The position numbers and the translations under genes are program-made. Positions 1 to 64,000 of a stretch of 64,000 nt of DNA are shown here, one piece after another. The stretch comes from Patellaria atrata CBS 101060. Taxonomy: Eukaryota. The notes under the pieces were generated by a model. The model saw only the letters and a program-made list of their open reading frames with translations. It was not told the DNA's origin and searched no databases. The first letter of the stretch is position 1. Each line of letters begins with the position of its first letter. Location of the stretch: contig MU006092.1 in NCBI GenBank assembly GCA_010093705.1, positions 688,623 to 752,622 on the forward strand, given 5' to 3'.

Positions 1-1256
1 GGGCGTACAGTATTCTTGCTTTTCTGTCGAACGGAGGAGTTAGTATCACAGTGTACAGATACAGTACTTATACTTTTGGAGGAAGCATGAGTATGCTAAA
101 TCCTTTCTTCACCGATAGGTAAAGCTTACAACACCGGCTTGTGCCTTCATATTCTTTTCCCGGGCCTTGTCACGCTGATTACCTCTGGCCATCTCGATTA
201 CAGGAAGTCGAAAGTCTCTGTTGAAGGTTTTCTATGTTTTCTAGCGTCACGGTTTGACTTTAAGGCTGAGATGTGATTTAGGCTTTGAGCGCAAAAGGTG
301 TCAAGATCTGTGAGACTTTTCGGAGAAGAATGGAATCGGTTCGGCTGAAAAATAGGACGGCCTTTATGTGGCCAATTGAGAGAGGCGCGCGTACCGTTCT
401 ACTATTTAAAAGCCAAGCGCTGGCGACGACCTCCGATCACATTAACATCAACATTCCTTTGAGTATCACGAGGTTTTTCTGCAGACGCGTTCATACAGTA
501 ACAGATATTAATAGCATTTGTACCTAGATACACGTGCCTTGCCGCCTGGTGTGCCGTTTGGAAAAGCTATCAGAGCTCCGCGGCTCAACCTGTCGTTCTG
601 ATTTCTGAAACGCTGTTAACGCCCCCTGTTTACTCTCAGTTCGAAACATTCACGACCAATACATTCAAGACAGCTCAAGATCCATCAAACAATTTGCAAA
701 ATAACGCGCCGGAAGATCCAGGTCTTGGATCTATCAACCTCCAGAACGCTCGAAATAAGACGTTCACTTGGTATAAGCCAATCAAATCAAGTTCAACGGC
801 TTCTCCGCGTTTCAGTCGTGAATATCGCCTTACTCCAAGAGCTCTCCAGTCATAGACAGATACGGTGACGTAGAAACAATAGCATGGGGTCCATGCTTCT
901 CAATAGAATGAGTCTTTCTGCAGCTATTGTTCTTCTTCTTTTCTCTCTATTGTCCTTCTTTCTTACCATTATTGTAATCTGCTATTGAGGCATTCCAAAA
1001 TCTTCCTCGGCCATAGAGCCTGAGGCCTCTTCGTATAACCTATCTACTTACAACGACTTCTCTCTTTCTTCCAAACTTCATAGCAATAGCTCTAGATCTT
1101 CATTTCTCTACGCTATCTGCAGGCAATCTTTTCAATTCAAACAGCTACCATCTAGCAGCTCCTCTATCAAGCAGTTTCTGTCAAACAGCTTCTTATCAAG
1201 CAACTTCTATCTACACATATTAGCTCTATCAGACCATCTGAATCCAGATTCCCAAG

Positions 1257-2246
1257 ATGCCTCTCTCTACAAAGTCTCTGGCCGGCCCAGGTTATATCAT
1301 CCTTAACATTCTACGTGCCATGAACATCATCAGCCTTCTGTCTATCATCGCCGCAAGTATTGTGATGCTCATCAAGACCTTCGTTGTCTCCAAAGTAAGT
1401 CGAACTCCAACCATACACATTTGGATCATTCTCACTAACATGATTACAGTTCTTCTTCTTCGACGGTGTTACCAATGTGATCACCGCATGTTCTAGTGCT
1501 TTTCTCATCATCTCCGAACTCTCACTCTTCCAGGGCTACTTTATCCGAAACTGGCCACTTCTTAGTCCCGATCATGGCTTCGTCACTCTCGGAGCAGCTA
1601 TGATGATGCTCGGTGTCAATATGCTCGGCAATCTCAACAAGGAATCCACCAGTCAAGAGTCTTTCGGAATGGCATTCTGGCGCCTCGTTATTGCTTCTGG
1701 CATCCTCGTCTTCATCCTTGGTTTCTTTAACATCGTTGCCGTAAGTCATCCTTCTCCAATCTCCCATCAAGCACCCTCCTAACATAACCTTTTCAGAGCT
1801 ACGTCTTCCGCAACCGCGCCCTCGGCATCACTGCCCGCAAAGTCCGCTCCCATGGCGCAATTGCCGAGCACCAACAGCAAGCTAAAACCCTCAGCGTCAA
1901 CACTTCCATTGGCTCCAACTCCGTCACCATGAAACAATCCTCCTTCTCGCCTTACACGCCCATCAAGTCGCCTCGCAAGTCGTTCCATGCTGTCCGTGGC
2001 GTATTCCGCTCTGCTCGCGAGTCCATCCTTCCACTTCATAACAGAGATTCGACTTATCCTCACACTGGTACGACCGGCAAATCCGTCAAAGCTAAGCGAG
2101 AAAGTGTTGGTCCAAGGATGCCGCTTAATATCTCGAGCCCGACGAATCCGAATCCCATGTTTGATTTTTCGAAGGTTCAGAAACCGAGTTTGGCACATCA
2201 CCCTAGTCAATGTGATACTAGTGCTGATGACCGCTGGCCGATGTGA
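1257..2246 (+). CDS. Uncharacterised fungal multi-pass membrane protein (3 exons)
   Basis: Hydrophobic ORFs 1257.., 1477.. and 1929.. join in frame via GTAAGT..CAG introns 1395-1449 and 1741-1796 (CTAAC branch sites). About 4 TM segments followed by a basic/Ser-rich tail. Confidence 0.8.
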
Positions 2247-3008
2247 ATGACTAGAACTGATGGTGATGATGATTTACTATGATGAAGTTGATTTGTTGTT
2301 TGACATGACATACTTTTACTTCATCCTTTGCGTCCAATATGAGAGACTATGGTGTTGGGAATTTACTTTCTCACTCTCTTTCATGAGTTATGACTTGTCT
2401 TTCAGCCTTTTACTTTTTAATTTCTATTTTATCGGCGTTCATCCTGCACGATCTTTCGGGTGACACCTAGAGCTTTAGACTGACTTTAAAAATACCGGAT
2501 GGATATACAGAGGTTGCTGCTGAGCACATTGGAACACTGGCCTCGATCACTGTCTTTTGTTAGCGATGACTTTTTAAACCTTTTAAACCTTTTATAACAA
2601 TTTAAAATCTTTATTATGTACATGCTTGCCATATAGCTTGAGTGACAACGCCTAAAACTTAACAATCGCAGTCTTCCCTCGAAGAGGTCTTTGAGAGCCG
2701 CTGATCGTAGAATCGAACAGATGGTCTGAATCGACGCGAATAACTCACTCTGGATATAACTCGCCTTAAGACTCCCAGAGACGAGCTCTAGAAACAGCAC
2801 ATCACGCCCAGCAATGGCATCTAGAGATAGTAAATGACTTGATACTCACTGGTACGATTATCAGCTATGAGAAGCGATCTAAGGTACGACCCCTAAAGCT
2901 AATGGAATCTCCAGGCTCCCTTCAACTATGCTACATACGCAGTGCTTTTAAGCCAACGCCTAGAATGCTTTCCCTTCCATAATATACAGACATCCCAACC
3001 AAAACGCA

Positions 3009-3698
3009 TTAACTAGCCGCCGCAGCGTTCATCTCCGGGTTCCCCGTCATCTCACCGAACGGATCGGGCTGCTCGGGTTGTAGAAGCTCGACTCTCCTTC
3101 CATCCTCCAACGTTAGACTCCACTCCAGTGTTTTGAACTGTTCCTATGTCAGCCAAAGTTCATCATTCCCTTCGAAATATCCCAAAACGCCCTCTCTAGC
3201 AACTCAAAACCTCAACAATAAGAGCAGAAATGGGTGACCTACATAACCCATCCTACTCTTCCTAGCACTTCTGAACCTCATCTCCCCCTTCCTCCTACTC
3301 CCCTTCACCGCAAACCTAATATCTATCTTCCCGTGCAGCTGGTCCATCGTCCCCCAGATCCAGGGAAAGGCGCTCGCGAAGTATATTTCATCCCCTAACA
3401 ACTCTCTCGCCTGTGGGTTGGTGCGGAGCGCGTAGAGAGTCGATGAGACGACCGACGAGGAGGATTTCTGGTAGTTGAAGATGGCGAGCGTCGAACTGCC
3501 TAGGATCAGAATGAATAGGGGTATGGTCTTGAGCCAGCGGCGTGAGGAAGAGATATCGGGGAGAGCGCGATCGGGTCTGCGTTCGAGGAGGGGCCCGGAT
3601 TGGGCTGTCGGGGGCGGGATGAGGGTTCGTCGCGGTGCGGAATGGCGGAGGGGTCGTATTGGGAGGAGGCAACGCGGTCGTAGCGTTCGTTGGAGCAT
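3009..3698 (-). CDS. COA1: Cytochrome c oxidase assembly factor Coa1 family protein
   Basis: Mitochondrial presequence-like MLQRTLRP..., one TM segment, motif FNYQKSSSSVVSSTLYALRTNPQARELLGDEIYF..WIWGTMDQLHGKIDIRFAVKG. Intron 3242-3138, last exon FKTLEWSLTLEDG...TAA. Confidence 0.85.
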
Positions 3699-3890
3699 GT
3701 TGGGGAATTGGGATGTGGTGGTTGATGCCGTGGGAGCTTTAGAGTTTTGAAATGGTGAATAGGCTTGGCGTTGAGGTGGGATGGAAGAACGAGAATCCGA
3801 CGTCATGCTTATTCGTTGTTCACCAGAAGGCAGCAGCTCGTCAGCTATAAGAATATGTAGCCTTGGAATAATTCTTGAACATCTGTAAAG

Positions 3891-4574
3891 ATGGATACTC
3901 GACTTAGAAAAGCGTTCAAGTACCCAGAGGAATCTGATGAAGGTGATGATATTGATGAAGAGGGTTCGTATAAGTTTCTCATCTGAAGTCCTAGCCCTAG
4001 AGAGCTGTCGAAGTAGTTAACAGTCATTCATAGAGCAAGAGAAGCTCATCCGGGAGCTCAAAGTCAAGGATGCCGCAAGGACAGATCTCTACAGCAAGGC
4101 TTTTGTCGCCATGACCATCCCAGTCCTGCTATACTACGCCCCTGACCTCATCCATCCTGGAAATTGGCTTAAATTCGTGCATGTTCTTATCTCTATGGAA
4201 TCAATCTTAATGAGTGCATACATTATGTACTTTTTTCCACTCCCACCACCGGTTCCTGATAAGTATAGGACCCCCTGGGACAGTATCGAAATCGATTCGG
4301 TAGGCCCGTTGGCAAAGTATTTGGTTTATCTGAATGGTATGCTTTCGATGATGGCGTTTCTGAACTCTTGGGCTGCTACGAGGAAGACTGGAGGGGATTA
4401 TATCCTTCAAGGTGTTATCCCAGGATGTAAGTTCAGTTTCACTATGGGGAACTGGAACATGCTAATCAAGTCATAATAGTCATTTTCATACTTTTCATGA
4501 TCGTGCGTATTCAACTTCGACCGGTTGATGTCGACGGTCTCGAGCGGTTGAAGTACCACTATAAAGGAGCTTAA
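3891..4574 (+). CDS. Conserved fungal hypothetical membrane protein (3 exons)
   Basis: MDTRLRKAFKYPEESDE...; introns 3964-4033 and 4427-4479 give an in-frame product with several TM segments ending LERLKYHYKGA*. Confidence 0.75.
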
Positions 4575-4627
4575 CTATATTACAATAATAAGGGGTTTCA
4601 AGTATCCCCGTTGCCCAAGAAACTTCC

Positions 4628-5532
4628 CTACTTGAAGAGCATCGAATGTCTGCTGTCCCAGCGTGGTGGCATTTCATTCTTATTCCTGAGATCATTGATC
4701 TCGCCCACCAGACCCTCCAAAGCGACCTCTGCATTCTCCAAGCGGGACTTCACCCCATTCTCGCCCCCAAATTCCATCTCCCTAATTTCTTTCCTCCCCA
4801 CAGCCAACATATCACGTAGGACGAGCTCGCGAAACTCAATCCACGTCGCATCGTCCTTTTGTTTCCCCTTCCCACCAACACGTGCGGACAGGATTTCTGT
4901 CGCCTCTACGGCTACACGGATGTTTTGGTACGCTAACACTAGCAGCGTACGGAGCTCCTCCACAGAAGCCCGAGCGACAATGTCCCCGAGGGACGACGCA
5001 CCGTGAGCCAACTCCAGCCCCGTCTCCCGTATGAGCTCTGACATGGTCAGAACTCTGTTCTGGAGCGCTTTGCGCTCCGCTGCACTAGCAGCTAGCGGGC
5101 GGGGGGTGGTGTTGGCCTCGGTGGGCCGTTTGAACGGAAGCTCTGTAAACAAGGTTTTAGTTTTTAATTGAATCGTTATGTACGGTTTGTACGGGGTGTT
5201 GGCTATGATAGAACATACGATTGGTACCACCATGCGGGTACGAAAACACATGGTCATGACCGGTGGGCCGGCCCGGCGCCACTGGTACAATTTTTGAACC
5301 TTTGGCGCGTCCGCTCACATTGTCTATCCAGTGCGGAATTAGTAGGGTGCTGTGGTGTTTCGCGAGGATTGACTGTACCTGTTGATGCCCCGGAGGGCGC
5401 GTCCAGAAGGACTGGGCCCGTACCAGCCGGAGCTGGCACGGCCGGGACTGCTGCTGCACGAACCGGCAGCGTATCCAGCGCGACACTATGCTCACTTGGT
5501 GCGCGGGAGACTTTGCTGGCGCAGCAACCCAT
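4628..5532 (-). CDS. Orphan 257-aa protein with N-terminal MGCC lipidation motif and helical C-terminus (3 exons)
   Basis: Three short ORFs in different frames join perfectly via introns 5378-5324 (GTACAG..ACTAAT..TAG) and 5218-5143 (GTATGT..ACTAAA..CAG). Spliced length 774 nt. Confidence 0.7.
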
Positions 5533-5622
5533 TTTTCCTGTACTCTTGGAGGCAGGATTCTCTTGTGGGTTGTCTGGAAGAGGCTGCGCTCCGATTGTAC
5601 GGCTTGTGGTAGTTCTTAAGAG

Positions 5623-5685
5623 GTGTGTGTGTGATTGTGTGTGTGAGAGATAGAGATTGAGAGAGTGAGAGAGAGAGAGAGTGTG
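5623..5685. repeat. Compound (GT)n/(GA)n microsatellite
   Basis: gtgtgtgtgtgattgtgtgtgtgagagatagagattgagagagtgagagagagagagagtgtg, upstream of the MGCC gene. Confidence 0.85.
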
Positions 5686-6863
5686 ATGGGGATGTTGTGG
5701 AAGAAGAGTGGAGGTGAGGTCAAAGGTAGATAAATATACAGTAAGTGCAGAGATTTTTTGCGCCTTCCGATATTGTGCCATGTCTGTTTGTTATGACATT
5801 TTATTGTTTTTTGTTTGTCCATTGTCACATTCACCTTTTCACGTGGTGAGGGCCCGGTTGGTGAGAGATTTTGTACCGGATTCGGTAACTTGCAAGATGG
5901 TGAAGAGCTAGGACTTCACGGTCTGTTCTAATATGTGCCATTTGCACTTCATATTAAGGAATATCTTACTGAAAATATATCTGAATGAAGAGTATGGGAT
6001 ACCGAGAGTCGGAATCATCATATATGTGTAGAAAGGGGAGGTCATTACGGTTTTATTCAAGTATAATTCAAGCATTAGGGTAGATCACATTTCTTCCCGT
6101 ATAACCAGGCAAGGACTTCAATTCTCACGTAGTTCTACTGTTCATATGGTTCCATCTCTTATTTCGCCCTACCTCAAGTCCCACCTTTCATTGTACTCCT
6201 TCGACAACTGATCCTCTCCCCTACTCTATCACACCGAATATCCCTAAGTGATTATACACTTCTGTGCTCATATTGAGCTATTTTTACGTATAGAGCCTTG
6301 CAAAATTTCACTTATCTTAATGACTGAAGTCAATGCTTTCTCCCGTTACGGGCATACAATAGCTTCGGGCTCCATTAATAGGACAGTTACGTTTAGGGAT
6401 ATCTTACGTCACTGGATGCTTTCTGTAAGGGTACTGGACACTTCCACGTCTGAATTATTGCAAGATCTCCCTCATTTCAATATCAAAGGTCAATCGTTAC
6501 TGTCGTTCCGAGCTTAGAATAGCTTGGAGCTCCATCAATAGGAGAGGGACAATAGTACCTGGGAGTCATGCCCTGCTGCGTTAAGCTTCATATTATCCAC
6601 TATTGACTCAACAATAGCAATGGCAATGGCATACAACCTCCAAAGGATGTTCTACTACGGTTAGTACCCCTCGCTTCTTTGAACCGAATACCTATATCAC
6701 CGCTCTCCTTTCCCCAATCTCTTGATTTCCTTTCTCTAATTATCACCATCAACACCTTCTCCCAAGTCGGTGTTTTCATACCATCTCTCTTGACACCTCC
6801 ATACCAGAAAACTCTCTCCTCAATCTTCCGCTTTTGTACGGTTCCAACCAACAACCGTACAAA

Positions 6864-7516
6864 ATGCCCTCCACCCTCCCCACCGTCCTCCCCTCTATCG
6901 AGCCGTCCTCCCCTCCATCGAACCGTCCTCCCCTCCATCGAACCGTCCTCCCCTCCATCGAACCATCCTCCCCTTCCACCTCAAAATCTGAACCTCTCCC
7001 CTCCATCTCCCGCAACCCCCACAACTCTCTAGGTCCCTGTACAGCCGGCTGTACAAGTCTCCTCTCCGCCCTCTCCCCCTCCCGGCCCCGTCGTAAAACC
7101 CCTCGCCGTCCCAACCCTCGAGCTCCTCTGGACCCTCGACTGCGTAACTGAAGCGGCGACAAAAGCCCAACACGGTCCGCCGCTCGGGTACGCACAATCC
7201 CGGCGTCACCGCGGCCGTGTTTCTTCCTCCCTCCGCCTCCGCTCTCGCTCCCGGTCCTGGGAACCCCCGCCGTACAGTCCTCTCACGACCCCAGCGTCCC
7301 CCATACAAGTCTCTAGGCCCGCCAAATTTGCCCACCTCGTATACCGGAGTACTGGCTGCAGCAGAGCGGCAACGACGAGTAGACGCCGGAGCTGCATCGC
7401 TTGTTTTGGGCCGAGACGGCGCTGAGGGGCTATGCGATGGGGTATTGTGCCCGTTCGAACGGGATGCCGGATTTGAGTGTTGGATGGAATGCGAGGAAGC
7501 CGAGGCGGAAGGTTAG
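6864..7516 (+). CDS. Possible Pro/Ser-rich orphan gene or relic (structure unresolved)
   Basis: ATG in CAAAATG context and GC-rich coding-like ORFs 6864-7151 and 7148-7516 in different frames. No convincing intron found to join them. Confidence 0.25.
6881..6974. repeat. 20-bp minisatellite, ~4.7 copies (AACCGTCCTCCCCTCCATCG)
   Basis: Units at 6881, 6901, 6921, 6941 and a partial unit at 6961. Confidence 0.95.
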
Positions 7517-7579
7517 GAAACAGGGTTGAGTGGTTGGTGGTTGTGTGGTGGTTGTTTTGTTGTAGGGTGGTTTGGGTTG

Positions 7580-7925
7580 GATAATTTGCTAGATTTTGCT
7601 GGTATCTGCTGGATTTTGCTGGGCTTTGCTGGATTTGCCCCCCCTTTTCCCTGGTTTTTACTGGTGTCTGCTGGTATTCAATCGCGTATGCTAGTTTCTG
7701 CTGGGTTTTGCTGGTGCCTGCTGGATTTTACCCCTTTTCGCTGGTTTCTGCTAGCTTTTGCCGTTTTGGCCTCCTTTTTTGGCTGGTTTCCTGTTAGTTT
7801 CTGTTGAACTTTGCTCCTTTTTACTGCTTTCTACCCCTTTTTACTGGGCTTCGCTGGTTTTAGCTGTGTTTTCCCTCCGTTTTGCTGGTTTCTAACCCTT
7901 TTTGTTGGTTTCTGCTAGTTTCTAC
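7580..7925. repeat. Degenerate T/G-rich tandem repeat (TTTTGCTGG / TTTCTGCTAG-like units)
   Basis: Many recurring ~9-10 nt variants such as ttttgctgg, tttctgctgg, tttctgctag, with strong strand asymmetry. Confidence 0.75.
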
Positions 7926-8045
7926 TTATTAGGAGACACAAAGCCTAGATGAACGAGATTCACATTTCGCGGCGTTGAGCGCTGCTGTTTGGCAAACTTT
8001 CCTCATCTGGCATGCAAGTGACTATTAAATTAACCCCTTGGTATA

Positions 8046-10188
8046 CTAACTCCTCTCCCTAGCCTTATCTTTCTGCTTCTCCGCTACTTCTTCTTTTCTT
8101 CCAGTACACACGACTTCCTTCGCCTCCCTAACCTCCTCAGCCTTCATCCCCAGCCCCGTCAAATACTCTGCAAAAGCCTGAACGACTTTCTCCAAATCCG
8201 CTCTCAGGGCCTCCCTAACCTCACCCACCAGCCCCTCACCCCATCCGTGCTCTACACCAAACTTGCCCCTCTCCTTTTCAGCAAAGGAATCGATCGTCTT
8301 GAGTGCCCCGACTAGCCCCTTAACGATGGTAGGAATCGACTCATGCACGCTCCCGAAGCTATCCTCCTTCAAACTGAGAACCGCGAGCCCTGATAACGCG
8401 TCTGCGGCATCCACAATCGTGGAAGCGCTAGCACCGGTATTCCTTCCCAGTAACGCGGCGGTGATGCTACGCTCGAAAGTTGCGCGAAAGGGCCATCCAA
8501 GCGGAGATTCTTTAGCCTTCTGAAGCCTCGCCTCTGTATCCTTCTTAATCTGTGGAGAGGGAATTGTAAATTGATGCTTATTTCCCAACTCACGTAACCT
8601 CTTCGCAGTCCCTTTCAGGGGTGGAGACGAGCTGTTTCCATACGCCTTCGCTAACACGCCGATACTATGACCAACGGAGCTACGGAAATCTGCTGGCGGT
8701 GCAGGTTTCGAGAAAATGGTTTCCTGGATTGCGAGGGGTTTAGAAATCTTAGGTAGGGTCTGGATGGGCGGGGCTTGTGGGTCTTCAGGGGGTTTGGGGT
8801 TGGCATCACCCTCGATGCGGGATTTAATGGTAGAGAGCTCCGATAGACAGATGGCGAGGAGTTGAGTCCAGGTGGTGCCACCGGGGCGGTTGAGTTCTTC
8901 GTAGATGGTTTTGCGGCGGGTTTCGAAGCGGGATGTTATGAGGGAGAGTTCCCAGAAGGCGAAGGACTGCGTGATCCATTAGTTATCTGGATGAGTTTGA
9001 TCTGCATTCGGGTGCGGGAGATAAGTTCTACATACCTTTGTCATCTCTGCTTTAGCCTTCAATCCAAGTAGTAGAGTTCCGTTCGGGTCCTTCGAATTGC
9101 CCGACACAGGTTTCTCCTCCAGAAGTTTAATATGCTTTACGGGTTCCCGCACCATGAACATGTTGAAAATTGTGTTGGAAAACTCCCACATAATACTCAG
9201 TAATGTTCCTTCTATAAAGAATCGGCCCATGATATCAATCCAACCGGGGAAACTCCCTGGTTTCGCGGTTCGTGGAAGCGCAGACCACACTCTGATGATT
9301 CCGAGAAATATATGAAACACCCTCTTACGGAAGATTATTATGTATAGTATCGGACTGAGAAATGCAATAATCAAAGGTTGTAGGAGAGACCGTCCGAAGA
9401 TCCCCTTAATTGTACGCACGATTTTGTCTCTTTGGAATTTGGTACGTGTTGCGGTAGCCTGATTCTTGATGTCCAGAGGAGTGGCTTTATGCAATGGAAT
9501 CATCACAGAGTCTGAATTGCGGTATATATGAAGGAGAGCTTGGACGGTACCGAGGCAGAGGAACATACATCTAAGGTAGAGAGGGCGCTCATTGAGTCGC
9601 GGGCGTTCGTATGATCTAATAGTCAGTCAGAGTGGTATAGATAGCTGTGATATATACCCATACCTTCCATGTTCAACCAAGCTTAATCGCACGTTTTCAG
9701 GAGCAGACCAGATATATACCTCACCAAAGATAAAGGCAGACGCCTGGTACGTAATGAGGGTAAGGATTACCGCAAAGCTTGTCAATCTCTGTGTAAATGT
9801 CTGAAAGGGGTATCTTGTAGTTCGAGGACCGACTGCGACATCGTTAACCTTTTTCTCCCAGAAACAGCGAACAAGCTTACCACGCAGTTCGGCGATCCTT
9901 AAGATGTGAAGGAGGAGGATTGAAATGAAAAGGAACCCTGTTCGAATACCAGCAGGTCCGAGAGGAAACCATATCCATAACCCTGAACTCAATTAGCACA
10001 CGGTCTCTGTCTTAAGACATTTATTACTGACAATGGAATTCTCCTTGCCATAAACCTATAAGATAGCATAATGCTAGGGTAGACAGTACACCCTTTAACC
10101 ATCTCTTATGCAGCTCCGGCGTCAAGAAGACCTTGTAGGGCCTTGTCACTATCGCATTTTGCGAGCTTAGAGCGGCAGGTTGCGCCAT
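8046..10188 (-). CDS. NDC1: Nucleoporin Ndc1/Cut11 (multi-exon)
   Basis: N-terminal RPYKVFLTPELHKRW, multiple TM exons, KPVSGNSKDPNGTLLLGLK, SFAFWELSLITSRFETRRKTIY after intron 9035-8967, and LAVLSLKEDSFGSVH. Confidence 0.85.
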
Positions 10189-10602
10189 GCGGATTTCAGG
10201 CTGCTTGATGGGTTCCAATACAGAATCCGGGGGCTCAACACATGCTTGCTGTTGATAGAAAAGATTCAATTCCGAGAGATCGTAGAGATAGCTATGTTGT
10301 GGTGGCGTAGGATATAAAGGAGCGGATTGTTTGGGATTCAAAAACGAAGCCAAATATGAAGCTGTAGGAGCTAGAGCGGGATGCGCGTTGTTGACGATTC
10401 CGCGGCGGGAGTCCTCCTCCCCTTGCTCCTGATGCTGGTGGTTGCTGCGGCTCCTTTCCCACCAAGCCCGAAGGCCAGTCTTAGCCTCGTCATCTGCCAT
10501 CTCTAATCCTACTACGTCAAACCAGGCACCTCTTTCTTTTGTATATTTCCCACCTTCTCAACTCTTTAGAACACCCCGGAATATTTGATCGTGGTCGCCA
10601 CA

Positions 10603-11587
10603 ATGTCTTTCGAACAATCGTCTAATCTTGAGTCGCAACCTACGACCTGGCGCCGTGAGGACGACCCGCAGTACAGCGATGACCCCGAATTCCGCCGTTT
10701 CACGAACGACCTGTCCGACAAGCTGTTTTCGCTCACTTCTAACGTTGGGAGGCTGCACCAACAAGTTGCGCTGCTAGGCACAAGGCGAGAGAATGAGCGC
10801 GTGCGGGAGAGAGTGAGGGATCTGATCGATGAGACTTCGAACGGGTTTAAAGAGATCGGAGAAGGGTTGAAGCAGGTGTCGCAATGGCACGATTTAAATG
10901 TGAGTTCTTAAGAAATGGCTAGAAAGAGAGAAAATGAAGAATCAAAAGTCTCTAGAAGCACAAATGCTTCATCACCGGCATTCCAAGCAATGACGTTCGC
11001 GTGCCTTCCTCTTCGATCACTCAACAACAGAAGTCACGACCCGGTACTAACATCCCCTGCAGCCCTCCCAGAAATTCACTCAGGGCAAACTAAATCGCGA
11101 ATTCAAAGCCTCGCTCACCGAATTTCAAGCCCTGCAACGCTCCGCCATCGAAAAACAGCGCTCCTCTGCCGCCACTGCACGAGCAGCGCTTGAACAAGAC
11201 TCCTCCCAACAAGAACAAGACACCAACAATCTAACTTTTGGCCAACAACAAGAACAAGAGCAGCTTCGCCTCGCATCGCAAGATGAGGTTGACTTCCAAG
11301 AACAACTCATCATCGAGCGGGAGAGCGAGATCCGGAACATCGAGCAATCGGTCGTAGAGTTAAGTGAGTTGTTTAGAGATGTGGCGCATATGGTGCACGA
11401 GCAGGGAGAGCAGTTGGATATCATTGCGGAAAACATAGAGGGCGTGAGGGATAATACTAGGGGTGCGAATACGGAGCTGACGGTCGCGAATCGGTATCAG
11501 AAGAACGCAAGGAGTAAAGCGTGTTGTCTGTTGTTAATCCTGGCGGTTATCTTGACGATAGTCATTCTAGCAGTCGTCGTGGGATGA
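10603..11587 (+). CDS. PEP12: Endosomal/vacuolar syntaxin (Qa t-SNARE, Pep12/Vam3 type)
   Basis: Habc-like N-terminus, intron 10900-11062, SNARE motif ERESEIRNIEQSVVELSELFRDVAHMVHEQGEQLDIIAENIE, C-terminal TM anchor. Confidence 0.85.
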
Positions 11588-12667
11588 GGTACAATAACTG
11601 AGAGGAGGGGATAGATCTTCAAGAAGTATATGAGTCTACTGTATATTTCAGACCCGGCTATGGAGCATTAGGCGTTACGTGATATCGGCGCATTTTGATA
11701 GTCCTCAGCGACTTAATTCGTAATTCTGTATAGTCGGGTAGCTACAGAAGAGATCCGTACATCCACCTAAACCTATTGATTCTCTGACTACCTTACTCTC
11801 GAATAGGATTTCGCCCGATTTGACCGAGATATGTGAATGTCACTCTTTTCTTCTTTTAGATCATCCTTTCCAGACTTCCGCGGTTACTTCTTCTCTTCTT
11901 CTCGAAACAAAGCTTATGGCGTGAGCTGTTCTTATCAAAATACTGAGTGCCGGACGTTGGTTGATTCCATGGCAAAGTTGCAATGCTTACAGTACGCAGG
12001 GTGAATAATGGAGAGGAGAATAACTCCATGAAAACCAGCATCCTTAAACTAGATCCCCTTACCCCCTAACTCCTTACTCTTATTGAAATGACTCATAACT
12101 AGGCCGATCATGAAGATCTATAGAAAGTCGCATGAGCGGAAGAGACATAACATGGTTGAAACGAGGGGTATATGTGCGATTGCAGCTAATATGAGCGCTG
12201 AAATGTACACATACTTCATTCCAAAGTTAGTCAACATTCAATGTTGGCGTGACATGCAAAGGCTTCATATCCTGCAGCTTCGATAACGAAAAGTATCCCA
12301 AACTTGATAGGCTTTGATAAGCGCAACTATCACCTCCCTGTGACATTATCTTTCCTCAGTACTTGTATGATTATGCAATACCTACCTGTTGCCGTTAAGA
12401 CCGAAGTATCAACAGATCTCCACGGTCTGTACATCTCACCCTACGTACTGTTAGAGCTTCTTCGTACGTCCCCGATTGACTTGTACAGTAGAGTAGGACA
12501 CTCATTGGAATCGACCGTATAACTAGAGGGAGGGATATGAAATGAATTTATTTAAACCTAGAAGTAATATATGAAATCATATCGTATTTCGTAATGAGCA
12601 TAGTGAGGTACTATCCACAAGCAATATGTCTATCATCTGACCATATTTCGAAAATTTAGTCTTGTGT

Positions 12668-14255
<1,588 letters not shown>

Positions 14256-14465
14256 GACGGGCGAATATTTCTACTATACTTGCTGTAGTTGTAAAACAAA
14301 GAAAATTGTTCCCCGCGATAGTTCTGTAAGATGTCTGGGCCATGGCTTCCGGTTAAACTTGCCTTTTGCGAACACCGACAATGACGTCCCATAATGTCAC
14401 CTCACGTCTCCAATCCTAACCTCACCTTACTCTAACAACACCCACACAATCTCACGCGATGAGGC

Positions 14466-15359
14466 ATGCCACGGTTCAATTCTCCGCTTTCTCACCTACA
14501 AACAACCCAAGGCCCCCGTTTCATCCACTACGGCGCTCCTCGACTTCTCCCTACCCACAATTCCCCCCAATGCCCCGATAACGCCTCCCCCCTCTTCTTC
14601 CTCCCCTCCTCCCGACCTTTCCATACCTCCTCGCCGCGATTAGCCTCCGAAGTAGAGAACCTGAGCTCCGACAACCACTATACCGCCCTCTCCCTCCCGC
14701 ACACCGCCACCGCCTCAGAGATCAAAAAGTCCTTCTACCGCCTCTCCAAGAAACACCACCCTGACCATAATCCAGACGATTCCGACGCCTCCACCCGCTT
14801 CGTACGCATCAGTGAGGCATACCACGTACTTGGCAGCCCAGAGAAACGCGCTGTGTATGATCGGGAGCTGGCGCGAGAGGAACACTCACACCACAACCAC
14901 CACGGAGGCGCACCGGGAAATCGCGGCTCATACTTCGGCGGCCATGCAGGTAGCCGCCCTGCCTCCGGGTTAAGCAGACGACGAACTACCTTCCGAGGAC
15001 CTCCTCCTTCCTTCTACCAGTCTGGAGGCTACGGCGCACATAGCGCGAAAAGGGAATCGCACCGCCCTAACGCACACCACGAATCTTCCGAATTTCACAC
15101 CGCAGAGGAGGCTGCGTCAGGGGGTTTTGGACCAGGTCAGGGTCAGGCGGGCTATGATCACGATGTTCCACATTGGAACCGCGAGGGGCATTTTCGGACA
15201 CAGGAGAGTGTGCTGGAGAGGCATACTAGGATGAAAAAGGAGAGGGACGAACGAAGAAGGGTTGCGGAAGAAGAGACGAGAGAAAATCTCATCCTGAGAT
15301 TCATCGTGGTGGGAGGGATTGTACTATTTGCGACTGCGGTAGGTGGAGCTCGTTTATGA
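14466..15359 (+). CDS. DnaJ-domain protein, likely mitochondrial membrane-anchored
   Basis: Presequence-like N-terminus, J-domain (HYTALSL...IKKSFYRLSKKHHPD...FVRISEAYHVLG), C-terminal TM. Exact 3' end could differ if an intron starts at GTAGGT near the end. Confidence 0.85.
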   Translation: MPRFNSPLSHLQTTQGPRFIHYGAPRLLPTHNSPQCPDNASPLFFLPSSRPFHTSSPRLASEVENLSSDNHYTALSLPHTATASEIKKSFYRLSKKHHPDHNPDDSDASTRFVRISEAYHVLGSPEKRAVYDRELAREEHSHHNHHGGAPGNRGSYFGGHAGSRPASGLSRRRTTFRGPPPSFYQSGGYGAHSAKRESHRPNAHHESSEFHTAEEAASGGFGPGQGQAGYDHDVPHWNREGHFRTQESVLERHTRMKKERDERRRVAEEETRENLILRFIVVGGIVLFATAVGGARL

Positions 15360-16040
15360 ACCTGCTGCATGATTCCTAGCATGAAGACCATCCGCAGTAT
15401 ACATAGTGTCCCCTACGTCATTATCTTTGTTCGGAGAAACGTCAGGATTTCGATTAAATAGTAATGACTGTGACGGCCCAGCCCCCTCGAGAGGTTAAGG
15501 GGAGTTGCGGGATATACGTTGCCCCGATCGTTACGGTAGTATGCGAACACGACTTATCATCTTTGTATTTACAATTTTTTTCTTAAATCACCTAAGCTTT
15601 GGTACAGCAGGATCATAGAACTTTTGAATTGCTGTACGTTGATAAACACGAGTAATACAGTGATAGATAAGTCTACCGGGCTTCACCTCGTACAAATCCT
15701 TACCTAAGTTGCCATTCGAACTATTAGTACCTTCTAACCCTAATCGTGTTCCTAACGTACGGTACGGCGCAATCATGGAACTTTTAAATGGCTGTACAGT
15801 AAGAAGCACGACTAATACAGCGACGGACAACTCTTCTGGACCTTACCTCGTACAAATCCGGAACAACACATACACGAGTGCACATGTTCATATGAAGATG
15901 TTCAAAGCAAGAATAAGCCCAGAGCGGGTATCACGAGTATTAATTGAGAGAAGCTAAGGGAAGATGCTGATACAGTTTACGAGGCTCCCAAATCTATACA
16001 TTCTGTCCCCCCTTTTATACAAGGGGTAGATTGAAGGAAT

Positions 16041-17310
16041 CTATCCCTCAAAGGTGAAGCTGGTACCAATCTTGTGCCCAGCTTCGTTCAACTTCTGGGT
16101 ATCGAATGAGGCACCAATGCCAAAAGTGAGGCCAGTGTTGACCTTGGTATTGTAGGCGACGGAAGCAATACCGCGGTCGTTAATCTTGGCCTAGAAAAGA
16201 GATCCCTGTTAGGATTCTGATGGATGATTCAAAAAGAATGTAGCAGCATACCTTGGCGAAGGACAAGGGGTCAATCTTGTACTTGCTGGCAAGCTCAAGA
16301 CCGACAGCTGAGCTAGTCTTAGCGTCCCAGCTGGCCTTGACACCCGTCTCAACAGCACTGTTGACCTTCTGGTAGTACGAAGCGGTGAAAACATTCAAGC
16401 TGTTGGTCGCGGTGACGGCAGCAGTGTACATCGGTGTCTGGTAGCCGACGGCAGCGGAGTAGCGGGTAACGGCAGCTTTTTGGACATCATAGCCGGCCTC
16501 ACCACCAACGAGGAAACCTTCGTGGCTGGCAACAGCATCAACGACAGCAGTCAACGCGCCACTAGGAGCATAGTCGACGAAGGCACGGGTGTTCACAATG
16601 CCTTGCTTCCAGAAGAAGTTCAACTTCGCACCCTTGTTGCCCTTCTCCGGGGAGAAAACATTCAAGGCCTCGACCTTGAGACCCTTCGTGATGGTGTTGT
16701 CAAGCTCGACCTTGGTAGTGAGGACGTTGGCAGTGTTCCAAGTCTCGGTGACGCTAATGCCTGGATCAAATCGAAATATCATCAGCGCCTGGAATTGGAT
16801 CTGCTTGCGCAGGGTTGGTATTGACGAAAAGAAAAGGGAGCAGTCGACATATTTTGTGCGGAGCAAGGGAGCCAAAAAGAGAATTTTTGAAAAACGGAGA
16901 GATATACCCTGGTCAAGGATTTTCTTTGCCTCCAACTACATTTATGGAGCGTTAGTTTTCGAAGTCCGCGATTGAAGATTGTACATAGAGATGTACCGAT
17001 GCGCTCAATGGCCCGTCGTGGGCAGAGGTGCCCTTTGTGGTCAATGAAACTCCATTGGGAGCCTTCAGCTTGACCTCAAGGATAGCTAGTAGGCCCGTGT
17101 TAGCTGAGGATTCGGGAAAAGAAAAAGTGATATTACTACCAGCAGCAGTATGGTAGAAGTCCTTATTGATAAGCTAGACAGCAGTCGTTAGTTCGCGGAC
17201 GGCTTATCCGAAGGTTAAAAGGAGCTACTTGCGTCATTCGACGGCTTCGCAATGTCTGCGAAAGCGGGAGTTGGGAGGAGAGGAGCGAGCTTGTCGTTCA
17301 CGGTAGCCAT
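16041..17310 (-). CDS. POR1: Mitochondrial outer-membrane porin (VDAC), multi-exon
   Basis: PAFADIAKPSND, NKDFYH, LEVKLKAPNG, TETWNTANVL, GFLVGGEAGYDV, FTASYYQKVNS, GHKIGTSFTFEG*. Confidence 0.95.
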
Positions 17311-18619
17311 CTTGAAAAGATTTGGAGAGAAAGAAGTTGAGATGGATGTAAGATATTGATAATGATGGATCGGGTGTTGTCAGGGAGCTTGCGCTTGAAA
17401 GGAAAAAAGAGTTGAGGTCTTCGGGAAAACACGATCTCTTCTTGGCAGGTTGGCAATGTTTGAGCACCTTGTGAACTTCCAGCAACCACTCGTTACCACT
17501 CGTTTCCACACGACAATGTCTTTGTCAGTTATTTCTCAACTCACCGAAGAATCACCTGTAGGTAGAGTTGTATCTACTTATGCAACATGGTTTGGCGATC
17601 TATAATGAGTCGACACCGGTCAATCGCGAGGAAACACTTTTCGGTGCCGAAAAATTCTCAAACCACTCCATCTCGGCATCACCTTCGCCCATCAGTAGGT
17701 TCCTCAATCGGTAAGGGTAACTTAAATCAGGACACGAATTCGCACAACCGGAGTATAAATACTTCTAAGTATCATAGGACCATGTCTAGAGACATAGCGA
17801 CCTCTAGCGACCGAAATTCTTTCCTGAATCTTGTTTAGTTCACACCAAATATTCTGATTTTATATCCCTTACCTCTTTGCGTTTAACCGTTATCGGAAAT
17901 CTACCACTCTTCTAACAATCTTCTTGATATTCCTTCTTATCGATATCAAAATGCTGATCAAGGCTCTTTCAAAGGATGTGTTTAACCGGAAACAACTTAC
18001 CAAACAGTGGAAGTCTTGGTGAATACACACGAGTATCATATTTTCTCATATTTTTTCTTCAAAGCCTTAGTTAATTATGGCTTATACTCGAATACAACCG
18101 AGTGTCAGTTGTCTGAAGCGACATTTTCTGGGGAACTCGATCAGTGCTGGTTCCTCTACCCTTGTACGTAGCTGAGCGTTCTCCTTGCCTATGTGGCAGT
18201 ATGCAAGCTTGCGAGCTATACCAGCCTTGTGTCAGCCGCTTTTCCAACGAAGCAGGCACCAACTGCCTTATTCGAAGAGGGTTTTATGATGATACCTTTG
18301 TAGTTAAAGGTAAGGTTCACATGTCCGTAGAAACCGAGGAACCACCCTGGCGATCTCAGGTCTTGACACTGTATGTGTAATTTTATCGTACTTCAGCCAC
18401 TTGAAGCTTGAACAGAAAGTCATTGTTAATATTGATTAAAGTTAATCACATCAGACATGCAATCCAACATGCTTGCGACATGTTGCATTTTTCCTTCTAT
18501 AGCCGACAGTTCTTTCTTTCCGTCTTATATAAGCTTTTTTATATCTGAACACATAATAGTCTAAATAGTTCCTCTATCCCTAATACGAGCGACGTAATAC
18601 ATTTAACATGACGACACCC

Positions 18620-19884
18620 TTAAGGATTATACCCAACCTCACCTAACCCATTCTTCAACGCATCGATAGCTTTCTCAATATCTCCTCTATTCGGATCTAC
18701 CACACTAACGCCCATATGTCCAAACCGGATATATTTCGTGGCAATCTCCTTATGCAGACCTCCAGCGAATACGACCCCCTTCTTCAGCAGATTCGGTAGT
18801 ACTTCGGGTGGAGTGATGCCATCTGGAAGATATATCGCCGTCATGCCATTTGCCTGATTTTCAGGTTTCATGGCCAGTTGTTTGAGCCCTAGGTCTGCCA
18901 CAGCTTTCTTAATTTTTTGCGAGGCCGCGCGATGAGCCGCGAAACGTTCGTCTAGGGGTTTGGAGAGGATTTGTGTGAGGGAGGTGTGGAGGGCGTGGAT
19001 GAGCTGCGGAGAGGGGGTGGCGAAGTAGGATGGTTTCTTTGCCTCGTAGTTTTGCATTACTGAGAGGATAACATGTGAGCGTCTGCTAAGGATAGGAATT
19101 GAAATGGAAACATACTTGGCAACCAATTCTTCCATGATGCGAAATACGATGTTGGTCTTGTTTTCCGTGCCTTGAAGCGCTCAATGGCACGACCAGATGC
19201 CATGAGTATACTTAACCCAGCTGGAACACCAATCCCTTTTTGGCTTGCGGTGAGGACGACATCGAGACCCCAGTCGTCAAAGCGAATCTCTTCAGAGCCG
19301 ACGCTGCAGACGCCATCCACGACTACTAATGTATTCGGACTGACTCTATGTACCAACTCTGAGAGCGCTTGGATTTCACTTAACACACCTGTTGAAGTGT
19401 CGACGTGCGTTACTGTCAGGATCTTGTACTCTTTTTCTGTCAAAGCCTTCTCCACCTCGTCCAATTGTGGTCTGTCTCCTATAGGCGCCCTCAATTGGGT
19501 TGCCTTTGCACCGTACGTCTCGAAGCAGTCGGCGAATGAATCCGCAAAGTAACCGGTGTGGAGGACGAGCACCTCATCACCAGGCTCTGATAGATTCGCG
19601 GCCACTTGGTCCCATCCTAACGTTCCAGAACCGGAGATGACGAAAGGTTGAGATGTGGGATTTGTTGTCTGGAATAGCTGACGTAGCATTGATAGTGTCT
19701 CGCCGAATGCTTTCACGAAGGGGGCGCCGACATGAGATTCACTGTACTGGTCAATATGTGATGTTCGATGTGATACAATGGGACGCATAGAATACCTGTA
19801 ATGGCTCATCGACTGGAGAACAGCATCATCGAACTCAATTGGCCCTGGAATCAGGAGGGCCGGGTGTTCTGGCTGACTAGACAT
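18620..19884 (-). CDS. AGX1: Alanine-glyoxylate aminotransferase (class V PLP enzyme), AUG-initiated form
   Basis: LLIPGP, SGSGTLGWD, THVDTSTG, VDGVCS, PLP-lysine motif TASQKGIGVPAG, SYFATP, YIRFGHMG. Introns 19795-19742 and 19115-19060. Confidence 0.92.
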
Positions 19885-20635
19885 CTTGCTCGATGTCTGT
19901 GTACTTTTATCCACAAGCTTTGATCTGAAGGGGTTGGGAGCAATATACTCGATGTCGTCTTCCGGGGATGCCGCTCTTTCTGTAGAAAATGGAGTGTTTA
20001 GTTCCACAAAGGGCCTTGTGTCTAAGTGTCTCGAGATGAGACTGAGTCGTGATGCAGCGCGTGAGGGAGCGTGGGGAGCCAGTATGAATGCGGGGAGGGA
20101 TGACGATGTGGAGGGGTAAAAAAGCCTTCGTAGTCCAGAAGCCAGGGTGATTGATTTGTTAGCTGTATACAGCCCGCAATTGATATACAATTCTGTACAA
20201 TATATACGAGATCCCAATCTTCTTTCGGCAAGTTCCAATTGTTCAGATGAGAATTTTTATACGGAATCAACGCGCACTTCTCCGCCTCCCGCAACTGTAT
20301 TCCTTTTGAGGGCAAAATCTAGGAGAACTATGGAGCCAGATAATCCTGCTACTGTCCTTTTTCGTCTCAGGGGGAATCGCGCGAGAATTGGAACCGGTAT
20401 AGGAACAGATAGAATCGTTAGAAACCCGGCGCAATGGATATATCGGAAGCAATTTGTAAGGTAGACTCAATGGACCTTCATTCAAAAACAAAACATTGGG
20501 CGAGTCAGCGCATCGGCTGTGCCTGCCAAGATCTCGCGCCTCTGGGGTCTATCACGCCGTTAGGCGTCATTAGAATCTTCCCCGAGTCGACGACAACAGC
20601 ACCAAATACTACATTGACATCTCCATGATACCGGC

Positions 20636-21405
20636 ATGACTTCGAGATTGGTGCTATGTCTGGGAGATCTGTTTATACCAGATAGAGCTTCGGTAAGTCA
20701 GCTCCAAATCTAATACCAAACCATCTATAGCTCGTGCATTAAGCTCACATACGATTAGGGAATTCCCGCAAAGGTACTGTAAACCGCTTGACCCGAAATA
20801 AATTCCATGACACTCATGTCTTGTAGTTTAAAAAACTCTTAGCCCCCGGCAAAATTGGCCAAATCCTTTGTCTGGGCAACCTCACCGATAAAGAGACCTT
20901 CGAATTCCTACGAGGCATAGCCCCGGATCTACAGATAGTGAAAGGCGATTTCGATGTCGAAGCACCAAACCTAGCTCTCTCGAAAGTCGTTACGCATGGC
21001 TCACTTCGCATTGGCTTCACCCATGGCCATACTATCATTCCTCCGGGAGATGCAGATAGTTTGCTGATCGCGGCGCGGCAGATGGATGTTGATATACTGT
21101 TATGGGGCGGGACACATAGATTCGAGGCATATGAACTCGAAGGGAAGTTTTTCGTCAATCCTGGAAGCGCTACGGGAGCAATGACGACGGGCTGGTGGCC
21201 GGAGGCCGAGGATCCAACACCCAGCTTTGTCTTAATGGATGTACGTTTATTCGAACTCTTTAAGACATGATAGACATGCTTACTCTGCATGCAGGTGCAA
21301 GGAGACGTATTAGTGCTGTACGTTTATCAACTACGAAAAGACGCGAATGGAGTGGAGGCCGTTGGTGTGGAAAAGGTCTCGTACCGAAAAAATGGTGGTA
21401 CTTAA
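20636..21405 (+). CDS. VPS29: Retromer subunit Vps29 (multi-exon)
   Basis: MTSRLVLCLGDLFIPDRA, 15-nt micro-exon 20759-20773, ILCLGNL, VKGDFD, GFTHGH, LLWGGTH, FFVNPGSATGA, SFVLMD. Confidence 0.95.
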
Positions 21406-22762
21406 GAACTGTTGTCTTAAAATATTTGCGAATAATACGAGGTGAACTTCAGATCTCTTGAAGATTTATATATTCTATCCTCACTTCGGCTTGAACAACT
21501 ACTACTAAACTTTAGCTCTATATTGGATGTGATTTTCAGCGCTCTATAGACGCTTTAACCTCTTCATCCACCAATCAATGCCTAATCAATATTAGTGAAC
21601 GACTTATTTCTTCAGACGTAACAGGCAACATGAAGCGTTACAAATCTCCTGAGCAAGTTTAAAGTCTTGCATTGCTGCTTTGAAAGAGGTTTATATACCC
21701 AAGCTTTTCTCCATGAGAATTCCACCCCTAACTGAATTCCTTTCAAACAGACATCTCCTTATCCCTTTCTGTCTATTATCTGCACCATTTTTTATCGGAC
21801 ATTCTTTCTATCCCTCGTTCTCGGTATAAAAAGATAGTACAGGAACAACGTGGAGCGATTCACGAAATCTATTGCACCGATGGAAAGCATCCCGGTCTAT
21901 TCAGCTTATAACTAATTGTAAAATGTATGGCCGGCAATCAGATCAGTCCTACTGAGAGACTATTAGACGGTGCAATGGTCAAAATCTCCACATCTATTAT
22001 ATTACGTCGCAACCCGTTTTACACATTTCAAATCTAAATCTTCATTTGTTCTTTGGTATTTGATGTTCTGTTTTGAAGGTCCCGGGGGGATAGAGCAAGA
22101 ATCTCTAGCATCTATAGTGTCTCGAGAGCTTTGCTCTCCTTCATTTCTCGCATAACGAACTATTCGGGCTCTACAGGGTTTTCAGAGTCCTATTTGTGAT
22201 AGGATCTCAGGACGATACCAGTAGATATGGTCAGAATTTTATCACTACTTCACAAGCTCCGTCTTTCGGACATTGATATCTCCCTTTGCTGCGAAGAGGG
22301 CGCTGGTAGGAGTCCGAGAACGGGGGAGTTAGCTCGAAGATTGGGAGAAGAGATAACTAAATGATTACATTGAAGAGTTTCTGGTAGTCTTCTGGGAGCC
22401 TGTGTTGGCGAATATATTATTCACACGGTCTGCGGTTGTATGGAGCTTTGGTTTAGGTATCGCTAAATGCTGAAGACCTTCTGCTTTGTTGTGATGGGGT
22501 ATAGTGAAGTACCCTCCTAAACCGTATAGGCACTCCGAATTGTAAAATCACTTGATAAAATTATCTTCAATACGTATTTGACATAGAAATGTGGTCATGA
22601 GAAGGAGGCGCACTAAAAGGGAGTTACAATGCGCTAGGGCCATGTCAGCAGGGGTTCAAACAATCCCTGAAAATCAAAGCTCTCCCGTCTGACGAATCTG
22701 TCTTTGATACCCGCATTCAGAGTCTTCCTCATCTCCGACCAAGATGCTCCAGCGATAATGCG

Positions 22763-24782
22763 ATGGCAAAGTACGAACTTCACAATGTCCGCAAAACTGA
22801 GCAACACGATTCCGACAACGAAGAGGCCCGTTCGCTCCTATCGGAAGGCTCGGAGGACAGTGACATAATCGTTCACTCAGGAGACCACGCTCCTAAACCT
22901 CCAGACCAACCGAGACGGCAGTCTTCTTTTGCGCAAAGAAGGCCAGACGGTATACCGAGAACACCGAACCGAGTGAGGTTCGATGTTGAGCCGAATGGGC
23001 ATGTGGAAGAGTGGATCGAGGAAGAGGACTACATAGGAAATGGGGCACCCCACGGGAGTGGAAGACAACAAGGACAACATGGACAACGGCTCCCTCTGCT
23101 GACAGGTATTGAGGCACCTAGCGTTACACTTGCTAGTGACGTTGATACCGATGATGAAGACCCCTTGGAAAGCGCCAGGCCAAAAAGTGGTATGTGGAGC
23201 GCTTTCATGAATATGGCGAATAGTATCATGTAAGATAGCCCAGTCCCTAGGATAGGAGTCCTAAATTTAATATAAACTTTTCTTCTGACCCTGTCTAAGT
23301 GGCGCCGGTATCATTGGTCAACCATATGCATTCCGTCAAGCGGGTCTCATCACAGGCACGATCTTGCTCGTTGCACTCACAGTGACTGTAGATTGGACCA
23401 TCCGTCTCATTGTCATTAACTCCAAGTTAAGCGGTGCAAACTCATTTCAAACAACGGTAGAATACTGCTTCGGAAAATCCGGACTTATTGCAATTTCAGT
23501 AGCCCAGTGGGCATTGTAAGTTATTTCATCTGAACATACTGTCCATATACTAAGACAACTGGAAGTGCATTTGGCGGTATGGTTGCTTTCTGCATTATAG
23601 TAGGAGATACAATTCCGCACGTCTTTCTCGCTCTCTTTCCCTCTATCCCGAACATGCATTTTCTCTGGCTTCTAACGGACCGGCGGGCTGTAATTGTAAT
23701 TTTCATTTTGGGTATTTCCTATCCTCTTTCGTTGTATAGAGATATTGCCAAGGTATGTAACCACTTTCCTATGGAAATTCAAGTATTAACGATTGATAGC
23801 TTGCAAAAGCAAGTACATTGGCCATTATTAGCATGAGCATCATTATCTTCACCGTAGTCACACAAGGTGTTCGCATACCAGCGGAGCTTAAAGGTCCTAT
23901 AAAAGGCTCGATTATCATAAATTCTGGCGTTTTTCAGGCTATTGGGGTTATATCCTTTGGTAAGACCCAACTGAATTTGAACTCGGACTCGTTATGGTTA
24001 CTTTACTAACATTTAATGTAGCATTTGTTTGCCGTAAGTATAATTAGAGACCTTCCCTTAAAATTCCACCCCTAATTCATTACTATAGATCACAATAGCC
24101 TTTTGATTTATGGCTCTCTTCAAAAACCGACTTTGGATCGTTTTGCGCGGGTGACGCACTGGTCTACAGGAATTTCCATGATAGCATGTTTGATTATGGC
24201 CTTCTCTGGGTATCTCACCTTCGGGAACAAAACTCAGGGCAATGTTCTGAATAACTTCCCAACCGATAATATTATGGTTAATATCGCTCGACTGCATGTC
24301 CACACCCCCTCAAAATCCGCACTTCTTCAACTAATTATCATAGATGTTTCGGCCTCAATATGCTAACAACCCTTCCCCTCGAGGCCTTTGTCTGTCGGGA
24401 GGTTATGACAAACTACTATTTCCCCGACGAACTATGGAACCCGAACCGGCATCTCATCTTCACGACGTCTCTGGTCGTGACTGCCATGACGCTGAGTCTT
24501 ATGACTTGCGATCTTGGTGCTGTGTTTGAGCTCATTGGTGCGACGAGCGCATGCGCATTAGCGTATATTCTTCCCCCCTTGTGTTATATTAAGCTAAGTA
24601 CGAGGAGTTGGAAGACGTATTGTGCTATTGGATGCGTTGCGTTTGGGAGTGCGGTATTCGTTATCAGTCTGCTTCAAGCCATTGTGCAGATCGTGAGGAG
24701 TGAGTAAGAAGGATATGAATCTACCACTGATCGCGCTGACTGGAAACTCGTAGATGAGGGTGGGACTCACCAATGCAGCTAA
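22763..24782 (+). CDS. Aa_trans-family (vacuolar AVT2-like) amino acid transporter, multi-exon
   Basis: KSGMWSAFMNMANSI|GAGIIGQPYAFRQAG, AFGGMVAFCIIVGDTIP, AFVCHHNS via a 12-nt micro-exon, TTLPLEAFVCRE, ELIGATSACALAYILPP. Confidence 0.9.
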
Positions 24783-26220
24783 CAGGAAACGAGCGGTCCA
24801 CTAAGATTCCCTGATGCTAAGACTACACTCGGGGCAACTAGCCGATATCCAAAAAAAGTCAGTATTGCCGCTTCGCTATCGATGGAAATAGCTTTTCATA
24901 TCGACGATGATCGAACCCATACTGACGATTGTATAGTGCGGATCGCTGCAAGGGGCAAGTGGGAAATAGTTTCTCGTGGTAAAGCGAGGGCTAATGATAC
25001 TCGAGAAAATTTCGAGAAATCGCAGTATGCAAACTTTTGCAATATTATGAAGTGTACAATAATTTGTAAAGTTGCCGAAACAAAACTGAATAGGGGTGTT
25101 GGGCGTCCTGTAGGAACTACTTTATAGACATACAGGAGATATATATTTACAGAAGAGTGAATTGAGAATTTTCCTCTGCACGGAGCGGAATACTCTGCCT
25201 GCTGATCCTTACCTGATGTGCCAGAAGGATATCCCTTCCCCTGGATGGCATTCTTCACTTAGTATACTGTACGATTGCTGCCAAAATAGTCTTTGACTGT
25301 ACGATATAAGATGACCATGCTGTATTTCATGATTTAGAGTACTTAAACCGTTATGAAATTTGAGAGCAGAAATCAGCATTCAGCCGATCAGTTCAGATAT
25401 GAGATGGATCCCTTTTGTACAGCAAGAGTACAGCAGCTGAAGTATGCCCGTCTTATGAACGAGAAAATATAAGAACTATGCCCATACCCTAAAAGGATAC
25501 TGTAAGAACAAAACTTAAAGAAATTGGCCAGGATTTATCCCTATGTGTATAGGATCTAGTTATTCTCGTTCTCTGAGTGGTCCATTATTCGCATTCTAAA
25601 AATAGCCCGTTCTCGTCTAATCTTTGGCTTCGGGATTTTTCTTTCAACGTCTCTTCCAAGTTACAGAACAAAGTTAGAAAGAAATTCCGCTTCATCATCA
25701 TCATTCTTGAGTCCTGAATATTGGTTATTTTGCTTTTTCGAAAGGGTAAAGATGGATAACCGTCGAAGTTCACAGTGCGTTGAGGAGCACAATAGGACTC
25801 ACCTACCCCATAGTCCTATACTCTACCCTAAGCTTATATCACCGTGGTCAGGGTCTGATATCACAAGGAGAAATAGTTAAAAAGTATGAGACAAGAAGGT
25901 ACGAATAGCGGAACTGTTAATTAGATGCGCATAAGGAGAAACCCGCCCGATACCTATATCCTAAAATCAGTGTGCTTGTACTATGCATTACGTCTGTCTT
26001 CATACTATCTCCACCGTCTCTCTATCTTGAGCTTACATACTAGCTGCCGCAACCGTACCATGGCCCGAACTCTCAAGTCCCAGAACCCGAACTCTCAAAG
26101 CACTGTACATCCGTTCAATCGTCCCGTACGTTCTCAATACCCTATATACCGCCCCTATCTCCAGCGAAACCCTTCAAAGGTGCCTTCCTAATCCTCATTC
26201 CCTTTGTCCTACTCTCCTCC

Positions 26221-26797
26221 TCACATGAACAACCTGCTCAAATCCGGCATCTTCGTACCGCCCTCCCTGGGCGGACACGCCTCGCACAGCTCGTGCTCGC
26301 ATGCTGTGCAGCTCTTCGTAATGGCACTACCGCACCGACAGCACCTGTATGGAGGCTGGGGTGCCTCGTCCGGGCTGTGAGCATTACGGAATACGGGAGG
26401 ATGAGGGGTCGAGAAACGCCTACGGGAAGAGCATCCCACGGATCGGGAGCTCTCACGCACCTCCTCGGTGGTCTCAGGCGCTGTCGTCAACTCTGCACTG
26501 ATAGCCGATTCTGTAACCGTCGCTCCGAAGGAGACGACGCGCTTGTGGGACTTGCGGGGCCTGTTGGGAGTGTTAGTTACAGGCGGGGGGGAAGGGGATG
26601 GAAAATGCGTACGGCTTAACTGAGCTGGTGTCCTCGGGCCCTTCCTTACGATCGGAGGACTCTTTAGTATTGGGCCTCCGGTATGGATGGTAGCGATTGG
26701 GTGTTGTGGATTTAGGGAGGGATTTGCGCCCCGGAGGAGTTATTTCCTTTGATTCGCTTTGGGTCTCAGCTTTGTTCTGGATTCCTTGGTCTACCAT
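26221..26797 (-). CDS. Small orphan protein with C-terminal Cys-rich zinc-ribbon-like domain
   Basis: ORFs 26573-26797 and 26221-26490 join in frame via intron 26612-26561 (GTACGC..ACTAAC..CAG). Motif YRCCRCG-x6-CTACEHELCEAC. Confidence 0.65.
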
Positions 26798-29700
26798 GGT
26801 TGTATAGGTGTTCGAAAGTTCTAAGAGATTCTGAAGGGATTTGGGAGAGGAAGTTGTAGTGTTGAGGTACGAGGGTTGTGTTAGAGGAATTTAAAGGTTT
26901 GGAGGGAGTTGGGTGCTTGGAGTTGTGTTGATACGAGTCCACGGTTCTAGCTCTCCATGTGAGGGTGTTCCTTGAAGAGAGTTGATTACGCGGAAAAGTT
27001 AAGAAGTTAAGTCAACCGTCGCAGTTCTCCGCAACTTAACGATCACAAGGGGAGTCTTGACATTTCGGAGTATTCGAGTGCTTTTTTGTCTGTCATTGCG
27101 TTATAACGGCGATATCGTTGCGTCAGAATGTGGTGTATTGGGTAGTGAACTCATGACTTTGTTTCTCCTTGAGTTTACGTCTGATGCCGTTGTCCTCGAT
27201 GACTGGACACTCCTTCGACAACATCAAGTACCTCCTCCACACTCTTTATTTACTCGTTAATTCATTCTAGGTATACCCTCATAATCCTCAAGGGGAACCG
27301 CCATTGCTATATTACCGAGATGCCTAGCGGTTCGGGTCTGGAGCGATACTGCGGCGGAAAGGAGGTTATTCTTCAGCTCTCCATCGCATACCTACCCTCA
27401 TTTCTAGAGAATACTTCTTCGAAAGTGCTACTGTGTCATTGAGCATTGTCCGCTCGTCTCATAACAATACCCCTTGTCCTTTGTTATAGACTACTGCATC
27501 CCTTTGTTCCACGGCGAGCTTTCCTAGAGTCGGAGGCATAGCAGATCTCTTCCCTCGTGCTTCAGGCGGCCTGTCGAACTTACTTATAGCTTCAAGGGCA
27601 TAATTGGATACTCTGAGCAGATGAAAATATACTCGGGGCATTGGAGAGAGTGAGTGATGTTTGATTTTCATCTAGAGGGCGCATAGAAAGCTTTTCGAGG
27701 TATTCCGGGGGGTAGAGTCCGCACTCATGCAGTCCGATCTCCGCTCATCTCACAATACACACCACCAGCAACACAGCCCAGATGGCATCGTCTTCCATTT
27801 TTAATGAGCTTCGGCATGCTCGCGGTATCTGAGAGCTTGACCAGGTATTCCTCCTTATCCAAGAGATCCCACACAGCGTCTATGAGACGCCCTGGAACGT
27901 TGAGCGGCCAAGGGAAGTCGCCTCCACTCAACTCCATCCCCTCACCCTTAACACCACAATACAGACGGCTCTACATCTTGTCTGTAGTACTACAAGGCGT
28001 TCCGTAGGTTAGATTGGTTCCATTACAGCTCGATCTTCATCCAAAAGTGGTCACCGGCCCTCTCCAAGGTTCCAAGCGTTGGGGCGGCAACGGAAGTAGC
28101 CTCCGCTCATGTCAACACCCTCGCAAAAACCACACACAACTTCAGGACTTGGAAGCTAATAACCCCTTTTATAACCATACAGCTTGGATCATTCGCAATC
28201 CTCAATGCTGCCTTGAATACATACTACGATTCAACACCAGCGCCAGCTAATTTCAGCTTACAGCAGACCGATACCTTTTCACTGAGAGTCAAATCTTTAT
28301 ATCTCACAGCAACCACGCGAGTGTGAGATGAAACCTTTTTCTAGACAAGACTACCAATTTGGTTACAATTCGCCATAGGGACGCAGGATTTAGGCATCCG
28401 GTGACACTATTGATCGAAAAGAGATGCCCGAAAAGACTGTTCCCCAGCTGTCCATTGAAAGAATAGTAGACAGATCAGGCGAAGTTTTGTATAAGATCCA
28501 GTGATTGACGGTATAATGGATAAAGGAGATTCCTTGATTGGGTTATGAGGACGCATGCTTCCCCGAGATACAACACGCGTTCAGGCTTATTCTGTTGGAC
28601 CAGCGACGATACCATAACACCGCCGCTTGATTTTTACCGCGAAAGATACCTGCGAGAAGTCTTGCCGTGTAAGTGATTGACTCTCCTCGATGTCTGATAG
28701 AGCTAATAGATGGTGTTCTTTTTCAGAAATACATATGAATCCTCCTCCGAACCGATGATGCTCATCCTCTACGAAGGAAATATCAGTGAAACACACACTT
28801 AGTACGACTGGACATCGTAACTAGAATGAATAGCCCGTCCGTAAAGAGACCAACCCACGGTGTGATTCACCACCTCAGATAGAGCACCGCATACTGATAA
28901 CGGTAAACCCTACATCTCCTTTCGCAGAGAAGAAGAGCTAAGGATACGAGGTCCTATAGGAGGACTATGAGATTAAAAGAATAACTCACAACAATCACCC
29001 GATCCAATCCGAGATATGGATATAACGAATGGATCGTAATACGGAGCTAGGAATCCTTAGTTAGAATACCCCTGTTCCAGAAATTCATAACTGCATAAAT
29101 GTGTGACCGACTGTCTATTTCCTTGACGTCTTAGAGCGAACCATATGCTCAATTTCCTTATGCTGTACAGGAAGTGCCACATTCTTTTGCGAATCCCGGT
29201 CAGGCTCTTAGTTTTCTTCATTGCTCTTCATCTTTGCTATTTAGTAGCTTTGTATTACTGACATTTTAATCATTGATTCCTTGACGCGTGAGCCCTAAAG
29301 GGGTATACTATCAAGTCTCATGCTCATTGGTGAATATCATTCTATTCAATCAGTATCACTGCCACTCATTTTCATCTCTTTCATTGGAGTCCTTTAGTCA
29401 AGCTCTACTTTTTCATGATCTTCTTCTTTCCATTCCGCTTTCTCCTTTTCTTTAAGGTTCACATTCTCTTGCTACGCTTTTCTCCCTTTTCTTCCACGTC
29501 ATGGTTCTTGCTCACGTCGTTCTAAATAGCAAAAATAGTGCAGTTGGTGTCTGCAGCAGATTCACTCGGAGTTCAGAAGAGCTTTGGATATGAGTCTTGA
29601 AGATTGGTTCTCCACTCCTAGCCTTCTCCGTACCGGATTCTTAGAATAGTCCCACCGGAAATCTTAGATTACGATAACTACATGTATAATAAGCTTCCAT

Positions 29701-31010
29701 ACCATCCCGAGTGCGTTACTCCTCCGGAAAAGGGGTAAAGCCTTGGCATTTGAGCATAAACCTGAATATGAAGGAGTGATAGGGTCTGAGGGCCGTGGAA
29801 AGGGATTAATAAGATTATCGATCTGGGTTGATAATTGACAAGGTCGCTGAGCCAAATAACAACAACTTATTTCCCTGAGTGCATTTTCATTCGATTAGCC
29901 TCAGGGGACTCCACCCGAACCAGTATGGAAATAGGCCGGAGCCCTCGAAAAAAAGTGTTGCATTATATCTACTACATCAAAAGTACCAGAAAACAGTCAT
30001 CACCAACAAATGTATACGTTCTACAACCCAGTGTATACTCAAACCACAGCAAAGTCAGAAATAAACTCGCGCCAGGTATAGAGGATCCCTCCATGCTCTA
30101 TGATATTGTTCCACCTAATATCAGAGTTGTTATTCTACGCACCGCGGTAGGACTGACATTTGGGTTTCCTATGTCTCTCTGCTTATACCTTCTTCAGCAT
30201 GTTCGCGAGCAGGCGTTGTAGAGTTTGATCGCTTGATTATCCACCGGGGCGAGGATTGTCAGCTCGGATGAATGCGACAGTCAGAAAAGATATAAGATAC
30301 AACCCTAGGACTCCTTTTCATAAGATAGCCATATGAAACTCAGGGAGCAACTGAAACCATCGGCCCAGTCCTCCACCACTGGTGTGCTTCGGTGCTCTGT
30401 TAAAGCATCACTTCTCGTCCGGGTATATTGTTTAACCTAGTGTGGCCACGTCCCCTAGAGTGAGGATTATTGTATTCACCGCAGCCGTCAAATCCAATCC
30501 CACCGCCTCCATTATGGGAGATGGAGAATAGAAAATTCTCTTGGACGAGATATCCCATCATTCGCTCCTGAAGCAACGGTCGCAGTGAGCTCCGCTGCTT
30601 TATCGAAGAATTACTCCTCCTGTTACACATGAGGTAGATAAACCCGAATGAACTCGTAGGTGTATACTGGGAGTTACCACCAAGGCCGCAAAATGCCAAC
30701 ACCACCTCCTCGTGGTCGATTCCCCTTTCTCGAAGAATCACTGCTTGACCGGTTATATGGTTCCAACTAGTGTGTTCGTATCCACTGGAGTGGGGTCATT
30801 GTGTCTGTTGAATCTAGACCACGGCGCTTCCTAGTACACAAGACTCGCCATGCTCTCTCTTTGTCATCGCCAGAGTGAAACGGATTCTTTTCGGGGTCTA
30901 TTGGTTCGTCGAATGCGTTGGACGCATGCGACCGATGCTTGATTCCTTCTTCGTTCATTTGCTCATATGTATAGAACTGACTTCCTCGTCTGGGACAGGT
31001 ATTGCGATCC

Positions 31011-31310
31011 ATGATGACACGCCTGATTTTGGCGATGACACCATGGTGTAATGTATACTCCCTCTTTCTCCAAAATCGTTTCTTCCATCCAATGCGGGGT
31101 GAAGGGCATTGATATCTAACCCGACACCACCGCCTCCTCCATGATGACACGCCTGATCTTGCGATCATACCATGATGTGGTGTAATCCTCCTTTCTCAAT
31201 GATTCGGTTATCTCATCCAATACGGGGTGAAGATTCTGATATTCAATCCGACACTATCGCCTCCTCCGTTATCAGAAGCGCCTGATCTTAGCGATGAAGC
31301 CATGGTGGAC
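31011..31310. repeat. Diverged ~130-bp tandem repeat (2.3 copies)
   Basis: atgatgacacgcctgat...catccaat.cggggtgaag...ccgacac...cgcctcctcc at 31011 and 31141, with a third partial copy (gcctgatcttagcgatga..ccatggtg) at ~31280. Confidence 0.85.
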
Positions 31311-31322
31311 CGACAATTTTTA

Positions 31323-31572
31323 GAAGTGCCCATGACTGCAAAGTCTTAAGGAACCGCTTCACCCTTTGGTTGTGATCATGATGATGTCGTCGCCCTTAGA
31401 GAGATGATGATGTCGTCACCCTCAGAGAGATGATTTCATCACCCTTAGTGATAGCTTTGGTGAGCAATTTGGAAGAGATGTACAATCCTAGAAGTGCCGA
31501 TGAATGTAAAGCCAAATGGATCGCTTCGCCCATTAGTTGCGATCATGATGATATCATCGCCCTTAGAGATAT
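31323..31572. repeat. Diverged duplication (~168-bp spacing) with nested 23-26 bp repeats
   Basis: gaagtgcc.atga.tg.aaag...cgcttc.ccc.tt.gttg.gatcatgatgat.tc.tcgcccttagaga at 31323 and 31491; internal ATGATGTCGTCRCCCTYAGAGAG units at 31381, 31407 and 31430. Confidence 0.8.
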
Positions 31573-34500
31573 CACTGATAACACGAGGAGAGAATACTCA
31601 AGATTCTAAATCATTCGGAGTCCTTAAAGATAGAAGGTCCAGGTATTATGTCCAGGCTGTCCGACAAGCAAAATCAAGTCGGCAGTAAACTTATCTTCGG
31701 GCGAGGCTCCAAATGTTCCTACATGTCATTATGTGGGATTGAGACCCTATATTAGCGATGAATTTATGGCGGACCCCTCAGATATGATGATACGATCGTC
31801 GGAAAGGCGCTTAATCTACGCGAAAGAGTTTTGACTGGGGATCATCTCCGGAAACCAGACCAAAATAAAGACAATATGGATCTCACACCTCAAGATGGAG
31901 AAAATATTGGAGATCCTGTAAGGAGATCAATAATAGAGCCTGTACCTTGAGATGATCCTTTTTATGCAGCGGCTATTTCAGCTTATTGGTATCTTTCAGT
32001 GGGTGCGTCGACTTATGCATCAGACCGTCTCCGAATTTGCAAACTCGTCCTACGCCTTGTGTCCATTGGGAATCGTAATCAATTTGCATAACTTACGAAA
32101 ATTCCCCCATGATGATTTTCTCATTGTCAGGCTTCCTTCAGGTGGGCTTCAGACTGCAGTCCTCTGTCCTTGGAGATCGAAGGAATGTTTGGTGACATTG
32201 TGAAAGCGTCGGGGAGAATATCTGTCTGCCAAATTCTTGAATCGTAGGCGTCATCGCTATTATGCAAGCTTTGAGCGATCTGCTGTAGTCTCCCGACAAG
32301 AATTTTACTATGCCAAGGTTACAAGAGACCTTGATCACGATGATCTTAGGTGGGCAATATGGATCCCAATCCGCTTTATTACATACGAAACCGCAATTTT
32401 ACGAGCCCCAAGCGTTTACTCGAAGAGCCCTTCGGTTGGTGTATGGTTCCAACGGCGGTCTGGCTTCTCGTCTGCTACCAGGCGCTAACTTGATAACTTT
32501 ATCGACTTATATGAGTGTACTTTGTATTCAAGATATGCGGAATCTCGAAGAAGTACACTAGTTCAAAATCTTCTAGAAGAAGGCAGAGTCGGCCGGCGCT
32601 CTATGAAGCGGAGGTGTTGGTCACCACTGATACGCTTTAGCAATATCTCTTAAGAGATGTTCATATTCCAGATCCAACTTACCAGGATAACTGCGACCTT
32701 TCCGACAAAAACGAGTTTCTTGACAGTTGGCGTGGGATCCTGGAGGGCAAGTGCAGTGAGAAGATTCGCAAAGAGCTTTACGTCGGTTCCAAGGGAGATG
32801 ACCAAAGCGAGTACAACTGATATCCATAAGGCTTTCAACATCTACAGCTTTTCCCAGAAGCATGCAGTTATCTGGCATATCTGAGCGAATTACCATGCTC
32901 TTCGGAAGTAAATTGTGAGTTGCGTGCCCAGGCGCGTACTCCTGTTTCGTGAATAGCTAGATGTCCGGCGGTCTGTTGATTGCCTGTCAACTAGCTCTCG
33001 ATACAAGTGTCACGTATCGCTTGATCACTTTGACAAACAGGTAGAGCGGATGGTCATTCTGACTCGTAGAATATGTCTGATCGTTGTGTCTCGATTCTCA
33101 CCAGGTGAACGTTAGTTGTAGAGGTGATTTAGAAACTTTGACGTCTGCGGAGACTCAACAGTGAGCTCCACGCGTTCTTGAGACTCTGACTCTCATTGAA
33201 AGACACAAGAAGATTAGAATAGATTCGCGCGAGCTCTAGCTGCGTGTAGTGGTGAAGGGTAACTTGGGTTGATAGCACTGCCGTTGTTGTGAGAGCTCTG
33301 GTCGAGGAGGTGCAAGAAAAAAACAATCAAGTGGCCGTCAAATCTCCAAGTACGTCGCTCAGGGCAACAGTAAGCGCCGCACCCGAGCAAAAACAAACGA
33401 TATTTGGATCGAAACGGGATTAAACCCCCCCTTCGAACTGGAGCTTTATGATCATTACATTAGAAGAGCTCCCTCTGCGCTCTATATCAACAAGGGGCCA
33501 TAATATCTCCGAGATGGCTTGGTGTATGGACTGAATGGACTTTCGTAGGCAGTATCAAAAGAAACAGCCCGCCTCTGCTATAGGGGATCTAGAGTTTGCT
33601 CTAAAATAGCCAAACGAGATTTCATTTCCTTGGACAAGGACCACTACATTAGCATTCAATCTGCCCATGATGCTATTCACATGTATAGCTATACCGGAGA
33701 TCGGTCTGTCTGCGTCTGGCATCGTAGGACGCCTTATTAAAGTCTCATACAGATGAGGTCTCCTCGCAGATCAGAAGTGTTACAGCGTATCCGTTTCCTC
33801 TAAAACTGACCCATCCATATTCATGTTCCGCGAAGTTTGTTGTAAGACGATTATCTTCTATTCACGAAAGTTCCTTCGCTCTCCATCCAGGGCACCCTCA
33901 TCCCAATGTATCTGCCTGCGAGCTGCCACTCCGTCCCTACCACAATACTCTAGACTGCTGCAAGGTATATCGTTTCACGTCTATGTGAGAGAAATTGTAT
34001 GAGGGTGTAATATCTTATTTGGTTCTTCTCACTGTTGCATTGCGGCTTCTATCAGGTTATAGTGTCCTTACCGTTCTGCGTTTCTGTGGCTTCATCATCA
34101 TCACTCCTGCGCCATGACCTGAATTGTCTTCTGGTATAGCCTTAAAGAGCATTGGTTTAAGATTTTAATCACCATATACCCTTTATTGTGGACACAATTG
34201 TTGCAGGTGCTTATATAGATGCTTCCAAGGCCGCTGTACTTGGACATCTTGAACATCTCGGCCACCCCTATCTTCCCCTATCCTGACCCGCCCGGACAGC
34301 TGAGGCAAGAACGTCCTTCCCTACCCGCGCACCTTCCCAGTTACAGCTTGTTGATGCAAACGGGCAACTTACGCGAGAATAAATAAGAACATCATCCGAC
34401 GCACAAATTTTCTTCCTTCTCCAAAACGCCACAACGTCAAGAGCAACCTACATGTAATCCGCATTCTGACGCTGGCCAGATACTTTCTAAAGCCGTTTCG

Positions 34501-35213
34501 TTTCTCCAAAGCTTCTTTCCTGCTCTTTCAAACCCTAAAGCCAATTTTAACCCCACGCACGCGCTGTTCGGTGGCTTTTTAGCTTCAGAAGCATCCACAA
34601 CCGTCGAGACCCTTAAACATTATCACCTCATCAGCGGCTTGTCGCTCCGCTGCTTCATACAAAGATTCGAGAATTCTCTAAAGCATCTCAAGACTAGTTC
34701 ACGTTACTCATTTTACACGCAACTCTCTTATCCTGATGTTCTCGAGCCAAAATCGTCAACAAACCATCAACACTTTCCCACCTCATTAGCTCATTAATCT
34801 ATTGTCGCTTTGCCAAACAGCACAGAAATTCTAGATAATTTTTCAAGGCTCTTCGAAGCATCGTTAGCTCCTCAATCATCTTTCGCCTCAAGTACGCGTC
34901 TTTTGCTGTGTCTTCGGTTTCGAAACCGTCAACAAGCGTCAGGACCTCACATATTTTAACATACTTTCGTCTATTTTACATTTCTCGGTTCGTGTAACAG
35001 CTATTAAAGCTTGAAGCTTCATTCAACTCGACACTCGCACCTTCCCTGACGCAGAGGTCCTTTTCGAGGTCTTATCACGTAGACTCTCATATTATCTTGT
35101 AAGTAATGTCATGAATTCATCACAATCTCGACTCGCATCACTTCAGAAGTGTTTTTACCTTCCAGAAGACATGGATCGTTGCTAATTACCCCCTATAGTA
35201 CGACATCGTCAAA

Positions 35214-36381
35214 ATGTACCGTGGCAGGAATAGCGCCGCTAGGTCAAACAGGGCTGGACGTCCAAGTCAATTCTCTTCGCGTGATGATCCCACTGCACCG
35301 CGAGACCCCCTTGCTCGCTCGCATCCTGCACGTGGGTTCGGCTATATGCGCGGTTTCGGGCCTACACATGGAAGGGGAACTCCACGGGGTAGGGGCTCTG
35401 TACGCGGCAGAGGTTCTCTTCGTGGCAGGCCGGAACGCGCGGCTGCTTCGGACATGCATAGGCGTGTCACCATGGGTGGACCAAGTGAGCCTGGTGCTCC
35501 ATTCTCTTCTGCACCATCTGGTCCTAGTGGTCAAGTCTCTGCGCCGCCAGAGAGGAATGTTCCTCTCACACGAGAGCAGATCAATGCTCTTGCAATAGTA
35601 TGTTACCCTTCCATTGATCACCCCTTTACCCCTATCAAGTCTATATTCCCACCTGTACACGAATGAAGCACTTTTGTTATCTGCAATCCCCTATCTTCCA
35701 CCTTTTTCAACATTCACGTTCCACCCTAGACAAATACACATGGCTAACCTCAAATCACATAGGCGGACCTTGGTCTGGATCGCCGCGAAGCGATCATCGC
35801 TTCAAGAGAGAGGCGAGATGTGTTGGTGAGAGAGGATGACTTGGAGATGGCCCGGGCCATCAAAGAAGAGAACAGTGCCAACTATAGGTGTATGTCCTCC
35901 ACCATGAGTGTATTTCTTATTACCATACTGAACTTATTTAGTGGCACCAGAAGACATGGATGAGGACGTCGCGCGCAAAGAGCGCAACATTGCCGGTGGT
36001 ACTCTCCACCGTATCAACCGCCTGCGCGAGGTTCGGGTATCGTCTCTCCAAGTCCCTCCCCCCTCGGCCGCTAACCCTGTCGTCTCGGCGTGGCGCGCCG
36101 AGCCCGTACCAGCCGTTCCGCCTCCCGCACCGCGCCTCTCCCCGGTGGTCCCAGCCCCGACTCCTTCCCCACTGCTCGTACCGCCGGTATGGACGGGTAA
36201 CCCCTCCGATCCGGCAGCAATCGCTTGGGTTTCTACGCAACTCATACAGGAGAATCGGGAGAAGGCTTTAGCCCTCTTGGAGGGTCGCCGTACTGACTTT
36301 GTGGAGCCGTGGGCCATTGGCCATAGGGAGGTTCTGGCGTTTGTGCGTTTGTCCGGCCTGGACAAAGTGTTACATTTCTAG
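35214..36381 (+). CDS. Orphan 316-aa RG/RGR-rich, Pro-rich protein (3 exons)
   Basis: Introns 35598-35762 (GTATGT..GCTAAC..TAG) and 35890-35941 (GTATGT..CTGAAC..TAG) join three frames into 951 nt. Likely 5'UTR intron at ~35099-35198. Confidence 0.7.
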
Positions 36382-36454
36382 GGGGCGTTTTTGCGTTGCT
36401 GCTGTAGGCTTTCCTAGCCTACATGATTTGGATTTTTAGAGAGCCTCTGGCGGT

Positions 36455-36635
36455 CCGTTGTTTTTTGTACGATTTACGATTTCCTTTCTGAGATTTTCTA
36501 TGGCTGACTCTTTTTTGTACAATATGCAATCTCTTTTTCTTGATGTTCTATATTGCAGGCGGGTTTTTGTACGACTTACGATTTTCTTCTACCAAAACAT
36601 TTCTGGCTTAATGATTTACGATGTACAGTACGACT
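36455..36635. repeat. Degenerate ~51-bp tandem repeat (TTTTTGTACGAYTTACGATTT core)
   Basis: Cores at ~36461, 36511 and 36563, partial copy at ~36613. Confidence 0.65.
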
Positions 36636-36868
36636 CTCCTTTATAATCTAATTTAGCGTTACTTTTTTTTTCCCATGTGGTAGGCAGGATGGCAATAGGT
36701 CAACTGCAAAAGCCGGTGCAAATTAATCTCATTCAAGCATGATATTACTCCGAAACGATTTTGTACAGTACATGTCCAACCAGCAGTGGATCGCAGTGGA
36801 CTCACATGAAAAATCTTAACACCTCCCCTGCGCGATCTCCACGTGAACCCACTGACCCGAGCAATTCA

Positions 36869-37156
36869 TCACGCTTCAGCCTCCGTTGGGTCCTCCCTTG
36901 GTGGACCAACGTATATCCACAAGACACTGATGACAACGTCCATCCCGCGCGTCTCACCACCTTCCCACTTATAGTTCCACATGCCGTCATTGTTGTTATC
37001 CCAATAAGCTCCCGATGCGGCATGCATACCACGTCTTACGGGCTTATCGCTACCTGGTATCAGAGCTAGGTTCTGGATGATGGTCGAGTTTACTGCGAAC
37101 TTGTGGAGAGGTGGGATCTCTGATGGGGGGCCGATCAAGATTTGGAGGATCTTGTT
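36869..37156 (-). pseudogene. Possible degenerate BTB/POZ-like gene fragment
   Basis: After a CAG acceptor the frame reads NKILQILIGP..HKFAVNSTII...VISVLWIYVG, resembling fungal BTB start and WLY.G motifs. Ends at TGA TGA and has no good upstream donor. Confidence 0.25.
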
Positions 37157-37988
37157 CTGTGGGAGAGTGTGAGCAGATGAATGATGTGGTAGGTGTGCAA
37201 GACGCTCCAGGAGAGAGTTTGAGTAAGAAGAGGGCGAGTCATACTATGATCGCGGAGTTCCAATCGCCGGTATTTGTGTGGTGATATTCTTCGACGTTTT
37301 TGAAAACTTCGTCGCATGCCTATGGGAGTGTTAGTTTCTTTGACTGTTATAGGCCGCGGTATGTGGGATCGTTTTACTTCGGACGCGATCTCTTTGAGCT
37401 TTGACTCGGGAACTGGTGGCTGCAGGATATATTAGATGCTGTGATTTCGGGAGTACAGGGACAGGTGAGACTGACGTTTCCCATTCTGACTTGAATGCGC
37501 GGTTGTAGAGCTAAGTGAGGTGAATTGCTAAACGAAACACTTTGCCAGGGCTGAATTCTTATGGGGTGAGGATCGTGAGGATGTACAGTACGAACTCGGC
37601 TGTAGTATGGCTCACTGTTTCTTTGTTTGTTTTTGCGGGGAGGTGCTGGCAATTCTTCGGTCAATTATTATGTTTGTCATGTTTGCTCTTCCCGCTTGAC
37701 TCGGTAGCGACGGGATTATCGGGATAGCTTTGTGAATCGAGTTGTGCAATCACGAATCTTGATTCGAGCACGCAGCTTCCAAGCCACTAATATCTTTTGC
37801 AAAAGGAAGCACACCAGGCACACGACTTCAATTGAGGTCATTGGGTCTTGCTTCAGTATAGAATCCTTTCAGACATATCATCTACCAAAACCAAATCTCT
37901 CCAGCAAGCAGATACCGCAACTATCTGCAGCTCTACAAACCGAAGGCGGGGTCAATTTGCTGTATCATAGCTCTAGCTTCGAAACGTC

Positions 37989-38443
37989 ATGTCCAGCCAA
38001 CCTCTTTTACAATCAAGCCCAGGTAAACCAAACCGCAAGCCAATTGACACAATATTCACTCTTAGCTCTGTGTAATTGTTGCTCAAACTCAGGACTAACT
38101 GGTAAGCACAGGCAAGCGAATCGCACTCCCTACCCGGGTTGAGCCCAAAGTCTTCTTCGCCAACGAACGGACATTTCTATCATGGCTCAACTTCACCGTC
38201 ATCCTAGGAGGACTGGCCGTAGGACTTTTGAACTTTGGCGATAAAGTTGGTCAGATAAGCGCAGGGCTCTTCACCGTGGTCGCCATGGCTGCAATGATTT
38301 ATGCGCTGTTCACATTTCACTGGAGAGCGAAGAGTATTCGACAGCGCGGACAAGGAGGGTTCGACGATAGATTCGGCCCAACAGTGCTCAGCATTGCCTT
38401 ACTGGCCGCGGTCATCGTCAATTTTGTTCTTAGGGTAACTTGA
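37989..38443 (+). CDS. VTC1: Vacuolar transporter chaperone Vtc1
   Basis: [39 protein letters not shown] (intron 38023-38111), 3 TM segments, GGFDDRFGP. Confidence 0.95.
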
Positions 38444-38873
38444 GGTTACCAAGGGCGCTTCGAGAGGGAATTGGTCAGTGAGGTCTCACAAAAACGTCAA
38501 GATTGCGTGACAAACTCGCGGTGCAGAAAGTCAAATATACTTTGAGTAATGAAGTGTTGAATCGGGTGGAAATGGTTCGGCGGCATAAGTGTAAGGTGGA
38601 GAGGATCATTTAGGTGACTAACATCTCTTTCCGTTGTATATACGCACTTAGTTTTCTTTCCATCAAATGTTTCACCATGTACGTGTGAAAACAATCACTT
38701 TGCCACACATTCTCCACGTGTTTGTCCCGTTCTCTTACAGAACGGGTCAGAAACCACAACGCAGTTAGACCGCCTCTGTGCAAACCCGAGTTTATCAAAA
38801 TAGGTTCCTCAGTCTTACTCACTATTTCGCAACTTTTGCAAAGCGTGCTGAGTCTACATCTATCGATGCTCCG

Positions 38874-39778
38874 ATGGAAGAAAACCAAGGAGATTCAATA
38901 GAAGTTCAGGCCTCTAGGTGGAACGTAAACCCATCCCGACCCCGGAATTCGTTAGATAGTGCTGTTGTGGGCATGGTTGGATGTAGCCGATGTAATAAAT
39001 CATTCCACCGTTTCGAAGAGCTTAACATTCATCGTACTACATCCGGCCATACGGGTCTATTCACAGTGGATATCGACTCTCAACTAGAAGCCGAAGAGAA
39101 CTATTCAGATAAACGCAAAGTATTCAGGTACGAGATGGCTCTCCCACAAATGTAACTCTAGCATGACATCTTATAACCACAATACACAGCACCATGGCTT
39201 CCGTATCCTCCATAGTAGAGGTGATAGTAACCCCACAAACCGAAAACAACAGATTCAAACTGCACAAAACCGCTCTCTGCGACGTCTCCCCCTTCTTCTC
39301 CAACGCCTTCAACGGCCAATTCAAAGAATCCCACACCGACACCATCACCATCTCCTCCACCTCCATCGCCACCTTCGGCCTCTTCACCGAATGGCTCTAC
39401 TCCCGCAAACTGCTCGACACCACCGGCAACCCGACCGCCTGGAACTGGCACTGGGATGTTCTAATAGACCTGTACATCTTCGCCGATAGCTACGATGTCC
39501 CCGGGCTACGAGAAGATATCGAGGACATCGCGTTCTCCAAAGCGAAGAGGGGAGACGAGGATATATTGCCGACGACCCAGGGGATCAGGAAGCTATTTGA
39601 TAATGTGCCGCACGGAGCGGGCTTGTGTAAGCATTTTGTGGAGACGTTCGCGAAACAGTTCGATCCGGGACATTTGGATGCGGCGGAGTTGGAACTTGCG
39701 AGGAGGTTGTTGCATCCGGATTTTGCGTGGGCGGTTATGGTTTACTTGGCGGATTTGAGGGCTAGGAAGGAGGGCTGA
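38874..39778 (+). CDS. BTB/POZ-domain protein with N-terminal C2H2-like zinc finger (2 exons)
   Basis: Exon 1 CSRCNKSFHRFEELNIHRTTSGH. Intron 39128-39189 joins in frame to FKLHKTALCDVSPFFSNAFNGQFKES...FTEWLYS...LIDLYIFADSYDVPGL. Confidence 0.8.
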
Positions 39779-40541
39779 GGGTTAGGTTGATAGAGGGATT
39801 GAGCGCTTCAGGTATATTAAGCTGCTTTCTTGTCAGCTGAGATGGTGCAGAGAGTCACTTCGCTGATAGATTTCTATGCTCCTACTATAGTAGCCTTGAC
39901 CCGTTGTACAATATTTCTCAGACAGCCTCTGGCGAACCTACACAGAATGATAAGACTATACAAATGAATATAACTTTCCTTGCGGCTTTTCTGGATAAGA
40001 AACTCCTTTTTTTTTTTTTAATACACATTTGTCTGTACAATGAATGAAATGTAACCAAGGCTTGCTAAGGGCGACCTAATAGGAGCATGTGTTCTTTAGT
40101 AAGAATGCACTTTTGTATTCACAGATATGATTGTATTTCCTACTAGCAGTCTTTTCCGTACTAGTCTCCCCCCAGGTCAACGTACCCTTCCATCACAAAT
40201 CCCCGAGGACACGGCTTAGACCTTGAAAGTAAAAATGTCGGTACAGCGTACGTTAGGGTACAATCCATAATTGGGGATGTCAAGAAACTAAGAAACATAT
40301 GATTCATCAAACATTAGTACAGTAATCATTGTTCCAGTTGGGGTCACATGACTCCATTCATAAACCTTGGCCCCATTCAGATCTCAATAGCTCGACTGTA
40401 ACTCTTTACCACGTGACAAGGTAATCCTCTCGAACGCTTGGACGCATTTTCGAGATATTTAGAACCTTCTGCCCACCTCTTCTCTCAACAACTCCAACGC
40501 AAAACTCGTATCGAGGCTTTCGATACGGACTCTCAGCAAAA

Positions 40542-41324
40542 ATGGCCAGCATCAGATACCCCAAAGCCCCCAGCATTAATGTAAGCATCACACACTCTCT
40601 CCTGTATATTCAAGCCACTGACAGTGTAAGCTTGGGCACAATCGGACCGGAAATCATCACTATCAAAGTTGGCGAAAAAGAAGTCGTCTTCACGGTCCAC
40701 AAAGACTTTCTGATGTACGCGTCGGGCTGGTTCGTGAACACCCTCACAAAGGGCTTCGCCGAGAGGGATGAAGGTGTGGTACGGACCTGTGGTATGGATC
40801 CAGACTCCTTCCTGATATTCGTGGAATAGCTCTACTACCACTGCAGGCTGGGCGACATGGTTGGTGTAGGGAGCAAGATGGACGAGAAACTGGCGAAGCT
40901 GACGGACCTATACGCCCTCGCCGACTACTTCGACGTCCCCTACTTAGCCAACGCCGTCGTGGACACGATATATCTCCACTACAAGATCTTCGATACCTGC
41001 GTACCGACCCGAGAGATGGTCGTGCACGCGTACAACCGTTCGCCAGAGAATTGTCTGTTCATCCGCTTCTATGCGGATACGAAACGGATGACGGATGAGT
41101 TCGTCGAGGATGATGAGAGCTCCCGCGATCCACTGCCCACGCACTTCTGGGCACGATATGCGCTTGGTCTCGTTCACGGTCGCGACCGTGTCGGATTGCC
41201 CAGGAGTTACCATGTAGAGATGCGTTCGATTCCTGAATGGTGGCTGAATCTGTACAGAAACGGAAGAAGAATTATGAGGAATATCTTGAGAACTAGAGAA
41301 GTGAAGGAAACGGAATGCAAATAG
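40542..41324 (+). pseudogene. BTB/POZ-domain gene interrupted by a single in-frame TAG at the conserved Trp
   Basis: IITIKVGEKEVVFTVHKDFL..SGWF..TLTKGFAE..FLIFVE*LY..LTDLYALADYFDVPYLANAVVD, with the stop at 40827-40829. 5' end uncertain (possible intron 40581-40630). Confidence 0.75.
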
Positions 41325-42216
41325 GTAGAGCATGACAATGATGGATATTGGTGTGACGATGTGTCAGCTTCGAGTAGATGGTTTCATGACCAAAAGTACA
41401 CGGTCGAGTCTAGGCATTGCTTTGGACCTCTTTCATAGCTGGACCTTAATCTTAATATACCTTACTCGTGATCCTAAATAAGTTGCCGTAATGAAATATT
41501 GTACAGTAGATCCAAGAGAAATGAGAAATGGAAGTCGGATTAGAGTTACACTGCACAGTGCACATCGACTCCCCAGCCGAGACCACTAACAACGAAAACG
41601 GAAGAGTGCGAGGCCTTACATATCAAACATCACCTCTTATTTCTTCGAATATACTGTTAAGGTCCATGGGAGAATACAAAAGCTCCTAGACGGTTGTCTA
41701 GCAGGTAGATGTTACTCCCGTAAAATGAACACCATTGGCCTCGTTTGCGGGAGCCTACCGTAGTCTCGACATCTTTGCTTTTTCCAGTACAGCCCAAGTT
41801 GAGTTTTAGCCTCTACTACACTTACATTTTTGCTCTGTACCTAATAGTCAATGTACTAAATCCTTATAGAATACAATTACCCCATACCCCGAGCCGGCTT
41901 CACAAACCCATCTTCCCCACGCCGCCACCTCCACGTTCTGACAGCTCTGCTTACCTACTGCAGTCCACTCACACTAGAATGTAACCAGGCAATAGGGAAC
42001 TAATCCTCTTAGCACAGATGCAAGTTTTGCACCTTGCACACCGAGGGAATCAGCAAGGGATGTTTTTCTATTACGCCACCCGAGCAATCTAGCCGTATAA
42101 GAGCCTGCGTCCATAGCTTACAGTAGAGCGTGCTCTTTTGCAGGCAATTTTAATATCTTTTCATTAGTCTCCTCATATACAATCCCAGTCCCTTTTCTAA
42201 ACCATTTGAACGAAAG

Positions 42217-43266
42217 ATGAACGATCCCAACCCCTCCGATCTCCCCCCACCCTTCCACAACATCCCCGGCCTCTCCAATTTCCGCGATATCGGCGGCTGG
42301 CCCATCGCCACTCCTCCCTCGTTCCTCCAGCCCAAGACCAATAGCACCGATACCGATACCGATTCCAGACCGAACGGCACAACAGCCGCTTCCCCAAGCT
42401 CCAACACCAACCCCGATGCCCTCACCCCCGCTCCACCACCCCAATACCGCGTCCGCCACCACATCCTCCACCGCTCCGCCGACCCGACCCTCCTGCCCCT
42501 CTCCTCCCAAAAAACCCTCTCCTCCGCCCCCTACAACATAAGCACCATCTTCGACATCCGCTCGATCCCGCAGCTCAAGCGCGCCGGCGGGGCCTACGAC
42601 TTCTCCTCGCACGGCATCGAGCGCGTCTGGCTGCCCGTCTTCGGCGAGGAAGAATACACGCCCGAGAAAGCCGGGTTGCGCTACGTGCAGTACTCGGCGG
42701 ACGGGACGGAGGGGATCGTCGGGGCGTTCGAGGAGATCCTGAGGGCGGGCGGTGCGACTTTCGCGCACATCTTGCGTTGGATAGGGGATCTCGATATCCC
42801 GGGCGATGGGGAGGGACAGGCCTCCGCGGGCGCCGAAGTCGACGCCAATGCCGTGGAAGTCGTCGACGGGGAGGGAAAAGACCGAGCCTGCCTCCTCCAA
42901 TGCACAACTGGCAACAACCGCTCCGGCGCCTTCATAGCCGTCCTGCTTTCCCTCCTCGGCGTGTCCCCCTCCCATATCGCACACGAATACTCCCTCTCCG
43001 CGGTAGGGCTGGCGGCAACACGCGCCCAGTCCGTCGAGCGGCTTCTCAAGAACGCGGCTTTCGTCGCCGCTGTGGGCGACCAAGCACCGTATCGCGCGGA
43101 GCGGATGTTGGGCGCGCGGCCGGAGAGCGTGATTGCGATGCTGGAGATGGTGGAGAGGAGGTGGGGCGGTGCGGAGGGGTATGTGAGGGGGGTTTGTGGG
43201 TTGGAGGTATGGGAGGTGGAGAGGGTTAGGAGGGTTATGGTTGAGAAGGTGGAGGGGGATGGGTGA
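42217..43266 (+). CDS. Tyrosine/lipid phosphatase family protein (Y_phosphatase3 / MptpB-like), intronless
   Basis: IPGLSNFRDIGG, LHRSA, TIFDIRS, CX5R loop QCTTGNNRSG, LLGVS..HIAHEYSLS, WGGAEGYV. Confidence 0.85.
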   Translation: MNDPNPSDLPPPFHNIPGLSNFRDIGGWPIATPPSFLQPKTNSTDTDTDSRPNGTTAASPSSNTNPDALTPAPPPQYRVRHHILHRSADPTLLPLSSQKTLSSAPYNISTIFDIRSIPQLKRAGGAYDFSSHGIERVWLPVFGEEEYTPEKAGLRYVQYSADGTEGIVGAFEEILRAGGATFAHILRWIGDLDIPGDGEGQASAGAEVDANAVEVVDGEGKDRACLLQCTTGNNRSGAFIAVLLSLLGVSPSHIAHEYSLSAVGLAATRAQSVERLLKNAAFVAAVGDQAPYRAERMLGARPESVIAMLEMVERRWGGAEGYVRGVCGLEVWEVERVRRVMVEKVEGDG

Positions 43267-43623
43267 GAGGGTGGAGATTCGATGGGGAGGTAAGCTTGTG
43301 TTCTTGAGTGTGAATGTGGAGAAAGGTGGACGGGACGGATAAACAGGGTTCGGCGATTGTATGGTTTTATTCATGGGGTTTAGAGGGAACCCCCCGCCAA
43401 AAGTTGGGAGGGTGATTTGTTGCTATGTTAAGGAAGCGTTGTGTCTCTGTAAATCCGTTTTATTATATCTACAGTTGTACTATGTGTATGCATTAAGAGG
43501 AGGAGCTCAAGCTCATGAAAACGTCGTCGATAATCCTCGTACGATCATGTATTACTATGTTATCAAAAATTGCCTATAAGGGTAGAGGTCCGTTGAATTG
43601 TAATTGTCCTAAGTATCGACTGT

Positions 43624-45466
43624 TCAAGTCCTGGATGTCTTTGGCTGGACAACTTGCTCGTCGACCTCTCCATGTTCGTCACTTGCGCGTTCCGCGTCGT
43701 GACGATCTCTGACATTTCCACCGAATAAGACATCCATATCTTCGAGGGGACGTCTCTTAGTTTCTGGATAAAAGAAAAGGATGATCTATGACAACTTTAG
43801 TAAGGGTATCATGCATGTTTGTATCGGTAAGGGACTTACGACAAAGGTAACGACATTGAAGCAGAAGAAGATGAGGTATGTCTTCGATCCGATGTTGTCC
43901 ATGCCGACCGGCCACGTCTGAGATGCGATGATTGAACCGATAGCACCACCAGATGCAGCAATATTGAGCCCACGAGCACGGAAGTTGGTGGGGAAGATCT
44001 CAGCCCCATAGACCCACGGAGCAGGACCAAGACTGACTGAATACCCGAAGGTATAGAAGAAGATAAAGATAATGCAAGTCCAATCAGCAGCCGCGTTAAC
44101 GTTGTCAGGGTACGCGAGAGGGAGCACTCCGTTTAGCTATAGGTATAGTACATTAGTCACTATTAGTGTTTCGGAGATTGGTTGAACTTACAAGTAAAGC
44201 GAGGATCATCAACATGATGCCACCAAGAAGTGTTAATCTTCTTCCGAACTTGTCAATGAGTAGCATATCAATGATTGTGCATCCGATCTTCAATGTCGTC
44301 TCGATACCACCGATCATGAGGGAGATTTTATGAGACAAACCAAGCGACATAAAGATGGTAGGAAGGTAGTATTTCATAGCGGTGTTGCCACACATTTGAG
44401 CCATGAAGTGCAACAAAGCAGTACGCCAAAGACGATTGAACATCGGGCGGTTTGTGAAGAGTACTGTGATTGATTGTGAGGTAGCAACTCTGTGCGCCTC
44501 GGTGTCCACAATAATTTCGTCAATCTCGTTTTTCACGAGGGGTCCATTGTCTGCTCTGATGAGCTCAAGGGATGCTCGAGCTTCTTCAATACGTCCTTTC
44601 TGGATGAGCCATCGTGGCCTGCAGATGGTTAGTTTCTCAGGCGTCTTAACATCAGAGGCAAATACATACGTCTCAGGGCAAAACGGAAGCCCAACAAGGA
44701 ATATAACAGCCGGGATATATTGTACACAAACCGCAACTCTCCAGCCAACGGAGTTGCCGCGGGGAGTTTCCCAATGGCTCATGCCATATCCAACCCTGCA
44801 ATGTCGAATGTTAGCTTCAAATCAGTTAAAATTGCATGTATACTTACCAAAATGCACCGGCGAGACCAGCAATCATACCAACATGGTTTAAGACTACAAA
44901 TCGACCCCGATGTTTCGCAGGAGAAATTTCACTGTTCCGGTCAGTTCGAGATTGGTTGGTTGAGGCCTCCGTTTAGACTGACCTTTGGTACATCGGTACT
45001 GACGATGAGACAACCGCAAGCCCGAGACCACAGATAATACGACCAATAATCATCATTGCCAAAGCTCCCGGTGCTTTTGCTCCAGCCTGCAAAGCAGCAC
45101 CGATACATGTGACGAATACACCAGCGCCAGCCGCATACCGTCTTCCTAGACGGTCGATTGTAGGGTGGGCTATGAAGTTGTAACTGGTCCATGTTCCGAG
45201 ATAGTAGATAGCTGTGATTAATCCCTTTTTGGAGGCAGAGGGTTGGTTCAGTTCGGCTTTGAAGCCAGGGTGGACATAGATGATAGCCATGATGCCAATA
45301 TTGTATCTATTGGGATTGATCAGTAAGTTCCAATCTTCTTTCACTGATATCGCGGGCTAACATACCCCCATACTAAAGCGGCCAAAGCAAAGAACATGCA
45401 TATCCCAGTTAACCTTAGGGTTCCCCGGGAAGGGAGAAGGCCCTTAGTGACAAGTTGCTGCCCCAT
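43624..45466 (-). CDS. MFS sugar porter family transporter (multi-exon)
   Basis: IDRLGRR, GRIICGLG, GWRVAVCVQYIP, PET.RWL, AQMCGNTAMKYY, IDKFGRR, WVYGAEIFPTNFRARG, FYPETKRRPLEDMD. Confidence 0.92.
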
Positions 45467-48400
45467 GATTTGGTATAACAAAACCAAGTCTGCGATAAAG
45501 GATAGGATTAAAAGAATCCAGAGATATGTCCTCTGGTCAACAACTATGTGCAAGTCGGAAGAGGGGATAAGGGCATCTTTTAACGTTGATAGAATCCATG
45601 CAAAAGAAACTTCATCCACGCTCTCACGCGGACGACACGCATGGGAAGCAGATATGCTGGCTTTTCCATGGCTACAACGTTAGTGTGCCTAGTGAACGGC
45701 GTTCAAGACCGTTTCCGACCTATTATCTGGGGATTCAAGCACTGGGGCTGCAGCCCGACAGTTTGGGTCCCGCCTCCCAAGATGGTCTGGCCTCTAGGAT
45801 CAAATGCGCCGGAGGTCAATTTTGGGGAAGACCTTGGGACGATCCGCTGCTTCGAAGCCGGATATCTAAGAGTATGGGTGTTAGTGAGGGTGTGAGCGGT
45901 GATGAAGATACATAAAAGGTATGCTTGCTTTTTGCTTGTTTTGACTAAAAACTCGTAGCTCATTGCTACCCCTACAACACCCCGCTCGAAGCTGAATGGT
46001 CTTTCAGGAAAAAAAAAAGACGGGATTTGAAGCAACATGCATCAAATGCCGATGGGCATTAAAGATATTAGACATGAAAACGGGAATAACGCCGCCATAA
46101 CGAAGTTTCTGACTGGTCTAACTGGGAGTGCCGGTTGAAATATCTAGAACTGGAGAATCAGAAGGCTTTCTTAGCGAGAGGCTTTCCAAAAAGACTCTTC
46201 AACCGGGGAGGGCAAAAGTCACATTTACCCCTCATACATCCATTCAGAAAATATGAGGTGCATGCTCATTTGACCTGCAGCTCTGTAGGGTTGATATGCC
46301 ATCTAATGGAACGGAATGACATACCGTCCGATTCGGATTGGATGCTGCTTTACAGGCTGCAGCGGTGAAATTAGGAATAATAGCCCTAACCTGTCCAGTT
46401 GATATGGTGACTTACCCATAACAAATGCTCAGAGTAACATAAAATAGCAGTCAAAAGGGAGGAGAGTCGGAAAGAACCCGTTTCGTCGGATCGTGTTCCC
46501 TTTAAATGGTGAAAAATTGCTATGTTATAATAGAACAGAAGGAATGCCGTACGGAATCGTTAATGGCTCGCATCTTTAAAAGAGCCCTAAATCAGTTCTC
46601 GCCGGGATTTCGACTTGTCATATTCCACAGTGGTTCCTTTCATGCTGCCACTTAGCACAACGCCCTTGGCTTGAGGTCAGAACTTGCATACAGTATTCGT
46701 TCTAGGTGCTCCATCCCGCTGAGAATCTGAACCAAGAACATCGAAGACGTTGACCAAGAAACCAAGAGCCGCGGAAGGAGTTGTTTTGAAGAGATCATGA
46801 GCTTCCTTGAAGAAAGTCCGTCAGCACCAGCGGCCCAGACATTGGCTTTTCTTGTTCAATACTAGACAATACCTATTCGTGCGGTTAGTTGCCTAGAAAC
46901 CCGCTGTGATCTCCTTTAGACATTGATAACTTCCTTCTCTTTATTGTTAAAGACTGATATCACGATGCTTTCACCACTAGGGGTAATATATTGGCCTTCC
47001 CCTGCAATGACGCCTTAGGTACCTGTACGATTAATTAAGCAGATCTCTATGAATGTACGCATAGCTCACGGACCCGTGGAGTCTCATAAGAGTATAGACA
47101 GGTATCAGATTTTTCAGGTTGTATGTTTTCTTCTGTACTAAGAATAACTGTTAACCGTAAAATAGGTGTGGCCTCTACTACTACATGTATAGAGGGCATG
47201 CCGAGGAGAACTGCGACCGCCGAGCGCCCCTTGACACATTCCTATTGTGTATTGGGAAGCGGGTATAGCAAGGATACTCTCCACCTAGTCTGGCCAGTTT
47301 ATAGGAAGAGACCTTTTTCAGTTCTCATTTGCCGGGTGAACGCCACCGTAGCCACACTCGAGACGGGATTTGCCAATACAGAGAAGATCCTGCGACGGAA
47401 TACAATAAAGGACGGAAATCGCGCGGAAGTCATTGTAAATAGAATTGTGAATCTCGATCACGGAAAGACTTGGTTCGGTGTTATATGGACCGGGAACGAA
47501 AGGAAAGATACTCCGAATAAAAAAGAATTTGATAGTATCACTTTCTGATAGGTTAAACTTCTAATTCCCATACTCAACTGCTTTTCAGCAACCACACCGT
47601 GAAGTGCAGTCTTCGCCTTCAGACGCATGACGACGGTAGCAACGGTGGACTTGCAACTTGCAAGTTATTGCTTGGATAGAGACATGGAATACCCCAGCTC
47701 AAACGTCATAAACACGGTCGACATGTGTTCGTGAAGATATAGTATATTGCAAGAACTATGCAGCTCCCACGTTTAAGGAGGAGCCCCTACCCGACTTATG
47801 GCTCCGATATAGTCTGATGTGCAGAAAAGTTCATAAGGTATACTCTGACTGTGACCGAGGGACAGCCCGTGATTGCGTCGAACCTTGCGAGTCCTGGCCT
47901 TTGTATCTTCCTGAATTGAGTTGATAATCTCCAAAGTATTTACAAGACTCGTCGCCTTTTCGAATAGGATACACTATCTTTCGATAGGAATGATTTGATA
48001 ATAGTTTGGATACATCCCCTGAGTAGAAACCTAGAATAAGTGGGCAAGAAGCGTATCCTTCAGGTGCAATGGATGCTACGGTTTCAAGCACGAGCTAGAC
48101 ATATATTTGGTAATAATCTTCAATGAACAAAAAGATATGATTATAAGTTCAAGGCTCTCGAATGGTGCTGATGACTGAAATATAAAAAGCGTTTGCTCTT
48201 GAACCGTATTGTACTAATTTCTCAAGCTCCTCATGACTAAGCAGATGGAGCTTTGACGCGATCGAGGTGTAATTGGGCAGGGTTGAGAGAAATGTCTCTC
48301 AGTGCACAACTGTTCACCAATTCATCACATTAAACCGTCAACGAAGTACCAGTCACGCGTTTGTAGTCACAAATTCACGTATACCGTATTAATAGCTGTG

Positions 48401-48579
48401 CTTCGGTCACGCTTGCCATTTGCCTGACTCACTAGTAAGCTCTTACCTACTTTTCTTTGAACTTTGCTGGAGGACAACCATCTTTTACTTTCTTCGTTTT
48501 CGCAACAAACATGGCTCCGTATAGTGCTAATCGGCGCGATCGCTGTGTTCTTAGGCCTCACCTAAATTACCTTTACGAT

Positions 48580-49668
48580 ATGTCAGACACCGAAACGCCA
48601 AAAGAGGAGGAGCGATATGCGTCAAGGGAGCCAGAAGCAGATGATGAGGTATGATAATCTCGAGGTTCAGTTGGTCTACAGGAGACTATATCTAGCGTGG
48701 GAATATAATGCTAAGATATCTAGGAGGAGATTACTGCCATGAAGAAGCGTGTCCAAGAAATGGAAGCAGAGGCCGCAAAGCTACGCGAGATGCAAGCTTC
48801 GCTCGATCAGCAGACAACAGACCTGCGTGAAAGTAAAGAGGACATTGATAATCGCAGCATTTTCGTCGGAAATGTGGATTATAGTGCGTCACCAGAGGAG
48901 ATTCAGGCACACTTCCAAAGTTGCGGCTCCATTAACCGCGTCACGATCCTGCTGGACAAGTTTACAGGTCATCCAAAGGGGTTAGTAAAATTCAGTACTG
49001 GCAAGAGCTGGAACTTTCCTTGAATATCAAACTCATCCTTTCAAAAGTCAAAAGTTACATTTTTTTTAAAAGAAAAAAGTCAAGAATACAGTTCTCTCTT
49101 CAGCATACATGTTGTACAAAGAAGTTGTATGACTGAGAGGGCCGTATTAATGTCAGACATTTTGTCTGACACATCCGTTCTCTAGACCCCTCCGGCTCTA
49201 TCTCTATGTTTAAGATATCTTCCGCTACCTGGCAAGATTTCAAGAGATGGAACCAAAACGCTAATTGGGCGTATGCAGGTATGCGTATGTGGAGTTTACG
49301 GAGCCTAGCCTTGTTGCTAATGCTCTTGTTTTGAATGAGAGCGTGTTCCGTGGAAGGAACTTGAAGGTAAGATTTCCTCCCAATGAAAACATCACCCTAG
49401 CTAACTATCATCTAGGTTGTTCCTAAGCGTACAAACCTTCCCGGCATTTCGCGTGGTCGTGGTGGACGCGGTGGACCTCCCCCTCCTCGCGGTGGCCGTG
49501 GAGGAGGTTTCTATGGCGGCCGCGGTGGTTACGGACCGCCCCCTTATCCTCCACGAGGCGGGTATGCACACCAAACATAACTCATGCTTTCCCCATCATT
49601 AGAGCTAATGTCTCGCAAGATATCGTGGCGGCTACCGTGGCCGGGGACGCGGCTATGCTCCCTATTAG
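48580..49668 (+). CDS. PAB2: Nuclear poly(A)-binding protein 2 (PABPN1 orthologue), multi-exon
   Basis: Acidic/coiled-coil N-terminus, [13 protein letters not shown]...[26 protein letters not shown]-rich tail ending GYAPY*. Confidence 0.93.
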
Positions 49669-50296
49669 ACGCCCTTCTACCTCTTCTAATATGAGCTAGA
49701 GATATCTGAATCACGGGATCTCTCAATCGACATCGAAACATTGCGCTAGGTAACGCAGAGCAACAACTAAAAAGCAAAAATGAATATAGGTGCAGGGAGA
49801 ATTTATCTTGTATAACAGAATAACTGGCTGGGATTTTAGAACGGTCTGGACTTGAATCTTTCGGGTAGCCGTTCTGTCGGCGGGATATATTACATTCAGT
49901 GCGGTGGGATAACATTCCATTCAATATAGCGATATCATCTCAGCGGTAATCGACCGAAAAAAAAAATTAACTTCATGAACCTTATATTGATTTTGCAATT
50001 CTACAAAGCGAGAATCGAGATAGATATCAGGGTCTCCGCTGTCATGAAAGAGTCGACACGTGCGTTGATTCTAGAACCCGACGAAGTAATAAGGCTTGGG
50101 GTTCCGCACTCCAGCGCGCCGCAAAACGCCATGCAAATCATGCCTTGCCTTGCCGTTATAATGAGATGAAACCCTCAAAGATACAACCATCCCTCTTTCC
50201 ACCAGATTTTTCTAACCCCACACCGCTTCCGATCTAATATTGCCTGGGCCCATCGGCACCACCCTCACCTACCTCCATATTCCCTGCTCACGACAC

Positions 50297-50973
50297 TCAC
50301 GGCGCCGGATTGTCCTTGACAACCTGCCTGACCTTCTTCTCGTACGCGGAACGGTCTTTCTTGAACAAGTTGTACGCGTCTGCCTGCGCAGGGGACTCGG
50401 GGTTCGGCTCATCGAGGAGGGATTGGATGCCCAGGAGGATTTCCTTGAGGGTGATGGCGGGCTTCCAGCCTTCTTCTTCGTTGAGGATCGAGAGGCAGAC
50501 CGTGCCGGAGGGATAGACGTTCGGGTGGAAGAGGGGCGGAACGAACTTGCCTACGAAGTGTTAGAGAGGATTGGGGAATTGGGAGGGAGGGCTAACATTT
50601 GGGCGGCTTGGTGGGGTATTCTAGGACGTGTTAGTGGTTATTCGGATACTTTATTTGAGTCTGTTTGAGGGTCTATAGATGGATGAAGAGAGGATGGAGG
50701 TGGGATTTAAGGATATTACCGTCTGGAAACATGACTTCTAGCTTGAATAGACCACCGTGCCAGAGCGTCTTCTCTTTGCCTGGAATACCGCATTCCCACT
50801 TCTTCAGGTCGAGAGCACCGGTAGGGCCGCGGACGGGTCGCGCCCAGAAACCGAAGGGGTGATCACGCCGCCATTGCTTCCTGTCCTCTGAAGATTAGAT
50901 AACTACGCGTGAGAAAAGCGGAGAGATCAATGGCATACCGTTCTTCTTGTAACCTATTAAGACACAGCGTCAT
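50297..50973 (-). CDS. UBC9: SUMO-conjugating enzyme Ubc9 (multi-exon)
   Basis: [77 protein letters not shown]. Confidence 0.96.
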
Positions 50974-51375
50974 TATGGAGGGCTAAGATGTCGGAAGACG
51001 CTGAAGGAGGGGTCGAGTTGAGGAGAACTGGAGAAGATACCTGACGCACAGCTTTTGTAAAACCCGTAGGAGTTTTGTCTGTGGTCTTTAAAAGCGAAAG
51101 CAAGGCTGGGTGTTCGGGATCGGATCGGGCAAGCAGCAAGCGTTTGCTAGGGCCAAGTGGACTGCGGCTAACGGGGGAGCAAGGCGCTGCTCGGCCCCTC
51201 CAATTGCCCCTCTCTTACAGGCACCCTTTCGGCCTGTGATGCGCTTGTTGAGGGTTCGGTATATTCAATAAATGGTATAGCGGTCCCAGACAGTTCGAAA
51301 CCATACTGCGCAATTGTCTCTCCTTTCACTTGTAAAAGCTCGCCTGCGCCACCGGGAGTATTCATAAATCTAAGA

Positions 51376-52463
51376 ATGGCCAATCCAAACAAGCAAGAGA
51401 TAGCACCAGATCCGGACGAAGACGATCTTGACGACCTAGATGGTACGACTGACTACTTTAATGATCTTCAACATCCATAAACCACCCTATATAAGCTGAC
51501 AACACTCTATCAAAGACGTCCTCGATGAATTCGCCACCACCAAACTCGACACAAAGCCAACTCCTAGCTCCTCGGGTCCAGGACGACCAGAATCATCCAC
51601 AGCTCCTCCTATCCCTTCAACCGCGCCTGCACCCGAAGATGAGTTCGCGAAGCAATTACAAGCCGGTATGGCCGACCTACTTGGGGAAATGGACAGCAAC
51701 CCAGAAATGCAGAGGCAATTCGAGGAAATGATTAAGCAGATCGAAGGTGCAGCAGCCGAGGCTATGAACGAGGTGCCAGGGGAAGCTGGTGGAAGTGATA
51801 GTACAGCTATTCCTGCTATTGGTCCCATTACAGAATCGGTGAAAGCAGCAGAACCATCTTCGAGTAAGCCCGCGGATGAAGAATCATTCCAGGATGCTAT
51901 AAAGCGCACAATGGAACGTATACAGTCATCAGGGGCGTCAGCATCTGTAGAAGCCGCAGCATCCTCCACAGACGACATACTGGCGCAGATGCTTGCCGAA
52001 ATGGAAAAGGGTGGTTTCGATCCTGCAGGGGGTGGATCTGACGAGGATTTTTCGAAAATGTTGCTAGGCATGATGGAACAGCTGACGAACAAGGAGATCC
52101 TGTACGAACCAATGAAGGAACTGGACGAGAAATTTCCAGTATGGATGGAAAAGAATGAAAGTACGGTCAGTGCTGAAGAGAGGGAGAGGTATCAGACACA
52201 GCAGACTCTAGTAAGGGAAATCGTAGCGAGATTCGAGCGGGCAGGATATAGTGATGGGAATACAGAAGATCGAGAATATATAGTGGAGAGAATGCAAAAG
52301 GTGAGCTCGAAATGCTCCCGAAGACCGGGTTCATATAGCGGGCCTTTGACTGACTTTTCGCTAGATGCAAGCAGCTGGATCGCCACCCCCGGATCTCGTA
52401 GGAGACATGAACGCTGCGCAAGAAGCTATGGGTGATCTGGACGCTGGATGTCCACAACAGTAA
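51376..52463 (+). CDS. PEX19: Peroxin Pex19 (3 exons)
   Basis: PDPDEDDLDDLD.VLDEF, MMEQLTNKEILYEPMKEL, MQ.MQAAGSPPPDLVG, C-terminal CaaX CPQQ*. Confidence 0.95.
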
Positions 52464-52659
52464 TCGTATTTGTACAATGCCATTTACTCGAAGTAGGTTA
52501 AGGTAACGCTCGATCTCATACCATCAATTAAGAAACTCTTCCTTAACGCCCCTCGTTCATGCTCCAAGTTTCCCCAACCAAACCAATATATACTGTGGTA
52601 GACGAAGATGTTTGAGAAAATGCTAGCCGAATATTAGAATAGACGGCGCGATTTTGCTC

Positions 52660-53439
52660 TTATCCATTGGTCATGTCCATTGCGTCTGTATCCTGGCAGC
52701 TAAATCCCTGGTCCGCCTGTTGATGAAAGAATCCATCAACGTCCACCAAATCCATGAACAGGCTATCATAGTCTTCCTCATCGCTGCCATACTCTTGTGC
52801 ACTTGACCGTCTATCTTGCTCCTGGTTCTCGTCTTCCATCAATTGAATTAGCTCTTCTAGTTCTCTCTGCTCCTGTGATAGCGCTGCTTCTGCCTCTTGC
52901 TGGTCGTCAAAGTTACTGGAACTGAATTGTTGACTGGAGTGTGGCAGTGAAGAAAACCACGGATGGTCTTCTTGACTGTTAAAGACGATTTCATCGGACG
53001 ATTCGTCAAACTCCGCGTCTGGGTCAACAGGAGGTGGTGCTGAGCGTGCAAGTGTCTCTTCCCACCGCCGTTGTTTGGAGAGAAAGTCTGCTCGCATTAT
53101 CTATTGAAGATATTAGTATAGTTGAATAAATGAAAAAGTCTCCATTAGAGTAACACATACCCGATCACCCCGCTGCTCTAACCTCTTCTCTTCCCTATCT
53201 TGCTGTACTCTCTTGAGAAACAGATCACGTCGCCGTTCTCTCATTTCGTCTCTCGTATGCATTATTGGGTTTGCTTTGATTGGTCGTTTCGAGAAGGGAA
53301 CGTTGATAGATGACTTCTTTGCATCGGCCATGAGGGGGGAGAATGGCAAGCAGAGCACATTGGTAGAGCGGGGAGACAGTGGCGATGGACGCTGCGGGAG
53401 ATACGTAACCGGCGTGAATATTGAGGTTGCCGCGATCAT
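52660..53439 (-). CDS. Conserved fungal hypothetical protein (2 exons)
   Basis: RPSPLSPR, RERRRDLFLKRVQQDRE..RG and acidic tail YGSDEEDYDSLF. Intron ~53160-53101 (GTATGT..ACTAAT..TAG). Confidence 0.75.
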
Positions 53440-54057
53440 GATGAAGAGGTAACAATAAGGTTATTCGTGGTGGTAGAGGGTTTGTGGACGTGTGAGGAAG
53501 AGTTTGTCGATGATGTTGGTGGGCTCCAGCTTTGTCGCGCTGAGCGGGAACACGCGACGCGGAGCGAGCATTCTAGCGCGGTTTTCTTAAGTACTCCGTC
53601 AGGTACCGAAGTTCTAACCGAGTTTTGCCAAGACTTTCACTGTCCGCCTACCCACCAGTACGGAACAGTTTTCATTTTGACTTATTCTTCAAACAAATAC
53701 GGTATATCAATTTTTATCGTGTAGTACGAACTCTCTGTATATACACGGATATGAACCTTTTAGAACCCAAAGTGGGATAGAACTACACTCCAAGATGTAG
53801 GAACATTTCCCATTTTGGTTTTGTCTCCAGTTCATGGGTATAGTCTTGCTATCTCTGACTATTCTTTGGTCAAATCGTAGGTCTGACATTGATGAATTGA
53901 ATCAGATGGAGCTTGAGGGCTGTGTTCCGCACAACTTAGTCTCTGCCTGGAAAGCTACATCAGCCTCACTCCATTCTTTTGTAAACCCCGCTCTCCAGAA
54001 TAGTTCAAGTTTGAAGTCATATCTTTCTTTGTGGTCCAAGTTCAGCATATTTGAATC

Positions 54058-56346
54058 ATGGAGTTTGGAATTTCAGCTTCAATTATTCAAGTTGCGGGTG
54101 CTGGTATCAAGTTATCACAGACACTGTACGCTTATGGTGAAGGTGTCTCTACTGCAGACTGCAGACTCAAAGACATGCCCAAAGATGTAAAGTTTACCAC
54201 AAAAGTGATGAAAGAGTTAGGAACTATATTCTCTAAAGATGAGACTGCGAAATTGGTGTCAGATCAAGCCATTCAGACCGCTGAAGACTCCATCTCCGAG
54301 TGCTCTAGCATCTTTGAAGAGCTAGGTACAGCCGTGCAGAAGTCTAGAAGAAGAACAATGGGTCAATGGCTGTTTCCCTTCAAGGAAGCTAAATTTCAGC
54401 TACTTCAGAGCAATTTAGACAGGTTAAAGAGTACGTTACAGCTACTTATGAATGTTTTGACGCACGCTCTGCTGGCTGCGCAGCAGTATGTTCACCATAA
54501 TGCTCAACTTTAGATACTGTCTTTGATATGAGTGTAGTAACAATAAAAACATAACTGAGGATCTAAGCAAGAAGAATATTGTTAGAGCAGCATACCAGAA
54601 TGAGAAATCCGTACAAAAGTACGAAACAGTCAAGAGGAGATTTGAGGAGAGACAGCATCCTTCAGTTGGATTCAAGGAGAAAATCCATATAGTTTCCAAA
54701 TCTGAGGAGAAACCGGATTCTTTTTTTTATGTCTGAGGAGAAAATGAATTCAATGCCCAGTCCGGTCTTCGGGGTGGCGGCCTTCGTCGACTTAGCGGTA
54801 CAAAGGTGGATATAAACCTTGAAGTTCAACACTACCCTGCTGATATCCTATTATTTAGCCATCCTCATGAGCCTTCCTTGTTCAACTTGAAATCGAAGAA
54901 GAGAGTCTCAGATCAAAACGAGGCCGATGGGGAGGACATTGGTCCTCTTCAACCAAGCATTGAGAACCATGATGTCAAGACTCCTCAGACTACTCATTTG
55001 AATCCTAGCCCAAATGTCGCTCATTTATCAACTGGAATCACGCTAATCAGCGCCTCCTTTCACTTGTCGAGGAGTTCCAGCAGGATTTAGTTGAGAACCC
55101 GACGAAGACACAATACGATATTAGCCCGACCTACTCAACCATTCGCAACAGTCTCGACAAGATCTTCCTACCGAGTCATGAAAAAGCACCTTGGGGTATT
55201 CCCAGTCATGTATGTCATCCCTCACAACATCGTAAAACATAAGCAGCCCATCTAAAGCATTTTCAGCAGGTGGACCGTTCTATCGATGTTTCAGGAGATC
55301 CAGATGATAAGCCACTGAATTTTCGAACAGGTGGCGGACAGATTTCTCTTCAAGATTACTAAACGCAGCTCATACTTCTTAAGCAGGAGAGCAAAAAACG
55401 GCTACTGCTCGCAAGGGATGGGATGATAGGCCAAGGTTTACTGCCAACTTCGATTGAAACTCATCATAAAGATCCTGTTTACAAAGATGAGAAGGATCTC
55501 GATCGGATAACGGCTCCGCCTGAACTCAAGCATGTGTTCGTTGTAATTGCTCTTCTTTTAACCATAGGAACAAGGTTCTACTACTTACCGGGCTCATTGG
55601 GGTATAACTTTGGAGAATTACTCGAAATGGGTTTCTTCATCGCTACTTTGACCATTCCAGTCCTTCTGATTGTGTATTATTCATATAAACTGATAACCAA
55701 AATCATCTGGAACAGTCGACTACCTGCCATGACTACACAGAAGAACTCGCTGGGTCAATCCTCAGTTCCGGACAACGTACCTCGTTTTGAATTTCTCGGA
55801 TCGGGGCCATTGCAGCATATAATGGACGATCGTACAACCCTACCCATTGAACCTAAACCCAACAATGTAGTCTATCAGGACCATGAGATCATGAGAAGCA
55901 CTAGTCGAGAACCCACCACGGTTGGCCGCCGAAAGTTCTCTAAGCGTCGTAGACATCTGAGCAAGGACGACGATTTACCAGAGGTCGGTGTCGAGGTCAC
56001 GCCCATGGGTCTTTCATCATCACCACCGCAGCCGTCGCTACCAGACGTAGACGTAGACAACGACGCTTTCAGCCTTGACTTCGGCCCTCTCCACAGCGAG
56101 GATGTGTTAGAGAATTTCGATTTCGACTTCTTTCTTGGAACCAACGAGGACGGGCTGAACTTCGCATTTGGACAACCTTCTTTTGCGAAAGACTATCCGG
56201 AAAAGTTGAACAGCAAATACGGGCACACCCCGTCTAAAGTACCTGATGAAGAACAGGAAAAGGAAGTTGAGAATCAAACAAACAAAGAAGAGAAGTATGA
56301 TGAAAAACTGGTGCGGGAGCTTTTGAAGAAGTATACCAAACTCTGA
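54058..56346 (+). pseudogene. HeLo-like/SesA-type fungal N-terminal domain gene, interrupted by stops in the middle
   Basis: MEFGISASIIQVAGAGIKLSQTLY...WLFPFKEAKFQLLQSNLDRLKSTLQLLMNVL. Downstream coding-like segments are broken by stops at 55088, 55240 and 55360, followed by a 307-codon ORF. Confidence 0.6.
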
Positions 56347-57729
56347 AAGAATGGCGATCCCCTCGTCCCGATATGCAGTATATATGTTTGTCCCTATCTC
56401 GAGTTTCTTATATAGGAATCGGAGACGCTTTAAGAGTGGACGTATGTAAGGAGATCGAGATCTTAAGTCTACTCGTAAAGTTACGAATGCGCCGTGTATT
56501 CTCCTCCTGTGTGTACAGCAGTAACGGCACAGTCGAAAACACCTTCGAGGTTGAGCGTACTGGAGGTGAGGAACGCAATGACAGGGGAAGGGATACCTCA
56601 AGTCTTCAGTTCATCTCTCCCGAACCACCGCAACCAATAAACCCTCTATTCGCCTATTTGGCAATTAAACAAGGGAGAAAGTTGCTCTCCTCCAGTAGTC
56701 CGAGAGATATAAACTAAGTCCTTACAATATGAGTCGAGTGAAAATTCCATCAGAGCGATGAAGTGAACTCAAACACACGTCCAAAAACGACAGACACTCA
56801 TACCCCCACCCTTCCGTACAATCAATCCCACTCCAATACAGTACGGCCGTAAGGCATAGAATCCGTTCCAGACTTCAAATCCCCCTTTCGAACGGTACAT
56901 ACCATCCAGGCCGCCCACAACCAGCACATTCCTCCTTGACGCCGTATGGGGTCTGTTTCAGTGCGTGTCCATACAAAGTTACAAACAACACTCGATTTGT
57001 TCTGTTTCTGCTGGCCTTAGATGATAATGTAAATTTGCTGCTTTGCGTGAAACATAACCATCAATTGTACACGGTTCTCTAGGACGGGATCGCGGCGTGT
57101 ATCCGCCGTTCTTGCGCGGGCACTGTTCGGTGACTGTACTGTACAGTACAGTTGCTGGGCATAAAGAGGTAGATTTTCGAGTCTGGATTTGCGGAGGAAT
57201 GGCTGGTTCGTGCGGCTGCGGTAAGTCAGGATTCAGGAAAGGGTAAGAGTACATTTTGCTTTGTCATTTCTTGCATTAATATTATTAGGCGTTCCTATGT
57301 GCGGGATCTTACATAATCCTAGAAAAAATCCTGACGGGAAGGAGCAACCTCAGGTTGTCAGTGCATCTCAAGATAACGCTTCCTTAGAGATGGGGGAGCA
57401 GTCTCCAATTGAATAGCATGAGTCCAATTGGGTGGACACAGAAAAGGATGAGGGAGGATTGAGGGACAAAAGAACGTTAATAGTATCATTATGAATTCCC
57501 TATCAACCCAAGTGTCTAGTGCTAGTAGGATGCCCAACGCCAACAAAAGAACGCTCACAATACGATCCCTGCGGGTATGTCCAAAATCCAAAAACATCAG
57601 ATATGCCAACACCCATGCCATGCCTTTTCTATCTGTCTTATACCGGAGTATACTTGCGTCTATTCATCATCAAGCGTTCCGACTCCTGCCATATAAGTTC
57701 TTGTCCCATCGCAAACCCTATCATACAAT

Positions 57730-58802
57730 CTATACCTCAACCTGATTGACCTTCTCCATGCCCTTTCTTGTGCTGCGATTGCGGAAGCTGAAGTTGCCGA
57801 GGTCCCACTTGCCGGCGAAGGCGACGCCGGGGTGGATGATGGTAAGCGCGATAGAGGCAATGCTGATCATGGCACCCTCGAGGATCATGTAGGTGACTTC
57901 GTCGTTGGCGAGATGAGAGTCGAAGCCTTCGGAGAGCTCGGCAACGCGGAAAACGCAACGGACGAAGATAGTGAATGTTGCGATAACGAGAGCTAGTGGG
58001 TAAAGTAAGTAAAAGTTCTCCTTGAAACGGTGCAAGAAGGTTGAGGACATACCGATGAGGAAACCCTTCCACTTGAGCGTGCCGCGGACATCGGCAAGAG
58101 CGGCATTGGTCGCACGGGAGTTCCTCTTGATTTTGAAAGCGAAGTCGGCACAAAGGACCATGAAGATGAGGAGGGAAACGACTTGGGATGCGAGACCAGC
58201 AATCATGATGTTGACACCCATGTCGTGCTTATCGCGGTCATCGTCTGCAGTTGCGGTGATGGCACCACCGAGAGCTTGAAGAACGAGCGATAGGAGATCG
58301 CAGGAGACGAAGACTATGGTGTATGTTCCAGGCTTGAATCGGGAGAGGTGGTCACCGTAGACGACAACAATGCGGCCTAGACAGAGATAGATGGCAGCAC
58401 TCAAGAAGGCCGGGCCGATGGTGAGGCAGATGAGATATCTGAGATAAGGTTAGGACTAAGGATGAAATCTGGGTTGACCGGTTGGAATGTAAGAAAGACT
58501 TACAGGAGGAAAGGATCGAATTTGAACGGGTTGAAATGCATCTGTATCCGACCCACGTAGCCTAGCACTTCGAGGATTAGACCTCCTAACATGCCAATCA
58601 TGTATCCCCATGTTTTATGCCGGATACCAAAGAAGAGCTGGAATGGTATACAGAGTCCGAATATTGCGACAAAAATGATATTGCCTGCTAAGTTCGGCAC
58701 GTAGGTGAAATTCGCGTATTCGAGAGAGCAGATATCAACATTGCAGTTCTCATCATTGATGAGAGTACCATTGAAAGTTATGGCATTGAGTTCTTCAGAC
58801 AT
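57730..58802 (-). CDS. RTA1/RSB1-like lipid-translocating membrane protein (3 exons)
   Basis: [85 protein letters not shown]. Confidence 0.92.
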
Positions 58803-60011
58803 GGTTGGAGAAATCTAGAAGACAAAAAACCTGAAAGTAAATAAATGGAAAAGAAATAAGACGGTTTATAAAATATGATTGAAGTGGAAGGTTGTTGGCC
58901 TGAATGAGGGACGGAAAGACTCATGGAGGCCTTGGAGGGCATCTGTTATATAATAACACAAAGATATGTGACTGTAGATTTACGGACGTTACTCGATAAA
59001 TCAGCGTGACTTGCACTACTATGATAGGAATCCATTGCTGTAAACGCCATTCTTAAAACCCCCCGGTCGCAAAGTTGGCTCGAAATGGAAATGTCTGAGA
59101 GGCAGTGAGAGAGAGCATTGCGCATGTCCTGGTATCAAAAATCCGCAAGCTTTACCTCTTGTAGTGATAGACTAAACCAAGTCGAGCCAATTGGTGCGAG
59201 CTACTGGTTCGCCGACATTGTAAAGTAATTCTTACCGCAAGTTCATAAGGTTCATCAGTAACTTCAGTAACATTGCGAACTTGCGGCTGGAGGCGCAGCA
59301 GTTTTAAGTCCTTGTTCATAGGAAATATCCCGACAAGTCCATGTTGTTGGTTAGGCCTCAATCCTAGGACGCTCGGAGTGAGAACGAATCGCATCGCAAC
59401 GGTCGTAACCTGCACGTGACTCTAGGATTGCAGTGGGTAATCGTGGTGAATCCTTCTAGTTACGTGGACAGGCCGCATAATGTGAGAAAGTCAAGGGCTA
59501 ACCCGGGTACTTTACTGTTGGTACCTACAGTTAACCAAGCTGTCGACTCAGAAATGCTATGTGGAGATGTACATCTAGGTCTCGAAAGGTATTTCATCAA
59601 GATCTTTATCTTGAAATGGAACACAAACACCTGGTGGCTGAGACAGAGACAGAGAGAAACGGTTTGGCCTGATAGATGTGCACTAGGATCTTATTAAAAG
59701 TTGAATTACTATCTCGAAGCATGTATTGCTCGAGCAGACGCCGTGAATATAGAATTGAATGGCTACTTCTTCTTCAACAGTCCATAGATGCGAAAGAGAT
59801 GAGGTGAGACAGATCATAAATGGAATAATTCAAGAATAAGGTAGCATATGAGACGGGGGGAAATCAAAAATTGGCCTTACCGCTCATAGCTATATAGCCA
59901 GCAGAAAACGAACCTCAACTGAGGCGGTGAAGGTGCCACCGCAGAAGAGCACTTATTCGTATTGAACTAAATTTCTATGAGAACGTGTCAAAAATTAATG
60001 AACTCCAAATT

Positions 60012-60100
60012 GGAGGCTTAGCTCAGCGGTAGAGCGTGGGATTGCAGTCTTCCAGTCTACAATTATCCTAAGGTCTCGTGTTCGATCCACGGAGCCTCCT
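60012..60100 (+). tRNA. tRNA-Cys(GCA) with 17-nt intron (60048-60064)
   Basis: Acceptor stem GGAGGCT/AGCCTCC with discriminator T, D arm GCTCAGCGGTAGAGC, anticodon arm TGGGA-TTGCAG..A-TCCTA, T arm TCGTG-TTCGATC-CACGG, TTTT terminator just downstream. Confidence 0.95.
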
Positions 60101-60945
60101 TACATTTTGCTCCTGATACCTACCCTCCCATACTGCATGAATTTCTGGTGTTCTGAGAGCCCTCGACAATAAACAACGCTGAATTAAGTCTTCATTTTGC
60201 ATATCTTGCACTTTGAGCATTTTTCTATCTATCTTATAGGCATGGATACGTTATCTTCATTTCTAAGGTAATAGAACTTGTTCTACAAATTTCTCAGATA
60301 ATGTTACATTCTGTTAGCACACATACTTTATTTCTTTTGTACAATTCACAGCCCAGCGCAGTACAATGCAGTACAGCCAAAATCCTGTCTAGGATATACT
60401 GTATAATGGTTCTCTAGGTTTGAGGTCCCTTGTTGATAGGAACTGCAGATAATAGTGGGTACTAATCAATGAGGCGGCCTTCGTAAATAGCACGTGAGAA
60501 CCGTTGCCGCGCCTCAAAGGGGCTGGAAGCTGTTACAAGCTTGCATACTTGCAGAGGCTCAACAGTTCTCGTGCGTTATGAACGAGACCTCTTAAGTTCT
60601 AAACGCTGAGATTACGCTTGGTAACGGATCGGAGCTTTCAGAATCGCGTATTTCTCCCTAAAACTGTTTGATTCGCCTTAAGACGAGCATTCCTGTAGAG
60701 AGTGCAAAGTATTGTGGGTTCTAATCTCGTTCAAGATCTCAAAGAGATCGATGTGGGTACAGGTTGGCTTTGTCGTTGGAGCGCTAGTATCTTAAGGTGT
60801 TTTCGGTCCGTAGATACCATATGCTTAGGGGTATTTATGGTCGTTACAACGAGACAAAATCGTGTGGTGAACGAAACTATGTGATATCATGCTTCTCATT
60901 TACTTTCCATGGATTGTTATTATAACCCACTGGATAGGCCGAATG

Positions 60946-61698
60946 TCATGCTATAAGGGTGAACTTCTGCAGTATGCACTCTACAATTTTGTTCCAGTCG
61001 GCCATTGCCCCAGATCCCGAGTCGCCACATGCAAGCTCTTTCTCCGTAGGTCTCAGTATCTGGACCCATCCGCCATTATTGACATTCCAATCGCTTTCCA
61101 GCACGCGGATATGCTGTTTTGTGACGGGCTGCACCCACATTGCAGTATTCATTGCTGGAGCGACAATGATTATCTTTTTGAATGACTGTTCTAGGAATTC
61201 TTCTGTATAGACACCATCACTACCCACACTAATACAGTATCGCATGGGATCAACCTCGCCGGTGGTGTCCCATGCCCTAATGACCGATAGGAGTAGATTG
61301 TCTGATATACCATACACCATCTTGGCCAATGAATTCGCGCTCAACGGAGCAATAAGTAGGAGGTCTGCCCATTTCCTCAGTTCTATGTGGAGAATCTTAT
61401 TACCACGTACCCAGGGTTCACTCCACTCGTCCTCGTCAAGGTATATACCATCAACATGAGGTAGGGTTCCTAATGTAGATAGAGAAGGTTGTTCGGCGGA
61501 TTGTCCAGCAAGGAATTGGGAAGCCGATTGGGTGAGAACAAGGCGGATGGAAATATTCCTGTATCTTGATAATGCACTGATAATGTGTGGTATTTTGATC
61601 GATGCTACAGAGCCTGAAGCTGCTAGCAAGAGGTGATACTTCCCGTCATTGATATGTTCGGAGGCATTTAGTGGAAGGGGAAGAGGTCGACCGGACAT
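60946..61698 (-). CDS. Phosphopantothenoylcysteine decarboxylase (HAL3/CAB3-type flavoprotein)
   Basis: LLLAASGSVASIK, ILHIELRKWADLLLIAPLSANSLAK, APAMNTAMW, KELACGDSGSGAM (both catalytic His and Cys motifs present). Confidence 0.92.
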   Translation of the reverse strand: MSGRPLPLPLNASEHINDGKYHLLLAASGSVASIKIPHIISALSRYRNISIRLVLTQSASQFLAGQSAEQPSLSTLGTLPHVDGIYLDEDEWSEPWVRGNKILHIELRKWADLLLIAPLSANSLAKMVYGISDNLLLSVIRAWDTTGEVDPMRYCISVGSDGVYTEEFLEQSFKKIIIVAPAMNTAMWVQPVTKQHIRVLESDWNVNNGGWVQILRPTEKELACGDSGSGAMADWNKIVECILQKFTLIA

Positions 61699-61878
61699 CG
61701 TGTACAGTCGGAGTGCTTCCGTGTTTAATAGTCATCCAGTTTGAAGTCGCGATGGGCGAGCTCTCCACTAACGTGAAGTCTTGGCGACCTATGTCATGCT
61801 GATTTGCGGCATTGGCATTTTTGTATCACGGAGGTTTACGAGTCGACACTTACATTCAAACCAAACATCGCACTCACT

Positions 61879-62479
61879 ATGCTATCGAGAACTGTGCCAT
61901 CCGCTGTAAGAACCTTTCAAACCGATGAATTCTGCCCAAAAATTGTAATTCTAATCATCTCAGGTCTTCCGACGAGCTCCTGGTGCTCCAAGAGCATTCG
62001 CCCCAAACACCGCATGCCGTGCGCCGCAATCCATTCGCTTCCTCAATGCCTCTCAGATTCGATTATTATCTCAAGAAACAAAATTCGAGATTGATAAAGT
62101 AGTTGCTTCGAAACCAGTTGTACTTTTCATGAAGGGGACGCCTGCCCAACCGCAATGCGGATTCTCGAGGGCGAGTATACAGGTACTGGAGTATCAAGGA
62201 GTGGATCCAGGAAAGTTCACAACTGTGAATGTACTTGCGAATCCGGATATTCGAGAGGGTATAAGAAGCACCTTCCCAGGTTCGACTCGCCCTAACAAAT
62301 ATGTTTTAGGGATCAAGGAATACTCGGAGTGGCCAACAATACCACAGCTCTACGTCGACAAGGAGTTTATCGGCGGTTGCGATATATTGATGTCAATGCA
62401 TCAGGATGGATCATTGGCTAAATTATTGGAAGAAAAGGGTGTAGTTCTATTAGACGATGCTCCATCTTCGAGTGGCTAG
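61879..62479 (+). CDS. GRX5: Mitochondrial monothiol glutaredoxin Grx5 (3 exons)
   Basis: Arg-rich presequence, VVLFMKGTP.QPQCGFSR, GIKEYSEWPTIPQLYVDKEFIGGCDI. Confidence 0.95.
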
Positions 62480-63038
62480 GATGCTGTAACAACAAAATCA
62501 TTACTACTACCCCCCTTTGCTCCAATATTCACATTGTGCCGATCTGCTTTCTCTGCTACTCTACTTCAAGGGCTGGGTCATGGACTTTTTAATTGATACA
62601 TGAACGTACCCGACACTGAATGAGAACAGACGGGTAGCATTGACTAAGCACTGACTTGAAGATATTCAGGTTGATGTAGGGTTACCTTACGCGATGATGC
62701 ATTCCGGTTCAATGCATGGTTTCAAATATCAAGAAGCAAGAGCGAAGAGCATGTATGTGTTGCGTCATAACCTGGAAGGTATGTGTACCTATGTACCACA
62801 GTAAGGTACCTTATCCACCTAGGCCCTATTCCGCGCTTACGTGAATAGGATTCCTCTTTCCGTCCGTTCTTTCCAGTTTTGATATGCACTTCGCTCCATT
62901 TTCCACTTCTCCTTCCTGTATCCATCGTTCCAGTGTAATTGTCGCCGAGGTACTAGCTACGCTCACTAAGTTCCTTTCTCGGCTGCTACACTGTCCTCAT
63001 ATTATGTAGTGAGCTTTCCTCTTATTTATTCTTCAACA

Positions 63039-64000
63039 ATGGCCAATGAATTCTGTTGCACTCACCCAGAACGAACTGACTCTCCAATAATTCCAAATGC
63101 GAGAATACGTCGTGATACAGACGTCCAGGAACAATTACTAAATTCATTGAGCACTCGTCACACTTCTGCAGGACCTGAAGAACTTCGGCAAATCCAGCGT
63201 ATCCTTGAAGGAGCATCCTTAGAAGACACTTCCAACCCTCCTAGTATGTTTAGACGTAAGTCTAAGAAATCCATGACCGATAGATCCCAAGCCAGTACTC
63301 CCGAATCCAAAGGATTTAAAGGTCTACTGCGGAAACGATTATCGTGGATGAGCACAAAGTCGACTTCCGGTCTTCGCAAGAAACGACAAAGTGAAGATGA
63401 CAATCATTTGCTGAGGACGTCTATCGAACGGTCCAATACGGTCAAGAGGGAAATCCGCATGAACCTGCTAAGTGACCAGAGCGCTACCAGCGGTGGATAC
63501 GATTCCGATGCTGAAGACATTTCGCATCGATTGGCGACAGCATTTTCGGACAAAAATCGACTTGACCAGGCACAACTGGTGTCTATCCAACTCGGGGATC
63601 AAACTCACGCGGAAAATTCGCCCAATCTCGGATCGATGAATCGTAATTTAAATTTGTAAGTAACCGTATTTATGATTGCTCACTGAATGCTAACACTATT
63701 CGTCAGAGAACAGACTGCCATCGACAAGGAGATATCTGCGTCAAGAATTGGAATGCCGAATGCTGAAATTGAGCCAGAGGATGGATCTCTTCAGGAGTTA
63801 CCTCTCCTCCTAACCTCAGCGAGTCTCCCAGACTTGTTGCTCCGTATGAGTGGGGATACACTCCAACGCAGGAGATCACGTTCTGAGTCAGGCTTGACCG
63901 CTCTCCCGAAATTTCTGGTAACCCCTCTTCGTCCACCTAATTCGGAGAGTGGTATCAAGTCCCAGCCAGCGGATTCTTTCGCGGAGAGCGCGTTGGGCGC
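63039..64000 (+). CDS. Hypothetical protein, 5' part (runs off the window end)
   Basis: Long ORF from ATG 63039 with GGYDSDA motif. GTAAGT..GCTAAC..CAG intron 63656-63706, then an open exon to the window end. Confidence 0.65.

Follow-up and report, generated by a model that had tools for sequence, protein, structure and literature searches.

The AGX1 gene and the open frame upstream of it

The window, that is the whole stretch of DNA analysed here, covers 64,000 nucleotides of Patellaria atrata and contains the gene AGX1, for which a 384-residue model (P0004) beginning at ATG 19884 is annotated in this species. Alignment of P0004 to the window by tblastn gave 98.6% identity over exon 3 and 92.6% over exons 1 and 2, the latter figure including read-through of intron 1, and defined the following gene structure.

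18620..19884, minus strand: AGX1 core gene
19884-19796, minus strand: AGX1 exon 1
19795-19742, minus strand: AGX1 intron 1
19741-19116, minus strand: AGX1 exon 2
19115-19060, minus strand: AGX1 intron 2
19059-18620, minus strand: AGX1 exon 3, with the stop TAA at 18622-18620
19882..19884, minus strand: annotated AUG (GCAAG ATG TCT), the start of P0004 and of the short, presumably cytosolic, isoform

The product is a class V aminotransferase, alanine-glyoxylate aminotransferase (AGX1). The Pfam domain Aminotran_5 (PF00266) is found on exon 2 (2.2e-20, 73 bits, with a cut-off of 21.5) and on P0004 (1.1e-23), the closest solved chain to the core is 2bkw_A, alanine-glyoxylate aminotransferase 1 (4e-92 over residues 9-376), and PDB 1h0c and its relatives, from the mammalian AGT family, match at 1e-35. 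The chain solved in PDB 2bkw, which we take to be S. cerevisiae Agx1, comprises 385 residues and so matches in length the short AGX1 form, without the extension described below.

Upstream of the annotated AUG the frame stays open for 124 codons, up to a TAA at 20259-20257, and we distinguish the following features in this region.

19885..19974, minus strand: variable linker that leads to the annotated AUG, acidic (D+E 16.7%) and rich in Pro, differing in length and sequence among orthologues
19975..20004, minus strand: block ELNTPFSTER, conserved and immediately following the PTS2, with N, T, P, E and R (nearly) invariant in alignments A1 and A2
20023..20049, minus strand: putative PTS2 nonapeptide RLSLISRHL, identified by consensus match and conservation
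20080..20082, minus strand: proximal start-like codon (site 2), TTCATA CTG GCT, 11 codons before the PTS2, from a codon census of 57 loci
20083..20142, minus strand: segment between the two CTGs, ASGLRRLFYPSTSSSLPAFI, rich in Arg, Ser, Ala and Leu and acid-free, by its composition a possible mitochondrial presequence
20143..20145, minus strand: distal start-like codon (site 1), ATCACC CTG GCT, with A at -3, C at -4 and G at +4, from the census and alignment A3
19885..20480, minus strand: tract of 596 nt (leader plus extension) without ATG in any frame, from a listing of all ATGs
20254..20261, minus strand: TATAAAAA box, read from the sequence, a candidate promoter element that holds the in-frame stop TAA

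Much of the original prediction concerned what can be read directly at the locus, and nearly all of this holds. The AGX1 ATG lies where it had been placed (19884-19882, minus strand), the frame described as open beyond it is bounded by the TAA given above, the CTG at 20145-20143 stands in ATCACC CTG GCT exactly 261 nt (87 codons) before that ATG, and the tract said to lack minus-strand ATGs in any frame from 19885 onwards does so up to 20480, the next such ATGs, at 20481 and 20496, both lying behind the in-frame stop. The GCTAAC that had been noticed just upstream of the CTG is at 20163-20158, the enzyme ends in ...GYNP without a PTS1, and the first 41 residues of the extension are acid-free as described, residue 42 being the first acidic one. 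The TATAAAAA box had also been correctly recognised, but it occupies 20261-20254, one base away from the figure given for it.

An ATG count of zero over 596 nt was reached in 0 of 2000 dinucleotide shuffles (shuffle mean 8.5 ATGs), and on the basis of this result, together with recurrence in orthologues, we rejected a chance origin of the ATG-free open frame. The 261-nt extension taken alone is ATG-free in 6.9% of dinucleotide shuffles, which is weak by itself, and the decisive support for the predicted extension is comparative, in that its motif, its frame and its start-like codons recur in orthologues. The only public sequencing runs matching the locus were X1 and X2, from one sample of one study, which hold DNA contigs across the whole stretch and include no RNA run; these contigs are probably the source assembly.

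Conservation of the extension, its motif and its start-like codons

The comparative set consisted of the DNA of 57 distinct orthologous loci, retained from 80 sequences with the core motif after 23 had been dropped as their upstream ORF translations duplicated others; L047, in which the core motif was not found, was also dropped. Counts of ATGs refer to 54 loci, the other three of the 57 having no Met within 16 residues of the conserved LLIPGP anchor, and L064, which lies at a contig edge, was excluded from the reading of the site 1 context. Many of the loci are related and locus counts are not independent events; the sites were defined by patterns of our own, and only the identity of the codon and the bases at -3 and -4 are unforced.

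The extension is conserved as coding sequence in Dothideomycetes, Lecanoromycetes, Leotiomycetes and Eurotiomycetes, and is also present in Onygenales, Aspergillus and Penicillium. In 91 of the best 120 homologues the LLIPGP anchor is preceded by 60 residues or more, and R/K-[LVI]-x5-[HQ]-[LA] is present in 65 of these 91. A word search with the extension only (residues 1-62, 5-residue words) returned just 8 matches, and a profile search with alignment A3 was more productive. In 17 locus pairs, which come mostly from two families, 143 differences fall downstream of site 1 as compared to 624 in an equal length upstream, and the interval from site 1 to the PTS2 has 48/33/62 substitutions by codon position, a direction that fits coding sequence, although this bias is slight and the pairs behind it are not independent. 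No in-frame ATG is present in 29 of the 57 loci from the upstream stop to the PTS2, and 5 further loci have their sole in-frame ATG more than 45 codons upstream. We also looked for mRNA-derived 5' ends among the metagenome loci and found none, all 79 of those examined carrying introns or sitting on long genomic contigs.

A PTS2 is an N-proximal nonapeptide with the consensus R/K-[LVIQ]-x-x-[LVIHQ]-[LSGAK]-x-[HQ]-[LAF], and RLSLISRHL fits it at every position. The nonapeptide R/K-L-x5-H-L/I is present in 57/57 loci, in its strict PTS2 form (as a regular expression) in 45 and as the identical RLSLISRHL in 31, a degree of conservation that argues for a real PTS2 at 20049-20023, as originally claimed. 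It had been proposed to check the claim by aligning the upstream regions of orthologues, and in the 57 distinct loci the position of the start-like codon, the frame and the motif are indeed conserved. The PTS2 would occupy residues 12-20 of a protein started at 20082 and residues 33-41 of one started at 20145. In an AF2 model of the orthologue P0002 (50 sequences) the enzyme core is confident and the extension has pLDDT below 50, with a weak helix, of low confidence, over the PTS2; ELNTPFSTER is not docked on the core in this model (pLDDT about 40), which indicates little beyond a probable disorder of the extension.

The in-frame CTG GCT at 20082-20080 had been overlooked in the original prediction, and is more widely conserved than the distal site. 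Over the 57 distinct loci the codon at site 2 is CTG in 34, ATG in 18 and GTG in 5, no other Leu or Val codon being found there, while in adjacent coding sequence CTG makes up 112 of 511 Leu codons (22%). All of the non-AUG cases (39/39) have a purine at -3. When loci are clustered at 70% amino-acid identity, CTG is present in 17 of 23 clusters and another Leu codon in none, and in one cluster of close relatives ATG, GTG and CTG all precede the same peptide, APQS-RLSLISRHL. Site 2 is universal (57/57 loci) and directly upstream of the PTS2, and it is more likely than 20145 to be the origin of the putative peroxisomal isoform.

At site 1, an in-frame CTG-GC is found in 27/57 distinct loci and ATG instead in 13/57, the two never occurring together, and in alignment A3 the CTG at 20145 of the window shares a column with the ATG of five loci (L005, L006, L007, L022 and L019); the proposed CUG start at 20145 thus gains comparative support. 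The contexts of the two forms differ: the CTG form has A at -3 in 26/26 readable loci and C at -4 in 24/26, and the ATG form is mostly in a weak context, with C at -3 in 11/13 and T at +4 in 9/13. RNN-CTG-GC occurs at this place in-frame in 27/57 loci versus 4 and 0 in the other frames, and in 0 of 2539 linker codons. Site 1 is absent in 17/57 loci; L063 has TCC in its place and, as read from the codons, the CTG motif seems to be shifted out of frame in L008 and L024. At both sites near-cognate codons stand in a favourable context and interchange with AUG among relatives, and conservation sets in at the distal CTG.

Probable leaky scanning and the proposed destinations of the products

We consider it probable that AGX1 uses nested in-frame non-AUG initiation by leaky scanning, which would produce a PTS2-bearing (peroxisomal) isoform and a cytosolic one. 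If, as we infer, the mRNA contains both CUGs, scanning ribosomes would meet CUG 20145 and then CUG 20082, both in a strong Kozak context, and a minority would initiate there, the remaining ribosomes passing the AUG-free tract to initiate at the annotated AUG 19884. A start at 20082 would give Met-Ala-Pro-...-RLSLISRHL, with the PTS2 twelve residues from the N-terminus, and Pex7 would bind this product for import into peroxisomes. A start at 20145 would add 21 Arg-rich, acid-free residues, which could be a mitochondrial presequence or just a longer PTS2 leader, and a start at 19884 would give the 384-residue cytosolic enzyme without a PTS1.

Leaky scanning to the AUG, which was part of the original prediction, is favoured here because out-of-frame ATGs are depleted in the interval from the first start to the annotated AUG: there are 4 in 12,633 nt (54 loci) versus 46 +/- 5.6 in shuffles, the minimum in 200 shuffles being 33. 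Their density is 0.32 per kb in the extension, as compared to 14.6 per kb in the part of exon 1 that follows the AUG and 9.4 per kb in exons 2-3 of the window, and the ATG-free leader before the first start has a median length of 197.5 nt, the background spacing being 62 nt. The annotated AUG itself has A at -3 in 49/54 loci, and its Met is kept in orthologues. Hairpins downstream of weak starts can boost initiation; among the RNA hairpins after the three starts none stands out (z of +1.21 for 20145, +0.12 for 20082 and +0.13 for 19884).

A tentative extension of this model would assign the three starts to three compartments, CUG-1 to mitochondria (presequence plus PTS2), CUG-2 to the peroxisome and the AUG to the cytosol. 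The strength of the start codons would set the split, evolution would keep it constant by exchanging an AUG in a weak context for a CUG or GUG in a strong one, and this "translational rheostat" would have been kept in at least four classes of Pezizomycotina. The stretch that runs from site 1 to the PTS2 contains, over 40 loci, 14.8% R and 0.6% D+E, with no acidic residue in 34/40, and so the composition fits the likeness to a mitochondrial presequence that had been pointed out; the amphipathicity, on the other hand, is weak, the helical moment being slightly above that of shuffles (mean z 0.31; 28/40 above zero). On these grounds a mitochondrial long isoform is possible, and the mitochondrial reading of the site 1 segment is a weak one. 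If the three-compartment model is true, the split could respond to start-codon stringency (eIF1, eIF5, eIF2 status) in starvation.

It is also conceivable, if short of probable, that there are two destinations only, peroxisome and cytosol, and that the segment between the CTGs is a longer PTS2 leader or that site 1 tunes the flow of ribosomes to site 2 and the AUG. The absence of site 1 from 17/57 loci and its seeming frameshift in one lineage, set beside the universality of site 2 and the PTS2, fit such an arrangement, as do an amphipathicity barely above that of shuffles and the fact that a start at 20145 would still leave the PTS2 near the N-terminus. Nevertheless, the segment between the CTGs is conserved as protein (RRLFYPS and related), its R and D+E contents are presequence-like, and the site 1 codon has the ATG/CTG interchange and the context compensation of a genuine initiation site.

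In some mammalian AGT genes the isoform is set by alternative transcription starts. We find it unlikely that AGX1 isoforms are chosen mainly in this way, with a long mRNA giving the organellar form, a short mRNA from inside the extension giving the cytosolic form and leaky scanning playing a minor part. The Alternaria annotation P0029 begins at the second in-frame ATG, and L056, which is 99% identical, has an in-frame ATG 21 codons upstream; moreover, the distribution of mammalian AGT between mitochondria and peroxisomes differs among species (PMC3798809) and some fungal genes back up the choice of start codon with alternative transcription starts (Wallace et al. 2020, PMC7049704). A downstream transcription start, however, needs no purge of AUGs, yet out-of-frame AUGs are depleted more than 10-fold in the 54 loci, and the compensation between weak AUG and strong CUG at site 1 points to selection on scanning efficiency. 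Alternative transcription starts may also coexist with leaky scanning.

Very improbable is that the extension is an untranslated relic, left after loss of an upstream ATG and of the peroxisomal isoform, with a frame that is open by chance or as a 5'UTR element. The public model for the identical protein (P0004) does start at ATG 19884, but the 29/57 loci without an in-frame ATG belong to many lineages and have kept the open frame, the PTS2 and ELNTPFSTER, whenever the start position holds a Leu codon that codon is CTG, and the stops, frameshifts and ATGs expected of decay are not seen, including in related ATG-less loci; the intact frame and motifs of the ATG-less loci led us to reject a decayed relic. 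Scarcely credible, finally, is an ATG in an unrecognised upstream exon spliced onto the extension, which would make a non-AUG start unnecessary: GCTAAC (20163-20158) has the look of a fungal branch point and there are GT dinucleotides upstream, but we rejected this on the early stops after the upstream ATGs (20481 and 20496 each reach one within 5 codons, and would require an intron of more than 300 nt), on the lack of an AG before the CTG in the window and most loci (ATCACC, GTCATC, GCAATT and others; L025 has a stop two codons before its distal CTG and no AG between), and on the onset of conservation at the CTG, with which ATG shares an alignment column.

AGX1 among known systems

Our search of open-access papers and bioRxiv found no description of a PTS2 or of a non-AUG start on a fungal AGT, and with leaky scanning from nested CUGs AGX1 would become the second enzyme family beside the single published fungal non-AUG PTS2 isoform. 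In Ustilago maydis, non-AUG codons in the annotated 5'UTR of PGD (Gnd1) translate a cryptic PTS2 (Kremp et al. 2020, PMC7214817). The two cases share a housekeeping enzyme, a conserved PTS2 encoded ahead of the annotated AUG and a minor peroxisomal isoform, putative for AGX1, beside the cytosolic one; PGD is a different enzyme and starts at tandem AGG AUU, whereas AGX1 has two nested start-like sites with CUG or GUG in a strong Kozak context, swapping with AUG between species, and its case is computational only.

Near-cognate starts have been described more broadly in these fungi. In Pezizomycotina, the bases A at -3 and G at +4 are important to such starts (Ivanov et al. 2017, PMC5487733), and AGX1 would resemble Neurospora crassa cpc-1 in having near-cognate starts that are conserved across Pezizomycotina, carry A at -3 and G at +4 and lengthen the annotated ORF; it differs in that cpc-1 is a transcription factor under uORF control with no organelle signal. 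In dual-localised fungal aminoacyl-tRNA synthetases a leaky first start precedes a strong AUG in the same frame (Wallace et al. 2020, PMC7049704), and the order of weak or near-cognate start, targeting peptide and strong AUG, with AUG and near-cognate codons swapping among species, is that proposed for AGX1. The synthetases are targeted to mitochondria only, whereas AGX1 embeds a putative PTS2 and may have three products.

Among fungal AGTs, AGT1 of Magnaporthe oryzae has been reported as peroxisomal (Bhadauria et al. 2012, PMC3338719), and, as AGX1 would, it ties glyoxylate metabolism to peroxisomes. In the accessible part of that report, AGT1 was localised by a C-terminal fragment ending in the putative PTS1 QKA, full-length fusions gave no signal and an N-terminal PTS2 goes unmentioned. 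For AGX1, ATG-only gene models would hide organelle-bound forms of a central glyoxylate-detoxifying enzyme. P0004 and the models of 21 of the best 120 homologues start at an internal Met, and other homologue models begin at arbitrary far-upstream ATGs, so that localisation predictions and metabolic reconstructions based on such models would misplace the compartment of AGT. As a natural experiment on the choice of start codon the locus is also unusually clean, with ATG, CTG and GTG in close relatives, compensating context and a tract purged of AUGs.

The peroxisomal signal of mammalian AGXT is C-terminal and of the PTS1 type, and its starts are AUG, whereas AGX1 has an N-terminal putative PTS2, predicted non-AUG starts and a GYNP end without a PTS1. 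Mammalian AGXT is variably mitochondrial and/or peroxisomal (Danpure 1997, cited in PMC3798809). AGX1 would be like it in that, within the same enzyme family, the inclusion of an N-terminal extension sets the compartment. If its three-compartment form is true, AGX1 would have arrived convergently, at the level of translation, at a counterpart of the mammalian choice between mitochondrion and peroxisome, and it offers a direct parallel in evolution to the problem that targeting poses for human AGT in primary hyperoxaluria.

The AGX1 locus and its upstream frame

The public model of AGX1 (P0004), annotated at NCBI as a PLP-dependent transferase / alanine-glyoxylate transaminase of Patellaria atrata CBS 101060, aligned to the window by tblastn with mismatches only in a read-through intron. 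The gene gives an Aminotran_5 Pfam match (2e-20), and its nearest solved chain is 2bkw_A, alanine-glyoxylate aminotransferase 1 (4e-92). Re-reading the window confirmed the sequence statements of the original prediction: the AGX1 ATG at 19884, the CTG at 20145 lying 261 nt upstream, the ATG-free tract, the peroxisomal targeting signal (PTS2) RLSLISRHL and the C-terminus GYNP.

Features of the AGX1 5' region and gene
20261-20254, minus: TATAAAAA box, read from sequence
20259-20257, minus: in-frame stop TAA, upper bound of the open frame above the AGX1 ATG
20163-20158, minus: GCTAAC, read from sequence
20145-20143, minus: site 1 (distal) CTG, context ATCACC CTG GCT, 87 codons 5' of the AGX1 ATG
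20082, minus: site 2 (proximal) CTG, context TTCATA CTG GCT
20049-20023, minus: PTS2 RLSLISRHL, translation of the open frame
19975-20004, minus: ELNTPFSTER block, directly 3' of the PTS2 (alignments A1, A2)
19884, minus: annotated AGX1 start ATG, start of P0004
19884-19796, 19741-19116, 19059-18620, minus: AGX1 exons, encoding the 384-aa P0004

The TAA that closes the upstream frame sits within the TATAAAAA box (20257-20261, minus). Translated from CTG 20145, the 87-residue extension begins LASGLRRLFYPSTSSSLPAFILAPHAPSRAASRLSLISRHLDTRPFVELNTPFSTER and matched no family in a Pfam search. No minus-strand ATG occurs in any frame from 19885 to 20480, and the nearest further ones, at 20481 and 20496, both lie behind the in-frame stop. 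This 596-nt tract was equalled by 0/2000 dinucleotide shuffles; the 261-nt extension was equalled by 6.9% of them, so its lack of ATG is unconvincing alone. A divergently transcribed neighbour starts at ATG 20636 (plus; product beginning MTSRLVLCLGDLFIPDRA) and its exon resumes at 20827-21270 (plus), reading ...GKIGQILCLGNLTDKETFEFLRGIAPDLQIVKGDFD...; its sequence pattern suggests a VPS29-like retromer gene. The two genes have a common bidirectional intergenic region of ~490 bp, to which the position of the neighbour's ATG confines the AGX1 promoter and leader elements.

Conservation of the extension

Comparison shows the extension to be conserved coding sequence. A stretch of 60 or more residues precedes the conserved LLIPGP anchor in 91 of the best 120 homologues, and R/K-[LVI]-x5-[HQ]-[LA] is present in 65 of these 91; most of the others carry near variants (RLNLFSKHF, RLKQISKHI) or apparently mis-modelled N-termini. 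The common architecture is a variable Arg-rich lead, RLSLISRHL, the strongly conserved ELNTPFSTER block, a variable acidic and Pro-rich linker, and a conserved K-M-S-S-Q-P-x-H-P-A-L-L-I-P-G-P with an internal Met. By named sources it is found in Dothideomycetes, Lecanoromycetes, Leotiomycetes (Rhynchosporium, Diplocarpon, Drepanopeziza) and Eurotiomycetes (Blastomyces, Histoplasma, Paracoccidioides, Aspergillus, Penicillium). Conservation is stronger in ELNTPFSTER than in the PTS2 flanks, with N, T, P, E and R (nearly) invariant across the four classes. As judged from these alignments, the PTS2 consensus does not account for the block; candidate roles are a processing site or a longer contact with the receptor or a co-receptor. 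Five Eurotiales orthologues from Aspergillus and Penicillium (P0204, P0216, P0225, P0228, P0199) have the same PTS2 and ELNTPFSTER and end in ...AKGL, versus ...GYNP in the window.

The start annotation of AGX1 is inconsistent between species. Like the window gene, 21 of the 120 homologues are annotated from an internal Met, and public models such as P0003, P0006, P0015 and P0030, among others, start from ATGs that lie far upstream, beyond the conserved region. P0029 (Alternaria arborescens) is annotated from the second in-frame ATG (MSSPRSRAGS-RLKQISKHI); in locus L056, 99% identical to it, another in-frame ATG, in weak context, lies 21 codons further upstream (MFAAPRLRLLAVNSRLQPRPS).

Two start-like codons ahead of the PTS2

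Scanning metagenome contigs with A1 (extension plus exon 1) gave 244 relatives, of which 80 loci were retained. L047, which is without the core motif, was dropped; the other 79, all genomic and none transcript-derived, yield together with the window 57 distinct upstream-ORF translations (23 clusters at 70% amino-acid identity). PTS2, frame and start-like codons recur among the orthologues. From the upstream stop to the PTS2, 29/57 loci have zero in-frame ATG, and 5 further loci have their sole one beyond the conserved part, >45 codons upstream.

Site 1 was sought 17-37 codons ahead of the PTS2 as RNN-CTG-GC. The pattern occurs in frame in 27/57 loci (4 and 0 in the remaining two frames; 0 among 2539 linker codons), and an in-frame ATG occupies the zone in 13/57; no locus has both, and 17/57 have neither. 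Features not imposed by the search mark the CTG form: position -3 is A in 26/26 readable loci, and -4 is C in 24/26. Where the site is ATG, C stands at -3 in 11/13 and T at +4 in 9/13. Weak-context AUG and strong-context CUG thus substitute for each other, as would be expected if an intermediate initiation efficiency were under selection. Alignment A3 lines up the Leu encoded by the window's CTG 20145 with the Met of five loci (L005, L006, L007, L022, L019), followed by ...RRLFYPS. Over 17 locus pairs we counted 143 differences between site 1 and the PTS2 versus 624 in an equal length upstream, conservation beginning at the site 1 codon in CTG-type and ATG-type families alike. The predicted CUG start at 20145 in this way gains comparative support.

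Site 1 is not universal: L063 and two loci sharing its upstream ORF have TCC, 24 codons before the PTS2. The residues that follow, AHRLPSLLCRRPL, are still conserved, and a near-cognate ATC lies immediately 5' of the TCC. In L008 and L024 the motif is apparently out of frame (by eye from codons). The lineage of L008, L010, L011 and L024 has a stop 24-25 codons ahead of the PTS2 and a site-1-like GTCATTCTGGCG motif, apparently in another frame, ~25 codons upstream of it; this suggests loss of the long isoform through an indel, with site 2 (CTG GCT) still in place.

The proximal site, missing from the original prediction, is universal and, on this genomic comparison, refines its interpretation. 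In all 57 loci [M/L/V], then mostly Ala, stands 4-12 codons ahead of the PTS2, encoded by CTG (34), ATG (18) or GTG (5) and never by another Leu or Val codon; CTG makes up 112/511 (22%) of Leu codons in adjacent coding sequence. CTG is found here in 17/23 clusters, and one cluster of close relatives with the same APQS-RLSLISRHL has ATG (L027, L030), GTG (L021, L023, L026, L029) and CTG (L032). A purine is at -3 in 39/39 non-AUG sites; the ATG type is looser (A 8, G 6, C 4).

Proposed leaky scanning, predicted isoforms and known systems

From the first start-like codon to the annotated AUG (54 loci, 12,633 nt) we counted 4 out-of-frame ATGs versus 46 +/- 5.6 in shuffles (minimum 33 in 200), with none in 50/54 loci.

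Out-of-frame ATG density
Extension, first start to annotated AUG: 0.32 per kb
Exon 1 after the AUG: 14.6 per kb
Window exons 2-3: 9.4 per kb

The leader above the first start is poor in ATG as well: the nearest one lies at a median distance of 197.5 nt, against 62 nt for the background spacing. At the annotated AUG, 49/54 loci have A at -3. The proposed leaky scanning to the AUG thus gains comparative support. In the proposed mechanism, CUG 20145 and CUG 20082 would each capture few of the ribosomes that scan the AUG-free leader, and the others would start at AUG 19884. The 20082 product, with the PTS2 at residues 12-20, should be Pex7 cargo, and the 19884 product would be cytosolic. No stable RNA structure was found downstream of either CUG. 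An AF2 model of the orthologue P0002 has a confident enzyme core and a disordered extension with a short low-confidence helix over the PTS2, which would fit a targeting peptide, with low confidence.

The 20145 product would carry 21 extra residues. The predicted likeness to a mitochondrial presequence holds for the family-wide composition of this segment (R 14.8%, A 17%, L 14%, S 12%, D+E 0.6%, versus 16.7% D+E in the linker); its helical moment is barely above shuffles. We therefore rate a mitochondrial isoform, a possibility that we lean against, below the non-AUG PTS2 isoform, which probably exists. One gene serving three compartments is a bolder reading, to us somewhat less likely than not. 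As a whole, the original interpretation appears well supported, by strong comparative evidence.

Searches of open-access and bioRxiv full texts yielded no account of a fungal AGT with a PTS2 or non-AUG start. M. oryzae AGT1 was reported to be peroxisomal via a putative C-terminal PTS1, QKA, without mention of an N-terminal signal (PMC3338719). As context, in Paracoccidioides under carbon starvation, AGT and the PTS2 receptor are both among the up-regulated proteins (PMC4014450). In Pezizomycotina, cpc-1 is described as having conserved near-cognate start codons flanked by A at -3 and G at +4 (PMC5487733), and fungal aminoacyl-tRNA synthetases achieve dual localisation by a leaky start, with AUG and near-cognate codons interchanging across species (PMC7049704). 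Like U. maydis PGD, whose PTS2 isoform is made by non-AUG initiation (PMC7214817), AGX1, known here from its sequence, would have a non-AUG N-terminal extension with a cryptic PTS2.
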